64,000 bases of DNA from a virus (taxonomy: Duplodnaviria > Caudoviricetes), in the IMG/VR virus record IMGVR_UViG_3300013999_000001, positions 1 through 64,000 of that record. The stretch is one strand, 5' to 3'. Below are positions 1 through 64,000 of this stretch, one piece after another. A model generated the notes under the pieces. That model saw only the letters and a list, made by a program, of their open reading frames with translations, searched no databases and was not told where the DNA came from. Positions within the stretch are counted from its first letter, which is position 1, and every line of letters begins with the position of its first letter. The position numbers and the translations under genes were made by a program.

Positions 1-2
1 CC

Positions 3-1301
3 CCAGCCGCAGCTGCCGCACCGGCCAAACCATCGCTATCGCCGATATCGTCCGCTGCCGCCGCCACGCTCCCGCTAACTATTTCCGCGCCAGCCGCAGC
101 CGCTAATGATGCCAGCAGCTCGGCAACAAAAAAGCTAAATGCTACCGTCCCGGTAATCACTACCGCTGGTGGAGAAGCAGCACAGCCACTATCAGCAAAA
201 CAGCACGAAGCTCAGGCGGAGAAGCAGGAAAAAGCGAAAGAGGCCAAAGGCGCTGCCGGTGAAGATTCTATAACGTCCCGCTTCAAGTCGATGATATCCA
301 AAGGCATGGCCGCAGCCTCGGGCGCTGTCGGACAGGGTGATGCCTGGGTGCAGGAAGTGATGCAGGAACATGGCGTTGAAGGGATGAGCAAGAATCGCCC
401 GGACGCCGGTTTAACACTGCCAGCCGGAATGAAACTGCCTGCCGGTTTAGCCGATGCAGCTCGCACACCGGCAGAGATCGCCAAGCGAACCCGGGCCACC
501 AGCGCAAAGCAGATCTCCGCCTGGGAATCCACAGCACCGGCCAGCAGCATTCCTACCAGCACCATTGCCGGAACAGTGATGCCAGCCGGTCCCACTAATG
601 GCGCAGAAACTGCGCCTCCTAAAGCTAGTACAGGTGTATCTATTGTTCCCGGAGCCAGCGCCACCGTGCAGGAACCAGGTGTGTTTGACAGGGCAATGAG
701 CGGCGCAATGGACGGGTTAAAAGCTGTCGGCGCGTCAATCATGCCTGCCATTGGTGACACGCTGAACCAAACAGTTAGCGGCTTTAGCGGGACACAGGTT
801 ATCGGCGATCTGATGGGCCAGGCAGGCATAGCCGATCCGTCAGTGCAACGCGCGATCGCCCCCATTACCGATAAGGCCGGAAGCTGGCTGGAAGGGGGGG
901 TAGATACCCTCAAGGGAGCCTCCACCGCATTATTCAACGGCCAACTCTTCGAAGGGCGCGAAGAGAAAGGAGGAGTGACGCAGAGTGCGCAGGCGATGAC
1001 CCAGCCACAAATCAGGGAGCAGCCGTCATCCCTTGCTATCCCCGCCGCCATGCAATCCGTTCAGGATCTGGCGCGAAGTGGTGTCCGTACACCGATCAGT
1101 AGCGACAACATCGCAAATTACGATGTCGATATGCTCAAGGAACTGAAAGCGATGAGCGGGACACTGGAGCAACTTTTGGGCGTATCAAAACAGAAAGACG
1201 ATGCGCCAGCAAAAGTGGTGAACACTGCACAACCGGCACCGCGCAAAGATGCGGCGCTGTCCATCAAAGACGATGCGCTTAGCGAGTTACTTAGGGATTA
1301 A
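3..1301 (+). CDS. sit: C-terminal part of Sit (structural injection transglycosylase / tape-measure-like protein); 5' end outside window
   Basis: Frame is open from base 3 through the ORF at 291-1301; Ala/Pro-rich; directly upstream of pmgA-bplA as in P1. Confidence 0.6.
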   Translation, partial: PAAAAAPAKPSLSPISSAAAATLPLTISAPAAAANDASSSATKKLNATVPVITTAGGEAAQPLSAKQHEAQAEKQEKAKEAKGAAGEDSITSRFKSMISKGMAAASGAVGQGDAWVQEVMQEHGVEGMSKNRPDAGLTLPAGMKLPAGLADAARTPAEIAKRTRATSAKQISAWESTAPASSIPTSTIAGTVMPAGPTNGAETAPPKASTGVSIVPGASATVQEPGVFDRAMSGAMDGLKAVGASIMPAIGDTLNQTVSGFSGTQVIGDLMGQAGIADPSVQRAIAPITDKAGSWLEGGVDTLKGASTALFNGQLFEGREEKGGVTQSAQAMTQPQIREQPSSLAIPAAMQSVQDLARSGVRTPISSDNIANYDVDMLKELKAMSGTLEQLLGVSKQKDDAPAKVVNTAQPAPRKDAALSIKDDALSELLRD

Positions 1302-1303
1302 CC

Positions 1304-1666
1304 ATGTTAAACGAGATTGATGCGCTGATGCGCGTGGACGCGGGTGGCGTAACCGTTAAAGAGGGGGCAGCAGATACAAGTTTTATGCGCCTGGAAGAGT
1401 GGCTGCGTACCCCGCTGGGCAGCGTTTACGGCCTGCCAAGCTGGGGTAATCCCATGCAGCGTTATAAGCACGAACCGATAGGCACCGAAAGCAGTCACAT
1501 GGTCGAAGTCGCCATAGAAAACGATCTGGTGTTGAAGCTACGCCAAGACCTGCCAAGCATTCAGCTTCAACAGGTGCGGTGTGAAGCGATATCAGAAGAC
1601 ACGCTGAACATCCGGTTTGTGATGCCAGCGGGCGAGGTCAATTTCCCAATGCAAATGAATAAATAG
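1304..1666 (+). CDS. pmgA: Baseplate wedge protein, gp25-like (P1 PmgA)
   Basis: 120 aa; WLRTPLGSVYGLPSWGN motif typical of gp25/W-like wedge proteins; synteny. Confidence 0.75.
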   Translation: MLNEIDALMRVDAGGVTVKEGAADTSFMRLEEWLRTPLGSVYGLPSWGNPMQRYKHEPIGTESSHMVEVAIENDLVLKLRQDLPSIQLQQVRCEAISEDTLNIRFVMPAGEVNFPMQMNK

Positions 1667-1671
1667 GCGGC

Positions 1672-3123
1672 ATGATGAGCATTAACGAACTACTTGAGAA
1701 ATTTAACGGGCTACTGGAAAAAAACCCGTGGTGGGCGCGTTTCGCTAACAGCCAGTTTATCCAGATGATGAGCATCTTCGGTTCGCAAATTATCTACGCG
1801 GCACAGTCACACGCGCGACGTGCGCTGGGGGAGGGCTTTATTTCCACCGCTACACGCCGCTCAAGTATCCTCGCTGCCGCTGAGGATCGGGGCTATGTGG
1901 GAAGACTGATTATCCCGTCGTGGGGGCGCGTCAAAATCCGCAACAAAACGGCGCGGGAGATCCAACTGCCCGCCAATGCGGAGTTGTTGTCGTCACTGGA
2001 CCTGCCTTACGTAACTGCTGACGCCGTAACAATTCCCCCAGGCCAGACCGTTATTATTGATAATGTCCGCCAGATGGAAAAAGTGCTGGTCAGCAGTGTG
2101 ATCGATACCGCACGTCCCTTCTATACGCTGTTATTGCCACGCGATATCACCGCTGAAACCGCGTCTATCGACGTGTTTGTGGTGATAGACGGCGAGAAGC
2201 GGCAATGGACACATAACCCCATGTTTCGTCTGTCACGCGCCACCAGCGAGCATTATGTGCTGGTGTACCGGCCTACGGAGCAGCTGGGAGTCCGGTTCGG
2301 TGATGATTCATCTGGGGTGATGCCGCCAGCCGGTAGCCGTATTGATGTCGAGGTCTGGTGCAGCACTGGCGATACAACCCTTGCACAGGGTCAAAAGTTG
2401 ACGCCTGCCGGAAATATCGCAGGAATGGTAGAAATGCTGGAAGTAACGACCGAAACGCCTATTACGGGAGGCAGCGGGTTTGAATCCACCGAAGAGACAC
2501 GCTTTCGCGCGCAGTATTATGCAGCGTATGACAATCAGGTTGTATGGGGTGGCGATTATGGCTTTTTCCTGCATCGCCAGGTGCAGGGTATGTCATGGCT
2601 AAACGTCTGGGGTGAGCAGCAGCAGGAAGCCTTTACCGGCGTGCGTGATCTGCGAAATATCAACACGATTTTCATTTGCGGCCATAAACCCGGGGTGAGT
2701 CAGGATCAGCTCGAAAGCCAGTTGCGTGCGAGCCTGGCAGCGATCCCTAATGCGCTGAATAAAAACTTCCGTTACATGCCACTGGTAGCGAAACCTTTCA
2801 CGATCATCTTAACCGGCACAGCCAACAAAAACGTAGTTATCAACGATGCAAAAAAGACAATAATCGAAACACTGGAGAGCCGCTTCGGTTATGACGCGAC
2901 CAGCTTCGGGGAAGATCTGGAACGTGGATCTGAAAGCGACGGCAAAACCGCACAAGTGAAGATAAAAGATGTCTGGACAAGCATTGATGGTCTGGCCCTT
3001 TTGAACCGCTATGAGATAGAGGTTGTCGGCATGCAAAAGCCGGAGAACCTGAGCGATTTTATCTATCTCGATACTTCAAACTCAGTGTTTGATATCAAGC
3101 AAGCAGGGGAGACTACGCGGTGA
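1672..3123 (+). CDS. bplA: Baseplate wedge protein (P1 BplA, J/gp6-like)
   Basis: 483 aa; EGFISTATRRSSILAAAEDRGY and VRFGDD..G..P motifs, GG...ES.EE.R; synteny. Confidence 0.85.
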   Translation: MMSINELLEKFNGLLEKNPWWARFANSQFIQMMSIFGSQIIYAAQSHARRALGEGFISTATRRSSILAAAEDRGYVGRLIIPSWGRVKIRNKTAREIQLPANAELLSSLDLPYVTADAVTIPPGQTVIIDNVRQMEKVLVSSVIDTARPFYTLLLPRDITAETASIDVFVVIDGEKRQWTHNPMFRLSRATSEHYVLVYRPTEQLGVRFGDDSSGVMPPAGSRIDVEVWCSTGDTTLAQGQKLTPAGNIAGMVEMLEVTTETPITGGSGFESTEETRFRAQYYAAYDNQVVWGGDYGFFLHRQVQGMSWLNVWGEQQQEAFTGVRDLRNINTIFICGHKPGVSQDQLESQLRASLAAIPNALNKNFRYMPLVAKPFTIILTGTANKNVVINDAKKTIIETLESRFGYDATSFGEDLERGSESDGKTAQVKIKDVWTSIDGLALLNRYEIEVVGMQKPENLSDFIYLDTSNSVFDIKQAGETTR

Positions 3124-4859
3124 TCAAAGACTGGATTAAAAACCACCTGATCCCTGAAAAACGTGACTCCGGGTTATGGCCCGGATTTGCCGACGCACTC
3201 CAGAAAACCTACGAAGATCAGGTGGAGCCGTTGCTTGAGCGCCTGAGCGCGCGTAAATCGTTCTTCACCATGCATTCTGACGATCTGGATAAGCGAATCA
3301 AAGAATACGGCCAGTTTTTTATTATTGGCGAAAACGGAACGGCAAGCAGACCTATTCTATTAACACAGCGTCTTGATGAGGTGCATTTTAAAGGCACTGA
3401 CCAGCCAATAGTATCAACCTTCTGGCGAGAGTTCGGCAATCTGCCGGTAACGTGGGAGCCACTTTACGCCCCCGTTGACCAGGCTTTATGCCCATACGGT
3501 ATGTTTTTCACGACTGCCGCTGGAATGGAGGTTGCACAAGCCTCTTTCGGTGAGTTTTTCCTAACATCACGCGGCACTATCAGCGTGGATCTCAACAGGC
3601 TGTATGAAATCTACGGATACGCTGAACAGGACAAGCTTGTTAAGCGCCTTATCACTGACTTTGATCGTATTGTTGCCCCTCTACTGCCGCTGGAAACCGT
3701 ATTCGACGGTATCTCACTACGCCTTGACTTCTGGCTTGAAGAGGCGCGCGATGAAATCAATATCGTAAGCATCACGACCGGTTCTAAAGAAGCCAATTTT
3801 ATATTCCGGCCAGCAAAGGAGTCGATGCAGCTCAAGCGCACGTCGATTAACACCGCCGCAGCTATTTCACCGGTAAGACGTTCTCTGGATACTTTTACAC
3901 TGACGCTGGATAGCATGCCGTCTGACGCATGGCGGCTTGATATGCAAATGATTATTCCTCCATTACTTCCGGGAGGCCCCGAGAACGATCCACGCATGCG
4001 CCAAGATAGAACACGCCTATTACTGGATACACTCGGCCAGTGGGGTTGTGTGATGGAGTTGGTCACGGGTGAAGTTCGCCGCCTGGCCTTCCCGGGCTGG
4101 GCGCTTTCAGTGGTGCTGCCGGTCGCCGCAAGCGACCGTTCGCTAATACGTAAAATAACCTGGTGTACCGAGCACGATTCGCAGCTGGTGATGATGTCCA
4201 CGAAAGAAGCCGACCAGCGTATAACCGTTAAGACTCTGGGCATAGACAGCAAGGTCATAATTCCAGCATCTGATCAGTTGCTGACTCTGGAGAGCATTGT
4301 TACCCATACAGAGCAAATCCTGACGCCTTTGATTGCCGGAACAGAAGGCAATCAGCTCACACTCGATGAGATGCCTGCCGACGGCTGGCGACTGGATGCC
4401 CATTCTATCCCTGCGCCGGTGCTGCCAGGTTCGCGGCCAGATCCCCGGATAAGCAGCGACGGCACAAAGGTTACATTGGCGACTCTGGGACAGTGGGGCT
4501 GCGTCATTGAATTGAAGACTGGCGATGTTTTCCGGTTCGCCTTCCCGGGCTGGGGAGATCGCGCAATTTTGCCGTTTGAAATAGAGAACATACGCAAAAT
4601 CACCTACAGCGCGGAACACGACACCGGATTTATGAGCGTGAACGCACAGGAGCAATCAGAGCAGGCCAGTAAATCAGGCGTAACCACTACGTTAAAACCT
4701 TCCATGACGGAAACCGCCCCGGATTTGAGGAGCAAAATAACGGAGCAATGGAGCGCCACGGCCAAAAACACTAAGCCGAACATACCGCAGCAACCAGCAG
4801 CGATTGACGGCATGCCTCTTGATGCATGGACGCTTGACCAGGAGATACCAAAAGAGTAG
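3120..4859 (+). CDS. Baseplate/tail protein, P1 gp16-like, with internally duplicated C-terminal module
   Basis: 579 aa after bplA; repeats LTLDSMPSDAWRLD / LTLDEMPADGWRLD / IDGMPLDAWTLD. Confidence 0.7.
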   Translation: MIKDWIKNHLIPEKRDSGLWPGFADALQKTYEDQVEPLLERLSARKSFFTMHSDDLDKRIKEYGQFFIIGENGTASRPILLTQRLDEVHFKGTDQPIVSTFWREFGNLPVTWEPLYAPVDQALCPYGMFFTTAAGMEVAQASFGEFFLTSRGTISVDLNRLYEIYGYAEQDKLVKRLITDFDRIVAPLLPLETVFDGISLRLDFWLEEARDEINIVSITTGSKEANFIFRPAKESMQLKRTSINTAAAISPVRRSLDTFTLTLDSMPSDAWRLDMQMIIPPLLPGGPENDPRMRQDRTRLLLDTLGQWGCVMELVTGEVRRLAFPGWALSVVLPVAASDRSLIRKITWCTEHDSQLVMMSTKEADQRITVKTLGIDSKVIIPASDQLLTLESIVTHTEQILTPLIAGTEGNQLTLDEMPADGWRLDAHSIPAPVLPGSRPDPRISSDGTKVTLATLGQWGCVIELKTGDVFRFAFPGWGDRAILPFEIENIRKITYSAEHDTGFMSVNAQEQSEQASKSGVTTTLKPSMTETAPDLRSKITEQWSATAKNTKPNIPQQPAAIDGMPLDAWTLDQEIPKE

Positions 4860-4869
4860 GCCTCTCATA

Positions 4870-4904
4870 GAGTATGACTGTAATACTATCGTACAGTCAT
4901 ACTC
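4870..4904. repeat. Perfect 13-bp inverted repeat with 9-nt spacer
   Basis: GAGTATGACTGTA-ATACTATCG-TACAGTCATACTC in the gp16-R intergenic region. Confidence 0.9.
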
Positions 4905-4944
4905 CATTTCTCTTGCTGTCAGCGCTGGAAAGCACTGAACGTTC

Positions 4945-4965
4945 AAAGTACAGACTTAATAACAT
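4945..4965 (+). promoter_or_regulatory. Candidate late promoter (R/S operon)
   Basis: AAAGTACAGA-cttaa-TAACAT matches motif shared by 9 late-gene upstream regions. Confidence 0.65.
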
Positions 4966-4988
4966 CCGACTGAATCTATCAACAGGAG

Positions 4989-5453
4989 TTGTATATGTCG
5001 GATGTTATTTCTTATGCGTCAGCCAGTGGCGCTAAATATAAAGCGCAACTGCTGGACTATTACTACACGCGCCGCGCGCAGTCCGCTATCGGCTTGGGTA
5101 AACGCTTCCAGATGATGAAAGCCTATTGGGGTAAGTCGAATCTGGTTAAACCAAATCCCGAAGGCGGCTGGCTCATTGACGATATCCCAACCAATTTCAC
5201 GAACGCTAACCTGCTGAACAAATTCGCAGAATGCGATCTGATTTGCACTCTACAGGGCGCAACTATCACCGTAAACGTGGTGCTGCCGGAAAGTACGTTG
5301 CCTGCTAACGACGTGTATGACTTCAACACCCTGACGCTGGTTGACGCTGATGGTGCTGCCTTTGCCGTCCTCTGCGCACAGCAGGACAGTATTTACAAAG
5401 GCAAGGTTTACAGCATCCTCCTGACTATTGAACAGAAAGGTAGCGCCGCATGA
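4989..5453 (+). CDS. R: Tail fibre assembly/structural protein R
   Basis: 154 aa between gp16 and tail fibre S, LLDYYYTRRAQS motif; P1 synteny. Confidence 0.7.
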   Translation: MYMSDVISYASASGAKYKAQLLDYYYTRRAQSAIGLGKRFQMMKAYWGKSNLVKPNPEGGWLIDDIPTNFTNANLLNKFAECDLICTLQGATITVNVVLPESTLPANDVYDFNTLTLVDADGAAFAVLCAQQDSIYKGKVYSILLTIEQKGSAA

Positions 5454-8400
5454 GTGAGACAATTAACGGGGTATCTATCCTGAGCGCAGAGACAAAACGC
5501 GCGCTGGTGGCCGATGTTCAATTTTTTGAAACTTTCACGTCTGCCGCGTTTAACCGGAAATTAAAAGGTATTGTAAAAGCAGGTTTTTATGAAGGCTTTG
5601 AGCCCATTTTTACCGGTGGGCTGACACTTACAATTACGTCAAAAAACACACCGGATAAATATGGCGCGGCATCCGTTAACGTGGGCGATCATCAAATCTC
5701 GGTCCACCAGATCGAAGATGTGACCTTTACGCTGCCCGCTGGCGCAACTACGCGTGTGGTTCTGGAAGCAAATTATCAGCAGGGCATAAAAACTGACCAG
5801 GTTGATGCAAACTCTGGCGTACAGGCCGCGCGTCTTTTCCTGTCCGATGTGAAAGTTGCGCTGAAAGGAAATCAGCTGGAAGTGTGCCGGGTTAACATTC
5901 CCAATGGCACAACGGATATTACTGCTGCCATGGTGAGTACGGCAGAGCGCCCGAGCCAGACAATTGGCGTGGAAATGACCAGCGACATTAACAGCCAGGA
6001 TGAAAACATTGCAGCGTCGGCAAAATCGGTTTATCTGGCGTTCATTGCGGCAAAAGAACATTCGACCGCTCTGGTTGCCACAAAACTCATCGGGGCGACG
6101 CAAAACCTGAATACACTTGGTCCGGGCAGTGAAGGACGATGGTCCAAATCAGTTAGCAGCGGAGCTACGATTGAAAATGGCTTCCCGGAAGAACAGGCTG
6201 TAGGCATCCTTGAAGTCATCCCGGGCGGGCAATATGGCGGGACGCAACGCTACACTTCCCGAACCGGAAACGTCTACGTGCGGTCGTTAACCGCATCCTG
6301 GAATGGCACAGATGGCCCCTGGGGGCCGTGGCGCGCAACCCAGATGGCAACACGCCCGCTTAGCACAACTCTTGATCTCAATACTCTTGGCAACCTCGCT
6401 GACATAGGCTTGTGGCGAAACAGCTATAGCTCAATTGCATCAGCGACGTTGAATTTCCCGGTTGAGGCCGGGGAGGGTATGGGTGTTCTTGAGGTATTTG
6501 AAGGCGGGCGCTTTAACATTACGCAGAGATATACTACCTGTCTTGGCCGAATTTTTACCCGCTCTTTAAATGCCGCCTGGAACGGCACCAATGGCCCATG
6601 GTCAGCATGGATTGAAACCAATGACCGACGCGGAACAATCAGCCTCGGGAGCCTGAATGCTTACGGGCCTAATCATATCGGCGCCTGGGCTTGCTTGAAT
6701 TCAACGTATGCGCTTGCAACAAATAACTACCCAATTGAGGGAAGCACAGGAATCGGCGTTCTTGAAGTCTATAGTGGCGGCAACGCACTGTTACAGCGCT
6801 TTACTTCGCGCTTTGGGCGTATGTTTACTCGCACACTGAACGGTGCATGGAATGGCACGGACGGTCCATGGTCTGCATGGGTTGAAGTGGGTACGGCAAA
6901 CATTACCAATCTTCCAGCAGACGCAGTGTCGATGGCCGATCCGCGCTATTTCTATGGCAACGTCATTTACACGATCAATTCAGCTATGCCTGACATGCCA
7001 GAAGGTATTCCATCGCCTTCGGCATGTGTGCTCGTTTCGTATAAGCGAAATTATATTGCTGGTGCATCAATTAACCAGCAGCTGATGGTCCCTGGGGGGC
7101 GTTTATTCTATCGATCAGCTTCTCTTTCTGGTGCAAATAACGACTGGAATACCATCGCCTGGAACGGTGGTGATGCATACGGTTGGAAGGAGGTTCTAAC
7201 GACCGATAGTATCGGTAATGCCTATGGCATTGGCGGAAATACCCCCATTAAAACAGTTGACTTCAACGCCTACGATTTTAAAAGTGGGGAAACTTTTTAC
7301 TTTTCACCCGCAGCCGCGATCAATCTGCCAGAAGGTTTATCATGGGGAGTTAATGTAAACGTAGGTTGCCACGTTATTTTCGCCAGCGATCTTTACTACA
7401 ACCTCCTGCTTATTCCAACCACAACTAACAAAAACGAAAAGTCGTACATTGTAAGGATGCGTGGTGCGCCCGGTACAGTCCGCACGTATGCAGTTGGTGA
7501 GTTGCATGAATCTGGCAGAACTCTTGGTGTTGAATTTGGTGGGACCGGTGGCACCACACCTGCTGAGGCAAGAATAAGTCTTGAGTTAAATTCTCGCTTC
7601 ATTCCCGCAGAAAAAAACATCAATGAAATCGGGCCAGATTTAGAAGGGCGTTGGACCAAAACAACAAGCTCCGGCACCACGTTTGCTAATGGTTTCCCGG
7701 AAGAGGGAACGGTAGGTGTACTGGAAGTATTCGCAGGAGGAAACTTTGGGGGAACTCAAATTTTTACCTCTCGCAGCAGCATGAACTACATGCGCAACCT
7801 TGTTAATACCTGGAACGGTAAAGATGGTCCTTGGGGTGAATGGCGCACACTACAGATGGGAACTCGACCATTAAGTAATACGACTGATATAAATACACTT
7901 GGCGCAGCTATTCATCTTGGGCTATGGCGAAATAGCTCCATGACCATCGCTACCGAAGCAAATCATTACCCTGTCAGCGGATCAGAAGGTCAGGGGTTAC
8001 TGGAGATTTTCGAAGGCGGACTCTTCGGTAAAAGCCAGCGTTACACCACTCATAAGGGCTTGATTTATGTCCGTAGCTTATCTGCGAACTGGAATGGCGT
8101 AGACGGACCTTGGGGGGAATGGGCGTTGGTGGGTACATCATCTCACCCTGGTTACTACAAGGGAGATATGGATTTATTAACCACTCCCGGCGTGTGGTCA
8201 GTTACGGACGGTGATACAGGCGTAACCAATGCGCCAGTTACGCCAGGCGCGCCAACAAGCTCTACTGCAATATGTGAAGTCATTTTACGTTCCAGTACTA
8301 ATTCGATATTGCAACGATGGACATCTATCGTTGGAAATAAGCTTAGTATGAACCGCTCCTGGATTCGCACATTAGCCGGTAATATCTGGTCCCCCTGGGA

Positions 8401-9373
8401 GGTGGTAGGTAGTAAAGCGGTGACTGATCTCGGAATGGGGGTTTCAAACGCTGAGCTCAAAAATTTCGACTGGCAACGCTTCAACTTTCAGAATGGTGCG
8501 TTTTATAACGTAGTGCCTTCATCTTGGTTGAATGCCCCAGCAAAAATGGCTCCGCTAGCCAGCAATAGCGCGACCGTAATGGTACACGTCAAGGGGATGG
8601 CTGGGGATGCACAGGCTGCAAATACACCGGAATGGTGCCACTTTGAAGTTATTACTTATACCTTAACTTCAAAACGCATCTTTGCAGGTATTTACAGGGG
8701 TTTGCCGGGAGAAAGGCAGTACTATATCCATGAACTTTTCCACACTGCCAATACAACGATTGCCGCTGATGGATCGCTGAAAGCTGCATCCCCGATCGTT
8801 AAAATTTTCACTGATGGAACATACGAAAATAACATCGAGTCAGAGGGTGTGACTGTTTCGCGGCTGGAAAAAGGGTTGTATCTGATCAAAGGCTGTACCG
8901 GTCTGAACGCGGACGCATCATGGGGCGGTACTGACGGCGGTTTTGATATACCGATCGATAAAAACAAACAGCCTCTTCTTTGGCTGGACTACGAAGTGCA
9001 TTCAGATGGTTCAATCCTTGTTAAAACGTACCACCGAGTGCATGCAAATTCCCCTCTCTACGCTCAAAACCGAATTGGTTATGAGGATGAAAATGGGAAG
9101 TTTATTGAGACTGTAGCGGACCAGGAGCCAATTGACATCCCTCCTTATCAATTCGTTTCCGTACGCGTTCAGATGTCACAAGAACGTTCGATTGGCTGGG
9201 ATGATTACGCTCCCATCCTTGATGAAGATGAGTCTGCGTCTGAGTTTGAGGAAGATGAGTCTGCGTCTGAGTTTGAGGATGATGAGTCAAAGGCTGAGGC
9301 CAATGAACAGCCATCAATCGTACCGGGGCTGGATGAAGCTGCCGCCCCGCAAGAAGAGAGCGATGAGGAATAA
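5450..9373 (+). CDS. S: Tail fibre protein S with about six knob-like repeats and a conserved C-terminal tail-fibre domain
   Basis: 1307 aa; P1 Sc-like N-terminus (LVADVQFFETFTSAAFNRKLKGI), repeated G.LEV..GG....QRYT....Y.R......WNG.DGPW..W units, C-terminal DGSLKAASPIVKI...DIPIDKNKQPLLWLDY domain. Confidence 0.9.
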   Translation: MSETINGVSILSAETKRALVADVQFFETFTSAAFNRKLKGIVKAGFYEGFEPIFTGGLTLTITSKNTPDKYGAASVNVGDHQISVHQIEDVTFTLPAGATTRVVLEANYQQGIKTDQVDANSGVQAARLFLSDVKVALKGNQLEVCRVNIPNGTTDITAAMVSTAERPSQTIGVEMTSDINSQDENIAASAKSVYLAFIAAKEHSTALVATKLIGATQNLNTLGPGSEGRWSKSVSSGATIENGFPEEQAVGILEVIPGGQYGGTQRYTSRTGNVYVRSLTASWNGTDGPWGPWRATQMATRPLSTTLDLNTLGNLADIGLWRNSYSSIASATLNFPVEAGEGMGVLEVFEGGRFNITQRYTTCLGRIFTRSLNAAWNGTNGPWSAWIETNDRRGTISLGSLNAYGPNHIGAWACLNSTYALATNNYPIEGSTGIGVLEVYSGGNALLQRFTSRFGRMFTRTLNGAWNGTDGPWSAWVEVGTANITNLPADAVSMADPRYFYGNVIYTINSAMPDMPEGIPSPSACVLVSYKRNYIAGASINQQLMVPGGRLFYRSASLSGANNDWNTIAWNGGDAYGWKEVLTTDSIGNAYGIGGNTPIKTVDFNAYDFKSGETFYFSPAAAINLPEGLSWGVNVNVGCHVIFASDLYYNLLLIPTTTNKNEKSYIVRMRGAPGTVRTYAVGELHESGRTLGVEFGGTGGTTPAEARISLELNSRFIPAEKNINEIGPDLEGRWTKTTSSGTTFANGFPEEGTVGVLEVFAGGNFGGTQIFTSRSSMNYMRNLVNTWNGKDGPWGEWRTLQMGTRPLSNTTDINTLGAAIHLGLWRNSSMTIATEANHYPVSGSEGQGLLEIFEGGLFGKSQRYTTHKGLIYVRSLSANWNGVDGPWGEWALVGTSSHPGYYKGDMDLLTTPGVWSVTDGDTGVTNAPVTPGAPTSSTAICEVILRSSTNSILQRWTSIVGNKLSMNRSWIRTLAGNIWSPWEVVGSKAVTDLGMGVSNAELKNFDWQRFNFQNGAFYNVVPSSWLNAPAKMAPLASNSATVMVHVKGMAGDAQAANTPEWCHFEVITYTLTSKRIFAGIYRGLPGERQYYIHELFHTANTTIAADGSLKAASPIVKIFTDGTYENNIESEGVTVSRLEKGLYLIKGCTGLNADASWGGTDGGFDIPIDKNKQPLLWLDYEVHSDGSILVKTYHRVHANSPLYAQNRIGYEDENGKFIETVADQEPIDIPPYQFVSVRVQMSQERSIGWDDYAPILDEDESASEFEEDESASEFEDDESKAEANEQPSIVPGLDEAAAPQEESDEE
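9224..9288 (+). repeat. 27-bp tandem repeat (2.4 copies) encoding EDESASEFE
   Basis: GAAGATGAGTCTGCGTCTGAGTTTGAG at 9224-9250 and 9251-9277 plus partial copy. Confidence 0.9.
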
Positions 9374-9388
9374 AATATAACCTGCATA

Positions 9389-9410
9389 AAGCGCCTCCGG
9401 GCGCTTTTTT
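9389..9410 (+). terminator. Rho-independent terminator after S
   Basis: AAGCGCC-TCCG-GGCGCTT hairpin plus T-run. Confidence 0.75.
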
Positions 9411-9419
9411 CATGCCCGC

Positions 9420-9440
9420 AAAACACAGACAAAATACCTT
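9420..9440 (+). promoter_or_regulatory. Candidate late promoter
   Basis: AAAACACAGA-caaaa-TACCTT. Confidence 0.65.
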
Positions 9441-9475
9441 TATGGCCGAAATTCAAACGCAATGGGAGTTTGCTA

Positions 9476-9763
9476 ATGAAGGATTTAACGCCACTTTATC
9501 ACGCGATGATGGCGGTTTTAGTGCAGTGCCTGATTGGGTTTTCAATAGGGGCATGGGCATTGGGTGGGGCGATTGGCTGCGTGTGGTTTATTGCCCGTGA
9601 ACATACCCAGGCGGAGTATCGCTGGATAGCTCGCTTCGGGAATGGTAAGCGCGCCAACATGCCGTGGTGGGGTGGTTTTGATTACAGGGTATGGAACACC
9701 GCAAGTGCCTTTGATTTTCAGGTGCCGATGCTGGCCTGCATTATCGTTTATACCCTCACCTGA
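9476..9763 (+). CDS. Small hydrophobic phage protein (tail-fibre-associated hypothetical)
   Basis: About 95 aa, GGGAG RBS, two hydrophobic segments, REHTQAEYRWI motif. Confidence 0.7.
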   Translation: MKDLTPLYHAMMAVLVQCLIGFSIGAWALGGAIGCVWFIAREHTQAEYRWIARFGNGKRANMPWWGGFDYRVWNTASAFDFQVPMLACIIVYTLT

Positions 9764-9784
9764 TCCCTTTATTCACATTTCTGC

Positions 9785-9807
9785 AAGCGCCTCCGGGCGC
9801 TTTTTTT
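9785..9807 (+). terminator. Rho-independent terminator, duplicate of 9389-9410
   Basis: AAGCGCCTCCGGGCGC plus T7. Confidence 0.75.
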
Positions 9808-9815
9808 ATGCCCTC

Positions 9816-9836
9816 AAAACACAGACTCCATACCAT
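9816..9836 (+). promoter_or_regulatory. Candidate late promoter (lydA-dar operon)
   Basis: AAAACACAGA-ctcca-TACCAT. Confidence 0.7.
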
Positions 9837-9853
9837 CCAGGCTCGAAGGGAAA

Positions 9854-10186
9854 TTGAGAAAAGGTGGGAATGTGTTCGAGTTGGAAACAAGTTTGATCCA
9901 TGTCCTCGCCCTATCCCTTCTCAGTGGCTCCGGCGTGTTCCTGCATGGGGTGCGTGACGGAAGGATTAAGGGAAATTTCCTGAATTTTATCACTGAGTGG
10001 GTCCTGGCAGTGCTGGCTGGGCTGACAGCGTATTACGTCGCCCAGCATAAAGAATGGGAGCAGAGCCTGATGTATCTGGCGGTGCTGGTGGCGAGTAACA
10101 ACGGGCGAGAAGTAACAAGTGCGCTTAAGGACCGATTTATCGCTGCAATGCAGTTTATGTTCGGTCCTAAAGGAGGTGAAAAATGA
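9854..10186 (+). CDS. lydA: Holin LydA
   Basis: 110 aa, transmembrane segments, first gene of lydA-lydB-hdf-darA operon as in P1. Confidence 0.75.
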   Translation: MRKGGNVFELETSLIHVLALSLLSGSGVFLHGVRDGRIKGNFLNFITEWVLAVLAGLTAYYVAQHKEWEQSLMYLAVLVASNNGREVTSALKDRFIAAMQFMFGPKGGEK

Positions 10187-10638
10187 TGAGTAATTTTCAG
10201 GAGTATTGCTTTTACGGAATGGCCGCGCTGGCCGTATTCGATCGCTTCATCCTAAAGCGAAAAAAAATCAGGCTGGTTGAGTGTGGAGAGGCGGTAGTGC
10301 GTGGGAAGGCCTTGGCATTCCCGTTGCGATTTAGCGTCTCCTGCGCGCGACTGACAGGCGCAATGGTTGAATACAGCCTGCGTGACTCCAAAAACCCAAC
10401 GGCTGTTATCACCGGTAAAACGAGGACCCTGGATTTATCGGCAAAAGGGATGAATGAGGAATATCTGCTGATTGACCAGCGCTACCTCGAAGCCGGTACA
10501 TGGCTGTTATCGGTCCGTGTAACGCACGGCAACAGCCGCATGAATCCGCTGTACCGCATTTTCCCGGTTCAGGAATCAATTACGCGCAATTACAGCGTCA
10601 CAAAAGATGAGCAGGGGGTTTTCAGTGTCAGCAACTAA
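10183..10638 (+). CDS. lydB: Antiholin LydB
   Basis: 151 aa, N-terminal TM, HGNSRMNPLYRIFP motif; synteny. Confidence 0.75.
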   Translation: MMSNFQEYCFYGMAALAVFDRFILKRKKIRLVECGEAVVRGKALAFPLRFSVSCARLTGAMVEYSLRDSKNPTAVITGKTRTLDLSAKGMNEEYLLIDQRYLEAGTWLLSVRVTHGNSRMNPLYRIFPVQESITRNYSVTKDEQGVFSVSN

Positions 10639-11251
10639 CGGCTATGTAACCCTTAACTTTGACGAACTCAATGTTAAGGGACTGGATAAGCTTAAAAAAG
10701 CAGTCAATAAGGCCGGTTATGAAGTCGTGAAGGTCACACCAGCAGGCCAGGCACGGCGCAAAGACGGTATTCCAACAAAAACCTTTGAGCTGAAAGGTAT
10801 CGACGAGCAGGTAATGGTTGTTCAGGTCAATAACACCGGCGACATTTCCGGCATCAAGCTCAACGGCAAAAACTCACCGTACACGCCTGTTAAGACTATG
10901 GCCGAGCTGGGAAAAGCACTGGCCGATTTGTTTAAGAAAGGCTCAACGGCGTTTCAAAAGGCCCTGGCACGCAAGCTGGCCCGCGCGGCTAAAAAGGACC
11001 TCGACAAGGACAAGCCAAACACCAGCAAGGGTGTGAAATCCGGCGTCCAGATGCTCAGTGATGCCCGCGCTCGCCGTGATGCGCAGAAAGAGGCGATTGA
11101 GGCCGTTAATGAAAAACTCACCGCCCTGAAAACAGAGCAGGATATGACGCAGAAGGAACACGGCAACCTGCAAAACGAGCTAAATCTGGAAGTGGCGAAA
11201 ACAACTCAACTCCAGGACCTTATTGCTAAAGCGAAAGGCGGCAACGAATGA
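10625..11251 (+). CDS. hdf: Hdf, DarA N-terminal-like antirestriction/head component
   Basis: YVTLNFDELNVKGLDKLKKA start, coiled-coil C-terminus; between lydB and darA; GTG start at 10625 preferred. Confidence 0.8.
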   Translation: MSATNGYVTLNFDELNVKGLDKLKKAVNKAGYEVVKVTPAGQARRKDGIPTKTFELKGIDEQVMVVQVNNTGDISGIKLNGKNSPYTPVKTMAELGKALADLFKKGSTAFQKALARKLARAAKKDLDKDKPNTSKGVKSGVQMLSDARARRDAQKEAIEAVNEKLTALKTEQDMTQKEHGNLQNELNLEVAKTTQLQDLIAKAKGGNE

Positions 11252-13932
11252 TTGATTTAACGAAAGAGATTGAGTTAACCGACAAGCCAAACTTTGTGGC
11301 TCCGCCTCTTACTGATTCGGTTTACGCGGAGTTAATGACGGGCAGCAGCGCCGATATGATGCTGGAAAGCGTCACTATTGACGATGTGGATCATGCCTAC
11401 CTCGGCGATGAAATGCTTTACGTCAGTATCGCCACTGGCAAAGCCATGTTCGAGGCCGTCACCAGTGAGCGCATGCGCTTGTCACAGACTATGCGCGCGT
11501 TCGCGCGCTCGCTAAACCGTGGCCTGAACGGCACCGGCATCAAAGCGGGAACCGATGACGCCGGTATTGATGAAGAGGGGCGCAAAACCATTGGCGGCGC
11601 GATCATTGGCAAGGTTCGTCGGGTGAACAACATCCCGATCATGACCGCGCTAATCCCGCTCTCTGACGGGCAGTCTATTTCACTGATTTTCCATTCCCCG
11701 ACAGCGGATAACGGACGCATCAAAAATAGCGATCTGCTGGTGGCGTTTCGCTTCCTGCTTAATAAGCGCGACGTGACGCATATCGTTGCCCCGATTGGTG
11801 GTCGTGACGTGTCATTGCAGCAAGTAAGCCAGGCGCTGGCGAACCTTGCCGAGCGTAACAGTGCGAAATTCACCAAACAGCAATCCGCACAGGTGAAGCT
11901 GCGCGCTGATATCGAGGGGTTGAACGCGGAAGCGGACCAACTGAGCGAGCAGCAGTCCTCCCTCCTGGAACAGGTTGAGACACATCAGCAAACCCTGATG
12001 AATAGCCAGAGTGACGCGCAGCAGCTGCGAGGCAAACTCGCCACACAGCGACAGATTAACGCCGAACTGGAAGCGCAGCTGGCCGCACTGAAAACGAACG
12101 CCGGCAGTGATGTAATTACGCTTCCGGGTGAGACTGGCCGAACCTTCTCTGACACTACGCGTAAGGTGAAAGAAGGGCTTTCCATGAGCGGCACCACCAC
12201 GCTCAGCAATGGTGCGGAAGTGGCCTACAAAACAGCTGACGACAACGGCGATCTGGTGGGCTGGGTACAGATTACCGATCCTTCCGGGCAGGTTTACAAA
12301 ATGCCGTCACCGTCATCCCAGGGCGCAAAGATGGGCGAGACAGCAACCAAACTACTGAAAGCCTACCGGGAAAATAAAGCGGATAAGTTTGCCGTGGCGG
12401 CACCGGTAGAACCGACCCCGGGAAGCGATGACACACAGCAGGGTGCAGACGCTGATTTGCAGCAGCTGGTGGCCGTCATCGGTAATGGTCTGACAGACGC
12501 GGCAGCGGCTGACTGGGCGGCGAATAAAAAAGCCACGCCTGATTTTATTCGCTTCCTGATCCGCCAGTATGGCACCGCTGATGATAAAGCCAAACAGCGA
12601 TTCGTTGAAGGGATCGAGAAGAACTGGAAAATCAAGTTGCCGGGTACGGGCAGCGACAATCGGCTGGTGGCGAAACTGGCGCGCGATTACGTTGATAGCA
12701 TGAAGCGGCCAACCGGCACTGATTTTCTCAATACCTATTTCATGGGCGAAGCGCCGAAAGCCAGCCAGAACCCGGTTTACGTTCCGCACGTTGAAGGCGG
12801 TGATTTCTTTGCAGCACCATTAAATACAGCCATAGATCGCTACCGCGAAGCGCTGCCAAACCCGAAATCGAACAGCACCCTGAAAGAGCAGGCTAATTTC
12901 CTGATCCGTCTGGTCAAGGCTGAGAAAGATTTCGAGGGCCTGGCAGGGAGCGTGGAGGATGGTTTTGCACGTCTGGCCGACGGCTCAATATTGACGCTTG
13001 AAGACGGCAAGCTGTTATTGTCTACAACCGATGACGAAACGCACAATGCGAAATACTCCGTTGACGTTGGCGATCGCGCCCTGGAGGAAGCCATTGAAGA
13101 TCTGGTGAATTCGTATCGTCTGGGTAACGTGGAATACATGACGCCTGAAAGCCGCGCGAAAAACAATCCTGAGCCGTCAAAACCTGATAGCCAGCCATCA
13201 CCCGGCAATTACCGCTATGCGCTGGTTAACCGCCCCGCAGGCCCGGCGACTATCCCCGAAGGCAATACGGCGATCCTGCCGCCAGTAGAGCAAAGTGCGC
13301 CGTATGGCCGCATCGCGCGCCACGGTTTCGTGATGTATGACGCGCCGCTGTCAGACGCTGATATGGCCGCGTTTGAGCTGAAACTTATCCCGACGCATGC
13401 AGATCTCGATGCGCTGGCGATGAAGATCGCTCAGGGCAGCATGAACAGCTACGCCGCCGAGTATCTGGAAATGGCGACGGATGACGCTGATACGTTCCGC
13501 TCACAGGTCAGTATCTTTGCCCGCAAAGACGCGCCAAACGTGGCATTCCCGCAGGGCGATGATCTGGCATACTTCCTCCAGGCGATGCAGGGCGCGCTTG
13601 CTGAGGCGGCGAAAACCCCGCCAGCAAAAGATACAGGCCCTGCCGAAGGAGAAGAAATTGTGAAAAAAGAGGCTTCCGAAGCCGCAGGAAGCGAAGAGCC
13701 ATCCGAGGCCGATAAGGCAGCGAATGATGCGCTGGCATACCTGCAAAGCATCCTGTCATTGCAGTCAAAAGATATGGGCGTTATCCGTGAAGCACGAACC
13801 AAAGTCCGTGGCGCGATTGGTGCGCTCCAGGCCGCTGGCCGTGACGTGGATAATGAGCCTCTGGTAAACGATGCTGCGCAGCACCTTTCCGATCTGCTGG
13901 TGGCAATTCAGCGTGAAGGAGCACCCGCATGA
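11248..13932 (+). CDS. darA: Defence against restriction protein DarA (enlarged)
   Basis: 894 aa; DarA_N-like region (FHSPTADNGRI...FRFLLNKRDVTH), coiled coil, DarA_C-like YRYALVNRPAGPATIP...ARHG motif. Confidence 0.9.
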   Translation: MIDLTKEIELTDKPNFVAPPLTDSVYAELMTGSSADMMLESVTIDDVDHAYLGDEMLYVSIATGKAMFEAVTSERMRLSQTMRAFARSLNRGLNGTGIKAGTDDAGIDEEGRKTIGGAIIGKVRRVNNIPIMTALIPLSDGQSISLIFHSPTADNGRIKNSDLLVAFRFLLNKRDVTHIVAPIGGRDVSLQQVSQALANLAERNSAKFTKQQSAQVKLRADIEGLNAEADQLSEQQSSLLEQVETHQQTLMNSQSDAQQLRGKLATQRQINAELEAQLAALKTNAGSDVITLPGETGRTFSDTTRKVKEGLSMSGTTTLSNGAEVAYKTADDNGDLVGWVQITDPSGQVYKMPSPSSQGAKMGETATKLLKAYRENKADKFAVAAPVEPTPGSDDTQQGADADLQQLVAVIGNGLTDAAAADWAANKKATPDFIRFLIRQYGTADDKAKQRFVEGIEKNWKIKLPGTGSDNRLVAKLARDYVDSMKRPTGTDFLNTYFMGEAPKASQNPVYVPHVEGGDFFAAPLNTAIDRYREALPNPKSNSTLKEQANFLIRLVKAEKDFEGLAGSVEDGFARLADGSILTLEDGKLLLSTTDDETHNAKYSVDVGDRALEEAIEDLVNSYRLGNVEYMTPESRAKNNPEPSKPDSQPSPGNYRYALVNRPAGPATIPEGNTAILPPVEQSAPYGRIARHGFVMYDAPLSDADMAAFELKLIPTHADLDALAMKIAQGSMNSYAAEYLEMATDDADTFRSQVSIFARKDAPNVAFPQGDDLAYFLQAMQGALAEAAKTPPAKDTGPAEGEEIVKKEASEAAGSEEPSEADKAANDALAYLQSILSLQSKDMGVIREARTKVRGAIGALQAAGRDVDNEPLVNDAAQHLSDLLVAIQREGAPA

Positions 13933-14267
13933 CGTTAACCGCACTGGAACGGCTGGACCTGAATGATCAGCTCGATGAACTGATGATTAAGGCCCAAACG
14001 GCCAAGGGGCTGGACCTTCTCGATCTGAATGACCAGATTGAAGAAGTAATGTTAAAGCTGGGATTCGGCAGCACCCGCGCCGCGCCAACGGATACGATCC
14101 CGTCCGTTGTCACAGAGTTTTTGGCAGGGAAGTTCGTCAACCAGCCGCAGATGGATTTTGTGGACACCTTGCGCGAGGTGGGCGCGTATCTGGACCAGTT
14201 CTTGTCGCTGGACGATATGCGGCAGCAGGTGCGAACCTGGATTGCCAAAAACAATTACGCAATGTAA
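13929..14267 (+). CDS. ddrA: DdrA
   Basis: 112 aa after darA, LTALERLDLNDQLDEL start. Confidence 0.8.
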   Translation: MTLTALERLDLNDQLDELMIKAQTAKGLDLLDLNDQIEEVMLKLGFGSTRAAPTDTIPSVVTEFLAGKFVNQPQMDFVDTLREVGAYLDQFLSLDDMRQQVRTWIAKNNYAM

Positions 14268-14270
14268 TGC

Positions 14271-14297
14271 AAGGCCCCGGAAACGGGGCTTTTTTTT
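14271..14297 (+). terminator. Rho-independent terminator
   Basis: GCCCCG-GAAA-CGGGGC plus T-run. Confidence 0.8.
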
Positions 14298-14310
14298 GGT
14301 TCGCGGGTCG

Positions 14311-14331
14311 AAATCACAGAGCTTTTACCAT
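14311..14331 (+). promoter_or_regulatory. Candidate late promoter (ddrB)
   Basis: AAATCACAGA-gcttt-TACCAT. Confidence 0.65.
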
Positions 14332-14366
14332 CCCCTCTACCGTTAAATTTGTAGAGGACAGGGCAT

Positions 14367-17300
14367 GTGAACGAATTAACGAATGCCATTGATAACACCG
14401 CTAGCGTGGATAGTCTGGTGGCGTTGGTGGCTTCACTGCATTACAGCCAGACCGGGTTAGGCCGGACATCTTTTGTCGTGACCAGTAAAGGTCTGGAGGT
14501 CAAAACCGGCTTTAAGGTGATCGATGCCCGAAGCCTGGTTATCTCCAACAATCTGGACGGCACCATTAACCCCAAATTCCCCGCTGAGCTGCAACCGCGC
14601 GACCGCACCCGTATGTCCAGCAAGATCCAGGTGAGCAAGATAGCGGGCAACCTGCGACCGGCTCAGCTGACCGACTCCGGGCTGAGCAGCCACGGCGCGC
14701 CGATTGTCGGACCGGATAATGTTGTCGAATCCGGGAATGGCCGCTCTATGGGTATCCTGCGCGCCTATGAACAGGGGCAGGCTGACAGCTACCGGCAGTA
14801 CCTGATTGAGCATGCTGGCGACTACGGGCTGAAAGCGGCGGACATTGAGAAGATGGATATGCCGGTGCTGGTACGCGAGCGCGTCACCGAGCTGGACCGC
14901 GCGAAGTTTGCCCGTGATTCTAACCAGTCCGATTTACAGGAAATGGCCGCAAGCGAAAAGGCGTTTGTAGACGCCGAAATGCTGGATGAACGACTCATGG
15001 CGATGTTTGCGCCGTCCGAGGAAGGCAATCTCTTAGCCCGATCGAATGACTCGTTTATACGGTCGTTTATGAAGGAAATTGGCGACACGGCCACAGCAGG
15101 CCTTGTGACCACAGATGGACGGCCAACCAAGCAGCTGATCGACCGTATCCAGAACGCCATTTTTGCCAAAGCTTATAAGGATGAACGGTTAGTAAAACTT
15201 GTGGCGGAAGAACCGGACCCGGAAATGCGTAACATCCTGACCGCACTCAATACCGCAGCGAGCGATTTTGCTCAGATGCAGATGCTATCCGGCGATGTTC
15301 ACAAGCAGGCGGTTGGCGGGCTGGTGAGCGGCGTGGAGGAGGTGAGCGGGCTGGATAAACAGGCCATCGCCGCACTACAGGATGCGATCAACCTTGTCCG
15401 TCAGGCGAAGGACAGCGGTCAGGCAATCGAAGAGGCGATTGCCCAGCAGGGATTGTTTGAAGAAACGAGCAAAGAGGCTGAGGCGCTGGCACTCTTTATT
15501 GTGGCGAACAACCGCAGCGCAAAACGTATTGGCGCAGCCTTCAAAAAGCTGGCACAGAAAATCAACGCAGAGCTAACTCACCAGCAGCAGGCGCTGGGGG
15601 ACATGTTCGGTGGTGGTGATTTACTGCTGGTGGATGTGCTCAGCGCCGTCTCGCGTGAGATTGAGGAAGAATTCGGCGAAGGGAAGGGGCTGAATTTTGC
15701 AATGTTTGAATCCGCAGCGGGTGCAGGTGATATCGATCCGTATCTGGCAGGGCTGATAGTAAAGGCATCCGGCGTGGCCGAGCTGATGCGCATTGTGCGA
15801 CTTGCCGACCGATTCCGCACAGCGCTTGTTGGCAGAGATCCGAGTTCGAACATGTTTAATCTGCGCCATATAACCGGTGCAGGCATGCCCTATAGCCATG
15901 TCGGAGACTGGGTGGCGCAGCATCAGCTGAGTTCCTCAGCCGTAGCCCTTATCGTATCGACCGCCAGCCGAAGCCTGTTTTATACAGAAGCCTTGCGCGA
16001 TGCGGTGAAAGAAAATGCCGCCCCGCCTTCCCTGATTGACGATCGCATTGTTGATATGCGAATTGAGAGATTCAGGGAAAAAATTAACGGTAAAGATCTC
16101 GACCCCCTGATTACCAGTCTTCATCGTATAGACAGTAGTGAAGTGGCGCTTATCCCTGATGAAATCACGATGGATGAGATCAACGCTGGTTGTCGTTTAT
16201 GGGTGAGCGGATATCTGAATATGCCGCTAAAGGAGCGGCAAATAGCCCTGACGCAGTTTGATAAGAAAATCAAAAACGCCAAGAGCATTCCGCAGACTAT
16301 CGCGGCAATGCAGGACGCCATTAAAACCGCTAAGAAAGCCCTGGCGGACATCGACGACGTTATGGAGAACGGCAAAGCGGCGCTTGCCGCAGTGGGCCTT
16401 ACGCTTGAGTTCAGCAGCGAAAAGCGGGCTGACGCGTACATCAATGCACTGGAAAGATTAAAAGCGCTGACCCCGCTTATTGCCGAGCATTCCGTGTCAG
16501 AAATTAATGAGTTTGTTGATTTTTATATACCTGAAATCAATAAAGTACGGGATCGTCCAGAAAAGTTAGACCTTTATCTTAAAGATGTGTTTAGGCCTGG
16601 AACTGGCTTTGCCAGGGCGGTTGGCCGACTGGAGTGGGATCTCAATGATGATACCGACGTTGCAATTGCCCATGAAGTTGTGTCACTAACCGAATTGTTC
16701 AGCAGAAGCCTTGCATATCCGCCAATGCTAGTGAAAGAGATTCACAGCAAAGTGAAAGCAGCTATGGACGCGGCATCGAGTATTTCAGAGGAGCAGGCCG
16801 AGGAATGGGCGCGCGGGCTGAAAATGGAGGATGAAATTGCCGACCTGATGTCAAAAGATAATCCTGGCCGAAAAGGGTTTAACCTGCGTAGCGCAATTGC
16901 CAGCGTCTATCGTGTGACAAACGGCAACCTTGATTCACTGAAAGAGGTGGCGCATACAGAAGGCGTCCGGGCATACGCCACCAGGAACGGTGAAATAGTC
17001 ATTGAAGGCAACGGCGACTCTGAGCATGTCGTATTCCATGAGGCCGGTCATCATATTGAGTATTCCAGCCCGTACCTTCTGGAACGCGCAAAAGCCTTCC
17101 TGAAAATGAAAGCAGGCGATCGCATAACTTATGTTAATAGCGGCTCGCGCGGTGATGCTGAATACATTGTATCTGCGGGCATGAGCGTGGCTTACATGTC
17201 TAAAATCTATATGGAAAGAGAGGTGAGCCGGATTAGTGGCAAGTTGCTTTCAAAGCCTCCAGTGCTGAGTAAGTGCCGGTCAACTGAAATCTTCTCAATG

Positions 17301-17411
17301 GCTATGCAGTGCTACGCTGATCCTGAACAGACCGTTAAATCCCTGCTGAATAACGACGGTCTGATTGAGTTTTTCCTCGGATGCTTAAAGGAGTTGCCGA
17401 ATGCAAACTAA
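14367..17411 (+). CDS. ddrB: DdrB: N-terminal ParB-like domain, C-terminal zincin-like metallopeptidase motif
   Basis: 1014 aa; LQPRDRTR...GAPIVGPDNVVESGNGR ParB-like motif; VFHEAGHHIE (HExxH). Confidence 0.9.
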   Translation: MNELTNAIDNTASVDSLVALVASLHYSQTGLGRTSFVVTSKGLEVKTGFKVIDARSLVISNNLDGTINPKFPAELQPRDRTRMSSKIQVSKIAGNLRPAQLTDSGLSSHGAPIVGPDNVVESGNGRSMGILRAYEQGQADSYRQYLIEHAGDYGLKAADIEKMDMPVLVRERVTELDRAKFARDSNQSDLQEMAASEKAFVDAEMLDERLMAMFAPSEEGNLLARSNDSFIRSFMKEIGDTATAGLVTTDGRPTKQLIDRIQNAIFAKAYKDERLVKLVAEEPDPEMRNILTALNTAASDFAQMQMLSGDVHKQAVGGLVSGVEEVSGLDKQAIAALQDAINLVRQAKDSGQAIEEAIAQQGLFEETSKEAEALALFIVANNRSAKRIGAAFKKLAQKINAELTHQQQALGDMFGGGDLLLVDVLSAVSREIEEEFGEGKGLNFAMFESAAGAGDIDPYLAGLIVKASGVAELMRIVRLADRFRTALVGRDPSSNMFNLRHITGAGMPYSHVGDWVAQHQLSSSAVALIVSTASRSLFYTEALRDAVKENAAPPSLIDDRIVDMRIERFREKINGKDLDPLITSLHRIDSSEVALIPDEITMDEINAGCRLWVSGYLNMPLKERQIALTQFDKKIKNAKSIPQTIAAMQDAIKTAKKALADIDDVMENGKAALAAVGLTLEFSSEKRADAYINALERLKALTPLIAEHSVSEINEFVDFYIPEINKVRDRPEKLDLYLKDVFRPGTGFARAVGRLEWDLNDDTDVAIAHEVVSLTELFSRSLAYPPMLVKEIHSKVKAAMDAASSISEEQAEEWARGLKMEDEIADLMSKDNPGRKGFNLRSAIASVYRVTNGNLDSLKEVAHTEGVRAYATRNGEIVIEGNGDSEHVVFHEAGHHIEYSSPYLLERAKAFLKMKAGDRITYVNSGSRGDAEYIVSAGMSVAYMSKIYMEREVSRISGKLLSKPPVLSKCRSTEIFSMAMQCYADPEQTVKSLLNNDGLIEFFLGCLKELPNAN

Positions 17412-17691
17412 CGTTACATCGCCGGACGGCAAAACCGGCAGCATTTTACGCGGGGATGAGGGCGAAATCCTGAAAATCTCGGGCGATATAACCAGGGCGG
17501 ATATGGCCGCTGATTTGAAGCGGGTAAAGCCTAACTCAGCAACCGGCGCGGTTAACACGATGGACGCAGAGGCGCATTTTATCCTGCGCAGCCTGGAAAG
17601 CGTGGGCTGGCAGGTAGAGTGGCCGGTGGTTGAATCGGGCAATGAAAATGATGACGAGCCCGGAGATCTCGGCAGTATCATCGTAAACTGA
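17401..17691 (+). CDS. Hypothetical protein in the position of P1 hxr
   Basis: 96 aa overlapping ddrB stop; assignment by synteny and size only. Confidence 0.55.
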   Translation: MQTNVTSPDGKTGSILRGDEGEILKISGDITRADMAADLKRVKPNSATGAVNTMDAEAHFILRSLESVGWQVEWPVVESGNENDDEPGDLGSIIVN

Positions 17692-17694
17692 TTG

Positions 17695-17719
17695 AAGGCC
17701 CGCACTATGCGGGCTTTTT
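17695..17719 (+). terminator. Rho-independent terminator
   Basis: GCCCGCA-CTA-TGCGGGC plus T-run. Confidence 0.75.
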
Positions 17720-17730
17720 CTTACCCGACC

Positions 17731-17751
17731 AAAACACAGAGTCATTACGGT
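17731..17751 (+). promoter_or_regulatory. Candidate late promoter (endolysin)
   Basis: AAAACACAGA-gtcat-TACGGT. Confidence 0.6.
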
Positions 17752-17782
17752 GAAGCCTCCTAACACCACTGAGGCATTCACG

Positions 17783-18274
17783 ATGAGCCAGACTACAGAC
17801 CCGCGCTGGGTAGTGGAAGCGCGTAAAAATCTCCACGTCCGCGAAATCAAAGGTCCGCAGCATTGCCCGGAAATCCTGCAATACTGGCGAGACATCAAAC
17901 GTGGCGGTATCAAAGACGATGAAACCCCCTGGTGCGCCGCTTTTGTCGGTGCCATGCTGGAGCGCGTCGGTATCCAGTCAACCCGCTTTGAATCGGCGCG
18001 TAGCTACCTGAACTGGGGAACCGAGCTGCGCGAGGCAGTGCCAGGATGTATCGTTGTATTCACCCGCGACGGCGGCGGTCACGTTGGCTTTGTTGTCGGC
18101 CAGAACGAGAATCGCGATCTGCTGGTGCTGGGCGGCAATCAGTCCGATGCCGTAAATGTCCGCGCCTTCCCACGCGCCCGCGTTACCGGCTATCGCTGGC
18201 CTGCCGGTGAAGCACTTCCTGGTGATGTTCGTCTGCCTGTCACCACTGCGCAGAAATCCACCAGCGAAGCGTGA
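17783..18274 (+). CDS. TIGR02594-family putative peptidoglycan endopeptidase (NlpC/P60/CHAP-like endolysin)
   Basis: DDETPWCAAFV, GGGHVGFVVG and VLGGNQSDAV motifs; ATG at 17783 with GAGG RBS. Confidence 0.85.
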   Translation: MSQTTDPRWVVEARKNLHVREIKGPQHCPEILQYWRDIKRGGIKDDETPWCAAFVGAMLERVGIQSTRFESARSYLNWGTELREAVPGCIVVFTRDGGGHVGFVVGQNENRDLLVLGGNQSDAVNVRAFPRARVTGYRWPAGEALPGDVRLPVTTAQKSTSEA

Positions 18275-18302
18275 TCTACATGCCCTGGCGTCTGCCGGGG
18301 CC

Positions 18303-19220
18303 TTACACACGAAAACCCGTTGGGACCTGGCTGTAGTCCACGTCAGCGTAGGATGCCCGGAACATGGTGTCATTCTTGCCATCCCCGGCAGTTTTAAACG
18401 CGCTTACCACTTTGAGCATCATGCTCTTGAGCTGGTTAATCTCGTTGCCCTGGCGCTGGTTGTAGCGTTCCTCAGCGGCGTTGAGCTGGCCCTGAATACG
18501 CCTTTCCGTGATAAGCGCATTCCACTCAGCAAGTGTTTTACCCTGATAAGCCTGATCCGGTTTATCCACAACCTGCGACGGCTCAGGAGCAATATTTGGT
18601 TTTTTTTCTCTTTCAGAAAAAGCAGTAACTATCTCCTTTTGTGCCTCATTTTGAGCCCCGGCTCCCCGCTTCGTTTTGCGCCCCCCTTCATTGATGACAA
18701 TCAGAGCTGACGCGGCTTTAAGAGCAAACATCATTACCTTTTGTTTTAGTCGGCTGACGGTCTTGCGATAGAGGAATATGGCGAGGCAAAACAGCATAGC
18801 CGGACGGGTGAGAGTGCGGCGGGCGGTTTCCGTTCCAATTGTGCCTTGGGGAATTTCGGAATGGAAAATCGCGCGTCCAACATTGCTGGAGGTGAAGCGG
18901 TCGAGGGTGGCAATGGACACTTCCGCTTCTTGGGCGATGGTCTTACGGCTTGCGTAGCAGACGCCGGTATGTGACGGATTAACTTTGTTGGCTATGCACC
19001 CGGCAATGATTTTTCCGGTACGACTGGCGAATGATGCAGGAAGGTAGGCGAGAGCGTTGCTTAATTTGTAACCTGTAGGGAAAGCGCGTTGTAATTCAAG
19101 CCATAGCGCGTCGTTATCCATTTCAATATAGGCGGAGAACTCAGGCAGGCTATGGAGCAAAGGGGGTTGAACTGCAATATCGGCTAAAGAATTAGGCTGG
19201 ATTTGGTCATGGTTTTGCAT
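18303..19220 (-). CDS. repL: Lytic replication initiator RepL
   Basis: 305 aa; HTH region (YASRKTIAQEAEVSIATLDR); SRTGKIIAGC and C-terminal VPTGFRV resemble P1 RepL. Confidence 0.75.
   Translation of the reverse strand: MQNHDQIQPNSLADIAVQPPLLHSLPEFSAYIEMDNDALWLELQRAFPTGYKLSNALAYLPASFASRTGKIIAGCIANKVNPSHTGVCYASRKTIAQEAEVSIATLDRFTSSNVGRAIFHSEIPQGTIGTETARRTLTRPAMLFCLAIFLYRKTVSRLKQKVMMFALKAASALIVINEGGRKTKRGAGAQNEAQKEIVTAFSEREKKPNIAPEPSQVVDKPDQAYQGKTLAEWNALITERRIQGQLNAAEERYNQRQGNEINQLKSMMLKVVSAFKTAGDGKNDTMFRASYADVDYSQVPTGFRV
18637..18682. repeat. Three TTTTG(T/A/C)GCC repeats next to an AT-rich tract inside repL; candidate oriL iterons
   Basis: 18637-45, 18649-57, 18674-82; AT-rich 18595-18630; P1 oriL lies within repL. 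Confidence 0.4.
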
Positions 19221-19514
19221 TATTATTTCCTATGTTGTTTGGGGCTTTTACGGATAAGCGCCCCTCTCCGATGCCTGCCAGGGCATTGGATACATGTTTA
19301 AGTTGCCGTTCTCTGCCTGGTCGCCAAACCTTTAGGGCATTGAACAAAGTCTCTGAAAAAGCTGGTGGATTGCCGTCCTCCGGCTTTTTTCTTTTTTATT
19401 CTGTCATTGCTACATTCCTTGCTGTTTTTCAGGCACGGCAAAACCGCACCGAAAATTCGGCGCTGAGTGATTTTTACTCAGGAGACTGACACACAAAAAC
19501 GCGCAGGAAAAAAC

Positions 19515-19543
19515 TTGAGTGCGGGGAATAGTGCTTGTAAACT
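19515..19543 (+). promoter_or_regulatory. Candidate sigma70 promoter antisense to the repL leader
   Basis: TTGAGT-17 nt-TAAACT. Confidence 0.45.
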
Positions 19544-19549
19544 GACCGT

Positions 19550-19658
19550 ACAGCACTTTTCCGAACTATGTGTGTTGTCAGCATTGAGTGAGTGCGAATC
19601 ACGTCAGCGCATAAGGGCTTAAAGGCCCGGCAAAAGCCACCTGCCAGGGTGGCTTTTT
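19550..19658 (+). ncRNA. Candidate antisense sRNA (about 110 nt) to the repL leader
   Basis: Promoter at 19515-43 and terminator hairpin AAAAGCCAC(C)...GGTGGCTTTTT at 19632-58. Confidence 0.35.
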
Positions 19659-19796
19659 GCTTTCTGGCGTTTAACATACGTCAAAAATTGTTACCCAGGA
19701 AGATCCAGCCCAAAAAAGGATCGCGATCCAAGCTGGTGGCGATTGCGATCCTATCCACGTCATGACGCTATGGCAATACTGTTTTTATCAACAGCA

Positions 19797-19807
19797 TCTT
19801 AGAATCA
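19797..19807. promoter_or_regulatory. Candidate C1 operator upstream of the repL operon
   Basis: TCTTAGAATCA, variant of the recurring TTAGAATT motif. Confidence 0.45.
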
Positions 19808-19810
19808 CTA

Positions 19811-20836
19811 TTACTTCCTGCGTGGTCTGAGCCACAGAGCAGGCGTGTCATCGTCGGCGTGGCGTACTTTCGTGCCTACTGGTGCGGGCTTATGAGCTGA
19901 TCTCCCGCCGCTCAGCGGCAGCGTTGCGCCTGCTGAGCCGACAACAGATTCCAGCATGGCCGCAAACACCATTGCGTCGTCTTCGGTTTCCATTCTGATC
20001 AGCGCCTGCTTCTGCTCCTTACTCAGGAATACCGGCAGCTCCGACACGGCATTGCGGAGGATTTTTCGACGTTTCGCCGCAAAATCCCCTTGGCTTTCCA
20101 GCATCAGGTTAGCGTCACGCAGACGCTGTTCCACTTCCATTAAGCGTCCCTGGCTGGCCCACAGCTGACTTTCCATCTGGTTCGTGCGTTCAACAGCTTC
20201 AAACATTGCCTGGTTGGACATCATCTTTTCAAAGTGATGACACAGATCCGTTGCGGCGTTATCGCTATATCCGGCGTTGCGTAACGCGGCGTGCATTTGC
20301 TCGCCCCGCGTATTGGCGGATTCCAGCATCATACTGGCTTTGTCGAGGCTGATATAATTCGGAATGGTCACATAATCCATACCGTGATAGCTGTTGACGA
20401 ACGAACGCACAGCACCATCTTTGCCACCCGTAGCCCACGACCAGCCACCCGCATTAGAAGCGATCATGCCCCTTACGATATTGCCCGGATCAGTATCCAG
20501 AATCTCCTGGGTGTGGGTAATTACACCGTTATCATCCACGTCAATAGCGATGGTACGGTTAGACGGCACGTTAGTCAGTGTTACCGGCTTGCCGTCCACC
20601 ATCACCACGCTAATTTCCGGCAGGGTGAGCTTGCGGTCTTTCTCGTACTGCATGGCTCGGCGTCCGTGGCCGTAGTAGCCGTACATTTCACCGAGTTTAA
20701 TATGCTCCTTCACCTCTGGATCGTTAAACGTCTCACGCACTGACTGGATGATGTAATTGCGGTCATTCTGCGGTGTATGGCGTCGAATCTTGTCGATAAG
20801 GGAAAAGCGATCGGTAACGGTTTGAAGTGTTTTCAT
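19811..20836 (-). CDS. pro: Prohead processing protease Pro
   Basis: 341 aa; GEMYGYYGHGRR, NAGGWSWATGG, GMDYVTIPNY motifs; downstream of portal as in P1. Confidence 0.85.
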   Translation of the reverse strand: MKTLQTVTDRFSLIDKIRRHTPQNDRNYIIQSVRETFNDPEVKEHIKLGEMYGYYGHGRRAMQYEKDRKLTLPEISVVMVDGKPVTLTNVPSNRTIAIDVDDNGVITHTQEILDTDPGNIVRGMIASNAGGWSWATGGKDGAVRSFVNSYHGMDYVTIPNYISLDKASMMLESANTRGEQMHAALRNAGYSDNAATDLCHHFEKMMSNQAMFEAVERTNQMESQLWASQGRLMEVEQRLRDANLMLESQGDFAAKRRKILRNAVSELPVFLSKEQKQALIRMETEDDAMVFAAMLESVVGSAGATLPLSGGRSAHKPAPVGTKVRHADDDTPALWLRPRRK

Positions 20837-20846
20837 GATGTCTCTC

Positions 20847-22532
20847 TTAATTTTGGCTCATGACAAATTTGGCGAAGTTGAGTAGCTGGGTACGGCTCCA
20901 GTGCTCAGGGTTTTCATGACGATCTGGCGCGGATTCTTGCATCATGTCCTCGTCGTCAAATTCGTGCTCAGCGGATACGGCTTTAAACTCGGTCAGCATC
21001 TTTTCCAGCATTTGCGGGTCCATCTTGAGCTGGTCACAGAACAGGTAGCGCATGAAGGTATCGCTACCTGCCAGCTTCGGACTCTGTTGTATCTGGTCAA
21101 GGATCTGGGTGATTATGGAAATGAAGTTGGCGCGGGCGTCCTGGTCGCGGGCTTCTTCCGCCATCAGTGCGGTATTCATGGAGTTGAATTGCACGGTGAA
21201 AGGGCGCTGGTTCGGCAGGTAAATCTTGCCGTGCTTATACGCCAGGTGGATATCGACGAAGCGATAGATAGCGTCTGCAACGGCTTGACGCAGCCACTGC
21301 GCGCGCTGCGCTGCATGAATGGCAGTTTGCGCCCAGCCGCCTTCCCCCAGACCGCCAGACATTTGATCTGCCCACCCTAACATCGTTGAATCAATGCCCA
21401 GGCTTGAGCACAGCTGGCGCAGGTGAAACATCACATCTTCAATGCCGGAAATATCTGCCGGGATGTACTGCGTGTCCACGGTGACGCCGTTCTTGCCGTC
21501 GCCCATAAGAGGGATCAGGTGGTTCAGTACGGTCGGCATCGTGCTTGCCTGGACTGACCGGCGCGCCAGCGTCTCTGCATTGCGTTTCAGTGATTGCGCT
21601 ACACTACGCGTGTAGTTGGCTGCGTTTACCGGGTCCAGTGTGCCGGTTGTCAGTGCTATCAGACGGTCGATTTTAGCGGCGTTATAGCGCGTGGCTTTCA
21701 GGGCGTTCAGCGCCCCGCACAGGTTCATAAATGGCTCGTAGGAGTGCTCCAGGAAGCTGGTGCCGTAATTCTGCGTCTCCATCAGATTCTGATTCTGCAC
21801 ATCGTTCATAAGGGTGTACCCGCGCGTGCCGGTGGACATCGGGGTTAGGTTGCTGCTTGGAGTCCAGTACGGGTTTTTGACCGGCACGATAAACCACGGC
21901 TCGGCCAGGGTCCGTTGAAGATTGTCCGGGGTCAGGAGGTAATCGCCGGTATAGCCTGCCAGCTGCCCGCCTCGGTGGAATTCCTGGATGAAGTGGGGGA
22001 GGGTGTAAAAGCTGGACTCGATGTTAATGATCCCCCGTCCGGGCTCGCCGTATGGCCGGGTAAAGCCCACGCCGAAAATCGACATAATCAATCCCCATCC
22101 GGGCATCCCGTTATTAATCATTTCCCCCAGGTCTTCCATCAGCTCATTGCAGCGTGCGACGGCCTCTTTGTCTGCCGGGTTCTTTGCCACCAGCGAAAAC
22201 GCCAGCCCGCTTCTTTTGCTGGGTGACAGGGCGTGTGCGATGTGGATATTGAGCGCACTGGATACCGTGGCGCTTTTCGACATTTCTTCCAGGATCGGAT
22301 ATTTGGCGAGGCGGTCCAGGGGCAGCGTCAGCCCAATGCCGAGACTGTCCGCTTCCGTCGTCAGCTCACCCGGAGCATCGCCAGGCTTGCCGACCAGCGT
22401 AGCCAGCCCGGACCGTGACACGACGTTATGCCCACTACTCAAAGGCAGGTGAGAAACGGGCGTTTTGGGCGCGCTGGTGAACAGCTTTTTTAGGGCCGTG
22501 ATCGCCCCGTTAGTCGAGTTTCTGTTTGCCAT
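20847..22532 (-). CDS. prt: Portal protein Prt
   Basis: About 561 aa from ATG 22532 (MANRNS); DRLAKYPILEEM, LGWADQMSGGLGEGGW motifs; divergent from darB as in P1. Confidence 0.9.
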   Translation of the reverse strand: MANRNSTNGAITALKKLFTSAPKTPVSHLPLSSGHNVVSRSGLATLVGKPGDAPGELTTEADSLGIGLTLPLDRLAKYPILEEMSKSATVSSALNIHIAHALSPSKRSGLAFSLVAKNPADKEAVARCNELMEDLGEMINNGMPGWGLIMSIFGVGFTRPYGEPGRGIINIESSFYTLPHFIQEFHRGGQLAGYTGDYLLTPDNLQRTLAEPWFIVPVKNPYWTPSSNLTPMSTGTRGYTLMNDVQNQNLMETQNYGTSFLEHSYEPFMNLCGALNALKATRYNAAKIDRLIALTTGTLDPVNAANYTRSVAQSLKRNAETLARRSVQASTMPTVLNHLIPLMGDGKNGVTVDTQYIPADISGIEDVMFHLRQLCSSLGIDSTMLGWADQMSGGLGEGGWAQTAIHAAQRAQWLRQAVADAIYRFVDIHLAYKHGKIYLPNQRPFTVQFNSMNTALMAEEARDQDARANFISIITQILDQIQQSPKLAGSDTFMRYLFCDQLKMDPQMLEKMLTEFKAVSAEHEFDDEDMMQESAPDRHENPEHWSRTQLLNFAKFVMSQN

Positions 22533-22551
22533 TTTTGAGAAATACCTTTGG

Positions 22552-22572
22552 AAAATACAGACCACTTAGAAT
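22552..22572 (+). promoter_or_regulatory. Candidate late promoter for darB
   Basis: AAAATACAGA-ccact-TAGAAT. Confidence 0.65.
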
Positions 22573-22579
22573 TGCGGTG

Positions 22580-22600
22580 ATTTTATCGGGTCTATGTTTT
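22580..22600 (-). promoter_or_regulatory. Candidate late promoter for prt-pro
   Basis: Minus strand AAAACATAGA-cccga-TAAAAT. Confidence 0.65.
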
Positions 22601-22619
22601 GCAGACACAAGGTTAAAAA

Positions 22620-25600
22620 ATGGCAAACACTGTATTGGATCATCTGAACAGTGCCGGATCGCTGGATGAGATTGTTACCCTCATTCTTCGGCTGCGAAAA
22701 TCGCGCGCCGTGGCACAGTTCGGCATTGTTAAAGAGGAAGGCGTGAGTATTCAGCGCGCGCGTCGAGCTGCAAATAACGCTGCAATGCGCCTGCTGCAAG
22801 AGCTGCCGGAGAACATGGACGGCAATAAGCTGACTGACGAACAGCGGCAGGTGCTGGCCGGTTATACCGGGGAAGGGGGGCTGACCGACGGAGGCAGTCA
22901 ATACGAGTATTACACTCCACAGTTTATGGCAGAGGGTATCTGGGATCTGATGGCCGATTATGGCGTTACATCTGGCCACGTCCTGGAACCGTCCGCCGCA
23001 ACCGGCATCTTCCAGGAAACCAAGCCGCAGGGGGCGATCATGACCGCCGCCGAGATTTCGCCGGTTTCTGGCCGCATCAACCAGCTGCTGCACCCGGAAG
23101 ACGATGTGCGCATGGGGGCATTTGAGGACCTGGCCGCGAACGTGGGCGATGACACCTACGATCATGCCGTCGGCAATATCCCGTTCGGTGAAAGCCGTAC
23201 CGGATATGCTGAGCGCGATCCGGCGTACAAAGGGGAAACGAACGTCGGGCATTACTTTGTCCTGCGTACCATCGACAAGGTGAAACCGGGCGGGCTGGTG
23301 GTGCTGGTGGTGCCAAACGGCATGACAGACGGCGGCGGAAACAATAAAAAGCTGCGTGATAAAGTGGCGCGCCGCGCGGAGTTTCTGGGCGCGCACCGTA
23401 TGCCGTCCGGTACTTTCGCCGAAAGCGGCACCGCGACAGTGGTAGACGTGTGGGTGCTGCGTAAACACACTCGCGCTCTGGCGGAGATCGTCAGTAATGC
23501 CGACGATAAAACCCTGACCGCTGCCCACGTCCTCTGGCCTACGTTCCTCAAGGGAAAATGGTTTGTGACCGAGGGCAAGCGGTTTGTCCACGGCGAAACA
23601 GAGCGGTCCAGCTTTAACAATATTCTAACGGTCAAAAAAGACGGGCGCGTAACCAATGCTGGCATGAAACAGGCGTTATCGCGCCGGTTTGATAGCCGTA
23701 TCGCCTGGGAAATGCTGGACGTTAACCAGGACGCATACAAAGGCGCGAATGAAGGTGATAAGCGGCTGGTGGGCGGTATCTGGCACGTTTATGACGGCGA
23801 AACATGGGTCCGTGACAGTACGACTGACCGCAGCGGCATTGACGCGGAACGCTTCGGGGCGCAGACATTCGGGGATCTCCAGACGAAATGCCGGTCGCTG
23901 CATGGCTTGCTGTCTCTCAGTGCCAGCCAGCTCGCAGCCATTGCTGAGGTGTATCCGGCGCTGCTGACCGATCGGCAGCACAACGTAATGAAGTTTGCGC
24001 TCCAGCAAAAGCCATCCCAGCGCGAGCGCGCGCTGCGTGGGGCGCTGATTGGCCTCACCATCAACGATGCGCAGGACTTAATCGCTCAGGGCGGTGATGC
24101 AGGCCCGCTGCTGGCCGACGCCGCCCGCATGGTTGAACAGGAAATTGCGGTCTATGGCTCACCAAATGGCCTGCGCCTGGCAGGACTTTCCGATCCCGCA
24201 GCTAAAGGCTGGCTGACCTTTCAGGGTAACGTTACCCGCGACAGTAAGCTCTCTGATTTATTGACCGGTCGCCTTAATACCGAGTCTGTTTCCCCGGTCG
24301 ATACCGGCAACCCTGAGCAGGTTGTGGCACACCTTTTCAGTCAGATTGACTTAGTGCCGGTGTCGCTTGAGCAATTCCGCGACTATTGCACGGCGCAGCT
24401 ACCGTCCTCAGATGACGCGCTGCTGGACTACCTGGCGAACTTCCCGGAAATCGCGCTAGATGGCTACGGCAACATTTTGCCGATGTCGCGCGCCACCAGC
24501 GGCAACGTGCGCGGGAAAATGACTACGCTGGCCGCGCAGATAGCCGGACTCCAGGACGGGCCGCAAAAGCAAAACCTGGTACGCCAGATGATGCTGATAG
24601 AAGAGAAGCGTAATCCGGTCCCGATCGACAAAATCACGGTAAACCTTAACGCCCGTTGGCTGGACCGCCGTCTGATTAAGGAGTTTCTGGCCGAGCAGGG
24701 CTATGATGCCTTCAAATACACCCAAGATATTCAGGTGGAAGATGGTTTCCTTGTCTCCCCCGATGATTACGCGGGCAAGGATGGCGTTTTCAGTGGCTAT
24801 AAGTTGCGTACCGTTACGAGCAAGGGTGTCACTGAGTTTAAGCAGGCCAACAACAGCGACGGCTTTTTAAACCAGCTGGAAAACTACCTTAACGGCGTCA
24901 AACCGCGCGGGGTGAATGCTGCCCAGTACCTTGATCGCATCGGCAAGCTGGAAGCCTCTTTTAACGACTGGCTGAAATCGCACCCGGACGTTACCGGCGT
25001 TGAGAATGATTACAACGATGCGTTTAACAATTACGTCCCGTTCGAGCACTCCAGCGAATCCCTGAGCCTCGAAGGCATTTCCGGCAAGCGTATACCACTG
25101 AGTTACCAGAACTCCGAGGTTCGCCGTCTCTCAGAGGACGGGCGCGGTATCATGGGATTCGGTACGGGTTTGGGTAAAACCACAACGGCGCTGGCGCTGG
25201 AGGCGTTTAACTTCCAGCATGGCCGCTCAAAACGCACCGCCATTGTCGTACCGAAGGCCGTTTATCAGAACTGGTATCACGAAGCGCGCGATTTCTACAG
25301 TGATGCGGCATTTAGTCAGATGCTGTTTATCGGCCTCGATGAAGTGATGGGCGATAACGGCATTCAGCAATCGCAGGTACGCAATGAGAACAACGAACCG
25401 GTTACAGATAGCGACGGCAACCCGGTCATGCGTAATGTCCTCAAAGATGCCGATACCGCCACCATTCTGGAGCGTCTGAACCGTATCCCTGCGTCGAATT
25501 ATCGCTCAGTCATCATGACAAAAGAGCAATTCGGCATGATCCCTATGCGCCCGGAAACGATTGAAGAGAACTCCGCTCAGGCGCTGTATAACGCCGTCGA

Positions 25601-28600
25601 TATGGGCCGCACGGACCTGATGAAATCGACGCACCGCGCAGAGCTGGCGAAGAACAAACTCAAAGACAAGGCCGCAGACACAGGCACCGAGAAGAAACAG
25701 CAGGTGCCATACTTTGAGGACATGAACTTTGACAACGTGATCGCCGATGAAGGCCACAACTACAGGAACTCGCTTTCTGCTGGCCGAGAAACCGCCCAAC
25801 TGGCGTACCTACCTAACCCGGCTGTATCGCAGATCGCGCGTGATATGTCGGTCAAGTCAGCCTGGCTGATGAAAAAATACAATGGGCGCGGCGTCACGCT
25901 GCTGACGGCCACACCGCTCGTTAACTCTCCGCTCGATGCCTTCAACATGTTGAGCCACGTCGTGCCGGTCGAAGACTGGAAGGCAATGGGCATCCTGACG
26001 CCGGATGACTTTGTACGCGTGTTTGGCGAAACGGCAAACGTTGTGGTGCAGAAGATTTCCGGCGAGCTGATGGATAAGCAGGGGCTGGTGGGCTTTAAAA
26101 ACCTTGACGGTTTACGCGGTATCTTCCATCGCTGGACCACATTAAAGACCGCTGCTGACGTGAAAGAAAGCGTCAAAATCCCGGACCTGAACGAGAAAAA
26201 CGTAGAGGTTCCGCTGACTGATGAGCAGAAGGAGCTGTACGAAGCGTTGCGTAAGCGCGCCAGCCTGATCGGGCAGAAACAAATCATCACCAAAAATGAC
26301 GACGGCACGGTAACAGTCGAGGAGAACAAGGACGATGATTTTATCTTTTCCGTTATCCGCGACATGGACAAGATGGTTATCGACCCGGATTTATACCGCT
26401 CATCGCTGACCTTCCGTTTCCTGCCTGCCGATCTGGAAAAGGTCAAAGCCATTGCGGCCAGCCTGCCAGCCCATGCGGGCGGCAAAGAAGCCGCCGACGA
26501 CGACGAGGTGGAAGAGAACGAGGCCGGGCTGGTGGATACGCGCACCAGTAAGGTAGTGGCAACGACCGTGACCGAAAAAGCCGACGCCATAGAGCTGATG
26601 GTTAGCGTGGAACTGGAAGCCGAGGTGATGAAAGCAATCGCAGCTGCCGGTATCAGTATGAAAACCGTCTCGCATCCTATTCCGCCAAAATATGCGGCCA
26701 TGATTGAGAACCTGAAAGCCGGGATGCAGAACGGCAAGCAGATCATCTTCATGGACGAAAAGACGCAGCACAACAAGCTACGCCGAATCATTGCCAGCGC
26801 GCTGGGGCTGGATGAAAGCCAGATAGGGATAATTAACGCCACTACCGTCAGCAAGGCAACCGGACCCAAACTCAAGAGGGTTAAAAAGCCGGTTGAGCCT
26901 GCCGAACGCGCCGACGGCAATTACAAAGAGGGGGTCTGGGAAAAATATTACGCCGACCTGGCGCGATATGAAGATTATCAGTCTGCGCTCAATGACGTGT
27001 CGCTCTCAGGCATGGAAGGGATCGCCGCCGACTACAACGAAGGCCGCACCCCGATCGTCATCTGCAACAAAAAAGCTGAGGTGGGGATAAACCTTCACAA
27101 AGGCACCACGGATATTCACCATTTAACCTTCCCCTGGACACCGGCAAGTATTTCCCAGCGGAATGGGCGCGGGGCGCGTGTTGGTTCCAGCCAGGACTCG
27201 GTGAATGTGCATTATTACTGCGGGCAGGGATCATTCGATGAATTCCGTCTCCAGACGTTGCAACGCAAAAAAGACTGGATTAATCAGATCATGACTTCCG
27301 ACGTGTCTACCTACAAAAATGGTGACGTGGATGAGAAGGACGAAATTAATCTGATGCTGGCCGCGAACCCGGAAGAGCGACAAGCGCGTATTAATGCCCA
27401 GCTGGCCGCACGTCGTGAAGTTGAACGCCTGCGGGCTGAGAAGGAAGCCGAAACCGCCCTCGATGTGTTCCTTCGTGCCTCCGTGGCCGCAAAAGAAGAT
27501 CCTGCCATTCTTGCCAGTCGTCTGGAGTCTGCCGAGCAGATGCTTACTGCGCACGAAGCAAAGGTGGAAGAATACCGCGCCCAGGTGAGCAAAGAGGAAA
27601 GCGACTACAACAGCTGGATGGAAAGCCACGGCAAGCGAAGCGCAGACATTTACCACGCCGAACCGCGCCGCCGTGCTCGCTCAACCCTGAAAACAGCCGT
27701 TGAAACGCTGGTGGAGCTGAAAACGGATGTGAAGAAAGCACGTAACGTGCTCAATCGGTCGAAAAGCGCGTCAACGATGGTGAAACGAGCGCGCGGGGAT
27801 CTGGAGCGTGGCATTAAAGCAGGCGTCATTGATGTTGATCCTGATGTGCTGCTTAACCCGTCGCAGTACGTGAAAACAGCAACCGGCACCTTGCTGAAAG
27901 CGGGGTCGTATTACTGGATTGCTGGTGATTATCGCTATGTTGGCCGCATCACCCGACTGATGCCTGATCAGGGTGCGGTGGAAGTGGATGTGATGTATGC
28001 CCCCATTAACGCGAATACTTACAGGACACCGGGCGGCGGCGTGAGAGAAGTGCTGATGTCAAAGGTGCGTGAACAGGTTGACGTAACCGAAAGCCAGGCC
28101 GCCGCCCGTCGCCGTGCAAACGTTGGTTTGTGGCCTTCCGAAATAGCATCCACGCTCAGCCGTGCGGAGTTTATCGACGCCATAGCGGGTAATTACATGC
28201 GCGTGAAAGGCGATACCTGGATGCAATATTCCGACGCCGGCACACTGGAAATGTTTTACGTTTCTGGTGGCCTCACCAGCGATAGCCCGGAGCGTCTGGT
28301 TTACCCGGACAGCAATGACGAAGGATTAAAGCGCGCCCTGTATCAATTCTCCGTGAACGGTGGAACCTATTCCGTGCGCGCCATATATTCGGCGGTATTC
28401 GGTGAGAACTACAGCGAAGTGCTTGAAGGGTACGGCGAACAGGCAACGATGGCAGATGCGCTGGACATCTTCGAAACCGCTCGCCGGGAAGCCGAGAAGG
28501 ATAGCGGTGTGATCCTTGCCGGTGCATCTGCGGAAGAGGTGAATTCTGCCTTCTTCAATGGCGTGGATAGTGCCGTGCGCTTCTGGCAAAACAGCCTGTC

Positions 28601-29462
28601 AGTGCGCAAGGTGATGACGTACAGCAAGCGATTCAGCAACCAGACGGAGATCCGCAAGTTTATCAGCACTATTCTGGACGATCGCATTGCCGTCAAGATT
28701 GATGAGATTAACGAGGCCGTAGGGCGCGCCGCGAAAGAGCTATATGCGCAGTGCGAACGCCTGGAAGGCCGAACGGCGCTGGAGGAAGTACGTCAGCTGG
28801 ATGATATGGACATTTCCGGCTATATGAACCGCGCTCAGCAGTCGCGTAATCTGATGGCGCTCAACCTGCCCGAGCTGGTTATGGCCGGTGTGCTGGTGGG
28901 CGCGTATCCACGTCAGATGGTGAATGCTGCCATGTTCACGTCAGCAAGCCGGGTGCGTCAGCTGCTGGACTCTGGCCGCTATAAGCTAAAAGAGGTTAAA
29001 AACGGTGGCTACAAGCCGCTTGCGGCCTCTTTTGATGAGTGGCTTGGGCTGATGGCCGGTGATCTCTCTGATACCGAACTGGCCGCGCTGCGCGAGGCAG
29101 AAGAGGCCCGCAAGGCCAACGAGGCGGAAGTATTTGCCGGTCAGCAGGCGGTGGCAGGTGAATACGGCTATGTCGCGATCACCAACCAGCAGGAGCTGGC
29201 AGGCCAGCGCAAATGGAAGAACCGCACATTCAGAATAAGTTTCCCGGCTGGTGGTGCGCATGTGCTGATTGACAGCAGCGGACGCGCCACACTCAAAGCG
29301 AAGGATGTACGTACCATGCTGAAAGAGAAGTACGGCGCGCAATTCTGGAACTTTGAAGACGATCCGGTAGCGGGAAATGAGTTTACCCAGCCAGCATGGA
29401 TCGTGCCGTCACGATTCCCTATTGAACAAATTCACAATGATATTCAGGCATTGGTCAGCTAA
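22620..29462 (+). CDS. darB: DarB: N6-adenine methyltransferase-like domain fused to SNF2/SF2 helicase
   Basis: 2280 aa; LEPSAATG and VGNIPFG MTase motifs, GFGTGLGKT Walker A, DEGH, helicase C-terminal QRNGRGARVG. Confidence 0.95.
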   Translation: MANTVLDHLNSAGSLDEIVTLILRLRKSRAVAQFGIVKEEGVSIQRARRAANNAAMRLLQELPENMDGNKLTDEQRQVLAGYTGEGGLTDGGSQYEYYTPQFMAEGIWDLMADYGVTSGHVLEPSAATGIFQETKPQGAIMTAAEISPVSGRINQLLHPEDDVRMGAFEDLAANVGDDTYDHAVGNIPFGESRTGYAERDPAYKGETNVGHYFVLRTIDKVKPGGLVVLVVPNGMTDGGGNNKKLRDKVARRAEFLGAHRMPSGTFAESGTATVVDVWVLRKHTRALAEIVSNADDKTLTAAHVLWPTFLKGKWFVTEGKRFVHGETERSSFNNILTVKKDGRVTNAGMKQALSRRFDSRIAWEMLDVNQDAYKGANEGDKRLVGGIWHVYDGETWVRDSTTDRSGIDAERFGAQTFGDLQTKCRSLHGLLSLSASQLAAIAEVYPALLTDRQHNVMKFALQQKPSQRERALRGALIGLTINDAQDLIAQGGDAGPLLADAARMVEQEIAVYGSPNGLRLAGLSDPAAKGWLTFQGNVTRDSKLSDLLTGRLNTESVSPVDTGNPEQVVAHLFSQIDLVPVSLEQFRDYCTAQLPSSDDALLDYLANFPEIALDGYGNILPMSRATSGNVRGKMTTLAAQIAGLQDGPQKQNLVRQMMLIEEKRNPVPIDKITVNLNARWLDRRLIKEFLAEQGYDAFKYTQDIQVEDGFLVSPDDYAGKDGVFSGYKLRTVTSKGVTEFKQANNSDGFLNQLENYLNGVKPRGVNAAQYLDRIGKLEASFNDWLKSHPDVTGVENDYNDAFNNYVPFEHSSESLSLEGISGKRIPLSYQNSEVRRLSEDGRGIMGFGTGLGKTTTALALEAFNFQHGRSKRTAIVVPKAVYQNWYHEARDFYSDAAFSQMLFIGLDEVMGDNGIQQSQVRNENNEPVTDSDGNPVMRNVLKDADTATILERLNRIPASNYRSVIMTKEQFGMIPMRPETIEENSAQALYNAVDMGRTDLMKSTHRAELAKNKLKDKAADTGTEKKQQVPYFEDMNFDNVIADEGHNYRNSLSAGRETAQLAYLPNPAVSQIARDMSVKSAWLMKKYNGRGVTLLTATPLVNSPLDAFNMLSHVVPVEDWKAMGILTPDDFVRVFGETANVVVQKISGELMDKQGLVGFKNLDGLRGIFHRWTTLKTAADVKESVKIPDLNEKNVEVPLTDEQKELYEALRKRASLIGQKQIITKNDDGTVTVEENKDDDFIFSVIRDMDKMVIDPDLYRSSLTFRFLPADLEKVKAIAASLPAHAGGKEAADDDEVEENEAGLVDTRTSKVVATTVTEKADAIELMVSVELEAEVMKAIAAAGISMKTVSHPIPPKYAAMIENLKAGMQNGKQIIFMDEKTQHNKLRRIIASALGLDESQIGIINATTVSKATGPKLKRVKKPVEPAERADGNYKEGVWEKYYADLARYEDYQSALNDVSLSGMEGIAADYNEGRTPIVICNKKAEVGINLHKGTTDIHHLTFPWTPASISQRNGRGARVGSSQDSVNVHYYCGQGSFDEFRLQTLQRKKDWINQIMTSDVSTYKNGDVDEKDEINLMLAANPEERQARINAQLAARREVERLRAEKEAETALDVFLRASVAAKEDPAILASRLESAEQMLTAHEAKVEEYRAQVSKEESDYNSWMESHGKRSADIYHAEPRRRARSTLKTAVETLVELKTDVKKARNVLNRSKSASTMVKRARGDLERGIKAGVIDVDPDVLLNPSQYVKTATGTLLKAGSYYWIAGDYRYVGRITRLMPDQGAVEVDVMYAPINANTYRTPGGGVREVLMSKVREQVDVTESQAAARRRANVGLWPSEIASTLSRAEFIDAIAGNYMRVKGDTWMQYSDAGTLEMFYVSGGLTSDSPERLVYPDSNDEGLKRALYQFSVNGGTYSVRAIYSAVFGENYSEVLEGYGEQATMADALDIFETARREAEKDSGVILAGASAEEVNSAFFNGVDSAVRFWQNSLSVRKVMTYSKRFSNQTEIRKFISTILDDRIAVKIDEINEAVGRAAKELYAQCERLEGRTALEEVRQLDDMDISGYMNRAQQSRNLMALNLPELVMAGVLVGAYPRQMVNAAMFTSASRVRQLLDSGRYKLKEVKNGGYKPLAASFDEWLGLMAGDLSDTELAALREAEEARKANEAEVFAGQQAVAGEYGYVAITNQQELAGQRKWKNRTFRISFPAGGAHVLIDSSGRATLKAKDVRTMLKEKYGAQFWNFEDDPVAGNEFTQPAWIVPSRFPIEQIHNDIQALVS

Positions 29463-29497
29463 AACAGGAGCGCCCGGGGGAACCGGGCGAAAGACTT

Positions 29498-29932
29498 ATG
29501 ACAACATTAATCGACACCGTTTTACCGACAGAAGAGCATCTGGAAGAGATTTTAACCGCGTATGCGCTTGATGGGCGGGGAGAGGGCGAGTTTGTGGAGG
29601 TGTACCTGCGCGGGCTGGAGAAACGGCTTGAGGCCAACTCTCTTTCGTACCGGTCATTTGGTCCGTGGTGGCCTGCGCTGAAAACCATGCTGCTGGAACG
29701 TGGTATCACAACCTGGGGGCAGATCGTTGATAGTGACGTGGCTGAGATATACAGCATGCGCAGACCTGCTTTAACGCTGGTTGCAGCACATCTTTATGCT
29801 GATGAAGTCGCTGATACTGGTAATATGTTCAGTGCTGATCATCTGCTCAGCGTTATGCTGTCCGCTGACGACACGGAGCCGTATCATTATGTGAGCTACG
29901 ATGAATCAGTGGAGAAGTACAAACTTAAATAA
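29498..29932 (+). CDS. ulx: Ulx
   Basis: 144 aa directly after darB; YRSFGPWWPALKTML motif. Confidence 0.8.
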   Translation: MTTLIDTVLPTEEHLEEILTAYALDGRGEGEFVEVYLRGLEKRLEANSLSYRSFGPWWPALKTMLLERGITTWGQIVDSDVAEIYSMRRPALTLVAAHLYADEVADTGNMFSADHLLSVMLSADDTEPYHYVSYDESVEKYKLK

Positions 29933-29942
29933 GAGGCCGACA

Positions 29943-30197
29943 ATGACTAACCGCCCAAGGAAATTTTATACCATTAGTGAGCTGACCGAGCTGGCGCGCA
30001 GCCACGGCTGCGAGCTGCGCTATAAACGCACCCAGGCCGTGTTTTCGCTTCATCTGGCTGACAAGCCAGAGGCGTGGATCTGGATAATCAACCCAGCAAG
30101 TGGGGAGAGGGTGAAGCTGGTACGTGAGCTTGACAGGCACGAATGGGGCGTGTTGCTGGCGCGATCACGCGATGAACTGGCCCGCAGGCATGGATAA
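29943..30197 (+). CDS. lxc: Probable Lxc (C1 co-repressor)
   Basis: 84 aa after ulx as in P1; weak resemblance (KFYTISELTELARSHGCELR). Confidence 0.5.
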   Translation: MTNRPRKFYTISELTELARSHGCELRYKRTQAVFSLHLADKPEAWIWIINPASGERVKLVRELDRHEWGVLLARSRDELARRHG

Positions 30198-30358
30198 AGA
30201 ACAGGCAACGCAACAAATGAAAATTAAACTTGCCAACAATACATAAAAGCCTTAGATTCTATATGCATTAAGAAAAAGCCCGGCATAAGCCGGGCTTCCC
30301 ATTCAAAGCGGGTCAGAGTTTGGCCACCGAAACCCGCGTGAACAAAAGGAACTATACC

Positions 30359-30535
30359 ATGAAAGCATTCGCTCAGCGTGATTTTGTGCAACCCGTTAAA
30401 CACACCCAGCAGTCTTCTGATGTCCACGTCTTCCAGGTTTTCGAAAACATTCTGCGCGTCTGGGTGCCTCTCTGCCTGTCCATCTTTGGTAGCGTCTGGC
30501 TCCTAAGCCTCGTTTACCAACTCGCCACGCATTAA
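30359..30535 (+). CDS. Small membrane protein, hypothetical
   Basis: 58 aa from ATG with AAGGA RBS; one C-terminal TM segment. Confidence 0.55.
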   Translation: MKAFAQRDFVQPVKHTQQSSDVHVFQVFENILRVWVPLCLSIFGSVWLLSLVYQLATH

Positions 30536-30736
30536 AATAAAACCCTAAAAAAAAAACCGTAATTTGCCGATTTTGTTGTGACCTTAAATTCAGTTTTGGT
30601 TACGGAAAGTTAATCCGCACTAATCAAAAACTGCATTAAAGCGCAGTAATAAAGTCGATTAATTTTAATCGGTGTTAACGTGAGGCGCACATACAGCTGC
30701 GCCTCTTGGTATCTCTTTTCCAATAAAGGCTAAAAA

Positions 30737-30976
30737 ATGACGTGTCCAAAGTATGTGATTTCCCCCGCTGGCGAAAAATGGATTGGTGAGAAAGTCAAAG
30801 AGTTTCGTGCAACGCACATGCGCGATCCCAATCGTGCCGAGACTTTTAGCATCAAGCAGGCGTGGCGAGCGTTACAAGTTAACGTTCAATTGAGAAAACA
30901 GACCCGCCGTCTGCATAAAAAAATCTGCGCTTCCGAAAATTTCCAGTGGCAACCCTGCGTCTCCCCCCGACGTTAA
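30737..30976 (+). CDS. Hypothetical basic protein
   Basis: 79 aa, AAAGG RBS. Confidence 0.5.
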   Translation: MTCPKYVISPAGEKWIGEKVKEFRATHMRDPNRAETFSIKQAWRALQVNVQLRKQTRRLHKKICASENFQWQPCVSPRR

Positions 30977-31098
30977 CCCTGTAAAACCCACCCCTTAACT
31001 TCGCTCCCGTCCACAAAAAGGTTCAGCAATTGAGATTTGTGCTAACTATGCGGAGAATAATTGTGTTTCAATTTGTGTTGTTAGAATTACGATGATTA

Positions 31099-31698
31099 AT
31101 GGCGCGGGGGATTTTCATGCGGGTTTCGTCTGAGTGGCTTGAAGGATATAACAAGCGGCATGGCCGCAGATCGGGAACAAAGTCCCCCGGCGCGTCCGGT
31201 ATCGACTACATGGCTGCTATCAAAAAGGTGTCGGTCCATGCGGCTGCACTGGCAGCGATTATCAAAAATCCCGACCTGCTAAAGGGACGCTACGAGCACT
31301 ACGATCAGGTACGCGTGTTCGATTACATGGATCGCAAGCATCCAGAGTTGTACGACCTACTTCACGCCACGCCTAACGGCGGTTTTCGTGCCAAAAAGAC
31401 CGGTAACGATATGACCGCAGAAGGCCAGAAGAAAGGCTACCCGGATATGAGTCTGGATTTGGCCGCAGGCGCGTATCACGGCATGCGGATTGAGTTAAAG
31501 CACGGTAAACGTAAAGCCAGCAAAGAACAAAACATCTGGCTCCATCGTCTGCACGAACAGGGCTATTACTGCGTTCTGGCTTTTTCGCCAGAGGAAGCGA
31601 TCGAGGCCATTCTGGCGTATTCCCGACTATCTCCGGGTGAGCGGATGCCATCGCATGAAAACGATGATTACTGGCGGGACGCCGATGCAGCGGCATGA
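31099..31698 (+). CDS. VRR-NUC domain nuclease
   Basis: HATPNGG, KKGYPDM, IELKHGK...SKEQ..W...L..QGY motifs (PD-(D/E)xK). Confidence 0.85.
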   Translation: MARGIFMRVSSEWLEGYNKRHGRRSGTKSPGASGIDYMAAIKKVSVHAAALAAIIKNPDLLKGRYEHYDQVRVFDYMDRKHPELYDLLHATPNGGFRAKKTGNDMTAEGQKKGYPDMSLDLAAGAYHGMRIELKHGKRKASKEQNIWLHRLHEQGYYCVLAFSPEEAIEAILAYSRLSPGERMPSHENDDYWRDADAAA

Positions 31699-31765
31699 AT
31701 AGCGACCGGCACGATTGCCGGGAATGAAGAGTTTCTATTTGGTTAGTTGAAGGAATTGGGCAGAG

Positions 31766-32008
31766 ATGGATATTAGCACTGCGTATGTAGCATTAGGCAC
31801 CCACCAGGCTTTTGCGGTTCGCCGCCCCGGTCGGCAGGATTTCGTTACTCTTGCCACACCAGAGGATGCCGAGGATTTGTGCCAGCGATATGGTCTGCCT
31901 GTAAGTAGTGAGCTGTTTGTGTACAACGATGGTCTGGGCGGGGAAGCTCCGCACGAACCGGGATACGAAGATCAGATAGCGACAGACTGGGAAGTTTTCT
32001 ATGCGTGA
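31766..32008 (+). CDS. Hypothetical protein
   Basis: 80 aa; overlaps start of next ORF. Confidence 0.55.
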   Translation: MDISTAYVALGTHQAFAVRRPGRQDFVTLATPEDAEDLCQRYGLPVSSELFVYNDGLGGEAPHEPGYEDQIATDWEVFYA

Positions 32009-32291
32009 GCATTACTATAATATTTCTTTTATGGACGAGGGTGGGCGCTGTCGTAGCGCCGTGATCACGACTACGCATAAGCGCGTAACGGCAAGGGATG
32101 TTTCCGGGGCGTATATGGCGCTCAATCTGAGCGAAAACGCTATCGTGATGGCCGTTAGTCACTTGGGCTATATGACCGCCGAAGAATACTCAACAGGAGT
32201 ATCACCGCTGCGCCGCTTCCGGCTGATGAGCGTTGTCTGCTGTCTACTGCCGTTTGTGGTTCTGGGGCTGGTGGTCTGGATCACCCGCTGA
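32001..32291 (+). CDS. Hypothetical protein with C-terminal TM segment
   Basis: 96 aa; followed by terminator. Confidence 0.6.
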   Translation: MREHYYNISFMDEGGRCRSAVITTTHKRVTARDVSGAYMALNLSENAIVMAVSHLGYMTAEEYSTGVSPLRRFRLMSVVCCLLPFVVLGLVVWITR

Positions 32292-32306
32292 GAAAACTGA
32301 AAGATA

Positions 32307-32328
32307 AGGGGCTAAAGCCCCTTTTTTT
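32307..32328 (+). terminator. Rho-independent terminator
   Basis: AGGGGCT-AA-AGCCCCT plus T-run. Confidence 0.7.
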
Positions 32329-32415
32329 ATGCGCAAAAGAATAGACCATTGGAGAATTACAGATTACTATCCCGCTCATGAAAGAATAGTAATTCTAACG
32401 AAACGAAAATAAGGA

Positions 32416-33720
32416 ATGTTATTTATGAGCGCAATGCCCCAACCAGAGCAAGCCACACCCATCACTGACGAAGTTCTGGAAATGTCGTTCCAGGCCATCT
32501 ACAACCAGCTGAACCTGACACTGCGGCGCATCGGCGGCGACGACCTCGACCGTCGCGCGCTGGAAATGTGTATTGGCACCGTTGAACAGCTGCATATTGA
32601 TTTTGCCACCCGCCTGAACGAAAACGCTGACTCCTATAACGCACTATGCGACACGCTTGAAGAATTCCAGTCCAGGCTTAACGAACTGTCACCGCTACAG
32701 GATGAAATTGCCCGTATCCGCCAGGACGCAGAGGACCGCATTGAAGCTACGCAAAACGCGGTAGCAATGGAACGGCTGGAAATGGAAAATAAGGCTATCA
32801 ATCTCCAGGGCGAAATTGACTCCATGGCCGATCAGATCGTCACGGCTGCACTGGCACATAAAGCCCTGGAGTTGACCCACAAAAATTATGTTCGCGCCAA
32901 CCCGACCAACATGCACGATGAGCGGAAAAAGCTGGAAAAAGACGTGTCTTCCCTACGTGCCGAGCGTAAAGACCTGAATAAGCGCCTCCAGGCACTGCAA
33001 AGCAAGCTCAACGTGGCCGATAAGGAGATCGCTGAGTCTCGCCGGAAGACCGTTCGCGCCCATCAGGAGCGTGATCGTCTTGATGCGCTGTATTCGCACC
33101 TGAAAAAGCGCGTTGATCTCCATGACGGGCGCGAGGACATGCGGCACTACACATTTGTGACCCCGGAAGGACACGAAGTCACCTTTTACATCTACAACTA
33201 CCATTTCGGTCTGATGACCGCACGTAAGGTGTTTGGCGATCAGGTTATCGAACTGGCTGACTTCCATTACCAGATCCGTACTGCTGCCATGTACGCCGTG
33301 GACGTGGTGCCGAGCGTCTGGGGGCGTCCGGTTTATCATGCAAATGACATGATCGAGCTGGCGCGCAACAGCGAACTGGACGAAGAGCTGAGCCGTCGCA
33401 TTCAGGCTCGCATGCTGCTGGATTTCCCGAAGATCCACCAGCGCATTCAGGATGCGAACAATGTTCCAATTGACGAGTTGCAGCTGACGGCCAAGACCCT
33501 GAGCGTACTGAAAAAGGCGGGCTGCGAGTCGGTGCTGGACATAGCCGCCGTGCTGCCTAAAGACCGCTTGAACATTACTGGCGTGGGCGAAAAGATGGCG
33601 GCAGAAATTGAGCCTGCAATCAAAAGTTGGTGTATCCGCTGGTCGAAGGAACACGGTGACGTTGAGCCCCACCTGAGCAACGTCCTGGCGTCATCAAAAT
33701 CACGAAAAGCGCACTGGTAA
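32416..33720 (+). CDS. pmgS: PmgS-like coiled-coil protein with C-terminal RNA polymerase alpha-CTD-like (HhH) domain
   Basis: 434 aa; LRRIGGDDLDRR resembles P1 PmgS N-terminus; VPIDELQLTAKTLSVLKKAG...ITGVGEK resembles alphaCTD. Confidence 0.75.
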   Translation: MLFMSAMPQPEQATPITDEVLEMSFQAIYNQLNLTLRRIGGDDLDRRALEMCIGTVEQLHIDFATRLNENADSYNALCDTLEEFQSRLNELSPLQDEIARIRQDAEDRIEATQNAVAMERLEMENKAINLQGEIDSMADQIVTAALAHKALELTHKNYVRANPTNMHDERKKLEKDVSSLRAERKDLNKRLQALQSKLNVADKEIAESRRKTVRAHQERDRLDALYSHLKKRVDLHDGREDMRHYTFVTPEGHEVTFYIYNYHFGLMTARKVFGDQVIELADFHYQIRTAAMYAVDVVPSVWGRPVYHANDMIELARNSELDEELSRRIQARMLLDFPKIHQRIQDANNVPIDELQLTAKTLSVLKKAGCESVLDIAAVLPKDRLNITGVGEKMAAEIEPAIKSWCIRWSKEHGDVEPHLSNVLASSKSRKAHW

Positions 33721-33737
33721 ACAATAAAATAAAAATT

Positions 33738-33778
33738 CCTTAGAATTTATTGCATATGATGGCGCAGTTAGGTACATT
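33738..33778 (+). promoter_or_regulatory. Candidate C1 operator abutting a sigma70 promoter at the head of the ncRNA island
   Basis: CCTTAGAATTT (33738-48) then TTGCAT-17 nt-TACATT (33750-78). Confidence 0.6.
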
Positions 33779-33819
33779 TTCTGACGCCAAGCAACAAATT
33801 CCTTAATTGCTGTGTAGTC

Positions 33820-33849
33820 CGGGTTAGCGCTTTGTTAACCCGTTTTTTT
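33820..33849 (+). terminator. Terminator/attenuator hairpin about 35-65 nt after the promoter
   Basis: CGGGTTAGC-GCTTT-GTTAACCCG plus T7. Confidence 0.65.
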
Positions 33850-35400
33850 CCGGCTTTCGCTGGTCGTATTGCCAAACTTATTCCCGCTTGTGTTTATTTT
33901 TCGCGGTAGTACGACCAGCAAAAACCGGATGTAAGTATGACCCTCTGCGGGCGGTAAGTTATGGAAACGAAAGTTCTATCAGCGTTAAATCAGCACCGGG
34001 GCCAGCGTCCATAACTGCTAAGTGGTCCCACCGGGAGGCACCCGGCTTATATCCGGTTTTTGATTGTTTTGTTGGGGCGAGGCCTGCGCATCATGAGGCT
34101 TACCCACGTTTGTAGCAGGCGTACATTTAGCGATGATCCTACGCCGCCCGGGTTCCTTTCTCGGGTTTGCACAAACGAGTATGGGAAATGATGAAGTCGC
34201 CCGGGAGGGTATTGTTCAGCTAACCACTGTGGCGAAACGGTTTGGAAGTCCGGGAGAGACGGACGTGTTATGCCGCTGTCACTGGCATAACGCTAAAGAC
34301 ATGGATCAGGATATGTTGCCAGCACCTGAGTTGCACCCGCTACCGGCAAGGTTGTTAGGCCGGGGAGCCGTCGTAACGGGCCACGCGGCGCAAGGTTGTC
34401 AAGCCGTGTCTTTTGCGTTGTGAAGTGCCGATGTAAGGCAACATAGATTCGATGCACCCGATTCTTTAACCTCTAAAGGAGACGAGGATAATGTTCTGGT
34501 TGGGTGCATCGTCTTAGTTCGTAACGGGTCGCTCTCTGTCAGCATGAAGAGTGTGTTATGGAGAAGGTGAACGACAAGTAGCCCTCCCTGTCACGGCAGT
34601 GAACGCGGTTGACGACGTAATCCCGCGCATAGAACGCCCCGTGAGGCTTAAACCCCGTCCGCCTCGCCCTCGTAAGGGGCCAGAATTCGAGACGGTAATT
34701 GTGTGTTCGTTATGCGCTCCTTCCACCTCTTCTGGAATCGCTCTGCGCTTAGCGACCACACAATTCCGGTTTCACCGGTTAGTGCTTCGAACACACTAAC
34801 TTAACCCATTCGATCTTACAGCTATCAGTCGGCTGGTGGGCCGGAATACCAACATCTAAAGGCGTTGCTATGGGCATAAATACACTTCCAGCGCCTTTAA
34901 ATGTTGTGGCTAATGCAGCTATGCGCATGCGGGTAAGTGGTTAGGTAGTAGCGTAGGTAAGAAAGTCATTAGGCCGAGCTTTGTGAAATGTTCCCGTTCA
35001 GGGTGGATAACCAGCCAAAGAACACCGGGAGGCACCCGGGGCCACAACAGAAACCGATGGAGCAACCAATAAACGGTAATCCGTAATGGATAAAAATCCG
35101 TTGAGGAAGGAGCCAGGCCGGAATCGTCACCGGCACCACAATCAAAGAGCGCGGGCGTGAAAAACTGTAACCTGCGACCAGCACATAACACCGAACCCCA
35201 ATCGGGCTGGGCAAAACATGGTGTAGGTGGATCGCTCTTTTTGATTGTGGTGACTAAAGCCCGGTGATTCTGTTTTCAGAGTTCAGGATCATGCAGGGGA
35301 AACCGTCAGAATGGGGACGGGAGGGAAACGCCATTACAGCCACCTGAAAGGGGGGCCACCACAAACCTCACCCGCGCGATCGCGCAACCATGCAGGACTT
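33849..35400 (+). ncRNA. Island of multiple structured RNA-like domains (unclassified)
   Basis: No convincing ORF; about nine long-range helices found by eye, e.g. 33919-35/34046-62, 34107-13/34171-77, 34312-20/34437-45, 34450-59/34502-11, 34697-705/34757-65, 34851-67/34889-905, 34902-10/35041-49, 35134-51/35233-52. Confidence 0.6.
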
Positions 35401-35404
35401 ACCC

Positions 35405-35524
35405 ATGACGATATTTGAATTTATGGATAGAAATCCATGGTGGACGCTGATTTACCTTCTGTTGATCAGTGAGGGCTTGGTGGCAACCGTCAAGCAGCTG
35501 CGAAAACCGAAAAAGGAACGATAG
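35405..35524 (+). CDS. 39-aa small membrane protein (not in ORF track)
   Basis: MTIFEFMDRNPWWTLIYLLLISEGLVATVKQLRKPKKER; AGGA RBS; TM segment followed by basic tail. Confidence 0.55.
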   Translation: MTIFEFMDRNPWWTLIYLLLISEGLVATVKQLRKPKKER

Positions 35525-35531
35525 CGTTTAA

Positions 35532-35616
35532 GCATGGGTGGCGGAGAAGGCCGAACGCAGTTAGTTAACTCCTGTTCAGTCAGGTCATCGCAGGTTCGAA
35601 TCCTGCCCCATGCATC
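35532..35616 (+). pseudogene. tRNA-like RNA with aberrant anticodon arm
   Basis: GCATGG(G)/(C)CCATGC acceptor, D-arm GCG/CGC, perfect T-arm GCAGG-TTCGAAT-CCTGC; no canonical 7-nt anticodon loop; ends A-TCA. Confidence 0.6.
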
Positions 35617-35620
35617 AGTT

Positions 35621-35697
35621 AGGCCCCTTAACTCAGCGGAGAGAGTAAGCCCCTCATAAGGGCGGAGTCGCCGGTTCGAATCCGGCAGGGGCCACCA
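35621..35697 (+). tRNA. trnI: tRNA with CAT anticodon, Ile2 (lysidine) type, like P1 trnI
   Basis: GGCCCCT acceptor, GCCC-CTCATAA-GGGC anticodon arm, GCCGG-TTCGAAT-CCGGC T-arm, encoded CCA; acceptor stem matches E. coli ileX. Confidence 0.9.
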
Positions 35698-35747
35698 TAG
35701 CTTTTACAGTCACACAAAGATGTGGCGACCGCGACTCCGTAATGTTC

Positions 35748-35771
35748 GGGCCCATTGTGGCCCCTTTTTTT
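35748..35771 (+). terminator. Rho-independent terminator after tRNA
   Basis: GGGCC-CATTGT-GGCCC plus T-run. Confidence 0.65.
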
Positions 35772-35794
35772 ATGCAAAGGACCCAAAACAGATC

Positions 35795-36271
35795 ATGCAG
35801 CAACAATTCAAAGATATGCCGCTTTATGTCGGCACCCTGTATTCCAACGCCAAACAGATGACGCGCGCAGCTTATAACGAATTCCGTGGATGGAAGTTGC
35901 CCGCGAACGAGCAGGGCGATGATATGGGCTATCTGGTGATTAACCATCAGGGCCAGAACAATACGACGCATTGCACCGGCTATGTCAGCTGGGTGCCGAA
36001 AGATCTCTTCGAAAGTACCCACCTGCTGGTGGGCGACGTGACCGACCTGCCACCATTCCACCAGCGTATTAAAGCTGAACGGACGCAATTAATAGATCGC
36101 ATTCAAAAGCTGGTGGCATTCATCGGTATGGACAGCTTTCTGGACCTCGACGCCTTTGAACAGAGCCGCCTGAATAGCCAGCTGGACTACATGCAGAGCT
36201 ATCGTCGTGAGCTGGACGAGCGCCTGATTGCGCTGTCGGAAGCCGACAAAGAAAAAGCCACGGCGGCATAA
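35795..36271 (+). CDS. Two-domain phage protein: YxGT...GYxSWxPK domain plus crAss001_48-like helical domain
   Basis: 158 aa from ATG 35795; YVGTLYSNAKQMTRAAYNEFRGWKLP...GYVSWVPKDLFE; HQRIKAERTQLIDRIQKLVAFI...QLDYMQSYRRELDERL. Confidence 0.7.
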   Translation: MQQQFKDMPLYVGTLYSNAKQMTRAAYNEFRGWKLPANEQGDDMGYLVINHQGQNNTTHCTGYVSWVPKDLFESTHLLVGDVTDLPPFHQRIKAERTQLIDRIQKLVAFIGMDSFLDLDAFEQSRLNSQLDYMQSYRRELDERLIALSEADKEKATAA

Positions 36272-36279
36272 CGATACAC

Positions 36280-36412
36280 TGAGACGTGCTCAAGCGAGCT
36301 GCACCGCAGGCGGGAGGAAAGACCGGTATACAGTCGGCTGGGCTGCACCTGGGCAGTCAATACCAAAACTGAGCGGACCGGAAATAAGCAGGGGTAGCGC
36401 CCTGGTGTCTCA
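36280..36412 (+). ncRNA. Structured RNA candidate with tRNA-top-half-like architecture
   Basis: TGAGACGT/GTGTCTCA closing stem, GCTC-AAGC-GAGC hairpin, terminal CAGGG-GTAGCG-CCCTG hairpin abutting the closing strand. Confidence 0.5.
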
Positions 36413-36483
36413 CCCATTAACGCAGAATAAAGCCCTGAAAAATGACGATGGCCATGCATGGCGCCAGGGATATTATTTTGCAA

Positions 36484-36656
36484 ATTCCTGGCCTTCGTAG
36501 AGACTTACTCTGATTCGCCCCGTAAAGGGTAGAAGAGTCGCCGCTAGTGGCTAAGGCCTGGCTGAGCGTCGTTAAAAAACAGTACACCGCAGACGAATAC
36601 CGCCGTGGGATTCGTGGCGAATTCCCGCAAAACGTCTAAGGCAAAAGACCAACAAA
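36484..36656 (+). ncRNA. Further structured non-coding segment
   Basis: GGCCT..TAG/CTA.AGGCC enclosing hairpins; AGACG/CGTCT enclosing a GTGGGA/TTCCCGC hairpin; no ORF with an RBS. Confidence 0.35.
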
Positions 36657-36657
36657 G

Positions 36658-36684
36658 AGGCCCGGAGAAATCCAGGCCTTTTTT
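36658..36684 (+). terminator. Rho-independent terminator
   Basis: AGGCC-CGGA-GAAA-TCC-AGGCCT plus T-run. Confidence 0.7.
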
Positions 36685-36783
36685 ATTTGTGCGTCGTGCA
36701 ACGTGTTACGGATCGCATTTACTACACGGCGTTAAGGGTGGTAAAAAAAACATCAACGTAAAAGTGGATCTTAAAAAAGTTTT

Positions 36784-36810
36784 CCTTAGAATTACTATTA
36801 AGTTCTAAGG
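36784..36810. promoter_or_regulatory. Double (inverted) candidate C1 operator upstream of lpa
   Basis: CCTTAGAATTA and, on the minus strand, CCTTAGAACT; second copy overlaps the RBS. Confidence 0.6.
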
Positions 36811-36818
36811 AGGCGGGC

Positions 36819-37220
36819 ATGCATTTAAGGATCACCAGCGTTGAAGTCGCCAATATCATGTTGCGGGAGCGCCGTTACATGACTATTTCCGAGATAATGA
36901 GCGCTCTGGATGAGGCGTATCCGCATATGATCGCTGACCACACTGCCGTAACCAACGTTGTCCGCACCTTCTTTAAATCCCCGTTCGCAGTATGCCTGTC
37001 CATGCCTAACGCCTATCCCCGCCAGTACATGCTAACGTCCGTGAAAGGGTACAAGTTTAAGATCCGTGGTGGTCGGCAGATTTGCTATGACGATTTGCCA
37101 TTTAATGGCGGCACCCGGGAAGAGAAAGAAAAGGAGTTAAAAGAAAGCCAGGCACTTTCGCGCATGGCTTTTGAGCTTATGAATGATTTAGTCCGTCGCA
37201 GGGCGCTACTTTTTCCGTAA
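36819..37220 (+). CDS. lpa: Probable late promoter activator Lpa
   Basis: 133 aa; winged-helix-like N-terminus; upstream of pacA as in P1 and preceded by operator motif. Confidence 0.6.
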   Translation: MHLRITSVEVANIMLRERRYMTISEIMSALDEAYPHMIADHTAVTNVVRTFFKSPFAVCLSMPNAYPRQYMLTSVKGYKFKIRGGRQICYDDLPFNGGTREEKEKELKESQALSRMAFELMNDLVRRRALLFP

Positions 37221-37688
37221 ACTATTACGCAGCTTCAATGCGCCGGGATTGCTGGTGGTAAGCGGTTCCTCGACGCGCGTAGTCATCATGTCATCGTCGG
37301 TGTGTGTCGTGGCCGTGCTGGCGCTCTTTTCTGGTGCCGCTGCCGGTCCAGGGTCGGTGCTTTCAACTGCTGGGGCAGCTGGTGCAGCTGGTGGCGCTGA
37401 TTGCGCACTCGCCGGATTAACCGAGATATCACCTGTCAGGGCATTAGCCAGCGCCATAAAGCGGGCGCGGCGTTCAGCCTCTGACATTGCCATAAAGTCC
37501 TGACGGGCCAAAAGGTCAACCAGTCCACCAAGCCCCATAACTTCCAGTGCGTACCCATTGCGCAGGCAATCATACATCAGACGACGTTTCGAAATGTTCG
37601 TTTGCAGGCTGTTATATTGCTCCTGCAAAGCGGCGGTGATGGGGCTGTATTCTTCCAGCCCGGTCAGCTTGATAGTCTGGTTTCCCAT
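37206..37688 (-). CDS. ParR/StbB-like centromere-binding adaptor
   Basis: 160 aa directly downstream of ParM; low-complexity Pro/Ala linker and short C-terminal tail. Confidence 0.6.
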   Translation of the reverse strand: MGNQTIKLTGLEEYSPITAALQEQYNSLQTNISKRRLMYDCLRNGYALEVMGLGGLVDLLARQDFMAMSEAERRARFMALANALTGDISVNPASAQSAPPAAPAAPAVESTDPGPAAAPEKSASTATTHTDDDMMTTRVEEPLTTSNPGALKLRNSLRKK

Positions 37689-37693
37689 CGTGT

Positions 37694-38755
37694 TTACCCG
37701 TTCAGCTCTGCGATAATGTCATCACGGCTTGCCATTAAGGCCATGTATACGCCGCGTACAATGCTCATTTCTGGATTATCAGGAGTGATCACCACGTCAT
37801 GCCAGTCAGCGGTGTGATCGTCCAGTCCGTGAATTTTCCCGGCGATATAGTTTGCGCCGCCGCCCACCAGCAGGATTGCGTCAATGTCGCGCAGGTTGCG
37901 GTGCATCTTGCGAATGTCTAACCGAATAGTTTCGCTCAGCTCTGCGGCTGCACGGTTAATCAGTGTAGTTACATCAATGCGCTTGTCGCGCGCAGCTTCC
38001 AGTCTTGAACCGATATAACCCTGGCGAATGATCGGGTCGATGCTTTCAATGCTAAGGTTTTTCGCATCAAGGCGGCTGGAGCTGGTGGTTTCAAAGTCCT
38101 GCAACAGCTCATGCATACGGTTAATCATAACGTGTACGCCGTTCTCCGTGGTAAGACGGCTGACCACCTGTAATTCGCTGTCCACTACGGCCAAATCGCA
38201 TGTAAACCGGCCAAGGTCGGCGACGAGCATGGTCTGAGCCTCTGTCAGCGTCGGGTCGTCGGCCTGAGCGGATACTACGGCTGGGATCGCTTCCGGGAAT
38301 ACTTCGACATGCACAATACGCGGCGCTGCAATAGCATCATTATAGTTGCGCACTGGCGTCATCAGGCTCTTCACCTTCGCGTCAATACGGGCGTGGTCAA
38401 TCACACCTTTGTCTGCATAGAACTGATTAACCGGCAGCGTTTCGGCCAGCACCACGTCACAGTCGGTCAGACCAGCGCGAGTCAGCGCGTCAATGACCAG
38501 TACGCGATGCGCTGCCGAAACCTGATAGTCAGGATCGCAGGTATCAACCAGGTCCGTTCCCTGTTTCACCACGGCGTAGTTACGGCCTTCGGTGATCCAT
38601 GATGAGCTGGTTTCGCTGGAGATTGTTTGCTGGTTGCCCTGGCGCACCAGCGCGGGCGTTACCTGCGTAAACATCTTGCCGTCGCGCTCAAAGGTTAGCG
38701 CCACGTTGCCGGAGCCAGCATCCACTGCTACAAAAACAAGGTTTTTCTTAGTCAC
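37694..38755 (-). CDS. parM: ParM/StbA-family actin-like partition ATPase
   Basis: 353 aa; VAVDAGSGNV (phosphate 1), VFPEAIPA, VADLGRFTCD (phosphate 2), ILLVGGGA (adenosine) actin-fold motifs. Confidence 0.9.
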   Translation of the reverse strand: MTKKNLVFVAVDAGSGNVALTFERDGKMFTQVTPALVRQGNQQTISSETSSSWITEGRNYAVVKQGTDLVDTCDPDYQVSAAHRVLVIDALTRAGLTDCDVVLAETLPVNQFYADKGVIDHARIDAKVKSLMTPVRNYNDAIAAPRIVHVEVFPEAIPAVVSAQADDPTLTEAQTMLVADLGRFTCDLAVVDSELQVVSRLTTENGVHVMINRMHELLQDFETTSSSRLDAKNLSIESIDPIIRQGYIGSRLEAARDKRIDVTTLINRAAAELSETIRLDIRKMHRNLRDIDAILLVGGGANYIAGKIHGLDDHTADWHDVVITPDNPEMSIVRGVYMALMASRDDIIAELNG

Positions 38756-38876
38756 TTTTTAATTCCTTATTGGACAATTTCAGAGTTTAAATCGCCCTGC
38801 AAGTGTACCGTTAGTTGCTAAAAAGTCCAGTGCTAAAGGACTTTTTACAGCACTGGTTTTTGTAATTGCTCCGCAT

Positions 38877-39170
38877 TGATCACTTTAAATGATCACTTTT
38901 TTGATCACCGGAGTGATCATCGCAAAAAACAGACCGCATACCATCGGTTAATGATGTGGCTGATGGCATAACCGATGGCAAAAGTAGACTGGGAAGAACA
39001 CCGCAAAACCTTTGAATTGCTTAGGGAAGAGCGCGGAATTACTTACAAGGAGTATGCCGAGCACCATGGTTTAAATCCCAACACGGTGAGGCGTCAATTC
39101 AGCCAAAAAGCAGGTGAGAACCAAGGGAAAAAGGGCAGCAAGAAAAGTGATCACGCTGATGAGCTGATCA
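38877..39170. promoter_or_regulatory. Candidate pac (packaging) site: TGATCA hexamer clusters
   Basis: TGATCA at 38877, 38890, 38902, 38914 and at 39148, 39165 inside pacA; P1 pac is defined by Dam-methylated TGATCA/G hexamers at pacA. Confidence 0.7.
38924..38944 (+). promoter_or_regulatory. Candidate late promoter (pacA-pacB)
   Basis: AAAAAACAGA-ccgca-TACCAT. Confidence 0.65.
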
Positions 39171-40180
39171 TAAGCCGAAAAGGGCGTAAAGCCGCGCATA
39201 GCAAGGCTATGGCAGAGGTTACTGAACCGCGTGACGGCACGACAGGCAAAAAGCCGGAATCAACAAACGTAAAAGGCAAACACGCCAAAAAGATCACTTT
39301 ACCCGCCGTGGTCCACACACCCAAGCCCAGGGGGAAGGGCAAGCCGTTTGAGGAAGACAACGAGGTTAAGCTGGTGCCGAACCGTCGGGGTCGCCCCCGG
39401 CAAGTAGACTATTCATCGGCTGATAATCTGGCGGCGGAAGGTCTGGAGATCAGCGCCGCACGAACCCTCTATGACACGCTGGCGCATATGGAATTGCTAA
39501 AGCGAACCACGGCGCGTGCCGTCGGCGTCTTTGAAAAAGAGATCGCCGATCTGGAGCGCCCGAACTCCAGAAATCGTGATGATGACGACGAGGGGCCAGG
39601 CGGTCCACATCCCGTCCTGAAACTGACCAAACTGCTGATTGAAGTCGGCTACCTGATGAACGACCACGCGTCGAGGGTTGAAGCCATCACCACCAGCCGG
39701 GATAAGAACCGGCGCGAGAATGAAAAGCACGGCATGAAGGTGAGCGAGGGTGAGGTGATCGCGCAGGCGTTCGTGCTACGTGAAGAAAACGACTGGGATA
39801 TTTTCGAGACGGCAGAGTACATCGAGAAGCACGGTGTAAAGCTGCCCGCGTCTATCGCCCTGCGTCTGGAGAAAGAGATCCGCGATGCCGAGCCAGAAGT
39901 GGAGAGCGGCGGAGAGGTGGACGACGACCAGCTGGAAGAAGAGGCCCGCCGTTATCGTGCGCAGCAGGCCAGGCGGGAAGTCATCATTCAGGACAAGCGG
40001 GACGCCGTGGCGCGCATTGTGGATGAGCGGGGTTATGGTGACACCACCCAGGATGGTTCGCGCCGTGAAGGGGAGTTTGAGGACGATCACGAAGGGCTGG
40101 ATATTGACTATGAGGCCACGGCAGACATTTACGATGAGCATGCCGAGGTTGCGATAGAACCGCCGGAGGATGGCGAGTAA
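38975..40180 (+). CDS. pacA: Terminase small subunit PacA
   Basis: 401 aa; N-terminal HTH (KVDWEEH...YKEYAEHHGLNPNTVRR); acidic C-terminus; precedes pacB. Confidence 0.9.
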   Translation: MAKVDWEEHRKTFELLREERGITYKEYAEHHGLNPNTVRRQFSQKAGENQGKKGSKKSDHADELIISRKGRKAAHSKAMAEVTEPRDGTTGKKPESTNVKGKHAKKITLPAVVHTPKPRGKGKPFEEDNEVKLVPNRRGRPRQVDYSSADNLAAEGLEISAARTLYDTLAHMELLKRTTARAVGVFEKEIADLERPNSRNRDDDDEGPGGPHPVLKLTKLLIEVGYLMNDHASRVEAITTSRDKNRRENEKHGMKVSEGEVIAQAFVLREENDWDIFETAEYIEKHGVKLPASIALRLEKEIRDAEPEVESGGEVDDDQLEEEARRYRAQQARREVIIQDKRDAVARIVDERGYGDTTQDGSRREGEFEDDHEGLDIDYEATADIYDEHAEVAIEPPEDGE

Positions 40181-41700
40181 TGGCATCCGGCAAGAAGAAG
40201 ATTAAGTGCGTTACCACGGACCCGCGCTGGCGCGACATGGTTATTCGCTACCGGTACGACTGGGGGCTGGCCGTGGTCGAGCTGTTTGGCATGGAGCCGA
40301 GCTGGCAGCAGGACGAGATTTTGGAGTCCGTACAGCAAATAGGCAGCAGGACCACCGTCACTTCCGGCCACGGCACCGGCAAATCATCGCTGACGGCCAT
40401 GATGCTGATGATCTACATCATCCTTTACCCGGATGCGCGTGTCGTAATTGTCGCTAACAAAATTTCGCAGGTGAAATCGGGCGTATTCAAGTACGTAAAA
40501 CAGTTTTGGGGTAACGCCATAAAGCGCCATCCGTGGCTGCAAAATCACTTTGTTCTGACAGATACGATGTTTTATGAGCGTAGTCGCAAAGGCATCTGGG
40601 AAGTGCTCTGTAAGGGCTATCGTCTGGGTAACGAAGAATCACTCGCAGGGGAACACGCTAAACATCTTCTGCTGATCCTTGATGAGGCTTCCGGTATCAG
40701 TGACAAGGCAATCGGCATCATGACCGGCGCACTGACCGAATCTGATAACCGTATGCTGATGCTGAGCCAGCCAACCCGGCCAAGCGGCTATTTCTACGAC
40801 TCACATCATGGGATGGCAAAAAGCCCGGATAACCCTAACGGCATCTGGAACAGCATTGTACTGAACTCAGAAGAATCGCCGTTCGTTACCCTGGACTTCA
40901 TCATCATGAAGCTGGCCGAGTATGGCGGGCGCGACAGCATCGAGTACATGGTGAAGGTGCTGGGACAGTTTCCTAGTGAGATTAACGGCTTCCTGCTGGG
41001 GCGTGACGCCTGCGAGCGTGCGCAGCGGCGCAAGGTGTATCTGGAGAAGGGCTGGGGCTGGGTGGCAACAGCGGACGTGGGGAACGGGCGTGATAAGTCG
41101 ATTCTCAATATCTGCCGGGTGAGCGGTTATCGTGAGAAGCGCCGCGTTGTACCGTTCAGTGTAAAAGAAATGCCTGGCAACATGAACCCTACGGCCTTCG
41201 GTGACTACATCGCCAACGAGTGTATGTCCGGCCAGTTCCCGAACATCACGATCGCCGTCGATGGTGATGGCGTGGGATCGGCCACTGCGGACCAGCTGGA
41301 GCGGCGCGGCGTTAACGTGACCCGCATACGCTGGGGCAGCACCAAGCGGCTATTTTCCCGGCACGATAAGGAGCGTTTTGTCAGTCAGCGCGCGTGGGCG
41401 AACTTTGCGGCGCGTGATGCCATCCTGTCCGGGCGTATGCGTCTGGATAACTCAAAGAAAACGGTGGAGGAAGCCTCCAAGATCCCCTGGCAGCTGATGG
41501 AGGACGGGCGCGTTGCGATGATGAAAAAGGAGTACATGCGCCAGAAGCTGAATATCAAATCCCCCGACCGATGGGACACATATTGTTTCCAAATGATTGC
41601 AGACTATCGGGCGGCAGACGATGAAACCGGGCAGGAAATGGGCGAAAAACGCGCTGATGCGCTGGCTGAGCTGGAACAATTCGACGATCTGATAGATTAA
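40180..41700 (+). CDS. pacB: Terminase large subunit PacB
   Basis: 506 aa; Walker A SGHGTGKS, Walker B ILDEASG, nuclease ADVG...D and SPDRWD. Confidence 0.95.
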   Translation: MASGKKKIKCVTTDPRWRDMVIRYRYDWGLAVVELFGMEPSWQQDEILESVQQIGSRTTVTSGHGTGKSSLTAMMLMIYIILYPDARVVIVANKISQVKSGVFKYVKQFWGNAIKRHPWLQNHFVLTDTMFYERSRKGIWEVLCKGYRLGNEESLAGEHAKHLLLILDEASGISDKAIGIMTGALTESDNRMLMLSQPTRPSGYFYDSHHGMAKSPDNPNGIWNSIVLNSEESPFVTLDFIIMKLAEYGGRDSIEYMVKVLGQFPSEINGFLLGRDACERAQRRKVYLEKGWGWVATADVGNGRDKSILNICRVSGYREKRRVVPFSVKEMPGNMNPTAFGDYIANECMSGQFPNITIAVDGDGVGSATADQLERRGVNVTRIRWGSTKRLFSRHDKERFVSQRAWANFAARDAILSGRMRLDNSKKTVEEASKIPWQLMEDGRVAMMKKEYMRQKLNIKSPDRWDTYCFQMIADYRAADDETGQEMGEKRADALAELEQFDDLID

Positions 41701-41729
41701 GGGCGGGGGCTACCAGCCCCCGTCTCATG

Positions 41730-42764
41730 TTAATCGCGTTGCACCAGTTCTTTGAACTTCTTCCCTCGTCGCGGCTTTGAATCGCCGTACTTTCCCCGCA
41801 GCTCAGTAATCTTAAGTACAGTCAGATCGTCAGAAGAAATTTTCCTTTCTAACAATTCGAGATCCTTCTCATTCAGGTGAATCATATTCTGCCGGTCTTG
41901 CTCTATTTTCAGGGCAACTGCGGTCGCGTTGCCTTCTGCCTGAGCTCGCGCCATTCGGCTGGTGGCCCGACGTTCAAAGTTATATCGCCGAGTATGTATT
42001 GCTTGCTCAACTACGGCGCGTTGTTGTGATTTTTTATCAGCAATATTGATATCTTCAATATCGTATAGTTTACTTCCAGGGAATAACGAGCACTGGACCG
42101 GGCTTATATAATCATACTTACCTGCATATTCTAATACCGGCTTATCCTGAATAATTATATTGTCTTTCGTCCAGCCCGGATGATAAACAAACGCACCGTG
42201 CGCGCCATAGCGAACTTTCTGTGACTCTGTTTCACCTTTAAATGTAATTTCGGCTATGGTGTCCTCATATCCCTCTGTTCTGCAACGGAATATGCGGCCT
42301 TCCGGCATGGCTTCAAACCAGTCGGATTCCTTCTTGAGTGCATTTATGCTGGCAGCACTGAAAGGTATTTTCTTTAATTTAACTCTCTGTTTTTCATATC
42401 GCTGTAATATATCTTCACGCGTCATGTTTGTCGTGGTGGTTGCATTAAATACGGTTAATGAAAAGCGAACAGGCTCAATAACCATTAATGGCACTGGTGA
42501 ATAAAGTGCTGCGGCTATAGCAATGCTTTTTCTTTTCCGACGCTCGTCGGCAAACTCTGCAAATTTCTTCCATTTAATATGCAGCTCTAATGCTTTATTA
42601 AACACTGTTGCGCTACTTGAAAAAGCGACAGGACGGATCGGCTCATCGCGTGAGTTTCGGCTGTGATGTACAGCAAGGGAGTTTACCAGTTCCAGCCAGC
42701 TGGCTTTTACTTTCAGAAACTCCTTGTAATGCTGCTCGAAGATAGCGTCGTCAAAAACTGGCAT
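41730..42764 (-). CDS. c1: C1 master repressor
   Basis: 344 aa; EQHYKEF, PIRPV, LYSPVP, FRCRTEGYEDT, YDYISPVQC...KLYDIEDI align by eye with P1 C1; convergent with pacB as in P1. Confidence 0.85.
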   Translation of the reverse strand: MPVFDDAIFEQHYKEFLKVKASWLELVNSLAVHHSRNSRDEPIRPVAFSSSATVFNKALELHIKWKKFAEFADERRKRKSIAIAAALYSPVPLMVIEPVRFSLTVFNATTTTNMTREDILQRYEKQRVKLKKIPFSAASINALKKESDWFEAMPEGRIFRCRTEGYEDTIAEITFKGETESQKVRYGAHGAFVYHPGWTKDNIIIQDKPVLEYAGKYDYISPVQCSLFPGSKLYDIEDINIADKKSQQRAVVEQAIHTRRYNFERRATSRMARAQAEGNATAVALKIEQDRQNMIHLNEKDLELLERKISSDDLTVLKITELRGKYGDSKPRRGKKFKELVQRD

Positions 42765-42805
42765 CGTAGACTCCTCAATTGGCGGTGTATGGCAACCTAC
42801 TTAAC

Positions 42806-42816
42806 CCTTAGAATTT
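42806..42816. promoter_or_regulatory. Candidate C1 operator upstream of c1 (autoregulation)
   Basis: CCTTAGAATTT about 40 bp upstream of the c1 start. Confidence 0.6.
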
Positions 42817-43007
42817 TAGGTAAGAAATGAAGGTTGTCTGCATCGCTCTTGTATTCGTTTTGCCTGGCAGAGTGATCAGCGATCACTGGGTCCGTCCGGG
42901 CGTAGACGTATGGTACACGCTTTTGAAGGATAGCTATATATTCAAAAGCCTTTAGCAACTCTTGTCACGTAAACGCACTCATGTTTAGGACAATTCATAT
43001 AAAAAGG

Positions 43008-43039
43008 TTACTATAGATAATAGGCATTATCTATAGCTA
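43008..43039. other. rox-like recombination site (14-4-14)
   Basis: TTACTATAGATAAT-AGGC-ATTATCTATAGCTA; same layout as D6 rox (TAACTTTAAATAAT-TGGC-ATTATTTAAAGTTA), about 120 bp upstream of the recombinase. Confidence 0.8.
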
Positions 43040-43137
43040 TACGGTATGATTGCCCATGAAGTGATCATTTTTACGCTACGTGAAAATTTTAGCCCTGTAG
43101 CACTGCGGAAAGCTCAGATTTCACGTAGCGCGCCATT

Positions 43138-43148
43138 TCTTAGAATTA
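43138..43148. promoter_or_regulatory. Candidate C1 operator upstream of the recombinase
   Basis: TCTTAGAATTA. Confidence 0.5.
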
Positions 43149-43157
43149 GGGTGATTT

Positions 43158-44186
43158 ATGGATGAGATAACACTTTTTGATGGTGGCGGCGCAGAGTTGC
43201 CCGCCCTGACCGGGTTGACGGCGGCAGAGGTGGAAAAAAACCTTCGCGCCTTTATGACTGACCGCGAGGCGTACTCAGATAACACGTTTAAGAAGTTGAT
43301 GGTTGTGATCCGGTCGTGGTCCACCTGGTGCGCGCAAAAAGGTATTCCGCCGCTGCCGGTGCTGCCGGGTGATGCCCGGTCATACTTTTTAGAACTGTAT
43401 GAAGCCGGTTCGGCCTCCAGCTCTATCGACAACCATTACGCCATGCTTAATATGCTGCTGCGTATCTCCGGCCTGCCGGACTTGAAAAACAGTAATGAGG
43501 TTAAGCTGGCGTTGAAGAAAATCCGCCGCCTGTCGGTTATGGATGGCGAGAAAACCGGCCAGGCGGTGCCGTTCCGCTACACGGACTTGCAGATCGCCTG
43601 CCATCTACTGAGCCAGTCGGATCGGCCTGCGGACCTTCGCAACCGGGCGTTCCTGATGGTGGCCTACAATACGCTGCTGCGCGTCCAGGAGATCGCCCGT
43701 ATAAAGGTGCGCGATATGAGCATTAATGATGGCCGTGTGGTGCTGGACCTGACGCATACCAAAACCCAGATGACGGCGGCGGGCGTGGTTAAACACCTTA
43801 GCCAGCCCACCAGCCGGGTACTACTGGAATGGCTGCGAGTATCCGGGCTGAATGAACACCCTGAATCGGTCATCTTCTCTTCCGTTCGCCGTAACGGTAA
43901 AGCGACGGTGACGGAAAAGCCCATGACGACACCAGCTCTGGAAAAAATATTCCAGGATGTCTGGCGCATGATGGGTAAAGACGATGAACCGGCCAACAAG
44001 GGCCGCTACAAAACGTGGTCCGGGCATAGCGCCCGTGTCGGTGCTGCTCAGGATATGGCAGATCGTGACGTGAGCATGACTCAGATCATGCATGAAGGCA
44101 CCTGGTCAAAGCCGGAAACCGTGATGCGTTACCTGCGCAAGCTGAAAAACCGAAACAGCGCAATGTCTGACATCATGGAAAAGTAG
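43158..44186 (+). CDS. cre: Cre/Dre-family tyrosine recombinase (Dre-like)
   Basis: 342 aa; HYAMLNMLL, RNRAFLMVAYNTLLR, TKT, GHSARVGAA, W and RY catalytic positions; closer to D6 Dre than to P1 Cre by eye. Confidence 0.92.
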   Translation: MDEITLFDGGGAELPALTGLTAAEVEKNLRAFMTDREAYSDNTFKKLMVVIRSWSTWCAQKGIPPLPVLPGDARSYFLELYEAGSASSSIDNHYAMLNMLLRISGLPDLKNSNEVKLALKKIRRLSVMDGEKTGQAVPFRYTDLQIACHLLSQSDRPADLRNRAFLMVAYNTLLRVQEIARIKVRDMSINDGRVVLDLTHTKTQMTAAGVVKHLSQPTSRVLLEWLRVSGLNEHPESVIFSSVRRNGKATVTEKPMTTPALEKIFQDVWRMMGKDDEPANKGRYKTWSGHSARVGAAQDMADRDVSMTQIMHEGTWSKPETVMRYLRKLKNRNSAMSDIMEK

Positions 44187-44195
44187 TTATAACCA

Positions 44196-44206
44196 TAATT
44201 CTAAGG
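44196..44206. promoter_or_regulatory. Candidate C1 operator downstream of the recombinase
   Basis: Minus strand CCTTAGAATTA; P1 has an operator in the equivalent position. Confidence 0.55.
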
Positions 44207-44265
44207 CTTTTTTATTTGAAACCGCAGTGATGATGAGTCAGAATCGACCAAACTAGGGAGGCGCT

Positions 44266-44586
44266 ATGTCCGGTTCGGTTCTGACTCACCAGCGATTTAT
44301 CGTTGAAGGCCACAAAATCACCTTTGCTGCCGGTATTAAACGCGGCAAGGCGATTGTTGCTTTCAGTATCAGCACCCCATCTGACGTTGTTCCCCTCCTG
44401 ACACTCGTAAAGGAATACCCCAGCCAGCAGGCCGCGTGTCTGTATGTCGATCAGGTATCCGAAACCGCCGCACAAAAGCTACTGGAATACTACCGCCGCG
44501 AGCATATGGCCGTGGTTACGCTGGTAGACGCCGCATTCAGTGGCCTTGCTCGCCCGGATTACGGCCAGCGGCATAAAAAGAGGTAA
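44266..44586 (+). CDS. Hypothetical protein
   Basis: 106 aa, GGAGG RBS. Confidence 0.65.
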   Translation: MSGSVLTHQRFIVEGHKITFAAGIKRGKAIVAFSISTPSDVVPLLTLVKEYPSQQAACLYVDQVSETAAQKLLEYYRREHMAVVTLVDAAFSGLARPDYGQRHKKR

Positions 44587-44608
44587 AAACGTGTCACTGA
44601 CCAGCAAT

Positions 44609-45049
44609 ATGAGCCGTCTCTTTGTCGCCGTCGCCAGCGCCCACGACGTTCAAAATCCTATCGGCACCTATTCCAACGGCTCTTACGTCGATTCCTCGCG
44701 CGGCGTCTACTTCGGGCCGGATATCTTTCAGCATGCCAGGACAGTGGCGCAGCTGGTTAAGCGCGGCGTGATTGAGTACAGCCGGGATGCTGAGTACGGC
44801 GAGGTCATCCGCTTTGACGATCGGCGGGATGTACTGGCCGAGTTCGCCAGAGGCGTGATTGATGCCGAGGACGGCGTATGCGAAGAGGATGGACTGAGTG
44901 ACGCTTCCATGCCGCTGGCCTATCTGAGCGGGCTGAAATTCGCGCGTATGCGCATGAAGCATGGCGGGATGTCGTTTCGTCTGGATCAGGGCCGGGTGTG
45001 TCACGGCATGATATGCGTCGATACGGGCGAGCGATGGACTCAAGACTGA
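44609..45049 (+). CDS. Hypothetical protein
   Basis: ORF in operon context; start uncertain (44591 or 44609). Confidence 0.55.
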   Translation: MSRLFVAVASAHDVQNPIGTYSNGSYVDSSRGVYFGPDIFQHARTVAQLVKRGVIEYSRDAEYGEVIRFDDRRDVLAEFARGVIDAEDGVCEEDGLSDASMPLAYLSGLKFARMRMKHGGMSFRLDQGRVCHGMICVDTGERWTQD

Positions 45050-45129
45050 TGAAGAATAAGGGGGCAGCTTATGCCACCCCCCTACTCAGTGCGATTGGCT
45101 CTCTGAAAAGCCACTGACAGGATAGCAAA

Positions 45130-45597
45130 TTGAAGAACATCTTCCCACACCTACAGATATACGCGGCCCTGAATCCCCAGGAGACGGCGCAAATCGTTGA
45201 TCTCTTTCTGGCACATCCCAAGCGAGGGTTTACCCGCCGCATGCTTACCCCCCTGCTGCCTGGCATAAGCACTCATTGTATCCGTAAGGGGCTGGAGGAG
45301 CTGCTGGAGAACGAGATTTTGTCGCTCTGCGGCGATTACTACCGGCTGCGCATCAAACCGGCCACTATCGCGCAGATGGTGCCAGTGAGATTGAGCAAGG
45401 TAGAGATCAAGATTATGCACCAGCTCAACAAGCGCCAACAGATAACGGCCAGTGATGTGGACGTGGAGCGCAGTGTGTTTTTAACGGCAGCACGACGTCT
45501 TTTGGCGCGCGGTCTGCTTGAAACGTTCGAATGCAAGCCAAAATTGGCGGTCCGCCGCTACTACAAATTCAAACGCCAGGAGGCGAAGATCCAATGA
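45130..45597 (+). CDS. Putative tandem winged-helix DNA-binding protein
   Basis: 155 aa; two wHTH-like segments (IRKGLEELLENEIL; AARRLLARGLLE). Confidence 0.5.
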   Translation: MKNIFPHLQIYAALNPQETAQIVDLFLAHPKRGFTRRMLTPLLPGISTHCIRKGLEELLENEILSLCGDYYRLRIKPATIAQMVPVRLSKVEIKIMHQLNKRQQITASDVDVERSVFLTAARRLLARGLLETFECKPKLAVRRYYKFKRQEAKIQ

Positions 45598-46079
45598 CGA
45601 ATCTGAATGTAACCCTGCTTCATGAAAAAGCCTGCCTGCCGGATATGGCTGGCCCTGCCGTTGCGCTGCGTGTACTCGATGCGCGTCTTGAGTCCACACT
45701 GATACCTGGCGAAAAGCCAGCCCAGGCATACTGGATTCATACCGGCCTGGCCTTTGCCGTGCCGGACGGCCATGTACTGAAAATTTACCCGGCCCCAGAG
45801 CTGGCACAGCGCCACCTTGCCCGTCTTGCGGAATGTGTAGCGGTTGTACTGCCAGGTGATGACAGTGAAGTTAAGCTGCGCCTGGTGGTGGATCGTGGCG
45901 GCAAAGCATTTGAGCCATCGCCGGACATGGTTGTCGCATATGGTCTGCTGGAGGCGGTGGTCACTCCGGTGCTGATGGCCGTGGATCAGGGTTCCCCGGA
46001 AGGGGATAAAACCGTTGTGCCGGCGTCGGAAAATCTCGCGCCTGCGAAGGACACTCAGCGCTCTAAAAAGGGCAAGTGA
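45594..46079 (+). CDS. dUTPase-fold protein lacking catalytic motifs
   Basis: HEKACLP and HTGLAFAVPDGHVLKIYP align with trimeric dUTPases; RSG is replaced by APE, G.ID.DY.G by AVVLPGDDS, no motif V. Confidence 0.65.
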   Translation: MTNLNVTLLHEKACLPDMAGPAVALRVLDARLESTLIPGEKPAQAYWIHTGLAFAVPDGHVLKIYPAPELAQRHLARLAECVAVVLPGDDSEVKLRLVVDRGGKAFEPSPDMVVAYGLLEAVVTPVLMAVDQGSPEGDKTVVPASENLAPAKDTQRSKKGK

Positions 46080-46759
46080 TGCGGTATCAAATCTGCGAAG
46101 GCATGAGCGTGTCCACCAGCCCGGATAACCGGCTGGAACAACCTGACATTGATCGGGCGCTGCTGGCGCTGACTGGTTTCAAGCCAACACTGGTAAGTGG
46201 TCGCATGGCATGGACGCGCGGCGTAGTGCGTTACTGGTTGCCGGATGAAGCCGACAGCGAAGCGGATATTGAGGCGCTGTCAGCTGATCTGAATGCACGT
46301 CCGCTTTCACCGGCACTGGACATGGAGTTTGCTCAGATGCTGCTGCGCATCACGCCGATGGTAATCACACCGGTTGTGACGCTCAAGGGTCAGCTGGTGG
46401 GAGAATGGCATGTGGAGAACAATCCCATACCTGCGACCGGCGACGTTATGACGAACGGCCATCAACTGCACAGTTACCGTCACGCGGCTCTGCCGGTTGC
46501 CATAGCTATGGTATTCCTACAAACGCAGGGTATCGGCCAGCAGGCGTGGATCTACATCGGTGAACGGGAAACCGACGAGCCGGAGCTGCACTACGTTATG
46601 CCAACCGACGATGTGACGGAGAAACTTAATGGGGTGGAAACGTTCATCCGGGCGGATACGCTAGACCAGTTCGCGGCTACTGGCGTCCCGTCTCATGTAC
46701 TGGCTGATGAGTTTGAAAAGGCCAGGCTAAAGCGGGTAATCGCCACGGTAACAGCCTGA
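46076..46759 (+). CDS. Hypothetical protein, possibly phage ABA-sandwich domain
   Basis: 227 aa; SPALDMEFAQMLL and ALPVAIAMVFL weakly resemble that family. Confidence 0.5.
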   Translation: MMRYQICEGMSVSTSPDNRLEQPDIDRALLALTGFKPTLVSGRMAWTRGVVRYWLPDEADSEADIEALSADLNARPLSPALDMEFAQMLLRITPMVITPVVTLKGQLVGEWHVENNPIPATGDVMTNGHQLHSYRHAALPVAIAMVFLQTQGIGQQAWIYIGERETDEPELHYVMPTDDVTEKLNGVETFIRADTLDQFAATGVPSHVLADEFEKARLKRVIATVTA

Positions 46760-46762
46760 AAC

Positions 46763-46786
46763 AGGCCCCGATAAGGGGCCTTTTTT
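46763..46786. terminator. Terminator between convergent genes
   Basis: AGGCCCC-GATAA-GGGGCCT plus T-run. Confidence 0.75.
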
Positions 46787-46790
46787 CTCA

Positions 46791-47210
46791 CTACCCTGCG
46801 GCCTCTTCCTGCAAAATTTCCAGCATGGACTGGCCGGGATCTCCTGCGGTCGTGTTTGTTGGCTGCACGCACATTTCCACCTGAATTTTACGCTTCGGGC
46901 GGCTATCAGCATCTACCCATTGGTGCGCCAGGGCAGGCACAGCGGCTTCGGTCAAAATATGCAGTTCGTAGTTGGTGCGCGATCCACCAGCGGGAGCATA
47001 CTCAGAGAAGGCGATAACTGGCGTCTGCTGGGTTTGCTTTATCCGATAATCATCCATTTTGGTGCCGTTCAGCGTAACGGCGGAAATGTCGTGGTATGCG
47101 ATTACTTTAAACTGACCGCATGTGTAGAGCGTTGCGGGATGGCTGGCGGCGTGTGCGGCCAAAGGGGAGCAAAGGAGGGCCAGAGCGGCCAAAACCTTTT
47201 TATGTCTCAT
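46791..47210 (-). CDS. Secreted/periplasmic hypothetical protein
   Basis: 139 aa; signal peptide MRHKKVLAALALLCSPLAAHA; two Cys. Confidence 0.65.
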   Translation of the reverse strand: MRHKKVLAALALLCSPLAAHAASHPATLYTCGQFKVIAYHDISAVTLNGTKMDDYRIKQTQQTPVIAFSEYAPAGGSRTNYELHILTEAAVPALAHQWVDADSRPKRKIQVEMCVQPTNTTAGDPGQSMLEILQEEAAG

Positions 47211-47358
47211 TGGGTGTCCTTACAGATTATCAGGGCTACAAAGCTACCTGAGTGACACCAATAAGATCAATAATCTGCGTCAATATCTTGCATGGCTGAG
47301 ACGCTAACAGCAACGACAAAGGCTATCACGGCCACGACAGCGCCGATAAGCCACCACA

Positions 47359-47637
47359 TTAGCGGTCGCCCCGGATGAACCGCCATGCATGGGATGCTGC
47401 GCGCAGCGGCCACGTTAAAACAATTAAGGTGATAAATACGGCCCCGGCAGATGCCGTAAGAAATGCGGCCACCAGCGTAAACAATAGCTGGGCTGCTGGT
47501 GGGAGGCGACGAGCCTTATTCAGGAGGGCAGTGTAATCATTAACATACTTTCCCAGCCTGCTATTAAGGCCGATCACCTCGACAATCAGCATAGCCGCGC
47601 CAAGCGCAATATAGAGCTGCCAGAAAATCTCTTTCAC
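47359..47637 (-). CDS. Small membrane protein
   Basis: 92 aa, two TM segments. Confidence 0.55.
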   Translation of the reverse strand: MKEIFWQLYIALGAAMLIVEVIGLNSRLGKYVNDYTALLNKARRLPPAAQLLFTLVAAFLTASAGAVFITLIVLTWPLRAASHAWRFIRGDR

Positions 47638-47768
47638 GTTATCCCCTTCTGCTTAACCGAGGGGATATGATAATCACTTAAATTCTAACGGTGAATGATA
47701 TTTCAATATTTTATTTCAAATAAAAACCCCGAGAGCGCGGGGTACGTTTATGGCCGGAGCCGGTGCAA

Positions 47769-48050
47769 TCAGGCCCAGAATGGATCTCGCAACCAGGCAG
47801 CAATCACTTTCCGGTGCGGCTCGTCCAACACGCTCGCCGCCTCGATAAGATTGAATTCGCCGTTCTTATGAAGCCAGATCGCCATAAAGAACTTCGCCAT
47901 AACCTTCTCACCGTGGCTCATGCCTTCCATATCCTCGCGCAGCTCCTGAACACGGCATTCACGCGCCGACCTGTCCCAAAAGCCGGAGATCGCCGGGTAC
48001 AGCGCCAGTAGCTCGAAAAACCGTGTTTGACTCTCACTTTCCATTTTCAT
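47769..48050 (-). CDS. Hypothetical protein
   Basis: 93 aa; MSHGEKVMAKFF...WLRDPFW; co-oriented with higBA. Confidence 0.6.
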   Translation of the reverse strand: MKMESESQTRFFELLALYPAISGFWDRSARECRVQELREDMEGMSHGEKVMAKFFMAIWLHKNGEFNLIEAASVLDEPHRKVIAAWLRDPFWA

Positions 48051-48075
48051 GCTTCCTGTTAGTTAAATTTCGCGT

Positions 48076-48489
48076 CTATACAAATAGCGCGGGCGAGATA
48101 CCAAAGCGTGCTGACAGCTTACGGACGTGATCCAGCGTCAGCGAGCGCTTACCGCTAAGAATGAGGCTCACCATAGATTTCTTGCCGATCTCGTTCTCAA
48201 AGTCAGAGAGGGTCAGTTTGTGCTGGTCAATCAGCACCCGCAGCATTGCTACGCCGCCGTCCATTGCCTCCAGTTCTTCATGAAGCGCGATTATTTCCGG
48301 CAGCGTGCTTTCGTATGCTGTAATGCGGGCGCACAAGATATCCATCAGCGGGTTATCTTCATCGTGATCGAGTAAATACTCCACCAGCTCCAGCGCGTTA
48401 TGATAATCGCGCTCAGAGACGTTATTCCCTACCAGGGGTATGACCTTCGCCAGCTCGGTGGCGGCGTGAATTGCTTCGTGGTTAATCAT
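48076..48489 (-). CDS. higA: HigA antitoxin
   Basis: 137 aa; closely resembles E. coli HigA (ALELVEYLL...ENPLMD...IGKKSMVSLILSGKRSLT..H..KLSARFGISPALF). Confidence 0.92.
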   Translation of the reverse strand: MINHEAIHAATELAKVIPLVGNNVSERDYHNALELVEYLLDHDEDNPLMDILCARITAYESTLPEIIALHEELEAMDGGVAMLRVLIDQHKLTLSDFENEIGKKSMVSLILSGKRSLTLDHVRKLSARFGISPALFV

Positions 48490-48797
48490 TCTTTGTTCTC
48501 CCGATAAAACTTCACCAGCTTGTCATATTCAGCGTGGGTGACGATGTGCTTTACAAATACCCGACCGTTCACAAAATTGACGTGAAACATGAATCTCAGG
48601 TTATTTCCGCCAACGTCCAGCACGTACCACTTATCCCTGTATTTCATCCTGTCCAGACTTGGAAACGCCTTACGCATTTCTTCTGGTGATCGGAAGCGTG
48701 CTTTTTTGAGTATATAAAGCGTGCTTTTCAGTGCCAGCGCATCATTCGGGTAACGCTCTGCGGCCTCTTCAAAAGCTTTTTCCGTGATTATGTGCAT
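48486..48797 (-). CDS. higB: HigB toxin (RelE-family mRNA interferase)
   Basis: 103 aa; MHIIT.KA...AAERYP, VLDVGGNNLR, THAEYD; toxin gene precedes antitoxin. Confidence 0.92.
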   Translation of the reverse strand: MHIITEKAFEEAAERYPNDALALKSTLYILKKARFRSPEEMRKAFPSLDRMKYRDKWYVLDVGGNNLRFMFHVNFVNGRVFVKHIVTHAEYDKLVKFYRENKE

Positions 48798-48985
48798 TTC
48801 TTCCCCGGACGTTTACTAACTGCAAACAATATAAAGCAATCCGGGAATGTTTGCAATCAGCAAACAAAAACCCAGCACAGTGGCTGGGTTCGTTACTCTT
48901 AAGCCCCATGACAGGGGGATTTATTACTGCTCAGATTTCACTTTCAGTGTCGCAGCTGCTTCGCGGCCTGCGTCGGTTAAACGGG

Positions 48986-49339
48986 TCATTCACTTTCCTC
49001 ATCTTCACCAATAGCGTCAGCGATAATCTTCTCAACCAGCATACGGTAAGCATACTGAGCACGGACAGCTTCCGGGGTGCGCCATTTCTCAACCTCAGGC
49101 AGCTTGATAGCGGACATATCGACCATGTAGCTGCGGTCAATCGGTGCGGCCTGCTCTATCACCTCAGCTGGTACGCCACCAGCCAGCACGTTTTCGGCCC
49201 AGTCCCTATCAAAGCCCGGCATCACCGGCAACATTGCGACGATTTCAGTTGGGATCGCGTCGATGTAGTCCAGCGCGGCGCGGGCCACTTCTCCAAACTC
49301 TTTCAAGTTACGGATTTGTTCGGGTGTTACCTTGCTCAT
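48986..49339 (-). CDS. Hypothetical protein
   Basis: 117 aa from MSKVTPEQ; overlaps upstream ORF. Confidence 0.55.
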   Translation of the reverse strand: MSKVTPEQIRNLKEFGEVARAALDYIDAIPTEIVAMLPVMPGFDRDWAENVLAGGVPAEVIEQAAPIDRSYMVDMSAIKLPEVEKWRTPEAVRAQYAYRMLVEKIIADAIGEDEESE

Positions 49340-49556
49340 TTTTGGCTTCCTGCTCGTCGGCATATTTCTCAAGTGCGTTATCAACCCATTCAGAGAGTTT
49401 TAAGCCTCGCTCATTTGCCAGGCGGATATAGCGAACCTTCTTTTCGGGGGTAGTGCGCGAGTGAATAACAGTTTCGCGGCGCACTTCTTTGGCGGCGTTC
49501 TGGTTGCCGCGCAGCCCCTGATAAAGCTCGTCAGGGGCAACCTTAGATTTTTTCAA
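49308..49556 (-). CDS. Putative ribbon-helix-helix DNA-binding protein
   Basis: 82 aa; VIHSRTTPEKKVRYIRLANERGLKLSEWVDNAL pattern. Confidence 0.55.
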   Translation of the reverse strand: MKKSKVAPDELYQGLRGNQNAAKEVRRETVIHSRTTPEKKVRYIRLANERGLKLSEWVDNALEKYADEQEAKNEQGNTRTNP

Positions 49557-49559
49557 TCT

Positions 49560-50981
49560 TCACTCCTTTTTATGGGGTTGGTGTATAGGGGATTTAGCGT
49601 GACCGGCCACAGCGCGGCAGGCATCACCCAATCTCACGATTTTCTCCCCGTTCATACAAAATTGTTTCATCCTGCCCTGCTGGTGGTCCTCTGGGCTAAA
49701 GTAGCTCGCCTGTAGCGGGTTGTAGGTCCGGTTGCTTTCGCAGACCTTGTGGAATGTTCCCTTGGCATGCTGCACCACGTATCCATTAAGCGAGCCAGCG
49801 CCGTCGGGCATTGCGTCCAGCACGTAATTGATTGCCAGCGCTTCTTCGTGCGCAGCCTCTACCATTTCTTTGAAGCCTTCGCCGTAAATATCGATCCCCA
49901 TTCGGCTGTTATGGATTGCACGCTGTTCAGGGGTTAGGCCGTCGCTAATAATGCCGTCAAATTCGTCGTTTTCTTCCAGCGCGGCGGCGTGTGCAGCATT
50001 GATAATTAACATTTTCAGACCTGCGGTGTGGCCGGGCCAGAAACGCTGCAATTCCGGTGTGCTGAATTCAGGTAATGAATGGTCAAGCGCGGAGTTAACC
50101 GCCAGTGCTTCACCGTGCGCCGCCTCAATATCTGCTGCCAGCATACCCGGATGCAGACGCTCAGTCTGCGACAGCACAAAGTCAAAATCGTCAGGGGAAA
50201 GGCCATATTTCCATCCAAACTCCGGTAGCTGGTCAGCGTTACCGATCAGGCGGTCGATTTTGCGTGCCAGTGCCTCAGCCAGCTCCAGATCCTCGCGCTG
50301 GCGCACCGGGTTTCCCAGCCAGAATTCAGCACGTATGACTTCGGCAACGCGGCGCGGTTCGTCAGCTTCATGACGGCGCTTGACCTCCGCGTTAGCTTTC
50401 TTCTCCAGGATATGAAGAGAGGCACACGTCTCGTTTTTGCCGATAATCAAGCATTGCGCCACCAGCGCCCACAGGTCAGCCGTCAGCACGTTACGGCCAC
50501 GATGGAATGGGTTAGCGGAGGGGGTGAAGTAGTCAGGGTTACGCAGGCTGTTAACGGTGCTACCGTCGGTCAGCAGGTCTATACGGACGTTGTAGGCAAT
50601 GCGGGCAACGATAGCCACATCGTTAAAAGTCATAGCGGCCAGGGCTTCGTCTACCGCTTCCGCTTTCTTCTGCTCGATGCGCTCAGCCACCAGGCCTTTC
50701 AGGCGCTTGTATTCAGCCTTAAACGCCGGGACATCTTCGATTGCGATCCACCAGCCACGGGAATAACCCTGATTGTAGTTCGGGCAGGCGTCACAGCAGC
50801 TCGCAAAGGTGGTTTCACTCAGCAGGGCGTCCATTGCTTCCAGTTCGGCTGCGGTAGCGTTTTCAATCAGGAAATGATGCTTGTTGCCGCGCAGAAGGTA
50901 TTTAGCTGCAACTTTGCCGCTGAATGAGTTATCGCGGTCGGAGCGGTCGTGTTCAGAGGTGGACTGGCGTGATAATTTCAT
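49560..50981 (-). CDS. Hypothetical protein with three AAH.EAL..N repeats
   Basis: About 473 aa from MKLSRQ (GGAG RBS); EAAHGEALAVN, NAAHAAALEEN, EAAHEEALAIN. Confidence 0.7.
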   Translation of the reverse strand: MKLSRQSTSEHDRSDRDNSFSGKVAAKYLLRGNKHHFLIENATAAELEAMDALLSETTFASCCDACPNYNQGYSRGWWIAIEDVPAFKAEYKRLKGLVAERIEQKKAEAVDEALAAMTFNDVAIVARIAYNVRIDLLTDGSTVNSLRNPDYFTPSANPFHRGRNVLTADLWALVAQCLIIGKNETCASLHILEKKANAEVKRRHEADEPRRVAEVIRAEFWLGNPVRQREDLELAEALARKIDRLIGNADQLPEFGWKYGLSPDDFDFVLSQTERLHPGMLAADIEAAHGEALAVNSALDHSLPEFSTPELQRFWPGHTAGLKMLIINAAHAAALEENDEFDGIISDGLTPEQRAIHNSRMGIDIYGEGFKEMVEAAHEEALAINYVLDAMPDGAGSLNGYVVQHAKGTFHKVCESNRTYNPLQASYFSPEDHQQGRMKQFCMNGEKIVRLGDACRAVAGHAKSPIHQPHKKE

Positions 50982-51132
50982 TTGGTATTCTCCGGTGTCG
51001 GTAAGCGCCGATTCGCTGGCGAAAGCTATCGCCTGAAACAGAATATACATGGGCGTTATTTCCAATGCAAACCGTTTTGTATCACAAAACAGTTTGCACC
51101 ATAAAAAGCCCGCGTAATGCGGGCTGGTGGCC

Positions 51133-51483
51133 TTACTTTTTGGCTCTGCGTAGCAGTCTGTAACTGCGACCGCAAATCGTACATTTGGCCGACATAGACC
51201 CGCTGCGGGCCTGTTTCAGGGTAGATCGCGCCAGCTTGCAATGCGGGCAACGTTCCTCTGAGCAGCGCTCAGCCATGCGGTCATTGATTTCCTTCGTCAT
51301 TTCCGGCGTGTGCTTACGGCGCGGCTTCGGCGGGATATGGCCCAGCGCCTTTGCAATTCTCCGATACTCCCGACGAATCCATGCGCCGTCCGACTCACGA
51401 TCCAGTCCATCCCCTATCATGTCACCCAGCCTCACCAACTGGCTCATGAGGCTCTGCTCAGTTTCTTTGTCGAGCTTGCTCAT
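51133..51483 (-). CDS. Hypothetical protein with C-terminal zinc ribbon
   Basis: 116 aa; CPHC...CTIC. Confidence 0.65.
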   Translation of the reverse strand: MSKLDKETEQSLMSQLVRLGDMIGDGLDRESDGAWIRREYRRIAKALGHIPPKPRRKHTPEMTKEINDRMAERCSEERCPHCKLARSTLKQARSGSMSAKCTICGRSYRLLRRAKK

Positions 51484-51770
51484 AGACGTCTATTCTTCTC
51501 AAACTGGAGTTGTTCAACCTCTATCGCATTATCACGGTCACGCTCCCAGCAAAGACGGTCATATTCCGCTTTCACGTCTGCGGGCCATTTTTCCATGTAC
51601 GTGCCGTACTGCTCAGGGATAGCGATAAGGCGAAGCCTGCGTTCCTGACGCGGGTTTTTGAGTACATCGGACGGGCCGAGTATGGAAAACAGCGCACCGA
51701 GGCTCCCTGCCCCTTTTATGCTGGCGATAAGCTGTTCCGCTGACCCTCCAGCTCTGTTAGTTTTCAACAT
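51480..51770 (-). CDS. Hypothetical protein
   Basis: About 96 aa; AAGGA RBS; translationally coupled. Confidence 0.55.
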   Translation of the reverse strand: MLKTNRAGGSAEQLIASIKGAGSLGALFSILGPSDVLKNPRQERRLRLIAIPEQYGTYMEKWPADVKAEYDRLCWERDRDNAIEVEQLQFEKNRRL

Positions 51771-51775
51771 CGGCC

Positions 51776-52135
51776 CTATTCCTTTGTAATATCGACTTGG
51801 GTAATTACGGGTTGTTTTTTCCATGCCGTCCACGCGCCGTTTTTGTGCCAGCGCTCGTACTTAACGTGATCGTGCGAGGTATAGATTTGAGGCGCATCCC
51901 CTGCCTGGATTTCAGGGGTTAAGACGTCGATTTGTGAGCAAGTCTCGACCGCCGCAGCCATCGCCACGCTGGTGGGGCTGGCGGGAACCAGGAAGCTGCT
52001 TAATGTTTCGCTTATTTGCTCGCGCAACTGCTGGCACCCGGCATATTTCACGGCGGTATCACGCAGACTGTTTACCAGCTCGCGGTAAACATGAGGAGGT
52101 AACGAGTAAAGCTGGTTATTGTCCATTGGCTGCAT
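51776..52135 (-). CDS. Hypothetical phage protein
   Basis: 119 aa; YRELVNSLRDTAVKY..CQQLRE.IS motif common in enterobacterial phages. Confidence 0.6.
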   Translation of the reverse strand: MQPMDNNQLYSLPPHVYRELVNSLRDTAVKYAGCQQLREQISETLSSFLVPASPTSVAMAAAVETCSQIDVLTPEIQAGDAPQIYTSHDHVKYERWHKNGAWTAWKKQPVITQVDITKE

Positions 52136-52385
52136 ACTCCGCTAATAACTCTTCCCATTTCTCCACCAGCTTAATTCTTGTTGCTGATTCCATGCCGGGG
52201 TGAAACGATGTGCCATAGCGCAGGCAGTTATACGGGCATCTGATTTCCGCCGATCCCATGCTCATGCCATACTTGCGGACCCTCATTTCCGGTTCATTGC
52301 CGCACTTCGGACATTTCATGCTGCTTAAATCAATTTTCCGCGTCACCGGCAGTCTCCTTTTGCATTGCAGATTGAATTGCATCAC
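52116..52385 (-). CDS. Small zinc-finger protein, possibly Lar-like
   Basis: CPKCG...CPYNC...W; true start probably downstream of the track start. Confidence 0.45.
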   Translation of the reverse strand: MMQFNLQCKRRLPVTRKIDLSSMKCPKCGNEPEMRVRKYGMSMGSAEIRCPYNCLRYGTSFHPGMESATRIKLVEKWEELLAEYAANGQ

Positions 52386-52848
52386 GGCAGGCGCTAACTA
52401 CAGTCCACCCGTCATAGGTAGCTAAATCACGCTGTAGGCGTTTTTCTGCGCTTTTCTTAGCGCGGCGCATACACTCACCAAAGACATCGCTGCTTACCTG
52501 GCTTTTCAGTTGCTCCAGCAGAGCCTCGTTTTCATATTGCCATCGAAGGCGATTGACCTCTTTTTCCTGACAGCGCAAAACAGACAGCTGTTCACATATT
52601 CTTGAACGACACCAAAACCATGATTTATGTGCCGAAGTTGCCCGACGATACCAGTCAGATTCTTGGTCTGGATGCTGGGCCAATTGATTTTTGATGCGGC
52701 TGAGCGTTCTGTCTGTTAGCTCCAGACCACGCAGACAATCTTCAATAGTTACCAGCGAGTCCAAATTGATACGCCCGTTTTCAAGCGTGATAGCTTTCCC
52801 TGAATTTTCAATGACTTTTGGAGGCTGCTCTTTGCTGAATTCATCCAT
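52330..52848 (-). CDS. Hypothetical protein
   Basis: 172 aa; helical; operon context. Confidence 0.6.
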   Translation of the reverse strand: MDEFSKEQPPKVIENSGKAITLENGRINLDSLVTIEDCLRGLELTDRTLSRIKNQLAQHPDQESDWYRRATSAHKSWFWCRSRICEQLSVLRCQEKEVNRLRWQYENEALLEQLKSQVSSDVFGECMRRAKKSAEKRLQRDLATYDGWTVVSACRDAIQSAMQKETAGDAEN

Positions 52849-52850
52849 CG

Positions 52851-53099
52851 TTATACTTCCTCAGTCACTAAGTAGGTTTCATTCCGGTTAATGGCCTTTC
52901 TTGCCTTCCCAGCTTCGATCAGTTCGCCCACCAGCTGTTGCAGCTTCTCCGCTTCCTCTGGCTGTTTCTCAATAAGTTTTTTTATTTCGGCTTGCAGGTA
53001 CTTAGCGCGGTAATCCAGCGCGTTCAGGATATCTATGCCCGGTAGTTTTAATTGCAGCGCAGCCTTCGGATATTTTTCGATATCTTTTTCAAGCGTCAT
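52851..53099 (-). CDS. Hypothetical protein
   Basis: 82 aa from MTLEKDIE. Confidence 0.55.
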   Translation of the reverse strand: MTLEKDIEKYPKAALQLKLPGIDILNALDYRAKYLQAEIKKLIEKQPEEAEKLQQLVGELIEAGKARKAINRNETYLVTEEV

Positions 53100-53637
53100 G
53101 GTTTGCTTCCTTACTGGCACGAAACAGGAACGACTGCTGATAGCCGGTCAGGAACCACAATCCGTCAGCGCGCTGACTCATTTCGTACCAGTCACACTCG
53201 TCGAGGTCAGAAACAAGGTTGTCACCGCAGATGCAGATGTCCGGGCCGCGCGGTTCAGCGTCATAGATTGCGCCAACGGTGAACCATGCGGGTTCGGTCG
53301 AGCTAACGCATTCCATTTTGGTGGTGCTCGTCGCCTCCACGGCATACTTCGCAAAATCCTCCTCGCCGGTTGCCCGGTGAGCCAGGTTGCCGACGCCGTT
53401 CGTGACGAATTGCCCTTTGGGCAGGAAAGTACGCGGGAACCGGTTATGCCACTGACCGAACTCGGTTGCTGTACCGTCTTTGAATTTCACCGGTCCGCAG
53501 GCAGAGCACAGCAGCTTGCCCTTGCGTTCCGGCGCGTAGCTCCAGTCGAAGAATTGGGTAAAAAAGCCTTTAAACCCCTGCGATGACAGCGCGGTATTCT
53601 CACAGCACCCGCAGTTTTCACACTGAAAGAGACTCAC
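53089..53637 (-). CDS. Hypothetical phage protein with Cys-rich N-terminal domain
   Basis: 182 aa; FQCENCGCCENT...LLCSAC...GQWHNRFPR. Confidence 0.65.
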   Translation of the reverse strand: MSLFQCENCGCCENTALSSQGFKGFFTQFFDWSYAPERKGKLLCSACGPVKFKDGTATEFGQWHNRFPRTFLPKGQFVTNGVGNLAHRATGEEDFAKYAVEATSTTKMECVSSTEPAWFTVGAIYDAEPRGPDICICGDNLVSDLDECDWYEMSQRADGLWFLTGYQQSFLFRASKEANHDA

Positions 53638-54356
53638 TGGCTGGCCTCATTGCTGATGCTGTTAAAGCCCAGGTAAACAGCCATAGACCGGTCCACCAGC
53701 TTCGTGTTGTGATATTTGCCTATACCCCAGACGATCGCATGCAGAATCCAGAGGAAATGGACGCTGTAGGTTTTGTAGGTGATATCGCTGCATAGCTCCC
53801 AGGTGTCCACACACTCAGGCCAGTACGCTTCATAAACGGCGTGAGACGCTAATTCGGCGCTTTGGTGGTTCTCATTGCACAGGTCGCGGACAATCTCGCG
53901 GATCTTCGCTTTGTCGCTGTCCGGTTCATCGCTTTCATCGTCCCAGTCAACGTCCGGCTCGTCCTCGTCGTCCTCTTCAAAGTACGTGCTGAGCTGTTCT
54001 TTCAGGCTCGCGCAAAATTCATCATGGTCGTATTCCTGCGCCAGGAAGTCATGCGCTGAACGGCCCGCGCCAGCTTCCAGCTTTTCAGACCAGTAACCCG
54101 CATTGATGCCCTTTTCAAAGACGCCACCGAAGAAATTGAACATGTCCCGGGTGCGACTGAATGTCCATGTGCCCATGTCGCCGGTAACGGCCAGATACCC
54201 GGGCCATGTAACAATGTCGAAGTAGTAACAGGAGGTGCCGGGTTGTGCGAAACGCAGGTGGCGGTAAACGCCGTTGTCCTGCAATACGGTCATGCGGTGC
54301 TCGCATACATCAGAGATAAAGCGCGTAACCAGATCGTTCTTGCGACGTGTTTTCAT
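53634..54356 (-). CDS. Hypothetical phage protein
   Basis: 240 aa; DNGVYRHLRF...FDIVTWPGYLAVTGDMG.WTFSR motif. Confidence 0.7.
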   Translation of the reverse strand: MKTRRKNDLVTRFISDVCEHRMTVLQDNGVYRHLRFAQPGTSCYYFDIVTWPGYLAVTGDMGTWTFSRTRDMFNFFGGVFEKGINAGYWSEKLEAGAGRSAHDFLAQEYDHDEFCASLKEQLSTYFEEDDEDEPDVDWDDESDEPDSDKAKIREIVRDLCNENHQSAELASHAVYEAYWPECVDTWELCSDITYKTYSVHFLWILHAIVWGIGKYHNTKLVDRSMAVYLGFNSISNEASQ

Positions 54357-54688
54357 TGTGCTGAATCCTTTTCCCCCGCCCCACCAGCGTGCTCAAGGTC
54401 TACGCCCATGCTTTCCAAGGCAGAGCGCCAGCGGTTCTTCATTTCATCAGTGCAATGCGCCATCGCGTCATCCCAAGATGGCCAGCGTTTCTCTTCCGCG
54501 TAGAACGAATACTGATAAAAGAGCGACTGAGCGTTATGTGGCAATTCTGCCGGGTGGCTGGTGGCACATACTGGGCAGGTGCCAGGTGGCGCAGGTACAA
54601 TTATCGCATTAACCGCGCGGGCCTTAACCTCTCCGGTTTCAAGGTCAACGGTCTGCGTTTCAAGTGGCAGCGTGTGGATCATGCTCAT
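54353..54688 (-). CDS. Hypothetical protein with CxxC-H motif
   Basis: 111 aa; CPVCATSH...PHN...RWPSWDDAMAHC. Confidence 0.65.
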   Translation of the reverse strand: MSMIHTLPLETQTVDLETGEVKARAVNAIIVPAPPGTCPVCATSHPAELPHNAQSLFYQYSFYAEEKRWPSWDDAMAHCTDEMKNRWRSALESMGVDLEHAGGAGEKDSAQ

Positions 54689-55197
54689 TGTTTTAGCTCC
54701 TGCGTCCCGTCCAGGCGTTTAAATTCGATTGCCCACACCCAGGGATTGCTGCCCCAGCTTCCTTCTCCGTAGATGTCATCCCACAGCCAAGAAAACACTT
54801 CCCGCGCGTCGTGGCTTGCCTCGCCGAAATACTGCATACCCGGCATAAGGCAGTAGCGCCCGGACGCCGGTAATGTGTGCAATCCTTCCCGGACCGCATC
54901 GCGTGCGGTGATATCTCGGACTCGCTGAATGTGTAATTTGGTGATTTCCAGCGTCAGCTCGCCGCAGGTCAGGCGATCGCCAACCTGACCATACGGACTG
55001 TTAGCCAGCATCATGCTGATATGGCGAGTTTGCTCAGGGCCTGCCGAATTCAGCGCGTCAGGCTGTAAGTCGGCCCCGCAGAAATGCTCCTGCTTAATAA
55101 TGCGTCGCGTCTGGCTTTTGATGCCTTTAAGGATGGCGTCGAGCGTCAAGTCGTTAAACGAAACGGGGGTTGTTTTAACAGTCGTTTGAGCACTCAT
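54685..55197 (-). CDS. ASCH/PUA-like phage protein
   Basis: 170 aa; AIL.GIKSQTRR, SPYG..GDRL, W.SNPWVWAIEF. Confidence 0.7.
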   Translation of the reverse strand: MSAQTTVKTTPVSFNDLTLDAILKGIKSQTRRIIKQEHFCGADLQPDALNSAGPEQTRHISMMLANSPYGQVGDRLTCGELTLEITKLHIQRVRDITARDAVREGLHTLPASGRYCLMPGMQYFGEASHDAREVFSWLWDDIYGEGSWGSNPWVWAIEFKRLDGTQELKQ

Positions 55198-55553
55198 GCC
55201 GCACCGCCAGCAGAAGCGAGGCGGTCAGCCAGGTCAGAAAGTGGTGTTAACTGGATTTGCGGCATCAGCGCGGCCAGTAGCCCCGTATTGCGCTTATTAA
55301 CGTGGTTAGAGTCGAGGGCATTAATCAGGTCACTAACGTTGATCTGCGTCAGCGGACGCGTCATGCGGTATCCGCCGCCCGGACCGCGCAGACTTTCCAC
55401 CAGCCCCGCGCGGCGAAGAGGACTCATAACTTGTTCAATGGCCGAGTTGCATCTGCCGGTTTTGATCGTCAGCTCAGATACTGACGTGATGTCGGTTGAA
55501 TTCAGCGCGCAAAGAATTTCAAAAGCGGCTTCATGGCGGGAGGCAATAATCAT
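55194..55553 (-). CDS. Rrf2-family transcriptional regulator
   Basis: 119 aa; IEQVMSPLRRAGLVESLRGPGGGYRMTRP; no Fe-S Cys triad. Confidence 0.85.
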   Translation of the reverse strand: MIIASRHEAAFEILCALNSTDITSVSELTIKTGRCNSAIEQVMSPLRRAGLVESLRGPGGGYRMTRPLTQINVSDLINALDSNHVNKRNTGLLAALMPQIQLTPLSDLADRLASAGGAA

Positions 55554-55576
55554 GGTTGTTCCTTTGGTGCTGGCCG

Positions 55577-56116
55577 TCAGGCTGGCACGGTGATGTCGTT
55601 AACAGGGGAAAGCGTCGGGGCGGTGATGTCTTCACGATCCGGGCTGTAAGCTGGTGGTCTGAAAGCGGCGACCTGGAGGCAAGTAATACCCATGCCGCGT
55701 ATCGCGCGCACCACGTTGTCGTTGTCGTCGAACGCGCAGAAGATGAGATCCGGGCCGATAGCCTTAATCCAGTCAGTTTTCACGGCGGCAGGTTCGCGGT
55801 GTTCATCCGGGCCGCGCATGATAAGGCGGTCATACGGGATGTTATGGCGCGTAAGCCACGCCACGGTTTCCGCGCGGGCCACTTCGCCCCGGCTGGTCAG
55901 AATGAAAATGCGGTAATGCTCACTCAGCGATACCAGTAAGCGGATTACGGGGGTGATAGGCGCGTCGTTACCGCAGGCCAGGCTGAACCGGTCCCAGCTC
56001 GACGCAATATGCGCGATGCTGGCAGGCGGGATCAGATGGCTACGGTGCCGGGTATCCGCCAGCGTGTCGCACAAGTCAAAAATGATGATATCGGGCAAGG
56101 CCATTCGCTCTCTCAC
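55577..56116 (-). CDS. HAD-family phosphatase, polynucleotide kinase/phosphatase C-terminal type (Pap-like)
   Basis: 179 aa; IIIFDLCDTLA, ILTSR, K, FDD motifs; DxD motif reads DLC. Confidence 0.75.
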   Translation of the reverse strand: MRERMALPDIIIFDLCDTLADTRHRSHLIPPASIAHIASSWDRFSLACGNDAPITPVIRLLVSLSEHYRIFILTSRGEVARAETVAWLTRHNIPYDRLIMRGPDEHREPAAVKTDWIKAIGPDLIFCAFDDNDNVVRAIRGMGITCLQVAAFRPPAYSPDREDITAPTLSPVNDITVPA

Positions 56117-56266
56117 TCTCTCTGTAAATCCTCATATTTTCAAATGATAATACAGATAGTGAATCTAAGGAAAATATTATTTATAGTTTTCGTTTTAATG
56201 CATTGGATAATGACAAAATGCTTTTTCCATTCCTAAAAGTGATCAAGAATCTAAGAAATTAATTTA

Positions 56267-56869
56267 TTGGATGTTTTGAGAATGGAAAAGAAGAATGAGC
56301 GATACGAAAAGCAACGCCTCGCCGCAGAACGCGACCGGGAACGCAAAAGAGCCAAGCTGGCTGACCCAGCTTACCAGAAGGCTCAGCAGGAAAAACGCCA
56401 GGCGTCAGCAGAACGACAGCGCCTGCGACAGCGGGAACGCCAGCAGGAAAAGCGCCAGAAAGCCGCTGTAGCACCAAAAGCCGCGCCGGTCGCCATGGTG
56501 CGCAAGAAGTCCACGCGCGGCCTGAAAGGCCGCACACCAACCGCCGCAGAAAAACGGGCAATGACCGCCCTCGCCCGCCTGTCATGTGTCGCCTGCGCGC
56601 TGCACGGGGAAGATCAACCGCTTATCAGTCTCCATCACATCGACGGGCGCGAGAAACCCGGTGCGCACTTCATGGTGATCCCTCTCTGCCGATGGCACCA
56701 CCAGCATGCCGCTCCGAAAGAGATCCGCGCGATTTATCCGTGGCTGGTGCCTGTCCACTCGGACGGCAGCTGCGGGGGCAAGGCGGCATTTACCGCCCTG
56801 AATGCGAGCGAAGAGGATTTGCTGGCTATCGCCTACGAGCGGGCTGGCATTGTGCGGGAGGCGGCTTAA
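56267..56869 (+). CDS. ref: Ref, RecA-dependent HNH nuclease (recombination enhancement function)
   Basis: 200 aa; charged N-terminus, GRTPTAAEKR, CVAC, LHHIDGR, PLCRWHHQ. Confidence 0.92.
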   Translation: MDVLRMEKKNERYEKQRLAAERDRERKRAKLADPAYQKAQQEKRQASAERQRLRQRERQQEKRQKAAVAPKAAPVAMVRKKSTRGLKGRTPTAAEKRAMTALARLSCVACALHGEDQPLISLHHIDGREKPGAHFMVIPLCRWHHQHAAPKEIRAIYPWLVPVHSDGSCGGKAAFTALNASEEDLLAIAYERAGIVREAA

Positions 56870-57102
56870 TGGCCCGTAACGCGCTGGAGCGCGACAGCAA
56901 CCCTCACGGTCACCGCTACTACTTCGATCCTCTATCCCGAACGCATATCTGCAATGTGTGCGGCACCTGCAAGCGGCGGAACGGTGTTTTCTGGTGGGCG
57001 GGCAAGTGGTCACGTCAGGAACCGCCATGCGGGCATGACAGCCCGCCACAAAGAATCTGGCACGACAATGCGAATCCCGACCCGGACCCCGATAAAATTT
57101 AA
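56869..57102 (+). CDS. Small zinc-binding hypothetical protein
   Basis: 77 aa from ATG overlapping the ref stop; H.C..C..C motif, WWAGKWSRQEPPC. Confidence 0.55.
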   Translation: MARNALERDSNPHGHRYYFDPLSRTHICNVCGTCKRRNGVFWWAGKWSRQEPPCGHDSPPQRIWHDNANPDPDPDKI

Positions 57103-57128
57103 AAAAAATTCTTGACCGGCAAAAACAC

Positions 57129-57149
57129 AAAGTACAAACCGTTTATTGT
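57129..57149 (+). promoter_or_regulatory. Candidate late promoter (mat-26-25-7-24-6-5 operon)
   Basis: AAAGTACAAA-ccgtt-TATTGT. Confidence 0.5.
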
Positions 57150-57233
57150 TCCCGCAGCCATTGGTTCCCACGAGGGTACTTTTGACAATTTACTTCCTGC
57201 TAAGCGCGGACGGGACACCAATAGCCAGCAAGG

Positions 57234-57254
57234 GGCCGCATTAGCGGCCTTTTT
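57234..57254 (+). terminator. Terminator-like hairpin in the mat leader
   Basis: GGCCGC-ATTA-GCGGCC plus T-run. Confidence 0.6.
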
Positions 57255-57274
57255 GCTTTTCTGAGAGAGAGAAC

Positions 57275-57931
57275 ATGAACCAGAAGATCGCCGTTATCAC
57301 GCTGACAACAGATAAACCGATGTACATCACGGCGATGTTGTCCGGCGACAACCTGATTATGTCCGCACCTAAGTCGCTGCCGGGGAGCCTTGAAGGCCAG
57401 CGGCAGAAGCTCACTCCGGCAATTGCCAAGCTGCGCAAAAGCGGTTTTAAAGTGCTGGTGGATGAGACAAGCGGCGCTATTTCTGCCGCAACCGGCGCGA
57501 GCCATGTATCCCTGAAATCACGCTTTAACGACGGACGCGCTGCCGTGGTCGTCGGCATCGAGCGCTACAACGAAATGCGTCTGCAAAAGACCATTTCACT
57601 GCCGAGTAAAAACGCGGGCGCATACGATATCCCGGCGAGCATCGTCGATATTGAATTCAACGCCAAAGGGGAAGAGGTCTATCGCATCAACTGGCCTGAC
57701 ATTCGCCCTGAGCACATCCTGACGATCCTTTGCTGTTATGCGACGGTGTATCACCCGGTTGCCTCTGCTGACTACATCAACGCCATGACCGGCGCAGCCG
57801 AGGAAAAACCGCGTGACGGGCTGCTACAGGTATTTTCAAAGCTTGTGAACCACCAGCACGTCACCAGCGCCGCCGCAGTCCCTGCCACGCTTGCTGGCAC
57901 CCGCATCAGTGATGACGAGGTGGTGCTGTGA
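57275..57931 (+). CDS. mat: Probable Mat (particle maturation control)
   Basis: 218 aa downstream of ref; size and position match P1 mat. Confidence 0.55.
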   Translation: MNQKIAVITLTTDKPMYITAMLSGDNLIMSAPKSLPGSLEGQRQKLTPAIAKLRKSGFKVLVDETSGAISAATGASHVSLKSRFNDGRAAVVVGIERYNEMRLQKTISLPSKNAGAYDIPASIVDIEFNAKGEEVYRINWPDIRPEHILTILCCYATVYHPVASADYINAMTGAAEEKPRDGLLQVFSKLVNHQHVTSAAAVPATLAGTRISDDEVVL

Positions 57932-58254
57932 GTTATAACCGTCTGGATGACCGCACCATTGACGACCCGATACTGCTGGCGCTGTTCCATCAGGAAGTTA
58001 TTGCCCGCGCCACCAGCTACAACGCCGATAATATCCAGTACACCATTAAGCCGGACGAGGCTCAACGTTCCGATCTTGCCGCCTTTCGCGCCTACGAAAA
58101 CGCCGAGCTGCGCTGGGTGTTTCGCCTGCTGGTGGGCCACGAAGCGGAAACCGAAAACATGCCGATCGGCACCACGCTGACTCTGCCAGCTATCACCTGG
58201 TTGCGCGATCGCATGCGCGACTATGCTGGTGCGCCGGAGTTAATCAGTGGCTGA
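57928..58254 (+). CDS. Baseplate protein, P1 gp26-like
   Basis: 108 aa; Y.IKPDEAQRSDLAAFRAY, LTLPAITWLRDR; gpX/LysM-like; synteny. Confidence 0.7.
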   Translation: MSYNRLDDRTIDDPILLALFHQEVIARATSYNADNIQYTIKPDEAQRSDLAAFRAYENAELRWVFRLLVGHEAETENMPIGTTLTLPAITWLRDRMRDYAGAPELISG

Positions 58255-59452
58255 GTTCCCGCGCGCCAGCAACGGGCGCTATCAGACCGAAGGGCTTTCT
58301 TCGAAAGAGTTTGAGCGTCTTTTCTCGCAGATAGAAAAGGACAAGCGCAGTAAGCGCCGCCAGGCACGGCGGACGCTGACCCCGCTAACGCTCAAGAACA
58401 AAAACGCTGATGACATCATTGCGCTGGGGAAGAAGAAAAAAGACGGCACGTTTTTCACTGCCGATGACCTGCAACAGTTCGCCAAAAATCGCAAGTTTTT
58501 ACGCCAGAAGCTCAATTCCGGCGTGGCGGGCATCACCTATGCGCAGCTGGTGGCCGCAAGCCTCGACATTGATATCAAGCGCGCAAACAACAAGGTCGAT
58601 GACGGCAGCGGCATCAAGCGGGCCACGCCTTCGACCCTGAAACACAATGAGATCACCATTAGCGTGGAAGCCTCAGAGCGCAGCGAGGACCAGCATCACC
58701 GCGTGAAGGTCCGTTTTGAGGAGTGGGATCAGCTCATTGACGATCTGAGCGATGAGAAAAACGCCACGCGGGTGGCAAAGCGTCTGTGTGCTGGCCGTGT
58801 GTCGTTCGACTGTGATTGTGGCCGTCATCAATACTGGTATCGCTACATCGCCACTGCCGGGAATTTTGCCCTGGCCCCACCGAAGGAATACGCCTACCCC
58901 AAAATCAAGAACCCGAATCTGTCCGGGCTGGCATGCAAGCATGTGATCCACGCGATGACACGGCTTCAATCGTCAAGCTGGCAGATGAGTATCGGCAAAG
59001 CGATGCTCAAAGCCGCTTCCCGCGTGGCATTTGGCGACGACAGACGCCGGACAACCCAGCACTTCACCGATGAAGATCGCAAACAGTTTGGCCGTAACCG
59101 TAACGCCCAGACAAACAAAGCCGCAGCCAGCGCCGAGTATGAGCGTTACCAGAAGCGCCAGCTGGCGTTAGGCAAGCAGATTGGCCGCGATACCAAAAAG
59201 CTGGAGCAGCTGAGCAAGCAGCTGGTGAAGGCCAGGAAGCAAAGCGCCACGCAGCGCGCCCGCTCCGCAGAGAAAGAAGCGAAGCTCAAGCAGGAAAAAG
59301 AGAAGAACAAGCTGTTACAGCAGCAACTGGCGGACCAGTTCAAGGTCCAGAAACAGGCGTTCACCGATGCGCTGATAGCAACGGGAATGAGCCGCAAAGA
59401 GGCTGAGAAACGCTTCATGGATTACGTGAAAAACAAAGGCACCCCTTCATGA
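58247..59452 (+). CDS. Tail stability protein, P1 gp25-like, with SWIM-like zinc motif
   Basis: 401 aa; VSFDCDCGRHQYWYRY...GLACKHV; coiled-coil C-terminus. Confidence 0.75.
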   Translation: MAEFPRASNGRYQTEGLSSKEFERLFSQIEKDKRSKRRQARRTLTPLTLKNKNADDIIALGKKKKDGTFFTADDLQQFAKNRKFLRQKLNSGVAGITYAQLVAASLDIDIKRANNKVDDGSGIKRATPSTLKHNEITISVEASERSEDQHHRVKVRFEEWDQLIDDLSDEKNATRVAKRLCAGRVSFDCDCGRHQYWYRYIATAGNFALAPPKEYAYPKIKNPNLSGLACKHVIHAMTRLQSSSWQMSIGKAMLKAASRVAFGDDRRRTTQHFTDEDRKQFGRNRNAQTNKAAASAEYERYQKRQLALGKQIGRDTKKLEQLSKQLVKARKQSATQRARSAEKEAKLKQEKEKNKLLQQQLADQFKVQKQAFTDALIATGMSRKEAEKRFMDYVKNKGTPS

Positions 59453-60174
59453 CCGGACCCTATGACCACTGGTTAGACGACGAGGATCAGCCCGTCATTA
59501 TCGCCCCGCAGCCAGACCAGCCCACGCCGCCCGCCGTCACGGAGCTGGACGACGCATTCACGCCCGCGCCGGTCGAAGATACGGACGACGTACCGCACCG
59601 GAACGATGACGAGCCGGACGCAGCCAGTCTGCCGTCTGCGCTGGCCGAACGCGCTCAGGACACCAGCCTGAAACCCCGATTTAAGGGGCATGCGCCGCTT
59701 AATAACACCGTCCGCAAGGACTGGATCAGGGTGATTGAGCTGGACCCGGATAACTTCGACGCCCTGCTGTTCCGCCCGGACCCCGAGGACGTAGGCGAGG
59801 TAGACGAGGAAACCGGGCTGGAGGGCCAGTCGTTTACTGAAATTAACAACAACCAGCGTGACCTGCGCTATCAGGACCCGGTAACGGTAAAGGTTATAGA
59901 TTGCCCTGATGACCGGGATTCATTTCATGCCGTGGATGCGGACGGCGAGCAGGACGGGCTATCTGATGAAATCCAACTCCTGCGCATCGCCGCCGAGGGG
60001 GTAAGCGTCGGCTCTATCCTCACCTGGAATGAAGAAATGGCGTCCGGGAAGCTGGCGCAACGCTGGTGGTACGTACACCGCATATTCAGCTTTGGGACTC
60101 AGCACGTCGGATCGCTCTACTACTGCATTCCGGCGCGTAATCTGGACTCTACCGAGGGAGGTAAAGTGACGTGA
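59449..60174 (+). CDS. Tail protein, P1 gp7-like
   Basis: 241 aa; VRKDWIRVIELDPDNFDALLFRP, WWYVHRIFSFG; synteny. Confidence 0.7.
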   Translation: MTGPYDHWLDDEDQPVIIAPQPDQPTPPAVTELDDAFTPAPVEDTDDVPHRNDDEPDAASLPSALAERAQDTSLKPRFKGHAPLNNTVRKDWIRVIELDPDNFDALLFRPDPEDVGEVDEETGLEGQSFTEINNNQRDLRYQDPVTVKVIDCPDDRDSFHAVDADGEQDGLSDEIQLLRIAAEGVSVGSILTWNEEMASGKLAQRWWYVHRIFSFGTQHVGSLYYCIPARNLDSTEGGKVT

Positions 60175-60935
60175 ATAAGGAACTACTAGCCCGCCACCGG
60201 GAATGGAAATTAACCCCTACCGGCAAATTTGAAGTGACCGGATTTTCCGCCGTCGATGCCGCAGTAGCTGCGAAAATCAGCGACACATTCAGCCGCGTAT
60301 CGGTCACACACGCGGACCCGGCGCGCGCACGTTTTGCCTCCTTCCTGGCGAGAGCGCCCAAAGACCGCGTTTTTGTCGGTCAGTATGATTCCGTGGTCGA
60401 GTTTCTGGCCGCATTGCGCCGTGCAGCTGCCGGACGTGGCAGCGTGCCGGAGAACGTGCCGGTTAACCGTGACGCTCTGCCGCTGGTCAACATTTCCCGA
60501 TCGTTTGATCTGGCCTATGAGAGCAACGATTACCAGCGCGATCGCCGTGATGCTGGTTTTATTTACTGCGACGACGGCGTTACACCTGCCGCTGTGCTGG
60601 AAATAACCCAGGCCACATTGACCTACAACGTGTCGCTCATTGCCGCCGAGAAAACGACGTTAGGACTGATGTGTAACGCATTTGCCGGAGATCTCCGTTT
60701 CCTCTCCAACACCAGCTTTAAGGCGCAGGAAAAGATCGTTAACGTCATGGTCGAGGTGGATTGCTGCATTACCGAAGCCAAAGGCACCGGCTTTACCGAT
60801 ATCTCACCTCCGCTCACTGAAAACCGCATATTCGCCGCCCAGGCAATGGTTATGGTGATGGCCGATGTGTATCTGGCGTGGGAAGTGGATGCCACGCGTA
60901 TCCGGGTGGAAACCGTCAGTAACGTGTTGAGGTAA
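60171..60935 (+). CDS. Tail/baseplate protein, P1 gp24-like
   Basis: 254 aa; synteny between gp7 and gp6. Confidence 0.7.
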   Translation: MNKELLARHREWKLTPTGKFEVTGFSAVDAAVAAKISDTFSRVSVTHADPARARFASFLARAPKDRVFVGQYDSVVEFLAALRRAAAGRGSVPENVPVNRDALPLVNISRSFDLAYESNDYQRDRRDAGFIYCDDGVTPAAVLEITQATLTYNVSLIAAEKTTLGLMCNAFAGDLRFLSNTSFKAQEKIVNVMVEVDCCITEAKGTGFTDISPPLTENRIFAAQAMVMVMADVYLAWEVDATRIRVETVSNVLR

Positions 60936-60937
60936 CT

Positions 60938-61918
60938 ATGGCCCAGCTCCAGCAGTATTTTTTACAGTCCGCCACGCTGAACGGCCAGGTAATTCCGCGT
61001 GACTGGGTAAACAGCACTCTGTATCTCGAAAAGACCAAACTCACCGGGCCTCTGGTGCGTCTGGAAGTCAGGGACGCCACCGGTTCGATAACCGATGACT
61101 TTAAAGCCGCCTACGGGGCAACGCTGGTGGTGGAATTTGGCGATCCGACCGGGACACGCGGCACCATCAAAGAGACGTTCTTTGTTACGTCAGCACCTGC
61201 CCGGGGCGATGTGATAGAGATTGTTGGCGTGAGTATGGATTTGAAGCGGGTCAAAACAGCAGTATCCGGGGCAAGGTTGTACGCAAACCGCCAGCCGGGG
61301 GATATCCTCGCCGATTTTGCTGGTGGGCTGACAGTGGAGGCTGACGCGTTTAAAAAGGCATGCACCTATCACCTGAATATGGGCGAAAAGCCGTCCGTGG
61401 TGCTGAGCCAGGTTGCCCGCGACAATGGCGCGCTGGTCTGGATGGCTCGCGGTAAGTTTTATGTCAAAGAAATGGCCCGCCTGATTAAGACCAAAGCGGC
61501 GTTTGTCTATGAGGCTAACAACCCGGCAGCGGCCTATACAATCAGCCGTCAGCAGAATATCAATCAGGATTCCGCCGCCACCGACAGCCGCCAGTACCGG
61601 TTTGTCGGCTACTCCATGACAGACGGTTTTATGGAAGCAGGAGACGCGGCGCTGCCAGTTAAATACGTGTCCGATGCGGACATGGCCACGCTGAAAAATA
61701 TGCAACAGGTGCTGGTGCCGAAACTGGATATAGAGGTATCCGGCAACCCGGACATTACCGCAGGCATGGTGATTGGCATTCAGATCCACCGTTACGACAA
61801 TCAGAACCAAACGGACGAGTCTCTGCCGAAAAACTTCATCGTGGAGCGTGTGGCCCACTATGAGGACCGTATTTCGTACACCACGCGCGCCATTCTGGGA
61901 GTGCCTCACATTGAGTAA
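60938..61918 (+). CDS. Baseplate hub/tail-length protein, P1 gp6-like
   Basis: 326 aa; gpD/gp27-like layout; precedes spike gene. Confidence 0.7.
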   Translation: MAQLQQYFLQSATLNGQVIPRDWVNSTLYLEKTKLTGPLVRLEVRDATGSITDDFKAAYGATLVVEFGDPTGTRGTIKETFFVTSAPARGDVIEIVGVSMDLKRVKTAVSGARLYANRQPGDILADFAGGLTVEADAFKKACTYHLNMGEKPSVVLSQVARDNGALVWMARGKFYVKEMARLIKTKAAFVYEANNPAAAYTISRQQNINQDSAATDSRQYRFVGYSMTDGFMEAGDAALPVKYVSDADMATLKNMQQVLVPKLDIEVSGNPDITAGMVIGIQIHRYDNQNQTDESLPKNFIVERVAHYEDRISYTTRAILGVPHIE

Positions 61919-62567
61919 GAAACGTGCTGTTATCGCCGGGACCAAACACCCGGGCGGGCTGGTGCGCGCGCAGATCCGCCTGCTGCCGGAGTGGAACGGC
62001 GTACCCGAAGAGAATTTGCCGTGGGCGGAGTACATGCTGGGGATCGGCAACGCCTTTACTCCGACCGTTACCGGTGATCTGGTCTGGGTGGAGTTTCCGT
62101 ATACCGATGCCCGGGGAAAGCCGGACACACGGCGACCGCTTATCGTAGGCGCAGCACAAGACGCCCCGGGCGGTGTGCCAAACGTTGCGCCGGAGGCTTC
62201 CGGGCAGGGTGAACCGTGGGCTCCGGGAGAAATTGATGGAGCGCCGGCACGCCCAAAAACAGTGTCAACGGAGGATTTTGTTGTCCATCGCAATAACATC
62301 CTGGAAGTGCGAACGGCTGGCGGCGGATATGAGATAGCAAACACCGCAGCTGGCGCTCGCGTCGGCATGAACGAATCGGGGGAAATGTATCTCATCGGCC
62401 CGGGAAACCTGCTGCTTAATATGGCAGGGGATATTATTGCCAAGGCCGGGGGCAAGATCATGTTTGAGTCTGGCGCGGACACATCCATGAAGTCAGGGGC
62501 GAAAATTGACATGACAGCCGCTGGTGCGCTGAACGGAAAAGCTGCGTCGGTATCGTTTTCAAAATAA
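61911..62567 (+). CDS. Baseplate spike protein, P1 gp5-like (gpV-type)
   Basis: TTG start at 61911; OB-fold (VRAQIRLLPEW..LPWAEY..P..GDLVWVEF) plus beta-helix repeats. Confidence 0.75.
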   Translation: MSKKRAVIAGTKHPGGLVRAQIRLLPEWNGVPEENLPWAEYMLGIGNAFTPTVTGDLVWVEFPYTDARGKPDTRRPLIVGAAQDAPGGVPNVAPEASGQGEPWAPGEIDGAPARPKTVSTEDFVVHRNNILEVRTAGGGYEIANTAAGARVGMNESGEMYLIGPGNLLLNMAGDIIAKAGGKIMFESGADTSMKSGAKIDMTAAGALNGKAASVSFSK

Positions 62568-62574
62568 ATAACAG

Positions 62575-62585
62575 TAATTCTAATT
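62575..62585. promoter_or_regulatory. Candidate C1 operator upstream of rdgC-dmt
   Basis: Minus strand AATTAGAATTA; next to a 9-bp inverted repeat AAATTACCC/GGGTAATTT. Confidence 0.4.
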
Positions 62586-62631
62586 GCTGTCTGATAAATT
62601 ACCCGTAATTTGTGCATTGGGTAATTTGAAA

Positions 62632-63540
62632 ATGAAAACGCCTTTCCTGAAAAACGTCTGCATCTACCGCCTTTCCCGGGACTTCAAGTTGGACCCGGAC
62701 GCGCTCGAAAAACAAATGGCAGAGTTCGCCTTCACCCCTTGCGGTTCGCAGGATATGAGCCGCAGGGGGTGGGTGAACGTCACGCCTGAAAAGCTGTTCA
62801 TTGAGCATGAAGACAGCTTCCTGCTGTGCTGCCAGCACCAGGCAAAAATCATTCCCAATCCCGTCATTAACGATGCCGTGGCCGAGCGTGTCGCCAAAAT
62901 TGAGGCCGACCAGGGGCGCAAAATTCGCCGCATAGAACGTTTAAGCATCAAAGATGAAGTGCTGCATACCCTGCTGCCGCGCGCGTTCTCAAAGAACACC
63001 AGCAATTACGTCTGGGTGGATGTCGCCCACCAGCTCGTTTTCGTGGAAGCATCCAGCGCCCGTGTCGCTGAGGATTTACTGGGCCTGCTGCGCAAAACGC
63101 TCGGCTCGCTGCCGGTTGTTCCATTGATGATGGAAACCCCCATTGAATTGACTATTACCGACTGGCTGAAAAAAAACGCGATGCCTGCCGGTTACGCTGC
63201 CGGAAGCGAGGCCGTGTTAAAGGCGATTCTGGAGAATGGCGGGGCTTTACGTGTCAGCAAGCAGGACCTGCTGAGCGACGAAATCACAAACCATATCGAC
63301 GCCGGTAAACTCGCCACCACACTGGCGCTGGACTGGCAAAAGCGGATCACGTTCCGTCTGGCTGACGATATGACGATTAAAGCCATTCACTATGCCGACG
63401 ATCTGCGCGATCAGAATGACGACATCGAGCGCGAGGACATTCATTCCCGCATGGTCGCTGACTTCATCCTGTTTAAGGCGGAGTTTGGCGCGCTGCTGGC
63501 TTCACTGATTGACGTGCTGGGTGGCGAATATGCTCGGTAA
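62632..63540 (+). CDS. rdgC: Recombination-associated protein RdgC (P1 HrdC)
   Basis: FLKNVCIYRL, FTPCGSQDMSRRGWV, LLPRAFSK, LRKTLGSLPVVP. Confidence 0.93.
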   Translation: MKTPFLKNVCIYRLSRDFKLDPDALEKQMAEFAFTPCGSQDMSRRGWVNVTPEKLFIEHEDSFLLCCQHQAKIIPNPVINDAVAERVAKIEADQGRKIRRIERLSIKDEVLHTLLPRAFSKNTSNYVWVDVAHQLVFVEASSARVAEDLLGLLRKTLGSLPVVPLMMETPIELTITDWLKKNAMPAGYAAGSEAVLKAILENGGALRVSKQDLLSDEITNHIDAGKLATTLALDWQKRITFRLADDMTIKAIHYADDLRDQNDDIEREDIHSRMVADFILFKAEFGALLASLIDVLGGEYAR

Positions 63541-64000
63541 CACCATTACCAACCAGCTGAGTTACGGCTCGGTTTGTAGCGGCATTGAAGCAGCCAGCAT
63601 TGCCTGGGAACCGCTGGGACTGCGCCCTTTATGGTTCGCTGAGATTGAGAAATTCCCTTCCGCCGTCCTCGCGCACCACTGGCCGCACATCACCAACCTG
63701 GGCGACATGACCAAAATCGCTGCGGCTATACGCGCGGGCGACGTGGAAGCGCCCGACATTCTGGTAGGTGGTACACCCTGCCAGGCATTCAGCATTGCCG
63801 GTTTGCGTAAGGGCCTATCCGATGCGCGCGGGCAGTTAACATTAGCTTTTGTGGAATTAGCAAATGCCATCGACGACGTTAGAAAAGCCGCAGGTAAGCC
63901 GCCCTGCATCATCATCTGGGAAAACGTGCCAGGCGTCCTCACAAGCCAGGATAACGCATTCGGAAACTTCATTGCCGGACTGGCTGGCGCAGATGAAGCA
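63530..64000 (+). CDS. dmt: C5-cytosine DNA methyltransferase (P1 Dmt-like), 3' truncated by window end
   Basis: ATG 63530; YGSVCSGIEAAS (motif I), LVGGTPCQAFSIAG (motif IV), WENVPGV (motif VI); not in ORF track. Confidence 0.9.
   Translation, partial: MLGNTITNQLSYGSVCSGIEAASIAWEPLGLRPLWFAEIEKFPSAVLAHHWPHITNLGDMTKIAAAIRAGDVEAPDILVGGTPCQAFSIAGLRKGLSDARGQLTLAFVELANAIDDVRKAAGKPPCIIIWENVPGVLTSQDNAFGNFIAGLAGADEA

Follow-up and report, generated by a model that had tools for sequence, protein, structure and literature searches.

In a P1/D6-like phage-plasmid, a stretch of about 1.9 kb is indeed made up of conserved non-coding RNA genes, each folding separately, together with two tRNA genes. Several of its units are undescribed RNA families that are carried by many enterobacterial phages just 3' of their main regulated promoters. 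The stretch, here called the island, lies in a sequence of 64,000 nucleotides (the window) and is present in one copy in the 85.8 kb record from which the window was taken. Its domains exist and are non-coding. In alignments of relatives, several domains keep their predicted pairing despite sequence change, the substitutions being compensatory or wobble ones compatible with the + strand alone, and the distribution of single units shows that these are exchanged between unrelated phages.

An initial annotation had reported a structured-RNA island at this position, and that observation is confirmed. Its interpretation held in part: the + strand array ending in tRNAs stood, a C1 consensus operator did not, and the statement that no known RNA family was represented needs qualifying. 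The island is probably a co-transcribed array of independent + strand RNA genes that are processed at long stems. Such an array would hold at least 12 structured RNAs closed by stems, a short RNA ending in a terminator, two tRNAs and a gene for a 39-aa peptide (Table 1). The island fills the slot occupied by the repressor-controlled ban/tci leader in P1 and D6.

Table 1 Features of the island and its borders (coordinates refer to the window; I, inverted repeat; z, folding z-score).
Feature	Coordinates	Strand	Evidence or remark
Alternative promoter	33718-33746	+	Only one listed by the promoter scan
Motif CCTTAGAAYT	33738-33747	+	Adjoins the proposed -35 hexamer
Promoter proposed in the initial annotation	33750-33778	+	Weak consensus match; conserved in relatives
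M0, candidate small RNA of ~65 nt	33783-33850	+	Intrinsic terminator, stem 33820-33842 and T run (terminator scan)
Long hairpin, 25-nt arms	33849-33929	+	I2; z = -5.7 (+), -7.0 (-)
M1, stem-closed, with a 17-nt hairpin identical to that of STnc100	33914-34067	+	I3, D7; z = -3.6
M2, stem-closed, this clade only	34075-34202	+	z = -2.1; three compensatory pairs among 4 relatives
M4, two hairpins with the same 10-nt loop motif	34286-34445	+	I5, D9
M5, 62-nt hairpin	34450-34511	+	I22; z = -4.4
M6, multi-helix RNA of ~170 nt with a loop-loop pseudoknot	34516-34684	+	Alignments A5, A6, A7
M7, long hairpin, 29-nt arms	34689-34773	+	I1; core 34697-34765, z = -6.2
M9, hairpin, 18-nt arms	34850-34906	+	I6; z = -4.2
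M10, STnc100-like stem-closed domain	34902-35049	+	Rfam RF02076, 22.4 bits
M11, common to P1, P7, D6 and Citrobacter phage phiNP	35043-35141	+	82-86% identity over 91-99 nt
M12, invariant 20-bp closing helix, covarying interior	35134-35252	+	Alignment A8
M13, also in Erwinia phage Pavtok and 3 viral contigs	35243-35366	+	Alignment A9
Gene for 39-aa hydrophobic, basic-tailed peptide	35405-35524	+	Intact in 3 relatives
Odd 83-nt tRNA-like gene, uncertain anticodon arm	35532-35614	+	ARAGORN; Rfam tRNA, 39.8 bits
tRNA, anticodon CAT (Met or Ile2)	35622-35697	+	ARAGORN; Rfam, 59.3 bits over 35622-35694
Terminator-like hairpin and T run	35737-35770 (also given as 35748-35770)	+	Terminator scan
Helices claimed earlier, first four	33919-35/34046-62, 34075-80/34197-202, 34312-20/34437-45, 34450-59/34502-11		Present
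Helices claimed earlier, last four	34697-705/34757-65, 34851-67/34889-905, 34902-10/35041-49, 35134-51/35233-52		Present

Folding and relatives of the island

All eight closing helices proposed in the initial annotation were recovered, as inverted repeats (I1, I3, I4, I6 and I22) and in RNAfold structures. Seven of the eight domains had + strand folding z-scores between -1.9 and -6.2, and the eighth (34312-34445) scored -0.25, with an overlapping helix at 34286-34422 at -2.85; these values, usually better on the + than on the - strand, are biased because the domain boundaries were picked on helices. Folding beyond the local background was also seen in an unbiased test with 150-nt windows: the mean z-score was -1.39 in the island, compared with -0.50 for the 109 windows in its flanks (p = 0.003 for the + strand and 0.04 for the - strand, Mann-Whitney test).

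Comparison with relatives bears out the division into separate structured domains, as compensatory changes are preserved in several of them, although few independent lineages lie behind the covariation counts. Only local helices were used for this purpose, the long-range pairs of the whole-island RNAalifold structure being distrusted. G-U pairs in the alignments of M6, M12 and M13 would be A-C mismatches if read on the opposite strand.

The relatives themselves were found by searching plasmids with the pmgS-like protein using tblastn; back-translated scans with the same protein returned none. Plasmid matches were mainly to non-mobilizable plasmids of ~90-100 kb, P1- and D6-like plasmids included, and an ORF-free gap 3' of the pmgS-like gene is also present in other D6-like plasmids. 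One Citrobacter relative has no island at all, indicating that it is dispensable. Among isolated phages, megablast found no match for the whole island and a more distant search found short modules only. The island is modular, with units that recur singly in unrelated phages.

Modules M1-M5 and M7-M9 were found only in four close relatives. M5 shows three compensatory pairs and one C-G to U-G change among them, and M7 retains its pairing through U-G/C-G and U-G/U-A changes. The closing helix of M1 has two compensatory and two broken pairs (counted by eye in alignment A1). M4 is 100% identical across the 4 relatives, so its predicted structure offers no variation from which covariation could be judged, and a 14-base pattern taken from it gave single chance matches only. 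A pattern search with M2 found no other match in IMG/VR. Some neighbouring stems share a strand and are mutually exclusive (33914-33929 and 35243-35252), among them the long hairpin at 33849-33929, which overlaps the 5' arm of M1 so that the two folds are alternatives.

The earlier remark that the domains were not recognised as a known Rfam family holds at gathering thresholds, which cmscan found to be passed by nothing beyond the tRNAs, and needs qualifying for one domain: M10 is related, below threshold, to STnc100, an sRNA of prophages. The M10 match extends over 34905-35046 (E = 0.004 in a local search, model positions 31-147 of 206), and M1 has a local match of 15.7 bits to STnc100 positions 125-140 at 34030-34045. 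Both scores fall far short of the STnc100 gathering score of 47, and there is no full-length match, model positions 1-30 and 148-206 having no counterpart. The STnc100 closing helix, hairpin 108-119 and the identical hairpin 125-140 are all present in the cmscan alignment of M10. Its 3' half has 86% identity with part of P1, where the STnc100 score is higher (33.4 bits). Other weak Rfam matches at E values up to 10 (miRNA precursors, Plastid-ycf2 antisense to the tRNAs, and CPEB3) were rejected as noise.

Three covarying families and a possible role in antitermination

Three units, M6, M12 and M13, have covariation support in their alignments, and none of them is in Rfam 15. At least 49 contigs of phages or prophages, 43 of them viral and 6 from genomes, contain M6. 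Its alignments comprise 35 distinct sequences, in which paired cells make up 98-99% and 5 pairs are compensatory (slid controls, 0-1), the compensatory pairs falling in 3 of 7 helices. The pseudoknot covaries by sequence class, for example GCTC/GAGC, GCCC/GGGC and GCAC/GTGC. Its support is this class-by-class table and not a generic loop-complementarity score, which was no better than swapped controls and is uninformative here because A/T-rich loop ends pair by chance. A 23-nt core is invariant, in part because it served as the search pattern. The copy in the window scores 109.6 bits with covariance model R1, and no match to M6 was found among 50,697 phage records. M6 is a widespread, undescribed family, and its invariant core and covarying pseudoknot fit a protein- or RNA polymerase-binding RNA better than a base-pairing sRNA.

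M12, which lies directly 3' of M6 in lambdoid prophages, has 31 pairs in an alignment of 10 sequences, 6 of them compensatory and one a fixed G-U pair. M13 has 32 pairs in 6 sequences, including 5 compensatory ones and a U-A to U-G change in the closing helix. We considered whether the Pavtok match, which adjoins an integrase, is an attP copy of a host gene; this was rejected, since what is present there is an RNA closed by a stem, complete with a terminator and placed after the lysis genes. In other phages the modules always lie just 3' of a main regulated promoter.

These contexts bear on the main rival to the array reading, in which M6, perhaps with M12, would be a cis-acting antitermination or anti-Rho RNA and the other domains its passengers. 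Polymerase would be carried through the hairpin-rich island and its terminators into the downstream genes, as by the put RNAs of HK022. We regard this as possible but doubtful. In lambdoid prophages, a cI-like repressor gene is directly followed by a pL-like promoter, and M6 starts ~100 nt further on; it is succeeded by M12, a terminator and only then the genes for a RecE-like exonuclease and Gam. M6 there holds the position of putL (after pL and before the first terminator), and the leader has no N-like ORF. In another phage, M13 occurs together with an M6-like unit in the interval between a possible Q-type regulator gene, in the lambda Q slot, and the holin gene. In enterobacteria, an untranslated RNA of 1.9 kb would be a Rho target; the invariant core and pseudoknot of M6 would also suit this role.

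Against it, each of the two early operons of HK022 contains a put site, whereas M6 occurs once per locus with no second copy on the pR side (16 prophage loci, pR side included). The M6 model has no match in P1, in D6 or in the stretch of HK022 that was searched (21-34 kb, E up to 10, in a record in which the put sites are unannotated). M6 is also larger than put and is pseudoknotted. The copy in the window lies a long way from the promoter (800 nt), and the first terminator-like hairpin precedes it instead of following it; in Pantoea plasmids, M6 begins right after a tRNA 3' end. A broader proposal, which we put forward only tentatively, is that M6 is a new class of complex-folded phage RNA, with a multi-helix core that the covarying loop-loop pseudoknot locks in place. 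Such an RNA would influence the transcription complex in cis, by antitermination or by evading Rho, or would be a catalyst or bind a ligand. In one group of lambdoid prophages it would take the place of N-type proteins, and in P1/D6-like phage-plasmids it would license expression of the RNA and tRNA islands.

Transcription, tRNAs and coding content

The promoter placed at the start of the island by the initial annotation is conserved in relatives, but matches the sigma-70 consensus poorly and was missed by the promoter scan. The accompanying proposal of repressor control is partly supported. Even with 3 mismatches allowed, the 64 kb window contains no match to the 17-bp P1 C1 operator consensus, but the slot is that of the C1-controlled leader of P1 and a different recurring motif, CCTTAGAAYT, lies at the promoter. 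Exact copies of this motif are found at 33738, 36784(+)/36801(-), 42806 and 44197, the second of these forming an inverted pair directly 5' of an lpa-like gene. With one mismatch allowed there are 12 matches compared with 4.3 expected, a number reached in 0 of 100 shuffles. The motif may be an operator for a repressor or may belong to a -10 element.

A terminator-like hairpin and T run (33820-33849) follow the proposed promoter at a distance of ~45 nt, so the promoter may chiefly yield a short RNA, M0. The stem of the M0 terminator is invariant and its loop variable in 4 relatives. M0 shares an 8-nt core with RprA-like 3' halves in other phage leaders, a weak similarity; with RprA itself it has in common only this core and a seed-then-terminator layout, and the RprA model (RF00034) has no match at E up to 10 within 33600-35850. 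The hairpin would halt much of the transcription from the nearest promoter, an observation that sits uneasily with an array.

If the island is nonetheless expressed as an array, a long untranslated early RNA would arise from the promoter at ~33750, by read-through from the upstream pmgS-like gene, or both. Closing stems of 17-29 bp would each insulate one module, allowing it to fold independently, and would be likely cutting sites for an RNase III-type activity, as in rRNA operons, with RNase P freeing the tRNAs. The products would be stable small RNAs with effects on the host or on expression of the phage itself. The module 3' ends have no U tails, so the products do not qualify as classical Hfq sRNAs.

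The island ends as had been described, with a tRNA-like RNA, a CAT tRNA and a terminator, which were found by ARAGORN, Rfam and a terminator scan. ARAGORN reads the first gene as Val(aac) at position 36, and its homologue is a tRNA-Arg in RefSeq. The second is 76% identical to P1 trnI (annotated as tRNA-Ile2) and has a tRNA-Ile homologue in RefSeq. With blastn, the window showed no counterpart of a tmRNA-like module, and matches to tmRNA in P1 were weak (24.1 and 13.1 bits).

The initial annotation had suggested that the RNAs could act as tRNA mimics, as decoys for anticodon nucleases or RNA-sensing defences, or as protein sponges, which would make the island a counter-defence cassette. The linkage to tRNA genes, one of them aberrant, would suit such a function, as would the odd tRNAs of relatives, the 10-nt motif repeated in the two M4 loops and a crAss001_48-type domain in a neighbouring gene. 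However, only the two tRNA genes passed the gathering threshold of the tRNA model (RF00005), and no other island domain scores as a tRNA or has T-loop or acceptor features. M6, M12 and M13 also occur in phages without a nearby tRNA, and a defence gene context was not seen, making this function improbable.

More improbable still is a non-functional mosaic of decayed tRNAs and MITE-like palindromes in a recombination hot spot, whose helices would be DNA-level inverted repeats. Terminal inverted repeats do bound the domains, the ends of M12 are invariant and its interior variable, modules are shuffled among genomes, and one relative lacks the island. Against this stand the single copy per genome, covariation in interior hairpins, strand-specific wobble pairs and the covarying loop-loop pseudoknot, which DNA palindromes do not explain. 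Dispersal of the kind expected for a MITE or repetitive element was not found either: plasmids hold 538 of the 551 matching places in E. coli genomes, with just 13 on chromosomes, and the one displayed is a 47-nt fragment.

The island had also been said to have no credible ORF except one for a 39-aa peptide, and this is supported by the relatives, in which every ORF of more than 40 aa is broken (those of 75, 96, 82, 90 and 81 aa have in-frame stops or frameshifts in three close relatives) and the small one alone is conserved. Its product, a predicted membrane peptide, is 81-86% identical to those of 3 relatives, with conservative changes. The true start is at 35405, giving 39 aa, because two relatives have no upstream ATG. 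That short ORFs on either strand are real products that were missed, such as equivalents of P1 plp and upl (annotated on the opposite strand of the homologous stretch), is scarcely credible despite the one genuinely conserved ORF, as all the 75-96-aa ORFs are broken, the antisense plp frame, which runs into tRNA-Thr, is disrupted by a 1-nt indel between the window and P1 in the stretch homologous to M11, and the 39-aa ORF, to which the protein-family scan was confined among the island ORFs, has no Pfam or PHROG match.

Comparison with known phage and bacterial RNAs

In temperate enterobacterial phages, P1 among them, the leaders of the main regulated operons appear to house sets of structured RNA genes that can be exchanged; these stretches are at present annotated as empty or as doubtful antisense ORFs (plp and upl in P1). 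At least three of the units (M6, M12 and M13) are conserved covarying families missing from Rfam, one of which has the architecture expected of a protein- or RNA polymerase-binding RNA. Definitions of these families would improve the annotation of phages and plasmids, and would supply concrete candidates for RNAs that control either early transcription in phages or the host. As induction, deletion and assays are easy with P1- and D6-like plasmids, the question can be tested directly.

In rRNA operons and at the RNase III sites of T7 early RNA, long helices form from the flanks of each functional RNA in a polycistronic precursor. The island stems resemble these in that flanking sequences pair around each RNA, and similar cleavage may occur here. 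The tRNA cluster of T4 contains two structured stable RNAs, species 1 and 2 (rnaC and rnaD), that are co-transcribed and co-processed with phage tRNAs. T4, compared here by description, differs in being a lytic phage with just two such RNAs.

Closer in sequence are STnc100 and PasD, which are expressed prophage sRNAs (PMC5331693; bioRxiv 10.64898/2026.05.13.724894). These RNAs of lambdoid and Stx prophages are likewise stem-closed and ~120-200 nt long, and they too lie close to tRNA genes, in leader or moron regions of temperate enterobacterial phages. STnc100 shares the identical 17-nt hairpin right before the closing helix and a second hairpin before that, and its stronger copy sits in the same P1 operon; no likeness was seen to M2, M4-M7, M12 or M13.

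The nearest counterparts, with which the island is syntenic, are the 'tRNA region' of D6 and, in P1, the leader of the ban operon, which is under repressor control. All occupy the same slot on the same strand, with a pmgS-like gene upstream and lpa downstream, and are ORF-poor over 1.2-1.9 kb with tRNAs, one of which has the anticodon CAT. The order in P1 is Pban with a C1 operator, a dicF-like region, trnA, trnT, tciABC, trnI and ban, whereas the window has no tciA or tciB, no ban, no dicF-like stretch and no match to the P1 C1 operator consensus. Most of the sequence in P1 and D6 is unrelated to the island, but the 3' half of M10 and M11 are common to them, and in P1 this shared stretch is annotated as antisense ORFs rather than as RNA.

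RNA domains of the island

The island (about 33750-35700, + strand) is very likely an array of real RNA genes, neither debris nor missed proteins. All eight closing helix pairs proposed in the initial annotation are present in the sequence and, with its boundaries, seven of eight domains gave + strand folding z-scores of -1.9 to -6.2, with scores mostly better on the + than on the - strand. As those boundaries had been picked on helices, unbiased 150-nt windows were folded as well; the + strand mean z was -1.39 in the island and -0.50 in 109 flanking windows (p = 0.003), which is real but modest support for structure. The island was also said to hold no credible ORF except a 39-aa peptide, and this held. 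ORFs of 75-96 aa occur on both strands, but every one is disrupted by in-frame stops or a change of frame in three close relatives (Leclercia pE1_003, Leclercia pZ96-1_2 and an E. coli ET210 plasmid), whereas the small ORF, whose true start is the ATG at 35405, remains intact with conservative replacements. Close-relative loci L001 (5771-6148) and L006 (3877-4254) encode an extra 126-aa hypothetical gene between this ORF and the tRNAs, a position at which the window lacks it.

The interior of M12 has six pairs altered on both sides among 10 sequences, within an invariant 20-bp closing helix, and M13 has five among 6 sequences. Across four close relatives, three compensatory pairs are seen in M2 and three in M5; M4 is invariant among them and so offers no variation to check its predicted fold. 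M12 and M13 have the strand 35243-35252 in common, making their closing helices alternatives; likewise, a hairpin at 33849-33929 shares one strand with M1, and the two folds are mutually alternative. As annotated, the island ends in a pair of tRNA genes followed by a terminator-like hairpin. The tRNA-like gene has good acceptor and T arms and an aberrant middle; ARAGORN calls it Val(aac) at an odd position, and RefSeq labels a homologue tRNA-Arg. Oddities are also seen among the tRNAs of relatives: one of 84 nt has anticodon tta (L011), one is a 61-nt Rfam tRNA match (L012), and in a Phe tRNA the anticodon begins at an unusual place, position 28 (L009). With moderate confidence, we infer that the island would be co-transcribed and its RNAs excised at the closing stems as stable RNAs, with RNase P maturing the tRNAs.

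Features of the island and its surroundings in the window
Feature	Position	Strand	Place or size
434-aa protein, RNA polymerase alpha-CTD domain	32416-33720		upstream of island
~65-nt terminator-ended sRNA-like element	33783-33850		first after promoter
M1	33914-34067	+	
M2	34075-34202	+	
M4	34286-34445	+	
M5	34450-34511	+	
M6	34516-34684	+	
M10	34902-35049	+	
M11	35043-35141	+	
M12	35134-35252	+	
M13	35243-35366	+	
tRNA-like gene	35532-35614		83 nt
crAss001_48-domain gene	35795-36271		
Second ORF-poor stretch	36272-36690		
Lpa-like late activator	36819-37220		downstream of island

Genomic slot and candidate regulatory sites

Judged from the genes flanking the island, the source, an 85.8-kb IMG/VR virus record, is a P1/D6-like phage-plasmid. 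Relatives of the 434-aa protein occupy the same place in D6-like plasmids, with a PmgS-like gene annotated there in D6, and olxA, VRR-NUC, ParM and pacase genes are present in relatives. In D6 and other D6-like plasmids, the pmgS-like gene is followed by 1.2-1.9 kb free of ORFs, with + strand tRNAs, for which the literature searched speaks only of a "tRNAs region" (PMC6799933). The feature table assigns the D6 tRNAs (L003, 2713-3418) to the - strand of this locus; by ARAGORN and Rfam they are + strand genes that run the same way as the island. A Citrobacter freundii plasmid relative (L010), with a 50% identical pmgS-like protein, is missing the island and has the next genes within 230 bp. The P1 counterpart comprises, in order, the C1-controlled Pban, a "dicF-like region", trnA, trnT, ~730 bp, tciABC, trnI and ban, and the sole annotation in the ~730 bp is two antisense ORFs, plp and upl. 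Conserved RNA modules lie on the + strand opposite these ORFs (L002, 2837-3406); plp has a TTG start, extends into the complement of tRNA-Thr and is broken in frame by a 1-nt indel relative to the window. Both are probably not genes. The second ORF-poor stretch of the window, between the crAss001_48-domain and lpa-like genes, has no ORF above 94 aa, several hairpins and a terminator-like hairpin at its end (about 36660-36690), and may continue the RNA array.

The repressor-controlled promoter of the initial annotation stood in part. The site exists, but its consensus match is weak, and ~45 nt downstream there is a hairpin that resembles a terminator and has a T run, so that this nearest promoter may chiefly yield the ~65-nt RNA. 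The single-stranded part of this element has an 8-nt core in common with RprA-like seeds of prophage leaders, a weak likeness; in the window itself, though not in its relatives, the match extends to 15 of 17 positions with a 2-nt gap. The 64-kb window has no match to the P1 C1 operator consensus, but a different 10-nt motif, which contains a -10-like hexamer, lies beside the promoter (33738), recurs as an inverted pair directly before the lpa-like gene (36784-36810) and at 42806 and 44197, and is more frequent than in any shuffle. As Lpa of P1 is C1-controlled, the motif may reasonably be taken as an operator candidate, and its copies are a candidate operator set for the phage's repressor, unlike the P1 C1 operator.

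Module exchange and the M6 family

Sequence matches indicate that the island is modular, with pieces turning up singly in other genomes. Its first kilobase is common only to the three close relatives; 34551-34680 recurs in Enterobacter and Pantoea plasmids, M11 in P1, P7, D6 and Citrobacter phage phiNP, 34993-35048 at another place in P1, and 35290-35365 in a Pseudomonas phage and Erwinia phage Pavtok, where M13 is followed by its own terminator. No counterpart of a tmRNA-like module was detected in the window. By genomic context, what the modules share elsewhere is a place in untranslated leaders of major regulated phage operons, with M6, M12 and M13 co-occurring in early-left and late leaders of phages that are not related.

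In one group of lambdoid prophages, a cI-like repressor gene is followed by a pL-like promoter, ~100 nt, M6 and, in some, M12; next comes an RprA-like 3' half with terminator (48.3 bits to Rfam RF00034, whose gathering score is 70), and beyond it are small ORFs and the genes for a RecE-like exonuclease and for Gam. These leaders contain no N-like ORF. Directly 3' of M6 or M12, leader L024 (1125-1225; also L021, L037, L062 and others) is almost a copy of the host sRNA RprA over its 3' seed half and terminator, and the same 16-nt seed lies within the island of a D6-like Enterobacter plasmid (L008, 3955-3970). This element may be a phage-encoded RprA mimic. Three hairpins in L024 (829-843, 1320-1335 and 1369-1384) with one common 6-nt purine-rich loop recall N-binding boxB sites, in a leader without an N-like ORF. 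The ribosome-binding sites of the small early ORFs carry a related motif.

IMG/VR has 43 contigs with the 23-nt core of M6, and genome contigs of Pantoea, Enterobacter, Citrobacter and Pectobacterium account for another 6; the carriers are ~90 kb phage-plasmids as well as ~41-48 kb prophages, with no match among the isolated phages searched. In Pantoea plasmids, M6 begins directly 3' of a tRNA CCA end. Across 8 sequences, 98.8% of cells are paired and five pairs are altered on both sides (0-1 in slid controls); across 35 distinct sequences, 98.1% are paired in four core helices, with strong covariation in the 5' hairpin, outer helix and 3' hairpin. Fixed G-U pairs assign the RNA to the + strand. 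The loops of two hairpins are complementary and their pairing shifts in step between sequence classes, with three different Watson-Crick pairs at one position, which is good evidence for a pseudoknot.

The main rival to excised stable RNAs, that M6, with or without M12, would act in cis on transcription like HK022 put, seems to us unlikely. Placement in N-less leaders and an invariant pseudoknotted core would suit such a role, but M6 lies far from the promoter in the window, is single-copy and has no likeness to the HK022 stretches searched. A search with its covariance model gave a single copy in each phage and a divergent one in contig L184, and nothing in P1, D6 or those HK022 stretches. 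The decoy, sponge and mimic ideas of the initial annotation have no support yet.

Likeness to STnc100

L184 carries M13 and the M6-like copy within a 1.86-kb ORF-poor stretch between a transcriptional-regulator gene, presumably Q-like from its position, and a holin gene, the slot in which Stx phages have tRNAs, stx and STnc100. STnc100, which belongs to lambdoid and Stx prophages, is a multi-copy sRNA confirmed on Northern blots (PMC5331693) and located downstream of stx2 (PMC12370729); its relative PasD came from Hfq RIL-seq (bioRxiv 10.64898/2026.05.13.724894). The domains had not been recognised as a known Rfam family; M10 does stay below threshold (22.4 bits; gathering score 47) but has a likeness to STnc100. 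M10 aligns with positions 31-147 of that family and shares its closing helix and a pair of hairpins, one of which is identical and also present in M1, and P1 carries a better STnc100 copy (33.4 bits) just upstream of tciA.

Follow-up and report, generated by a model that had tools for sequence, protein, structure and literature searches.

STnc100/PasD-type RNA cores in a chain of RNA modules and tRNA genes of a P1-like phage

The RNA and tRNA stretch of the phage

The window, i.e., the whole stretch of DNA that was analysed (64,000 nucleotides), belongs to an 85.8-kb viral record and, judged by its homologues of PmgS, Lpa, Ulx and PacA/PacB and its partition homologues, is that of a P1-like temperate phage. 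At 67670–67757, away from the stretch described here, the record has a true c4 gene, which the C4 model (RF01695) scores with 77.7 bits; this model has no other match in the whole record. A near-identity search of phage records found nothing, and distant searches returned partial matches of P1 type and two Leclercia plasmids, nothing else.

Between 33.7 and 35.7 kb the DNA is non-coding save for one ORF of 44 codons, and long ORFs are absent. By sequence comparison, this stretch is a row of RNA modules, each conserved on its own and exchangeable, together with two tRNA genes, and it looks like one promoter-to-terminator unit. All features described here lie on the plus strand. The predicted promoters and terminators match consensus patterns, at a frequency no higher than in shuffled sequence. 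They comprise a promoter-like site TAAACA-17-TAGAAT (33718–33746), a leader hairpin that resembles a terminator and has a U run (33820–33849), an intrinsic-terminator-like hairpin downstream of the tRNA genes (35748–35770) and a terminator-like hairpin that closes a second non-coding stretch upstream of lpa (36658–36686). The promoter-like site overlaps the motif TCCTTAGAA, which is seen again, as an inverted pair, upstream of lpa, and by analogy with the C1-controlled ban promoter of phage P1 it is likely the repressor-controlled start of the RNA/tRNA unit. The leader hairpin could be an attenuator or the end of a short leader RNA.

Directly 5′ of the first domain lies a stable hairpin, CTGGTCGTA...TACGACCAG (33862–33917; z = −4.45), which is kept in the Leclercia plasmids. 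Domain 1 (33919–34062) and domain 2 (34902–35049) are separated by about 840 bases of ORF-poor sequence (34063–34901), conserved in close relatives only. Within it lies a 73-base element (34695–34767) that has its own closing helix and a loop of the CUAAGCG type. Domain 2 is followed by a module of about 85 bases that ends in a GCCGG hairpin (35050–35134), by a long hairpin, CACCACAATCAAAGAGCG ... CGCTCTTTTTGATTGTGGTG, found in the same arrangement in phage P1 (35134–35252; z = −4.18), and by domain 4, with the closing helix UUGUGGUG/CACCACAA (35244–35366; z = −2.66). The long hairpin and the closing helix of domain 4 are mutually exclusive, because one strand serves both pairings. In domain 4 the last hairpin abuts the 3′ strand of the closing helix, an outer layout shared with the other domains, and the interior differs; relatives of this domain are found in L131 (2121–2240) and in phage P1 (L003, 4182–4283). 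An atypical tRNA-Val-like gene of 83 bases (35532–35614) and a tRNA-Met gene (35622–35697) are the only calls of the tRNA model and ARAGORN in the RNA stretch of the window. An additional module, domain 3 (36280–36412), is located past one small gene.

In phage P1, modules of these types are found in the C1-controlled ban operon, between trnT and tciA; in the P1 reference record, the other strand of the corresponding stretch bears the annotated protein genes plp and upl. No reads from two raw-read transcriptome runs of the likely host species fall on the RNA stretch described here, and two metagenome RNA libraries contain it as contigs only, possibly derived from DNA and without ends, strand or expression level; these data weigh neither for nor against its expression.

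Identity and fold of domains 1 and 2

A 17-mer, CACCGGGAGGCACCCGG, occurs in two exact copies on the plus strand (34029–34045 and 35023–35039); no further copies are present in the window or the 85.8-kb record when 2–3 mismatches are allowed, the mean for shuffled sequence being 0.2 matches with as many as 3 mismatches. The hairpin CCGGG-AGGCA-CCCGG is exact in each of the two domains and directly abuts the 3′ strand of a closing helix, helix P1, which is formed in domain 1 by CAAAAACCGGATGTAAG (33919–33935) and CTTATATCCGGTTTTTG (34046–34062), and in domain 2 by TGTTGTGGCT (34902–34911) and GGCCACAACA (35040–35049). These positions and pairings agree with a sequence-only reading of the same DNA, which had in addition taken the domains to be unrelated RNAs with differing interiors. 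The latter suggestion does not hold for the two domains with the 17-mer, which share an internal hairpin P2 and a P3/P4 pseudoknot.

Covariance-model matches identify domains 1 and 2 as two diverged versions of the STnc100/PasD structured core (Rfam RF02076). The Rfam model itself matches domain 2 over model positions 31–147 with 22.4 bits and, in domain 1, the hairpin alone with 15.7 bits, both below the gathering cut-off of 47 bits; the copy in phage P1 scores 33.4 bits. Core model R1, which covers the core alone and was built from 34 diverse family copies, gives 62.6 bits (E = 2e-15) for domain 2 and 30.7 bits (E = 5e-7) for domain 1, compared with 77 and 71 bits for the domain 2 homologues of Leclercia and phage P1, and both window domains follow the core order P1–AAU–P2–P4–P5. 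In domain 4 this model matches the closing helix alone, with 9.5 bits. The genome search with the 17-mer and a covariance model of its flanks, proposed along with the sequence-only reading, recovered a covarying fold and more than 120 viral contigs that carry the 17-mer, nearly all of them in the layout (N3)GGTG-AAT-CCCCCTGTGCGGAGGGG...17-mer-CACC(N3). All eight copies put to Rfam, taken from three 17-mer loci, score as RF02076 with 69–132 bits.

PasD has been related to STnc100 (bioRxiv 10.64898/2026.05.13.724894). In E. coli O157, eleven STnc100-family copies are transcribed, one of them confirmed by Northern blot (PMC5331693), and EcOnc27, an Hfq-bound RNA, overlaps an STnc100-family copy (PMC12711010). 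Typical STnc100 copies have their own terminator 30–45 bases past helix P1, and tandem arrays occur; sequence inspection and a consensus scan found no terminator after domain 1 or domain 2. Literature searches found neither the hairpin sequence nor any study of STnc100-type RNAs as tRNA-like molecules or in connection with RNase P.

The core is modelled as a closing helix P1, the bases AAU, a hairpin P2 with the loop CUNNGCG, a P3/P4 pseudoknot and a hairpin P5. The pseudoknot is predicted to be of the H type, with P3 formed between an upstream strand and the loop of hairpin P4, and would occupy the position of the anticodon arm in a tRNA. P5 is a 5-bp hairpin with the fixed loop AGGCA, and there is no unpaired base between P5 and helix P1, on which it is predicted to stack coaxially. 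In domain 1, the P2-like hairpin (33940–33955) has the loop CUCUGCG and precedes P3 (8 bp; 33958–33965/34008–34015), P4 (7 bp; 33998–34004/34023–34029) and P5 (34031–34045). The corresponding elements of domain 2 are P2 (34915–34917/34928–34930), whose loop contains CUAUGCG, P3 (6 bp; 34938–34943/35008–35013), P4 (4 bp; 34996–34999/35020–35023) and P5 (35025–35039).

Covariation supports every helix of the core, and helix P1 covaries across the family. Among the 34 diverse copies, a P4 of at least 5 bp is found in 97%, compared with 50% of shuffles, and a P3 of at least 6 bp in 94%, compared with 42%. P3 comes in 30 distinct pairing sequences, and reaches at least 6 bp with its own partner in 88% of the copies but with the partner from another copy in only 29%. 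In copies not chosen by the 17-mer, 92.6% of the paired cells are filled by pairs, compared with 76% after shuffling, 18 of 26 pairs vary in both bases, with covariation in the P5 stem around the constant loop AGGCA. Helices P1, P3 and P4 of domain 1 are fully compensated in the Leclercia plasmids and in relative L136, and the P3/P4 pairings of the window are compensated in L136, Leclercia and phage P1. The closing helices are thus retained in homologues, and since pairing survives in relatives through compensatory changes, the helices stand above chance. The helices also include G-U pairs, which together with their covariation places the domains on the plus strand and bears out their sequence-only reading as RNA. 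The P3/P4 pseudoknot was derived here and is absent from the displayed Rfam consensus structure. Single-sequence folding is unremarkable (z = −1.8 for domain 2 and −0.6 for domain 3), so the support for these two domains lies in covariation and not in folding energy.

Neighbouring module families

Domain 3 is built from the closing helix TGAGAC (36280–36285)/GTCTCA (36407–36412), a GCUC-AAGC-GAGC hairpin (4-bp P2), a complex middle and the hairpin CAGGG-GUAGCG-CCCUG (36389–36404) before the 3′ strand. Its outer layout is the same as that of the STnc100 core, a likeness that had already been noticed from the bare sequence. The hairpin motif is present in 82 viral contigs; in an alignment of 22 copies the closing helix and P2 covary, and both bases change in 11 of 26 pairs. 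Model R2 of this family scores the window copy with 122.5 bits, a value obtained by construction, because that copy was in the alignment behind the model. From these comparisons, domain 3 is a member of a second widespread phage RNA family absent from Rfam. It was also considered as a relative of STnc100, and is a separate family: R1 does not match domain 3, and R2 does not match the STnc100 copies.

The module next to domain 2 ends in GCCGG-AATCGTCA-CCGGC, which is followed by ACCA (35117–35138). This arrangement had been pointed out as a related one; the hairpin is there, but the ACCA is not kept in other copies. The module is also present in phages P1 and P7, with 84–86% identity to P1, and its hairpin motif was found in 115 viral contigs; it belongs to a further conserved phage RNA family absent from Rfam. 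A protein-coding reading of the P1-conserved stretch was rejected: the likeness to the annotated P1 protein Plp is split over two reading frames, and because it switches between them the conservation of the module is not protein-coding. At permissive thresholds, Rfam yields nothing credible for domain 3, the GCCGG module, domain 4 or positions 34063–34900.

Processing and action of the modules

At a probability of roughly 0.6, we read the stretch as an island of modules with STnc100-type cores, the transcript of which would be cut into stable RNAs that act in trans. The long operon transcript would probably yield compact RNAs of about 85 to 145 bases, with ends that the terminal P1/P5 stack would define and protect. 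Release from longer transcripts is known for DicF RNA (dicB operon) and for the c4 RNA of phage P1. The released RNAs would act through base pairing in the manner of the Hfq-bound STnc100/PasD/EcOnc27 RNAs, or alternatively through a protein bound by the fixed P5 loop. Because the typical 3′ tail and terminator are missing from the window copies, Hfq-type action is not simply transferable to them.

An alternative that we regard as unlikely assigns a different role to the terminal stack, i.e., that helix P1 and the last hairpin are a true mimic of the tRNA acceptor and T arms, read by RNase P on the 5′ side and RNase Z or the CCA enzyme on the 3′ side, or else by a Ro-like protein, and that the stack is a common handle on different RNAs. 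The outline is that of a tRNA: helix P1 (7 bp) and P5 (5 bp) are contiguous and provide the 12 stacked pairs of the acceptor/T stack, a 3-base linker and a hairpin stand at the position of the D arm, and four domains of the island have this outer layout. The c4 RNA of phage P1 and the CI RNA of phage P4 are phage RNAs matured by RNase P via an acceptor-like stem, and the c4 closing helix, GGUGG/CCACC, resembles GGUG/CACC. Modules and tRNA genes are furthermore co-stranded here and in a third of the loci tested, i.e., in 20 of 60 17-mer loci tRNA genes lie within about 1 kb and always on the same strand. The finer features, however, speak against a mimic. The P5 loop has 5 bases (AGGCA) and not the 7 of a T-loop (UUCRANY), a conserved NCCA after helix P1 is absent (ATTG, GAAA and CCCA in the window, and variable across the family), and neither ARAGORN nor the covariance models for tRNA and C4 detect the domains. 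The proposed likeness to the top half of a tRNA thus stands for the outline with its 7 + 5 stacked pairs, and falls for the T-loop, the conserved CCA and a match to the tRNA model. Nor is the stack a handle on unrelated cargo, as the sequence-only reading had proposed, because the 17-mer domains are homologous throughout, over the whole length of the STnc100/PasD core. The family of domain 3 is mostly distant from tRNA genes, with any tRNA gene in 3 of 60 loci and one near the element on the same strand in 2, so the tRNA context is not general; and a last hairpin that abuts the closing helix is common in multi-branch RNAs.

A more far-reaching version, which we hold to be less likely still, would unite the STnc100-type cores, the domain 3 family and the other modules in one superfamily of cloverleaf-shaped, pseudoknotted tRNA-mimic phage RNAs, read by tRNA-processing or tRNA-modifying enzymes or serving as decoys for host defences that attack tRNAs. 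If true, this would account for the siting of such RNAs next to tRNA genes in the repressor-controlled operons of temperate phages.

That the modules act in cis, as attenuators, antiterminators, riboswitch-like elements or signals for processing and stability, and so control the output of the tRNAs and downstream genes, appears improbable. They sit in an operon without promoters or terminators of their own, behind a leader with a terminator-like hairpin; the strand at 35245–35252 has two alternative partners, as in a switch; the domain 3 family occurs within the early-left operon of a lambda-like prophage; and a pseudoknot with fixed junction bases is typical of folds that bind ligands or proteins. 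On the other hand, typical STnc100 copies have their own terminators, form tandem arrays and accumulate as discrete RNAs (PMC5331693), and neither an expression platform nor a conserved downstream gene accompanies the core. The notion that the conserved repeat is a feature of the DNA itself or codes for protein (as a site of recombination or protein binding, as a terminator, or as part of small minus-strand genes such as plp and upl) can draw on the P1 annotation of the opposite strand and on the reverse complement of the hairpin, which scored as terminator-like in the consensus scan, but is hardly credible given that the helices covary with G-U pairs that would become A-C on the opposite strand, that the hairpin stem compensates around a constant loop, that no U run follows the hairpin on the plus strand and that the likeness to Plp is divided between two frames.

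A catalogued small regulatory RNA of Shiga-toxin and other lambdoid prophages is thus also found in P1-type phages, where it is reduced to an elaborately folded core that has no terminator and shares an operon with tRNA genes. Because the core recurs without tail and terminator, it is suggested that the fold, and not a 3′ seed-plus-terminator, is what matters; the functional unit would then be a fold that combines the outline of a cloverleaf with a pseudoknot and a constant hairpin loop. Rfam is incomplete in this respect, since no fewer than two families of adjoining modules, one found in 82 and the other in 115 viral contigs, are missing from it, and the P1 genes plp and upl are probably spurious. 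Phage P1 could offer a tractable system for finding the role of these common prophage RNAs.

Several known RNAs invite comparison. DicF and the dicB leader are similar in that a small RNA lies inside a repressor-controlled phage operon, and the P1 record has a dicF-like region annotated upstream of the tRNA and module stretch, in the ban operon; there is, however, no sequence or model match to DicF anywhere in the window. The c4 antisense RNA of phages P1 and P7 (RF01695) is likewise a small structured RNA from the same type of phage, closed by GGUGG/CCACC, but has no P2, pseudoknot or P5 arrangement. With tRNA and tRNA-like RNAs (YrlA, the tRNA-like domain of bacterial Y RNA), the window domains share the 7 + 5 stacked pairs, the hairpin at the D-arm position and a variable middle; they differ in having no T-loop, D-loop GG signature or CCA, and a pseudoknot replaces the anticodon arm. 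The tRNA model and Rfam families other than STnc100 do not match the window domains. Compared with STnc100 itself, the window copies score below the Rfam cut-off, have no 3′ tail or terminator of their own and are embedded in a long operon of a phage of P1 type; the closing helix of domain 1 has 17 bp of unrelated sequence, and the Rfam consensus structure shown for the match leaves the P3/P4 pseudoknot unmarked. Nevertheless, STnc100, PasD1 and PasD2 of EPEC, and EcOnc27/sRNA103 of E. coli O157 have the core elements in the same order as the window domains. They are phage-borne in enterobacteria, often beside tRNA genes, and have in common with the window a closing helix of the GGUG/CACC type, the AAU, the P2 loop CUNNGCG, P4 and an identical P5, CCGGG-AGGCA-CCCGG.

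Diverged STnc100-type cores at the two 17-mer sites

The 17-mer CACCGGGAGGCACCCGG occurs as exact + strand copies at 34029–34045 and 35023–35039, and no further copy is found in the window or in the 85.8-kb record, even with mismatches permitted. At both sites the end of the hairpin CCGGG-AGGCA-CCCGG touches the 3' strand of a long-range closing helix on the + strand, which comprises 17 bp in domain 1 (33919–33935 with 34046–34062) and 10 bp in domain 2 (34902–34911 with 35040–35049). The sequence scan thereby bears out the arrangement proposed in the sequence-only reading, whose layouts for the domain at 36280–36412 and for the GCCGG hairpin at 35117–35138 are also as described; however, its suggestion that the domains are unrelated cargo sharing a handle does not hold for the 17-mer domains, which are homologous and belong to a known family.

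A search of viral contigs, as that reading had proposed, returned more than 120 that carry the exact 17-mer, often in multiple copies spaced by about 250 bases. The layout is near-universal: three variable bases followed by GGTG, then AAT, CCCCCTGTGCGGAGGGG or a variant, some 60–90 variable bases, the 17-mer and CACC, with the three bases after CACC complementing those before GGTG. All eight copies submitted to Rfam, taken from three of the 17-mer loci, were assigned to STnc100 (RF02076) with 69–132 bits. STnc100 comprises small RNAs of prophages and is related to PasD (bioRxiv 10.64898/2026.05.13.724894). Domain 2 matches model positions 31–147 of RF02076 with 22.4 bits, and would be overlooked by standard annotation because this score falls short of the cut-off of 47. 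A covariance model, which the earlier reading had called for on the flanks of the 17-mer, was restricted to the core alone and trained on 34 diverse copies; it detects domain 2 with 62.6 bits (E 2e-15), domain 1 with 30.7 bits (E 5e-7), the homologues in two Leclercia phage-plasmids with 77 and 38 bits, and a phage P1 copy between upl and tciA with 71.5 bits. Domains 1 and 2 are therefore homologous to one another and to STnc100, and constitute diverged STnc100-type cores without a terminator.

Fold and covariation

The outer pairs of the closing helix (P1) covary, with UA, CG, UG, GC and AU all seen. After a 3-base linker follows the hairpin P2 with loop motif CUNNGCG (CUCUGCG in domain 1, CUAUGCG in domain 2). 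A further hairpin, P4, is mostly 8–9 bp long and terminates at the 17-mer's initial C; its loop pairs with the bases immediately 3' of P2 (P3), which yields an H-type pseudoknot. The 17-mer hairpin, P5, is placed on P1 as a coaxial stack from the secondary structure. Among the 34 copies, P4 of at least 5 bp is present in 97% (50% of shuffles) and P3 of at least 6 bp in 94% (42% of shuffles); P3 of this length forms in 88% with the copy's own partner and in 29% with the partner of another copy, and the pairing is realized by 30 different sequences.

A further set of copies, at loci chosen by other motifs and hence free of 17-mer bias, has compensatory P5 stems (CCGGG/CCCGG, CCUGG/CCAGG, GGGGG/CCCCC and GGUGG/CCACC) around a constant AGGCA loop. 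In this set 92.6% of cells are paired, compared with 76% in shuffles, and both sides are changed in 18 of 26 pairs. For domain 1, P3 (33958–33965 with 34008–34015, + strand) and P4 (33998–34004 with 34023–34029, + strand) have counterparts in the relative L136 that differ in sequence and keep the pairing, TTTCTGG/CCAGAAA and GGTATCA/TGATACC, and three pairs of the closing helix are compensated in the Leclercia copies. The window elements are RNA structures on the + strand.

Neighbouring modules and genes

The window belongs to a P1-like temperate phage, with homologues of PmgS, Lpa, Ulx, PacA/PacB and partition proteins and a DarB-sized ORF; the record also has a true c4 RNA gene, at 67670–67757. 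A promoter-like site at 33718–33746 overlaps the motif TCCTTAGAA (single copy at 33737–33745), which recurs as an inverted pair at 36783–36811 just upstream of lpa and is probably the operator of the phage's C1-like repressor. Two tRNA genes at 35532–35697 share the strand of the RNA modules and are followed by a terminator-like hairpin (35748–35770). Separately conserved RNA modules and tRNA genes are strung together along this stretch.

The tRNA-Val-like gene at 35532–35614 is atypical (83 bases, tRNA model 39.8 bits, ARAGORN anticodon at position 36), and in a metatranscriptome contig of a related phage 14 different bases replace 35526–35620. The sole sizeable gene within the RNA region, 35795–36271, specifies a protein of 158 residues whose C-terminal domain is crAss001_48-related (Pfam PF21825). 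About 840 ORF-poor bases (34063–34901) separate the two cores and are kept in close relatives only, namely the two Leclercia plasmids, the relative L136 and a Pantoea plasmid; on the minus strand, a 73-base element at 34695–34767 reads as a closing helix with a CUAAGCG-type hairpin loop.

The GCCGG hairpin closes off a conserved module of about 85 bases that 115 contigs carry, mostly P1-sized ones; in the module's other copies the ACCA seen next to the hairpin in the window is not kept. Window and phage P1 modules are 84–86% identical. Read as protein, the window module's likeness to the annotated Plp of phage P1 switches between two frames, and the constraint therefore acts on nucleotides; the Plp frame is broken in the window phage. 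The plp/upl region of phage P1 (3837–4406, equal to NC_005856 69472–70041, and 3950–4566 of the phage P1 stretch L003) is annotated on the minus strand, facing a series of conserved RNA modules on the + strand that includes the core at 70078–70201, and probably neither plp nor upl is a real gene. Right after trnT, at L003 3877–3950 (~69512–69585), phage P1 has a tRNA-like remnant. Its T arm (AGGGTTCGAATCCCT) is perfect, its closing helix, GGTAAGGGTA/TACCCTTACC, is long, and it lacks a normal cloverleaf; other P1-type contigs have the same closing helix with different sequence.

Domain 3 (36280–36412) represents a separate family; 82 viral contigs, some of high G+C content, contain its hairpin GCAGGGGTAGCGCCCTG. 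Its closing helix of 6–20 bp covaries strongly, a 4-bp hairpin with loop AAGC comes immediately after the 5' strand, and a conserved middle leads to a terminal hairpin immediately before the 3' strand. The family has no Rfam match, the STnc100 core model does not match domain 3, and a model trained on the family retrieves its own kind only. It is seldom near tRNA genes; one lambda-like contig carries it within the early-left operon, with a CI-like repressor gene on one side and a recombination gene on the other. In one high G+C contig (L178, 2226–2472) the element follows, without a gap, on the 3' side of a tRNA-like sequence that scores 49.9 bits with the Rfam tRNA model and is not called by ARAGORN.

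Function and relation to known systems

E. coli O157 EDL933 expresses eleven family copies, one of them Northern-confirmed (PMC5331693), and the Hfq-bound RNA EcOnc27 overlaps a copy downstream of stx2 (PMC12711010). For the window phage itself, public RNA runs yielded no usable reads. The elements are genuine structured RNAs that form a conserved set. In the reading we favour (probability about 0.6), the operon transcript would be processed into stable, compact RNAs with ends set by the P1/P5 stack, which would work in trans, either through base pairing or via the fixed P5 loop.

That tRNA enzymes read the domains as true tRNA mimics is an unlikely alternative, which draws on the part of the proposed tRNA-like handle that stands, its outline: 7+5 pairs in one contiguous stack, a linker, a hairpin corresponding to the D arm and a middle that varies. 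However, the P5 loop has 5 bases without the T-loop pattern, no CCA follows the 3' strand of the closing helix, and a pseudoknot takes the place of the anticodon arm; the domains go undetected by the tRNA model, ARAGORN and the C4 model. Same-strand tRNA genes lie within about 1 kb at 20 of 60 loci bearing the 17-mer; of the remaining 40, none has a tRNA gene that near and 37 lack tRNA genes altogether. Since the c4 RNA of phage P1 and the CI RNA of P4 are matured by RNase P via an acceptor-like stem, processing by RNase P, or by tRNA enzymes more generally, is by analogy a reasonable idea.

Domain 4 (35244–35366) has the outer layout of the other domains, and UUGUGGUG at 35245–35252 can pair either with CACCACAA at 35135–35142, in a long hairpin (z = -4.2), or with CACCACAA at 35358–35365, in the domain 4 closing helix. 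Phage P1 shows the same either/or arrangement, and the predicted alternative pairing across 35134–35366 could be a structural switch; that the modules act in cis on their own transcript seems rather improbable overall. The longest ORF in 33720–35390 has at most 96 codons, and a DNA-level or protein-coding feature is hardly credible.

It is the setting, not the family, that is new for the central element; two uncatalogued families neighbour it, and the window contributes a P1-type, operon-embedded version of an STnc100-type RNA next to tRNA genes. Phage P1 has a like stretch in its C1-controlled ban operon, which comprises a promoter, a dicF-like region, trnA, trnT, about 730 bases and tciA.
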